Source: Calditrichaceae bacterium
GTDB taxonomy: Bacteria > Calditrichota > Calditrichia > Calditrichales > JBFXGD01
DNA: 14,980 bases
Reading direction: 5' to 3'
Assembly: GCA_050178385.1 (NCBI GenBank)
Contig: JBFXGD010000077.1
Coordinates: 1-14,980, forward strand
In this document: in pieces, positions 1-14,980 of the stretch
How positions within the stretch are numbered: the first letter of the stretch is position 1
Layout of the letters: every line of letters begins with the position of its first letter
Program-made: the position numbers and the translations under genes
Notes under the pieces: generated by a model
The model's database searches: none
What the model saw: only the letters and a program-made list of their open reading frames with translations
What the model was told of the DNA's origin: nothing

Positions 1-88
1 CCGGAGGTACCGGTGTGGACTCCCATGAAAGAAGCTGACTTGTTAATCTTCCGTTTTTTTTGTAGTGACTTATTAAAAAAGGTTTGTC

Positions 89-451
89 CTATATGGAATT
101 GAAATAAGGATAAACACGCACTTCTTCTTTAGCTTTTTCAGTCTCGGTCGGATATAAACCGTAGTAAATGATCAACTGGATCAGGACCTGCTTCAGTTCA
201 TAGGTCTGAGGAATCCTTATTATTGTAACATTTCGGCCGTTCTTCGACTCAGATCTTACAATCGAAAAGCGAATATCCGTCATCGTAAAGTGCTTTTTTA
301 ATGAGTCAATTAAACTGCGTTTTATCTCATGGGAGGAATCGTTGACGACAATTTGTAAATGATCAGGCAAAGTAAGAATCTGTGTTTCCTGCGCGCTGAC
401 AGAAACCAGCAATATTTTTGTAAGTAGCAGTATAAAAAAATATTGTTTCAA
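89..451 (-). CDS. hypothetical secreted protein
   Basis: 120-aa ORF with TTG start preceded by GGGGA. The N-terminus MKQYFFILLLTKILLVSVSA-Q resembles a Sec signal peptide. No family recognised. Confidence 0.65.
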   Translation of the reverse strand: MKQYFFILLLTKILLVSVSAQETQILTLPDHLQIVVNDSSHEIKRSLIDSLKKHFTMTDIRFSIVRSESKNGRNVTIIRIPQTYELKQVLIQLIIYYGLYPTETEKAKEEVRVYPYFNSI

Positions 452-630
452 ACGGCATCCCCATAAAATTTAACTATCTGAAAATTAAACCGGAGATAGT
501 GCTGATAAATTTATTTCAGGGAAACGACTGTATTTATCGCTCTTTATAAATCTAACGCGCATCGGGATCAAAATATTCAACACCATGTCTAACGGTAATT
601 TCGGGTGCAAATAAGTCTGTGACAGAAAAA

Positions 631-1026
631 TCAATTTTGATTGATCAGATCAAAGAGTGAAGGTAGACTGAAGCCCAACGCCATCAATCCAATCAGCAAA
701 CCACCAAATATAATGATGATCAATATCCCCTGAACGACAAAATATAACCGGAGCTTATCAAGCATTATCATTAATTCTAAGGGATTGTTCCTCAGCTGCG
801 CGTCACTCGCCCTTGATCCCGCCTGCCATAATAAAACACCAAGCCAGATGGGCAGCCAGGCTATCAGGATACCTATGATTGACAAGGCGGGTATAATGCC
901 GCCGATGATTGTAACGATACCGACAAATTTTAACCAGCCTGACATATTCAGGGCCGAGATTTTTAGATCATTTAATAGTTTTGTCTGATCCTGTGCTGAA
1001 ATTTCCATGATTTGTACCTCATTCAT
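631..1026 (-). CDS. membrane protein, DUF5362-like
   Basis: 131 aa with three to four hydrophobic segments. The pattern 'MSGWLKFVGIVTIIGG...IIGILIAWLPIWLGVLLWQA...KLRLYFVVQG' resembles DUF5362 proteins (from recall, not searched). Confidence 0.75.
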   Translation of the reverse strand: MNEVQIMEISAQDQTKLLNDLKISALNMSGWLKFVGIVTIIGGIIPALSIIGILIAWLPIWLGVLLWQAGSRASDAQLRNNPLELMIMLDKLRLYFVVQGILIIIIFGGLLIGLMALGFSLPSLFDLINQN

Positions 1027-1139
1027 GATTTTTGTGCAATTTATTGAGTGGAAAAAGTTTGATTATAAATATAGATAACGCGCGCGGGAGATCAAACGCA
1101 ATAAATATAAAATGCCACAGGTTTATTTTTGTTACATGT

Positions 1140-2303
1140 TTATTTTTGATGAAATGATTCAAATTCGATAAGTGAAAGAGGTTTGCAGATGTTGAATTCC
1201 GGATGTCTCTCAAACAGAGCGTGTTTGGTTTCAGTAACCGTATAGCCTGATGCAAATGAATTAAGAATCGCTTGTCTGACTCTTTTAAACTGAAGGGAAA
1301 TATAACTTACCGGAAGCCAGCGGTAAAAAACATCCGCCAGACGACGGCTGTTAAAAAGATCTCTTTTCATATCTTTTATAGCATCGCGATAAAGGTGATT
1401 TGCATTTTCACCATCATTAAGAGCAGAAATAATAGCTTTTGCGGCGAGCTGACCGGAATGAACAGCATTATGAATTCCCTCTCCCCAAATACACTCGGCA
1501 AAACCCGCAGCGTCACCGACTAAAAATATTCTTGCGGATTTCGGTTCATAATGCTCTCCGCCGGTACCGATAGGAAAACCGGTAATTTTCTCAATTTCAT
1601 CGGTGCCCAGCCGTTTTTGTACATATTTTCTAAGCCGGGATTTATTGATCTCATCTTCTTCCGGTTTACGTGTGTAAATTCCGACATTAATGTGATTATC
1701 TTTCGGAAAAAGCCAGCCGTAGCCGTTTTTTACGACTCCATAATCAAAGGTCAGTTCAGGAATTGACTTGCATTTAGCCAACGGAACGATGCCTTCCAGG
1801 GCGAGAGCGCTTGTGTCAGGCGAGAACTCTCCGGATATCTTGCGGACGCGGCTGCGCGCGCCGTCAGCGCCGATGAGATAACGGCATTGAAGCTCTTCCT
1901 GCCCTTCAATTTTCAAAGTAACCATATCACTTTTTTCATCAATCTCCAGAATCTCGCTTATCTGCTGAAATTTGGCACCCTTTTCAAGCGCCTGTTCAAA
2001 GCAGTATTGATCCAGCTCCTCACGCACAGTTGTGACAAGGATGGGATGATCACCTTTGATGAGGGACTGACTCAACATTCCAAATCCCACTACTTTGGAC
2101 GAGACTGCCGTCTTGATCACCGGAGCGATTGAAAAACGAAAGCGGTTTAATGTTTTGATTGTTAGCGCTCCGCCGCATGCCTTAAATCGTGGAAAGGTCC
2201 TTCTATCGATGAGAAGGACATTCAGGCCGGCATCCGCCATATCATATGCAGCGGAAGAACCTGCGGGGCCCCCGCCAACAATAATAGCATCATATATTTG
2301 CAA
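1140..2303 (-). CDS. geranylgeranyl reductase family FAD-dependent oxidoreductase
   Basis: GGGPAGS dinucleotide-binding motif, FPRxKACGG, GADGARS, GYGWLFPK and LVGDAAG...GEGI motifs. TTG start with GGGAGAG RBS. Confidence 0.9.
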   Translation of the reverse strand: MQIYDAIIVGGGPAGSSAAYDMADAGLNVLLIDRRTFPRFKACGGALTIKTLNRFRFSIAPVIKTAVSSKVVGFGMLSQSLIKGDHPILVTTVREELDQYCFEQALEKGAKFQQISEILEIDEKSDMVTLKIEGQEELQCRYLIGADGARSRVRKISGEFSPDTSALALEGIVPLAKCKSIPELTFDYGVVKNGYGWLFPKDNHINVGIYTRKPEEDEINKSRLRKYVQKRLGTDEIEKITGFPIGTGGEHYEPKSARIFLVGDAAGFAECIWGEGIHNAVHSGQLAAKAIISALNDGENANHLYRDAIKDMKRDLFNSRRLADVFYRWLPVSYISLQFKRVRQAILNSFASGYTVTETKHALFERHPEFNICKPLSLIEFESFHQK

Positions 2304-2429
2304 AATCTAATCTCTCCCGTAATTTTATTATGATGAATGGAATAAATATAAGTCGTTGGATTGGTACAATCAATGTAATCAGGATGTAAAAAAAGAAATT
2401 TGACATGAATTTCAGCCGGGACCGGCCTG

Positions 2430-3302
2430 TTAATTACCGGATATCGCTTCAAAAAGTTTTTGCAGATCGGATTCAAGGGAAGGACTGGCAGAAATTAAAT
2501 AATCGATAAACCAGGATCCGCCAGTATAAAATACAATTCTGTTAAACGGAGGTTCATTACCATAATTATTGGAGGGAATTTCCAATTTTGCCAGTATTTT
2601 ATTTTCTATATATCTTGCAAAACCCTCTTTCCATTCCTGCCAGCACATATATTCAAAATCAAGTGGATTTAAATGGTCTTTCAGCGCCTTCCTATCCATT
2701 TTTATATTTGTAGTATCCTGTTCTGACAGATGCTGAAGAAAATCCCCGTAAATTTTAGTAAAAATCGGATCATTATAGGGGAAGGAATGGTTGAGTTCCC
2801 ACATAAAATTTTTTTTCCGCATAGCGTTCTGATAAATCTGTAATTCTTGTTTTATTTTCTGTTCGGACGAATTCATCTGTTTGCAGTGTATAAATTCATG
2901 AAAAATAGTCGCGTATCCCTGTGGAGAATCAAACACGGCTCCGTCCGTTACACATGCGGGGCGGTTATCATAAAAATCGAGGGGGAATGAGGCGCGGATT
3001 TCTTTTGAAATGGACCACGCGACAGGCGCGTCCTTTACAAAGACATAACGTGTTCCAGAAGAATCAAGATCGAATACATAAAACCGGTTGTTTTCGACTA
3101 TGGCGACTGGATACAAATCAGCGAGAAAGGGATGTAAGTCCTTGATTTTATCGCGAGTTTCAAAAATTTTCTGAAGACCGGTATGATATTTTTGTGAGAC
3201 TGAATCTGAGTTAATTTCTGAGCAATTAAGAAAATCGGGAATCAAGAATGAAATAATCAAGGCAGAGTAAATGATTTTTAAATATCCTGCAGTATCCTTC
3301 AT
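2430..3302 (-). CDS. putative secreted zinc metallopeptidase-like protein (HExxH)
   Basis: Hydrophobic N-terminus, IFHEFIH (HExxH) and downstream KEGFARY (gluzincin-like third ligand). The start overlaps the stop of the upstream Rid gene (ATGA). Confidence 0.7.
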
Positions 3303-3712
3303 ACCGAATTATACTCCGGATCGTCGGTAACCGCGTCGGCTTCGATCTCAACAAGAATTTTTGGATCAATCAGCCTTCTGACTTCAACCATTGTCGTCGC
3401 CGGACGGATACCGCCAAAAAATTCTTCATGCGCTCGTCCAATTTCTTCCCAATCATCAATATTCACCACGTAGATTCTTGTCCTGACCACATGCTTCAAT
3501 GAGGCGCCGGCTTTGCTCAGGGCGCTCTCAATGTTATTGAGAATCTGGATTGTCTGCGCGTAAGGATCGTTGATGCCGGTGATATTTCCATCTTTGTCAG
3601 TAGATGTGGTGCCGGATACAAAAATTAAGGAGCCATAACGGACGGCGCGGGAGTATCCCACAAGGGACTCCCACCTTGCGCCCGAAGAGATGTTTTTTCT
3701 TTTCATATCCAA
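3299..3712 (-). CDS. Rid (YjgF/YER057c/UK114) family protein, Rid6-like
   Basis: Motifs [34 protein letters not shown] and LVEIEADA. Alternative ATG start at 3706. Confidence 0.92.
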
Positions 3713-3744
3713 AGTTGGTGATGAAAAGATAAAAATGCAAGAAG

Positions 3745-4629
3745 TTATTTCATCAGGATCATGCGTTTCATTTCCTGAAAATTATTTGCCTGAATCCGGT
3801 AGAAGTAGATTCCGCTGGCTATATTATCTGCTGCAAATTGAATTTCATGATAACCGGCCTCTTTATTACCGTCGAACAGAGTTTTAATTTTCTTCCCTGT
3901 TACATCAAATATATCGATCCGGACAATGCCGGATTCAGGCAACCCGAATTTTATGCGGGTAGTAGGATTGAATGGATTTGGATAGTTCTGCAGTAATGTT
4001 ACCTGATCGGGAATCTGAGATGCAAACGGATCGTCACCGATTCCGGTAACCACGGATGTAATATCGATCTGAATCAATTTTGTATCCCAAAAACCATATG
4101 GATCCTGAACTTTTAAAGCAAAACCTGCAGGGCCTGTATATGTGGCCGGTGAAGGTTGTAGGATAAGTTCTGATCCGCTTTGAGTCACTTCAAGATGATT
4201 TAATTGTGAAATTTCAAGGCTTAATTCCCAAAGATCATTATCTCTGTCGGAAAGGAAATCCTGAAGAGGTACATAAGTTGACTGATTTGTGTAAATATTT
4301 GGCATTGTCCAGTCAATTTTCGGGAGAGCAACCGAAACAACTTCAGACATATTGGATTGATTCCCGTAAACATCGACAGCACAGACGCCATAGGCATACT
4401 GATCACCGGGTGTAATGTTCTGATCATCGGTGAATGTTGTATCCGGATGGGTTACAGTTGCGTGATATTTTAAATCGGTTGTGCTGTTAACACCGCGGTA
4501 AACACGGTATTGAGCTATATCAGGTTCTCCGTTTGCGAGCCATACCAAAGTTAAGGAACTGGTCTGGGCAAATAGCTGATTTAGTCCAAAAAGGATTAAG
4601 AAAATGGATAGTAATGTTTTGTATTTCAT
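3745..4629 (-). CDS. secreted protein with fibronectin type III-like domain and T9SS type A-like C-terminal sorting domain
   Basis: Signal peptide (..LFA-Q). Fn3-like 'LVW...[12 protein letters not shown]...[15 protein letters not shown]'. C-terminal '[17 protein letters not shown]...IFDVTGKKI...SGIYFYRI...KRMILMK'. GGAGA RBS. Confidence 0.88.
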
Positions 4630-4707
4630 CTGATTCTCCGACTTTTATGTTCATTATTCATGTTCCGGCATCTTTACATCGAAGGATGCAACCTGTCTTC
4701 TACTATT

Positions 4708-4722
4708 TCAAACATTGTGCCA
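4708..4722 (-). promoter_or_regulatory. candidate sigma54 (-24/-12) promoter
   Basis: The minus strand reads TGGCAC-AATGT-TTGA versus consensus TGGCAC-N5-TTGC: correct spacing, one mismatch at -12. It lies about 80 bp upstream of the ATG at 4629. Confidence 0.45.
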
Positions 4723-5195
4723 GCTTGGAAACTGAAAGAATCAGAAGATGAAAATCTAAAGAATCATGTTGCCTAAGTACAAAAAAAACAATAGTATAAT
4801 ACATTGAATTATTCAGCCGTTGACATTTCATGATTAAAATATCGAAAAAATATATTAATGATGAGAATCCGTATATAAATAATTGTTGTAATTAATTGAT
4901 ATTGTTAGATTTGCCCTGGTATGAAAAGAAGTAATGAATTGCAGCGGACAACGCCGGGGAATGCTCTGTAATTTTTATAAGATATTAAAAAATAGTATGT
5001 TATGTATGATTATTATCTCTTAGAACATAAAAAAAAGAATTTAGGCGGGAAACGAGAAAAAATTTCACAGTCCGGGATGATTTTATTTAGCAATCCAAAC
5101 AGGCAATGATTATTTCCGGATTATATTAACCTGTTAATCTCGTCGATCACATTTAAGGCTGCATTATTTGGATTGTTTTGAATTCAGGCTCAATT

Positions 5196-5774
5196 TCAAT
5201 AGTGGAACCGGGGCTTCCATTCATTGATTCCTTCTGACAAAAGAGCGAATAAATGCCAGATGCTGTTAAACGGGTCGTATGGGCCGAATACGGCGTGAGC
5301 CACCCGAAAAATTTTTCCGTCTGCTGACATTGTAAATGTTGATACACCCGGCATCCAGCCGATTTCAGATTTAAATCCCATATCTTCGATGAATGTTGAA
5401 TCTTCTCCGGAGTACATGTCAAATTTCCAGCCTCTTTCGCGCGCGAAATTTTGCTGGACCAGCGGCCCGTCCGGTGAAACAACGGCAAAAGCAGCCCGAT
5501 TTTTAAGATGATCTAACAAACCGTTAAATCCGTCTGCCCAGAGTGTACAATACTTGCAGCCGATCCCCATATTATGGATAATAATCAAATCTTGTTTATG
5601 ATCAAACAAAGTTGATAATTTGACCGGTCCCTTTATACCTTTTAGTGTATAATCGCTTACGGACTCTCTGGGAGATTCGCGTTTTAATTTGGCCAGAAGT
5701 TTCTGTTTTTCCATTATTTCCGATTCAAGGGTCTCTATGTCATAATTTGATTTCATGATCAGAACTGCCTCCAT
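5196..5774 (-). CDS. DUF899 family thioredoxin-like protein
   Basis: 'GPVKLSTLF...DLIIIHNMGIGCKYCTLWADGFNG...L.NRAAFAVVSPD...FARERGWKF' with a CxxC motif. Alternative start at 5756, preceded by GGAGG. Confidence 0.85.
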   Translation of the reverse strand: MEAVLIMKSNYDIETLESEIMEKQKLLAKLKRESPRESVSDYTLKGIKGPVKLSTLFDHKQDLIIIHNMGIGCKYCTLWADGFNGLLDHLKNRAAFAVVSPDGPLVQQNFARERGWKFDMYSGEDSTFIEDMGFKSEIGWMPGVSTFTMSADGKIFRVAHAVFGPYDPFNSIWHLFALLSEGINEWKPRFHY

Positions 5775-5890
5775 AGAAAAATATGAATTTGGATATGATA
5801 TTTTTAACTTAATCCTTCGGAAATATATTCTGGGTTGATTTTTTTATTTAAGACTCAACATATTGAAGAAAAAGACGGGGTTTTTGCAAT

Positions 5891-6838
5891 TTATAACCAG
5901 GGAATTTTAGAAAGATCGACATTTCCTCCGGACAAGATGATTCCTGTTCTCTTGTTTCTGAATTTATCCGGATTTGCAAGGACGGCGGCCAGAGGCACCG
6001 CGGAAGAGGGTTCGATAATAATCTTGAGACGCTCCCAGGCGAGCCGCATGGCATTAATGATGTCCTCTTCACAGACAGTAATGATTTCCGAAACGTATTT
6101 TTGAATAATAGGGAATGTCAGAGATCCGAGTGAAGTGCGCAGACCGTCGGCGATGGTATCGGGATTGTCAACGGGAATAATTTTTCCCGCTTTCAGCGAC
6201 CGGAACGCGTCATCCGCGTTCGACGGCTCCGCGGCGATCACGGATGTCCTGGGGAAGAGAGCGGAGGTTGTAAGACATGTTCCGCTCAGCAGGCCTCCAC
6301 CCCCGACCGGAGTGAGAACAATATCCAGTTCACCGGTTTCTTCAAGGAGTTCCAATGCCGCCGTTCCCTGACCCGCAATTACATGGGGATTATTATAAGG
6401 GTGAATAAACCTGGCGCCGGTTTTTTTTACGACATCGTCAAGTGTCTCTTCGCGGGCCTGCAGAGTCGGCTTGCAAAATATGATTTCCGCGCCGTAACCG
6501 GCAACGGCATCTTTTTTAACCTGAGGGGCGTTTTCCGGCATGACTACAAATGATTTTATCCCTCGCCATTTTGCCGCCAGAGCGATGGCCGCGGCATGAT
6601 TCCCCGATGAATGGGTCGTGACTCCCGCTAATGCTTCATCCTTAGTGAGTGAAAACACCGCGTTGCAGGCTCCGCGGATTTTGAATGCACCGGCTTTTTG
6701 GAAATTTTCACATTTGAAGTAAATATCCGCGCCGGTGATTCGGTTTAGGTTTTCTGATGTCAGTATCGGAGTGTGATGTATATAAGGTCTTATCCTTTTA
6801 TGCGCCTGTTGAATATCAGATAAAACCGGAAAATGCAT
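5891..6838 (-). CDS. PLP-dependent serine/threonine dehydratase / serine racemase family protein
   Basis: FKCENFQKAGAFKIRGA (PLP lysine), SSGNHA, PVGGGGLLSG, TIADGL, IEPSSA and LSGGNVD motifs. No C-terminal regulatory domain. Confidence 0.93.
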   Translation of the reverse strand: MHFPVLSDIQQAHKRIRPYIHHTPILTSENLNRITGADIYFKCENFQKAGAFKIRGACNAVFSLTKDEALAGVTTHSSGNHAAAIALAAKWRGIKSFVVMPENAPQVKKDAVAGYGAEIIFCKPTLQAREETLDDVVKKTGARFIHPYNNPHVIAGQGTAALELLEETGELDIVLTPVGGGGLLSGTCLTTSALFPRTSVIAAEPSNADDAFRSLKAGKIIPVDNPDTIADGLRTSLGSLTFPIIQKYVSEIITVCEEDIINAMRLAWERLKIIIEPSSAVPLAAVLANPDKFRNKRTGIILSGGNVDLSKIPWL

Positions 6839-6968
6839 CGTTATTCGTCCTTTCAGGAATATGCGGAACTTTATTCAGGGATGTGCAGAATTTCAAATTC
6901 TCAATCGGCTGGTAAGTTAATCCATTTTTCTTTATTTTACATGTAAAAATTGCTTTGTTTGAAATTAG

Positions 6969-7868
6969 CTATTCCGGCCAAAGGGTATCAGGTGGATTAC
7001 CTGTGTGGGGAGATTGAAGGATTCGTGTCGCTTTTTCCCTGATTTCGGTCAGAGATGCGGGTTTTGCTACAAATGGCAGATTATTTTCTTCGAGAAACCG
7101 GCTATGATCAGGAGATGATAAGCCTGTGAGGAACAGGATGATCTTTTTTAAGTCAGGATCCCGTTTGACCGCTTTTTTGTAAAACTCGATGCCGTTCATA
7201 ATTGGCATATCGATATCGGTGATAATCAAATCATAATAATTGCTGATGGTTTTGTAAAGTCCAGTTTCTCCATTCTCGGCCGTTTCTGTTATTCCATCAT
7301 CTTCAAACAGACCTTCCAGTAATTCCAGGATAGCATTTGAATCATCGATAATGAGAATATTTGGTCTCCAAATTTCAGGGAGTTTCCGCAATTGTGTTAA
7401 ATATTTTTTACCTTCTGGTAATGAATCCAGCAGTTTTTCGGTATCTGATTTATGTCTTTGAATGATAGAAAGCGCCTGTTGGAAATCACGGGATTCATTT
7501 TTTAACATATTTACCACATATATAAAAAGATCATTCCATTCAGAAAATTCAATGGATGAAATACACTTAAGCATTTCTTCCTTTGTCAGTTTGCCAGTCA
7601 GTAGGAGTTGTCTGCCTCTTTTGACCGGATCTTCCACGTTTTTCATTATTTGTTCATCAATCCGAATATCTGATATATAATTTACAGCTTCGGTTTCGAG
7701 CAACCGAGCGGCCATCACCATGGTTTGTTTATGCAGGGCTTCATCCCTGGAAAGTAAACTCAATTGCTCTGAAAGTATTTCATCGTCCTTAAAATAATTC
7801 GCCGAATCACGGTAGAACTCAAACGCGTGATTCTCGATTGTAACCAGCCAATCCACAAGATTTTTCAA
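6969..7868 (-). CDS. ferritin/rubrerythrin-like N-terminal domain fused to a response regulator receiver domain
   Basis: N-terminal 'IENHAFEFY...LSRDEALHK' (E..A..FY / ExxH). C-terminal receiver motifs IIDD, IITDIDMPIMNG, FLTG and AKP. TTG start. Confidence 0.85.
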   Translation of the reverse strand: MKNLVDWLVTIENHAFEFYRDSANYFKDDEILSEQLSLLSRDEALHKQTMVMAARLLETEAVNYISDIRIDEQIMKNVEDPVKRGRQLLLTGKLTKEEMLKCISSIEFSEWNDLFIYVVNMLKNESRDFQQALSIIQRHKSDTEKLLDSLPEGKKYLTQLRKLPEIWRPNILIIDDSNAILELLEGLFEDDGITETAENGETGLYKTISNYYDLIITDIDMPIMNGIEFYKKAVKRDPDLKKIILFLTGLSSPDHSRFLEENNLPFVAKPASLTEIREKATRILQSPHTGNPPDTLWPE

Positions 7869-7982
7869 TTTGCTCTCTTTCCTGATTTTAAAGGTTTACC
7901 TGTGATTTGTTGAAAAATCAACATAACTCATTTGCGTCCCTTTAATAAATTGGGACTCACTCTGGATTCAGCTAAACTCATC

Positions 7983-8636
7983 TCAATCCTTCTTCAAATA
8001 TGATTTGGCTGCGCTTAAAAGGATTTCTGGTTCAAGCCTGACGCGGTGATCGGGATTAACATATTCGAACTTTATAAGGCCATCAGTTCCGATAATAAAA
8101 ACGGCGGGGACGGGAAGAATATGATGGCTTTCTCCGGAGGCCGCTTCTATATCCATCTCATAGGTTTTATACCTGGCCACAGTTTCATCATCCATTTTGT
8201 AGGCAATGCCAAAAGCCTTCGCGCTTGTTAATTTAGTGTCTGAAAGCAGCTTGTAAGTCAATTTGTGGCGATCGACACTTTCAGAAAGTTTCTCCGGTCG
8301 ATCAGCGCTGACGGCGATGATCTGGTAGCCTAAATCTGTTAAATTCTTTTCTATATCCAGCAGTTGACCTAACTGCATATTACAATAAGGTCACCAGCCG
8401 CCGCGGTAGATAATCAGAATAGTGGGTGTTTTTGAAACCGATTTTGTTAAGTCATAAGAAGCGCCATCCAGATCTTTAAGAATCAGATTCGGTATCTGGC
8501 TGCCGACAAGAAGCGGACAGATCTCCTTTGGAGAAGATGCGACTTTTTGCGATCCCTGAGACAAAGTGGAAATTGGTGATAAAAGAATTATCAATAAAAG
8601 CAATACAACCGAATATTTTGATACATTAAAGTCCAT
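7983..8636 (-). CDS. secreted peroxiredoxin-like (AhpC/TSA, Prx-like 2) selenoprotein, Sec codon at 8391-8393
   Basis: Track ORFs 8391..8651 and 7983..8378 are in the same frame and read YRGGW-TGA-PYCNMQLGQL. The TGA occupies the first Cys position of the family motif YRGGWCPYC. Signal peptide present; C-terminal LPVPAVFII. The ATG at 8636 has a GGGGG RBS (alternative start 8651). Confidence 0.9.
8353..8380 (-). promoter_or_regulatory. candidate bacterial SECIS element
   Basis: mRNA after the UGA is CCUUAUUGUA-AUAU-GCAGUU-[AGGUC]-AACUGC-UGG-AUAU. This gives a perfect 6-bp upper stem and a 5-nt loop with G at position 2. The loop begins 20 nt after the UGA. Confidence 0.7.
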
Positions 8637-8688
8637 TAAATTTACCCCCATTCTAATTTACAGAACAAAAATTGTTCAAAAGGTTAAT

Positions 8689-9405
8689 CTATCCCGTCTG
8701 AACACAATTGGCTATCTCTTTAACGTCATCTATATCGATAGACCCGTCGTAAAGAGCGCTGCCGATCATGATTGAGTCGGCTTCAGAAATTTGTAAACGC
8801 CTAAAATCTTCTGTTTTGCTGAAACGGGTATTTATAATTAATCTTATCTCCGGAAACTGCCTTTTGATTTGCTGGCAGACCTTGGCGATACTCTGGTTAT
8901 GCTCGGAATCGAGGTTTGAGAGCGTACAGATAAATTCCCTGACTCCCGCCTGATAGAATCCGGCTATAAATTGAAGGGCATCTGAATCCGGTAATTTGGA
9001 TTGATCAGTCACCTCAGCTTCAATGATAATATTTGCCGCTCCGAATTTTGTAAGCCATGAACGTACAAGGATTTTCCTCCTGTCGGCAATAGTTCCGGCG
9101 GATATTTTATCCGCGCCGCATTCCAGTGCCGTTCTGACGTCATCAGTCGACTCGACTCCGCCTGCCAGTATGATATGGGCAGACGGAATGGCGGACAGAC
9201 GCTCGAGTGTCTGCCAGTTGACAAGAGTTTTTTGGAGCGCTCCGTCAAGATCAGACATATAAAACCGAAAAATTCCCATATCCAAAAAATATCGAGCGAC
9301 TGAAACCGGGTCTTCAGTATATATATTTTTTCCGAATTCATCATCTGAATTCAATTGACGGCACTTTCCGCCGGTTACTTCTATAATAGGAACGATGGAT
9401 TTCAT
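8689..9405 (-). CDS. HisA-like TIM barrel protein, degenerate paralog
   Basis: Aligns by eye end to end with HisA (DPVSVA, DLDGA, AGGV, GADKI.AGT, W..KFGA, FICT, IGSALYDG), but key catalytic motifs are altered. No other his genes are nearby. Confidence 0.8.
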   Translation of the reverse strand: MKSIVPIIEVTGGKCRQLNSDDEFGKNIYTEDPVSVARYFLDMGIFRFYMSDLDGALQKTLVNWQTLERLSAIPSAHIILAGGVESTDDVRTALECGADKISAGTIADRRKILVRSWLTKFGAANIIIEAEVTDQSKLPDSDALQFIAGFYQAGVREFICTLSNLDSEHNQSIAKVCQQIKRQFPEIRLIINTRFSKTEDFRRLQISEADSIMIGSALYDGSIDIDDVKEIANCVQTG

Positions 9406-9492
9406 AAAAAGCTAATCCTTAAATTTATCTGATGTCTAATACAGGTTTTCCTAATGTGTCGATAATAATTTCAAATTCTTACAATATTTCAT

Positions 9493-10362
9493 TTATGATT
9501 CGAAAACTTCTTTAAATGTCAGTAGTCTTTTCGATACCGAAGGATGAGCATAATTAAGACTGTCAAACCCTCTTCCTCCGACAAACAATTGGATGCTGAA
9601 ACGGTCACATAATTCACAAATCCGGTCAAATTCCTTCTGAATTCGGTCCTGATCATCAATATATGTGCTGGAGATGTACATGCGATCAGGCGCGAAATGG
9701 TCAAATATATATTCCAGCCGCGTCCCTGGCGTGTTCTGTCCGCTAAAAAATACTTTGAATCCGCGCAATTCCAGTAAGTGATCAACCATCTTAAGCGCTA
9801 TATCATGAAGTTCGTGGTCAAAATTCATGCACATAACCATTCCGATCCTTTTTTGAGGCATTCGGATAATACCCTGCAGACGTATAAGGCTGTCTTTTAT
9901 GGTCTGTGATGCAAAATGCTCTTCGGCAACAGAGATGATTTCTTTTTCCCACATCTCGCCAATCTGATAGAGAACGGGAGTGACTAAGCGGTCATAAATC
10001 TCATATAACTGAAACTGTGCGAGATACAAGCCGTTAAACACTTGTTGAACGCGGCTCCGGTCACAATTTAACGCCTGCTGAAGTGTGTAGGCGATGAGGT
10101 AGTCGAAATCATGTTGAAAAATGTGATAGCTGACCTGTAGATCTTCTTCTTTTTCAATCGGTAAAATCTGAATTTTGGATGAGTATTTATTATTCTCTTC
10201 AATAAATTTTTTCAAATGTTCTATTAAAAATTTGCGGTGTCCTCCGGCTGTTTTGACGCACTCCACTTTACCAGAATCCGTCCATCGTTTGATGGTAGAA
10301 ACATTTACACCCAGAATGACCGCGGCCTCTTCCGTGTTAAAATATTGTATTTTTCGCTTCAT
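9493..10362 (-). CDS. CarH/LitR-like cobalamin-binding transcriptional regulator (excisionase/MerR-like HTH + B12-binding domains)
   Basis: N-terminal HTH 'TEEAAVILGVNVSTIKRW...KTAGGHRKF'. W-x9-EH motif (WEKEIISVAEEH), ELHDIA (ExHxxG variant) and SGQNTP. GGAGG RBS. Divergent from the crt genes. Confidence 0.9.
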   Translation of the reverse strand: MKRKIQYFNTEEAAVILGVNVSTIKRWTDSGKVECVKTAGGHRKFLIEHLKKFIEENNKYSSKIQILPIEKEEDLQVSYHIFQHDFDYLIAYTLQQALNCDRSRVQQVFNGLYLAQFQLYEIYDRLVTPVLYQIGEMWEKEIISVAEEHFASQTIKDSLIRLQGIIRMPQKRIGMVMCMNFDHELHDIALKMVDHLLELRGFKVFFSGQNTPGTRLEYIFDHFAPDRMYISSTYIDDQDRIQKEFDRICELCDRFSIQLFVGGRGFDSLNYAHPSVSKRLLTFKEVFES

Positions 10363-10440
10363 TGCTTACCTCCGTATGATCAGAACAGGCTTAAAATACA
10401 TATTCCCTATAAAATCATCAATCAAAATGGATTATTAAAA

Positions 10441-10458
10441 ATCGTTTATTTCGCTCAT
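10441..10458 (-). promoter_or_regulatory. candidate operator copy upstream of the regulator
   Basis: The minus strand reads ATGAGCGAA-ATAAACGAT. The 11-mer ATGAGCGAAAT (10448-10458) is identical to the copies at 10615 and 10624. Confidence 0.55.
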
Positions 10459-10611
10459 AATTAACAGTTTAATTAGATTAGGTGCAAAGAGCAACCGAAA
10501 ATATATAAAATCCTGATCCCGTCTTTATTCATTAAACGATCCTTTATAATGAAAAAAATATATTAAAAATTCCGGAATTATTTTGATCAGTAAAAGGTTA
10601 TCACAATTACA

Positions 10612-10646
10612 TAAATGAGCGAAATGAGCGAAATATGACTCATTTA
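10612..10646 (+). promoter_or_regulatory. candidate operator: 9-bp tandem repeat plus inverted repeat upstream of the crt operon
   Basis: AAATGAGCG occurs twice (10613-10630) and is followed by AAAT. TAAATGAG (10612-10619) is inverted with CTCATTTA (10639-10646). Confidence 0.6.
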
Positions 10647-10758
10647 GTCTGTAAAAAAAGAATATTTTAGGAAATTATGTATTGCCAATATTGTCAGAAT
10701 TGTTACTCCCGGGTTGGTTCAAATGTCAGATATGTGTTCAAAGGGAGCCTGTAATAAA

Positions 10759-11436
10759 ATGAAAGAAGAATATCTTATTTTTAATTTATTGGTTGTTTCG
10801 GGGCCGGTTGTTCTGAGTTTTGACCGCAAAGTCAATTTCTATGGATTGTGGTTGAAAGCATTTACGGCATCAGCAATTACACTCGTGCCTTTTTTGTTGT
10901 GGGATATGATGGTTGCGGGAAAACACTGGTGGTTTAATGACGCTTATATAACCGGGTTTAGGATCGCCGGTTTGCCTGTAGAAGAACTGATGTTTTTTAT
11001 CACTGTCCCATTCGCCTGTATTTTCGTCTGGGAAGTTCTTGGGGCGTATTATAAAGAATACAGAATGGAAAAAGCGGTTATCCTTAGAAAAATACTATAT
11101 TTTTCGATTATTCCGGCTGCCGTCTTTTTGATAAACGGGAAAATTTACACCGCGCTTGTTCTCTCAGCGCTCAGTCTGACCGCTTTGCTTGACAGGATTC
11201 TCGACACAGGCATATTTACAAGATCCAGAACTTACCTTGAGTTAATGCTTGTTACAATTCTAATTTTAGTATTTAACGGATATCTTACCGCAAGGCCGAT
11301 TGTGCTATACGATTCCGCCTATCACCTTAATTTCAGAATAATGACCATTCCTGTGGAAGATTTTTTTTACGGATATGCTCATATATTTTCTTCGGTCATT
11401 GTCTATTTAAAATTGAAGGGAGATACCCATGGCTAA
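10759..11436 (+). CDS. membrane lycopene cyclase (two CrtYc/CrtYd-type domains)
   Basis: Hydrophobic protein with the duplicated motif 'GLPVEELMFF' / 'TIPVEDFFY' and 'PFLLWD...WWFN'. The ATG at 10759 is preceded by AAGGGAG. The stop overlaps the next start. Confidence 0.88.
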   Translation: MKEEYLIFNLLVVSGPVVLSFDRKVNFYGLWLKAFTASAITLVPFLLWDMMVAGKHWWFNDAYITGFRIAGLPVEELMFFITVPFACIFVWEVLGAYYKEYRMEKAVILRKILYFSIIPAAVFLINGKIYTALVLSALSLTALLDRILDTGIFTRSRTYLELMLVTILILVFNGYLTARPIVLYDSAYHLNFRIMTIPVEDFFYGYAHIFSSVIVYLKLKGDTHG

Positions 11437-12940
11437 ACGCGTGACAGTGATCGGAGCCGGATTAGGAGGATTAGCGGCGGCAATCCGGCTTGCAAGCATG
11501 GGATTCGAAGTAACCGTGTTCGAGAAAAATGCAAAACCCGGCGGCAAAATGAATGAGATTGTCAACCATGCGTATCGATTTGACACGGGACCATCCCTGC
11601 TCACCATGCCGTCTATCATTGATGAGTTGTTTGAATTTGCGGGTTTTAATCGTTCTGATTTTCTTGAATTCAGGCCGGTTGATCCGGTATGCCGGTATTT
11701 CTTTAACGATGGCAGTATATTTGATACTTTTAACAATCCCGATAAAATGATTTTTTCGCTTGCCGGTTTGGCGCCGAATGAAGTTGAAAATTATCAAAAA
11801 TTTATGGCTTATTCCCGTGATCTTTATGAAAGGGCCGGCCAATTGTTTCTGACAACACCTATTCATGAGAGAAAGAAAATATTCAGGTCGGGCTTTCTCT
11901 CCCGTTTAGCGGAGATCCATAAAATTGATCCATTCCGCACAGTCCATCAGGGTGTATCCGGATTTTTTAATGACGAGCGTCTCATTCAGTTATTTGACCG
12001 TTACGCGACGTACAACGGTTCAGACCCCTTCAGAGCGCCGGCTACGCTAAACATGATTCCATACCTGGAAGCTCATCCGGGCGCTTTTTATATAAGCGGA
12101 GGCATGTACCGCCTGGTTGAAGCCATGCTAAAAATCGCGGCCGCCCTCAATATTGATATCAGAACTTCCACAACCGTCGAGAAAATTATTCATAAGAACA
12201 GAAAAGTGGAAGCGGTGAGGATCGACGGACATGTACTAAAGACTGATTATGTGGTATGTAACGCTGATGTGGTTTCCGCCTATTCAGATTTGATTGACGG
12301 CTTGCCTAAAAAAGCTAAACATTATCAAAAACTTGAACCGTCGCTTTCCGGGATGGTTTTCTTGTGGGGGATTAACGGAGAAAATCCCGGGTTAAAACAT
12401 CATAATATCATTTTTAGTAATGACTATAAAAAAGAATTCTCGCAATTATTTAATGATCATCAACATCCGGATGACCCTACGATTTATGTTGCCATAACCA
12501 GTAAAACAGATCCCGAACATGCACCGGAAAATGGTGAGAACTGGTTTGTCCTTGTGAACATGCCTTATCTGACTGATCAAAATGAATGGGAAACCGACAT
12601 TGAAGCGGTTAGAAAGAATATTTTAAGAAAACTATCTGAACACGGAATCAATGTCGCCGGAAAAATCGAAACAGAGAAGGTGCTTACCCCCGAATCATTC
12701 CAGAATTTATATGGAGCGAACCGCGGCAGTATTTACGGTTTGTCTTCAAACAGCCGGTCAAGCGCTTTCCTGAGACCGGCCAATCGCAGCCGTGAGATTG
12801 AAGGACTGTATTTTGCCGGAGGGTCCGCTCATCCGGGTGGAGGCATTCCGCTCGTAATTTTAGCTGGTAAAATGACAGCCGACCTGATCGGTGAAACGAT
12901 GAATTATTCAAAAAAAGATATATTTGAAATAAAGGTATGA
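11429..12940 (+). CDS. phytoene desaturase family protein, CrtD-like (1-hydroxycarotenoid 3,4-desaturase)
   Basis: GAGLGGLAAA, FDTGPSLLT and GGSAHPGGGIP motifs. The segment 'LFDRYATYNGSDPF..P..L.MIP.LE' resembles Bacteroidota CrtD rather than canonical CrtI. Subfamily assignment is tentative. Confidence 0.8.
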   Translation: MAKRVTVIGAGLGGLAAAIRLASMGFEVTVFEKNAKPGGKMNEIVNHAYRFDTGPSLLTMPSIIDELFEFAGFNRSDFLEFRPVDPVCRYFFNDGSIFDTFNNPDKMIFSLAGLAPNEVENYQKFMAYSRDLYERAGQLFLTTPIHERKKIFRSGFLSRLAEIHKIDPFRTVHQGVSGFFNDERLIQLFDRYATYNGSDPFRAPATLNMIPYLEAHPGAFYISGGMYRLVEAMLKIAAALNIDIRTSTTVEKIIHKNRKVEAVRIDGHVLKTDYVVCNADVVSAYSDLIDGLPKKAKHYQKLEPSLSGMVFLWGINGENPGLKHHNIIFSNDYKKEFSQLFNDHQHPDDPTIYVAITSKTDPEHAPENGENWFVLVNMPYLTDQNEWETDIEAVRKNILRKLSEHGINVAGKIETEKVLTPESFQNLYGANRGSIYGLSSNSRSSAFLRPANRSREIEGLYFAGGSAHPGGGIPLVILAGKMTADLIGETMNYSKKDIFEIKV

Positions 12941-14481
12941 TGATGCTAAAAATCAAAAAGAGTTTTGAGACAAATAATTTAAAAGCAGTTGTGATAGGTT
13001 CGGGTTTTGGAGGTTTGGCTGAAGCCATTCGCTTACAGGTTCGTGGTTTTGATGTCACTTTAATTGAAAAGCAGGACAAGGTTGGCGGGAAAGCTTATCA
13101 GATGGAAAAAAACGGATATGTGTTTGATATGGGACCATCACTCATCACAGCGCCGGATATCATAAGACGGGTGTTTGATGTGGCCGGAAAGCGAATGGAA
13201 GATTATGTCGATCTGATCCGTCTTGATCCCGGTTACAGAATTTATTTTCATGACGGAACGCATATCGATTACACATCCGATTCACAAAAAATGAAAGATC
13301 AAATGCGCGTATTCAATCCCGGTGACGCGGACAGGTATGATGAGTTTATGGAGCAGACGCGTAAGTTATATCATGCGGTTATTACAGATGGAATGGGTTC
13401 TACGCCTTTTCATGATATAAAAAAAATGATACAGTTTTTGCCAAGAGCATTAAGGTTAAGCGCGCTGACTCCGGCTTATAGTTTTGTAAAGCGGTATTTT
13501 GATGATCCCAGGCACAGATTTGCTTTTTCGTTCCATCCGCTATTCATCGGTGGAAGCCCTTTCAAAGCTCCATCAGTCTATTTAATGATTCCGTATCTTG
13601 AGAAAACGGGAGGAATCTGGTTTGCCCGCGGAGGTATGTACAGTCTTGTGGAAGCCCTTGCCAAAGTTTTTGTTGAGATCGGCGGAAAACTCATCACGGG
13701 TACTCCGGTTGAAGAAATCACCACAAAGAACGGCAGGGCAACTGGTGTCAGGACTTCGGATACTTTTTATGAGGCGGATGCTGTAATATCAAATGCAGAT
13801 TTTGCACACACCTATAAAAATTTAATCAAAACCGAAGACCGGAAAAAATGGACGGATAAAAAGGTCGATAGTCTTGATTATTCAATGAGCGCGTTTCTGA
13901 TGTACCTGGGAGTTAAAAAACAGTATCCTAAATTATTGCATCATACACTGATTCTTTCAGAAAGATATAAAAATCTGGTTCGTGATATTTTTGATAAAAA
14001 AATACTTCCGGAAGATTTTTCTATGTACCTGCACGCGCCGACACGTTCCGATCCTTCAATGGCGCCCGAGGGTCATGAGAGCATTTATGTACTTATACCA
14101 GTGGCGAATCTGAAAGGTAAGATTGACTGGGAGAAGGAAAAGAAAAAATACGCGGATAAAATCCTTGAATTTTTAGAAAAGGATTTTGGGATGAGTGATC
14201 TCAGGGAAAATATCGAAGTGCAGGAGGTGTTTACGCCGGTTGACTTTAGGGAGAAACAAAACGCCTATCTCGGCAGCGCCTGGGGAGTGGAGCCAAAGTT
14301 GATGCAGACCGCTTATTTCCGGCCCCACAACCGGAGCGAAGATATCAGAAATCTTTATTTTGTGGGAGCAAGTACTCATCCGGGAGCGGGAGTTCCGGGT
14401 GTGTTGCTCACCGCTGAAGCGACAGAAAATGTGATTTTGTCAGATTTTGGATTACAACAATTTAATCTAAAGAGTGCCTGA
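12937..14481 (+). CDS. crtI: phytoene desaturase
   Basis: GSGFGGLA, FDMGPSLITAP, FSFHPLFIGGSPF, YLHAPTRSDPSMAP, QTAYFRPHN and GASTHPGAGVPGV motifs. ATGA overlap with the preceding gene. Confidence 0.92.
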   Translation: MMMLKIKKSFETNNLKAVVIGSGFGGLAEAIRLQVRGFDVTLIEKQDKVGGKAYQMEKNGYVFDMGPSLITAPDIIRRVFDVAGKRMEDYVDLIRLDPGYRIYFHDGTHIDYTSDSQKMKDQMRVFNPGDADRYDEFMEQTRKLYHAVITDGMGSTPFHDIKKMIQFLPRALRLSALTPAYSFVKRYFDDPRHRFAFSFHPLFIGGSPFKAPSVYLMIPYLEKTGGIWFARGGMYSLVEALAKVFVEIGGKLITGTPVEEITTKNGRATGVRTSDTFYEADAVISNADFAHTYKNLIKTEDRKKWTDKKVDSLDYSMSAFLMYLGVKKQYPKLLHHTLILSERYKNLVRDIFDKKILPEDFSMYLHAPTRSDPSMAPEGHESIYVLIPVANLKGKIDWEKEKKKYADKILEFLEKDFGMSDLRENIEVQEVFTPVDFREKQNAYLGSAWGVEPKLMQTAYFRPHNRSEDIRNLYFVGASTHPGAGVPGVLLTAEATENVILSDFGLQQFNLKSA

Positions 14482-14499
14482 GTAAAAACGGGGGGATGT

Positions 14500-14980
14500 A
14501 TGAACCTTTTTAATGATAAATCGATGGAGGCCGCATTTCGTTATGCCAGGGCGCAAACCGCCCATTATTCAAAGAGTTTTTATCTTTCATCGGCAATGCT
14601 GCCTAAGGAGAGGCGCTGGGCAACCTATGCCCTCTACGGCTTCTGCAGATATGCGGATAATATCATCGATAATCCCAGGAACAGGTCGGCTGATGAGCTA
14701 GTTGAGGAAATCGATTATATGTCGAATGAGCTTATCATCGCTTACCGAAGGTGGGAATCTGAACATCCAATTTTAAAACCGTTTATCTGGGTAGCCCAAA
14801 AACACGAAATACCCATAGAATATCCGCTCGACCTTCTAAAAGGGGTAAAAATGGATATTCAAAAAAACAGGTATGAAAATTTTGATGAATTGTATCTGTT
14901 CTGTTATCGTGTTGCTGGTGTTGTCGGACTTATGATGACGCATGTACTCGGATATAAGTCAAAGGACGCTTTCTTCTACG
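14500..14980 (+). CDS. crtB: phytoene synthase (partial, runs off the window)
   Basis: Absent from the ORF track and translated by hand from ATG 14500 (GGGGGA RBS): MNLFNDKSMEAAFRYARAQTAHYSKSFYLSSAMLP...ALYGFCRYADNIID...GVKMD...ELYLFCYRVAGVVGLMM. The frame is open to the window end. Confidence 0.93.
   Translation, partial: MNLFNDKSMEAAFRYARAQTAHYSKSFYLSSAMLPKERRWATYALYGFCRYADNIIDNPRNRSADELVEEIDYMSNELIIAYRRWESEHPILKPFIWVAQKHEIPIEYPLDLLKGVKMDIQKNRYENFDELYLFCYRVAGVVGLMMTHVLGYKSKDAFFY

Follow-up and report, generated by a model that had tools for sequence, protein, structure and literature searches.

A TGA-interrupted gene for a probable exported thioredoxin-fold selenoprotein in a Calditrichaceae bacterium

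The question raised by this locus is whether an in-frame TGA on the minus strand of a Calditrichaceae contig ends a gene or encodes selenocysteine (Sec). The window, which is the whole stretch of DNA that was analyzed (14,980 nucleotides), comes from a metagenome-assembled genome (MAG). The locus appears to be a single gene whose product is an exported thioredoxin-fold selenoprotein in the AhpC/TSA ("peroxiredoxin-like") superfamily with UGA decoded as selenocysteine, and this reading is given a probability of roughly 87%.

One frame across an internal TGA

The initial annotation had described an in-frame TGA at 8391-8393 with the frame open to 7983, and translation of the minus strand confirmed it. 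The frame from 8636 (or 8651) to 7983 is continuous apart from one TGA, at 8393-8391. Its codon context is ...cgc ggc ggc tgg tga cct tat tgt aat atg..., which gives GGW-U-PYC. Translated from 8651 to 7983, the region reads YRGGW-U-PYCNMQLGQL, and the frame ends with TGA at 7985-7983. Under table 11, gene calling yields two ORFs, 8391..8651 (86 aa) and 7983..8378 (131 aa). These are exactly the pieces that termination at the UGA would leave. In that case the locus would be a pseudogene or would yield two products, a peptide of about 81 aa that is exported and a C-terminal fragment of 131 aa begun at an internal ATG. Annotation in fragments had been anticipated, and the protein collection does list the 131-aa C-terminal piece as a gene called on this contig (P0003, 100% identity, 59% of the query). 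A single Pfam AhpC-TSA domain (PF00578, 5.9e-23, residues 49-194) spans the TGA with 81.6 bits against a gathering threshold of 26. Neither fragment is thus a complete fold, which argues against termination.

The selenoprotein coding sequence is placed at 7983..8636 on the minus strand, on the basis of the translation, the domain across the TGA, and the start of the protein in a congener. One protein of about 217 aa had been proposed. This length applies to translation from the second ATG, at 8636, the position at which the congener's protein begins; the alternative ATG at 8651 would add five residues. With numbering from 8636, the TGA at 8391..8393 (minus strand) is U82, the first residue of U-P-Y-C. 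Its UxxC partner, Cys85, is encoded by TGT at 8382..8384 (minus strand). It occupies an invariant column, and when the protein is aligned to Bcp and to the Sec-Prx of the same genome, it falls on the peroxidatic residue.

Machinery, homologues, and selection at the TGA

The genome was searched for selA, selB, selC, and selD, on which the initial annotation had made the selenocysteine reading depend. selA (514 bits), selB (372 bits), and selD (370 bits) were found, all over curated cut-offs, and selD itself carries one TGA. A tRNA-Sec is also present (68.9 bits, over cut-off), and ARAGORN calls it tRNA-SeC with anticodon tca. TGA serves as a normal stop in this genome as well, where it ends 509 of the 1975 ORFs of at least 250 codons.

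Either Cys or TGA was expected at the Sec column in homologues, and both were found. In the congener (G001), this codon is likewise TGA, and its protein is identical at 171 of 219 aligned positions, without gaps (78% protein identity). More distant homologues, G008, G010, and G018 (53-47% identity), have Cys. Among 55 genome-contig loci, the codon is TGY (Cys) in 53 and TGA in the congener, and the motif is absent from one. All 20 of the full-length homologues that were fetched have GGWC. TGA is also present at the same codon in a metagenomic locus, L176, which is 48% identical in protein and visibly more GC-rich. In a tree of the signal-peptide-bearing YRGGW-C/U-PYCN clade, Sec rows are a minority (3 of 45). 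On a common Sec origin for L176 and the Calditrichaceae pair, this tree gave a polytomy, and its bootstrap did not converge.

Decay after the TGA in close relatives had been named as a sign against selenocysteine. None was found in the congener, where the downstream frame is open and conserved. The comparison of dN/dS on the two sides gave 0.135 for the part after the TGA and 0.114 for the mature part before it, with dS of 0.6-0.7. A metagenome scan for YRGxW-TGA-P[YF]CN returned at least 120 contigs. Among the matches listed, 65 TGA forms were uncut by a contig end; 61 of these run on past the TGA for 100 codons or more, and four stop early. Some UGA termination is expected when selenium is scarce, and this, like the four early stops, counts for termination. 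Termination is nevertheless very improbable as the fate of this UGA. Purifying selection downstream is as strong as upstream at a dS of about 0.7, 61 of the 65 uncut metagenomic frames continue past the TGA, and both a second species and L176 keep the TGA in the catalytic column.

An apparent TGA could also be a TGC or TGT misread in sequencing or assembly. The window is from a MAG, and among public runs only X1, its probable source, spans the TGA site, with the same sequence as the window. X2 and X3 cover other parts of the window. X4 and a second X1 contig match around the motif; these are taken to be other organisms, since only about 40 nt matched and with five differences. None of the public runs listed as holding window sequence is an RNA run. 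However, the same TGA codon is present in the independently assembled congener and in L176, and the exact motif with TGA recurs in at least 120 metagenome contigs. The chance of a base error is close to negligible.

The selenocysteine machinery, the Sec/Cys pairing, and the purifying selection downstream thus support the selenocysteine reading of the UGA. It is highly probable that this is a real Sec gene. Since the TGA almost certainly encodes an active-site selenocysteine, the two annotated fragments are one protein.

Candidate SECIS hairpins

The bSECIS model, as it is set out in PMC13188914, has a loop of 3-9 nt, a stem of at least 4 bp, a G in the first two loop positions, a spacing of 16-37 nt, and a minimum free energy (MFE) of -7.5 kcal/mol or lower. 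A candidate SECIS hairpin, B, was identified at 8360..8376 on the minus strand, nt 18-34 from the U of the UGA. It has a stem of 5-6 bp, GCAGU(U)/(A)ACUGC, and the loop AGGUC, and a lower AU stem may extend it to about 8353-8380. Its ungapped stem has 6 bp, a loop start at nt 24, and -6.5 kcal/mol, a strength that 3.5-5.2% of control sites in the genome background also reach. Over nt 14-48 the value is -7.9 kcal/mol, and the same core gives -10.6 in the congener and -8.9 in L176. Hairpin B thus falls within the model, by a narrow margin in this genome and more clearly in the other two.

Conservation points to the same element. Same-residue codons are identical in all three Sec forms at 4 of 5 sites inside nt 16-35, versus 6 of 21 outside. 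The stem of hairpin B is invariant in the three Sec forms and has no covariation, so its support comes from synonymous-site conservation in a small sample. Family-wide, a model-compliant hairpin is present in 68 of 69 distinct Sec contexts (median -8.1 kcal/mol) and in 23 of 55 Cys contexts (median 0), the contexts in both sets not being phylogenetically independent, so that the p-value of this contrast is overstated.

At minimum energy the naked RNA folds into an alternative hairpin, A (8365..8393, minus strand), which cannot form together with hairpin B. Hairpin A was rejected as a SECIS. It contains the UGA itself and is therefore incompatible with a ribosome decoding that codon. The Y-C-N-M-Q codons impose the palindrome that makes up the inner stem of hairpin A, and many genes of the Cys form have this stem too. 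The MFE rank is also unremarkable (two Sec forms came 2nd and 8th of 57 in a 48-nt ranking). An Rfam scan of the window gave four chance-level snoRNA/sRNA matches and none at the locus, a blank that carries little weight.

The genome was also screened for TGA-interrupted frames. This gave 3092 raw candidates, which do not amount to a complete selenoproteome. Codon-score ranking discriminated poorly and placed the UxxC gene 243rd. Twenty contexts were picked by hand, one that ran off the contig end was dropped, and the remaining 19 were scanned against Pfam, with a domain across the TGA in three. The other TGA-interrupted genes in the genome are those for the Sec-Prx (locus C3, with a TxxU motif), a redoxin with a T9SS tail, a DUF1573 protein, and SelD. 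C16 (EVDA-U-VGTW) was rejected as a further selenoprotein candidate, as it has no family and no hairpin. All five TGA-interrupted genes, including the UxxC gene, have a hairpin of -5.8 kcal/mol or lower with a G-containing loop that starts 21-25 nt from the U, a range picked after the data were seen. For the same range, hairpins of -5 kcal/mol or better were found at 14 of 503 true TGA stops and 16 of 600 Cys codons.

These results also bear on read-through without selenium, in which a near-cognate tRNA-Trp or tRNA-Cys, or a suppressor, would give a Trp or Cys protein. The modest strength of the ungapped hairpin in this genome is in keeping with it. Against it, the genome has a complete Sec system, the UGA falls in the catalytic Cys column, in which Sec and Cys regularly replace each other, and a hairpin of the bSECIS type is kept at the spacing expected for Sec decoding. 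Elsewhere in the genome TGA stops translation efficiently, and it also ends this same gene. Selenium-free read-through is even less probable than termination.

The protein, its relatives, and its probable role

The protein had been described as exported. A predicted Sec-type signal peptide lies at 8559..8636 on the minus strand and comprises about 26 residues, MDFNVSK, a hydrophobic core, and S-T-L-S, and it lacks a lipobox cysteine. The prediction draws on hydrophobicity and on the shape of the structural model, and the cleavage site was read by hand from the -3/-1 rule. Peptides of this type have a positive n-region, a hydrophobic core, and small residues at -3 and -1. The N-terminal hydrophobic window has a mean Kyte-Doolittle value of 3.22 over 12 residues, with one Lys ahead. 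In the AlphaFold model, the N-terminus is a helix (4-19) followed by a low-confidence linker (pLDDT 54, residues 21-30). A hydrophobic N-terminal segment occurs in 21 of 21 family members checked. These heuristics support the earlier claim, and the protein is probably exported, with a good measure of confidence.

The AlphaFold model (pLDDT 90.5) is a single domain with a Prx/ResA-like fold. Residue 82 immediately precedes helix 83-101, so that Sec is at the start of helix α1. Peroxiredoxins proper are defined by PxxxT/SxxC with a peroxidatic Cys and by a conserved catalytic Arg. Here, Arg78 aligns with the peroxiredoxin Pro, Sec82 with the Thr, and the invariant Pro177 with the Arg, and only the Cys (Cys85) is kept, which places the protein outside the peroxiredoxins proper. 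As these three residues are replaced, thioredoxin-type chemistry appears to be likelier than peroxidase chemistry, a reasonably favored reading of the alignment and the model.

Nevertheless, the same exported Sec protein could be a peroxidase, in which Sec82 or Cys85 would attack hydroperoxides and the other would resolve, as in atypical 2-Cys BCP/PrxQ. The closest sequence and fold matches are BCP/PrxQ and AhpE peroxiredoxins (TM-score 0.88 to 3hjp, normalized to the target), and Cys85 aligns with the peroxidatic residue of true peroxiredoxins. The top NCBIfam match is thiol peroxidase, at a sub-threshold 52.5 bits against a cut-off of 140, and the Melioribacter Cys orthologue adjoins a gene for an AhpD-like CMD protein. 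On the other side, besides the three missing residues, the motif is of the thioredoxin type (CxxC before helix α1), and ResA thiol-disulfide oxidoreductases match nearly as well, with PDB ResA chains at 5.7e-6 to 6.7e-4. Other NCBIfam models also scored below their cut-offs, namely SelL-related redox protein (NF040769, 44.1 bits against 120), ResA (41 against 170), DsbE (26.2 against 123), and TlpA (16.4 against 230). Because its best structural matches are BCP/PrxQ peroxiredoxins, a peroxidase role is possible, if unlikely.

That Sec forms of Prx-like proteins had already been reported was borne out. Prx-like (thiol:disulfide oxidoreductase) UxxC selenoproteins have been published since 2005, when they were listed from the Sargasso Sea (Tables 1 and 3 of PMC1088965). 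Table 2 of the GOS selenoproteome gives "Prx-like 1, pfam00578, UxxC, 225 sequences" (PMC2398784), and the family is also tabled in a 2026 review (PMC13188914). By its published description, this family resembles the present protein in its PF00578 domain, in having Sec first in a thioredoxin-like UxxC, in its far more numerous Cys homologues, and in being predicted from Sec/Cys pairing and a bSECIS. The present copy differs in belonging to the signal-peptide-bearing YRGGW-C/U-PYCN clade, in which Sec is the minority, and in its Calditrichaceae host. The "peroxiredoxin-like family protein" cd02970 (PRX_like2) is tabled as a UxxS selenoprotein (PMC13188914). It shares the fold and the Sec position, and the Cys homologues of the present protein appear at NCBI as "peroxiredoxin-like family protein" or "AhpC/TSA family protein." However, the motif here is UxxC, and a possible tie to cd02970 comes from the first of these names.

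Among the peroxiredoxins, BCP/PrxQ and AhpE (PDB 3hjp, 2cx3, 5epf) and the genome's Sec-Prx are of the same Pfam family and are the best fold matches. In these the reactive residue is last in PxxxTxxC/U and is assisted by a conserved Arg, whereas here Sec is at the Thr position. The exported thioredoxin-fold proteins ResA, TlpA, and DsbE/CcmG likewise have a CxxC before helix α1 and a proline opposite. They are recycled by CcdA/DsbD, and such reductases are encoded in this genome. The present protein exceeds them by about 40 residues and carries an additional helical insert (helices 150-158 and 163-167 in the AlphaFold model), and its gene has no cytochrome-maturation genes beside it.

A working model can be proposed, in which selenium insertion, export and its cleavage site, reductase chemistry, electron donor, and substrate are all predictions. 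The UGA at 8393-8391 would be decoded as Sec by the organism's SelA, SelB, SelD, and tRNA-Sec. A ribosome arriving at the UGA would melt hairpin A and free nt 18-34, and hairpin B could then fold. Its short stem and G-G-U loop, about 20 nt downstream of the UGA, would provide the geometry needed by SelB. The UGA at the 3' end, without such an element, would terminate. The product would be made with a cleavable N-terminal signal peptide and would work outside the cytoplasm. Sec82, at the N-terminus of helix α1, would be the attacking nucleophile of U-P-Y-C and would form a selenenylsulfide with Cys85. This could plausibly be re-reduced by the CcdA/DsbD-type membrane reductases that the genome encodes; its two DsbD_TM genes are a possible source of reductant.

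Within the genus, the UxxC gene is downstream of a gene for a CarH-like (MerR and B12-binding) regulator that faces a carotenoid cluster. This gene order is shared within the genus alone and not with the Cys orthologues of other phyla, and a conserved neighborhood was rejected as a clue to function. The Calditrichaceae genes and L176 share a nearly identical 17-nt SECIS core and the codon choices UUG, GGU, and CAA, which look atypical beside the other codons of L176. From these features, the Sec allele may have spread by transfer among unrelated bacteria, and the regulator and carotenoid cluster nearby hint at induction by light or photo-oxidation. The fuller scenario is a mobile "Sec cassette" spread by transfer that encodes a light- or photo-oxidation-induced periplasmic selenoenzyme, with hairpin A versus hairpin B tuning read-through. 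It is speculative and improbable.

The UxxC gene adds a member to a published selenoprotein type, and the result is mainly an annotation fix. UxxC Prx-like selenoproteins, Sec/Cys-pair logic, and the bSECIS model are all established, and no new question is opened. The motif is abundant in environmental DNA, and the same ORF split probably affects many of its TGA-bearing copies in public metagenomes (at least 120 contigs). A literature search gave, among the matches listed, no paper linking the phylum Calditrichota to selenoproteins. The Calditrichaceae lineage appears, from predicted proteins, to use selenium in several that have signal-like N-termini, namely the UxxC protein, the T9SS-tail redoxin, and the DUF1573 protein. 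Thus, the Calditrichaceae may be a reasonable group in which to study selenoproteins outside the cytoplasm.

One gene across an in-frame TGA

A TGA codon is located at 8393-8391 on the minus strand (tgg tga cct tat tgt). The initial annotation described it as an in-frame codon within a frame that stays open to 7983. Translation of 8651..7983 (minus strand) with TGA read as U confirmed this, giving a single frame, ...TILIIYRGGW-U-PYCNMQLGQL..., whose terminal codon is another TGA, at 7985-7983. Two minus-strand ORFs, 8391..8651 (86 aa) and 7983..8378 (131 aa), result under the standard bacterial code. The contig's gene call in the public protein collection, P0003, is exactly the 131-aa piece. 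The protein of the congener, G001, starts where the second ATG lies, so the start is probably 8636, which would make the protein 217 residues long, with Sec as residue 82. One Pfam AhpC-TSA match (5.9e-23, 81.6 bits, residues 49-194) spans the TGA, as does a Redoxin match. The AlphaFold2 model, made from an alignment of the selenoprotein with 20 Cys homologues, is one compact domain (mean pLDDT 90.5, pTM 0.82) in which residue 82 immediately precedes helix 83-101. Both ORFs are one gene, and the expectation of a protein of about 217 aa that had been called as fragments held.

Close orthologues (E below 1e-60) were found in five genomes among 61 related genomes. Those of G000, the genome holding the window, and G001 (78% identity) have one TGA each, at the same codon. 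The orthologues in G008 and G010 have no stops and that in G018 has one TAA, upstream of the start codon; all three read GGWCP[YF]C at the active site. Among 55 loci of named genomes, 53 have TGY, one has TGA (the congener), and one is without the motif, in a search biased towards Cys forms because a peptide pattern containing Cys was among its seeds. The G000 and G001 proteins align without gaps, with 171 of 219 positions identical. Their dN/dS (Nei-Gojobori) is 0.114 in the mature part before the TGA (dS 0.60) and 0.135 after it (dS 0.68). Judged by the low value after the TGA, the part 3' of this codon is translated.

Selenocysteine machinery and SECIS-type hairpins

The window is an entire contig of a 3.9-Mb genome that is 94% complete. 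All four of selA (514 bits), selB (372 bits), selC, and selD (370 bits; L010 on contig C51) were found there by profile scores and, for the tRNA-Sec, by Rfam (68.9 bits) and ARAGORN (anticodon tca). The selD gene itself has one TGA, and SelD is a known selenoprotein family. Of 1975 ORFs that are 250 codons or longer, 509 end in TGA, as does the selenoprotein gene; the code of this genome is not TGA-reassigned. The four relatives examined for selB all have it, among them the three whose orthologue is the Cys form, so the choice between Sec and Cys is gene-specific.

Folded as naked RNA, the region has its energy minimum in hairpin A (8365..8393), which has 12-13 bp and includes the UGA. Its inner stem is a palindrome imposed by the Y-C-N-M-Q codons and is present in many Cys-form genes. 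Hairpin A was therefore rejected as the SECIS. These codons (UAY UGY AAY AUG CAR) contain a built-in palindrome at 8365-8393 of the window and at the matching place in loci L041-L094, and thus many Cys-form genes, too, have a hairpin after the active-site codon. For this family, SECIS calls made from minimum-energy folds alone can be misleading.

Hairpin B, the candidate SECIS, is located at 8376-8360 (minus strand; nt 18-34 from the U) and has a 6-bp stem and the loop AGGUC. The bacterial SECIS model, as outlined in the Fig. 2 legend of PMC13188914, calls for a 3-9 nt loop with a G at loop position 1 or 2, a stem of 4 bp or more, a spacing of 16-37 nt, and an MFE of -7.5 or lower. Hairpin B fits this model, with -6.5 kcal/mol for the ungapped stem and -7.9 kcal/mol for nt 14-48, the stretch outside a ribosome positioned on the UGA. 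Its core recurs in G001 (10 bp, loop GGU, -10.4 to -10.6 kcal/mol) and in L176 (-8.9 kcal/mol), a metagenomic locus with the Sec form. L176 has 48% protein identity (98/203 aligned residues) to the window protein and is visibly more GC-rich near the site. In nt 16-35, four of five same-residue codons are identical across the three Sec forms, versus 6 of 21 in the rest of the 120-nt stretch. Because the stem is invariant in all three, it offers no covariation.

As controls in G000, 503 true TGA stops and 600 in-frame Cys codons were examined; a hairpin of -6.5 kcal/mol or better follows 26 of the former and 21 of the latter. Four other TGA-interrupted genes of this genome (SelD, Sec-Prx, a redoxin with a type IX secretion tail, and DUF1573) all have a hairpin of -5.8 kcal/mol or lower, with a G-containing loop that starts 21-25 nt from the U. 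For this range, which was picked after the data were seen, the background at -5 kcal/mol is 14/503 TGA stops and 16/600 Cys codons. Across the family, a model-compliant hairpin is present in 68 of 69 distinct Sec contexts (median -8.1 kcal/mol) versus 23 of 55 Cys contexts (median 0). As the rows are related to one another, the significance given by the Mann-Whitney test (p = 6e-17) is overstated. The identification of the TGA as selenocysteine is thus supported by the Sec/Cys pair, the purifying dN/dS, the Sec machinery, and the SECIS-type hairpin.

Active site, export and surroundings

A peroxiredoxin site is marked by Pro, Thr, and Arg together with the peroxidatic residue. Thioredoxin-type oxidoreductases have a CxxC with a proline opposite the active site. 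The nearest solved structures by sequence are BCP peroxiredoxins (2cx3, 2.6e-6) and ResA (4nmu, 5.7e-6), and by fold Bcp4 (3hjp, TM 0.88 to target), BcpB, AhpE, and ResA. Matches to BCP peroxiredoxins, Bcp4, BcpB, and AhpE would suit a protein that works as a peroxidase, which is a live alternative. Against it, Arg78, Sec82, and the invariant Pro177 replace the Pro, Thr, and Arg of peroxiredoxins, and only Cys85 matches the peroxidatic position. This can be seen in a profile alignment to the Sec-peroxiredoxin of G000, where FYRGGW-U-PY-C lies over FYPGDF-T-FV-U and LPVPAVFII over ELRGRFII. The site is laid out as that of a thioredoxin-type CxxC oxidoreductase and not a peroxidase. With these residues replaced and this layout, a Sec82-Cys85 oxidoreductase cycle is favoured. 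In such a cycle, Sec82 would be the attacking nucleophile, a Sec82-Cys85 selenenylsulfide would form, and this would then be reduced again from the membrane. G000 has two DsbD_TM genes.

The N-terminus consists of MDFNVSK, a 16-residue hydrophobic core, S-T-L-S, and then Q-G; it contains no lipobox Cys. The best 12-residue window has a mean Kyte-Doolittle hydropathy of 3.22, and a hydrophobic N-terminal segment is present in 21 of 21 family members checked. The model has a helix at 4-19, followed by a low-confidence linker (pLDDT 54, residues 21-30). The signal peptide proposed in the initial annotation agrees with these features; the extracytoplasmic location is likely by the same heuristics.

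The selenoprotein gene is two genes downstream of a MerR and B12-binding (CarH-like) regulator (10362-9493), on the same strand, with a His_biosynth-family gene (9405-8689) in between. Next to the regulator and divergent from it lies a carotenoid cluster (10714-14979, plus strand); its genes encode a lycopene cyclase, two desaturases of the amine-oxidase type, and a phytoene synthase that is truncated at the contig end. On the 3' side, also on the minus strand, are a response regulator (7868-6969), a PLP enzyme (6838-5891), a second thioredoxin-fold gene without a TGA (5774-5196; DUF899 8.8e-21, AhpC-TSA 8.4e-9), and a gene whose product carries a type IX secretion sorting domain (3745-4629). 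The congener gene is flanked by the same series of ORF sizes. This neighbourhood is not shared by the Cys orthologues of other phyla, and therefore the context says little on function.

Spread of the Sec form and other selenoprotein genes

The YRGxW-U-P[YF]CN motif is abundant in its TGA form in metagenomes. At least 120 stretches matched Y-R-G-x-W-TGA-P-[Y/F]-C-N, and 80 of these (L114-L193) were examined. Fifteen end at a contig edge 3' of the TGA. The other 65 comprise 61 that are open for at least 100 codons past the TGA and four that stop early, at 14, 33, 73, and 82 codons (L162, L172, L177, and L184). The 80 contain at least four sequence groups, ...RW-U-PYCNAELEAL..., ...YW-U-PFCNSELR..., ...DW-U-PYCNGQLVS..., and L176; only L176 belongs to the window protein's exported clade. 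In a tree of 53 rows, this clade has 45 rows (support 99/99), three of them Sec rows: the G000/G001 pair (support 100/100) and L176, whose placement relative to the pair the tree does not resolve.

Other TGA-interrupted genes are present in G000, where 3 of 17 AhpC-TSA matches have a TGA. The 259-aa product of L102 (C248:2094-2873, plus strand) begins with a signal-like segment and has an AhpC-TSA/Redoxin domain; the in-frame TGA is at GYN-U-PSC, followed by a GGC-loop hairpin (-10.4 kcal/mol, 22 nt from the U). Its C-terminal type IX secretion sorting domain scores 26.6 bits with Por_Secre_tail, just below the cut-off of 27, and 32.4 with FlgD_ig, above 27. Full-length homologues with one TGA each were found in four of four relatives searched (84, 50, 46, 44, and 43% identity). 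L102 may be a selenoprotein with a type IX secretion route; the entry for the Redoxin UxxC family in PMC13188914 names no type IX tail. L096 (C287:1453-1917, minus strand) has a DUF1573 domain (PF07610, 1.1e-23), an in-frame TGA at GG-U-GC, an AGUU-loop hairpin, and one-TGA homologues in four of four relatives. L100 (C3:33004-33720, plus strand) encodes a peroxiredoxin whose peroxidatic residue is Sec (FTFV-U-ATE; PF00578 5.7e-36, plus 1-cysPrx_C), a member of a known selenoprotein family. L095 (C16:6118-6624), a frame resembling a lipoprotein, is interrupted by a TGA (EVDA-U-VGTW) and has a good codon-usage score on both sides. Because it lacks both a Pfam family and a SECIS-type hairpin, it is unlikely to be a selenoprotein.

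The text and Tables 1 and 3 of PMC1088965 describe a "Prx-like" family of selenoproteins whose UXXC motif is thioredoxin-like, and Table 2 of PMC2398784 lists "Prx-like 1, pfam00578, UxxC, 225 sequences". The tabulated families of PMC13188914 include Prx-like UxxC, under "predicted with high confidence", as well as cd02970 peroxiredoxin-like (UxxS), DUF1573 (UGC), which L096 matches, and Redoxin (UxxC). The window protein resembles the Prx-like family, as described in these entries, in its UxxC motif and pfam00578 domain. The selenoprotein gene is genuine but unsurprising, a further member of an already known family type. The main value of the finding lies in the repair of a split annotation and in the evidence that this Calditrichaceae lineage puts selenocysteine into several proteins with signal-like N-termini.
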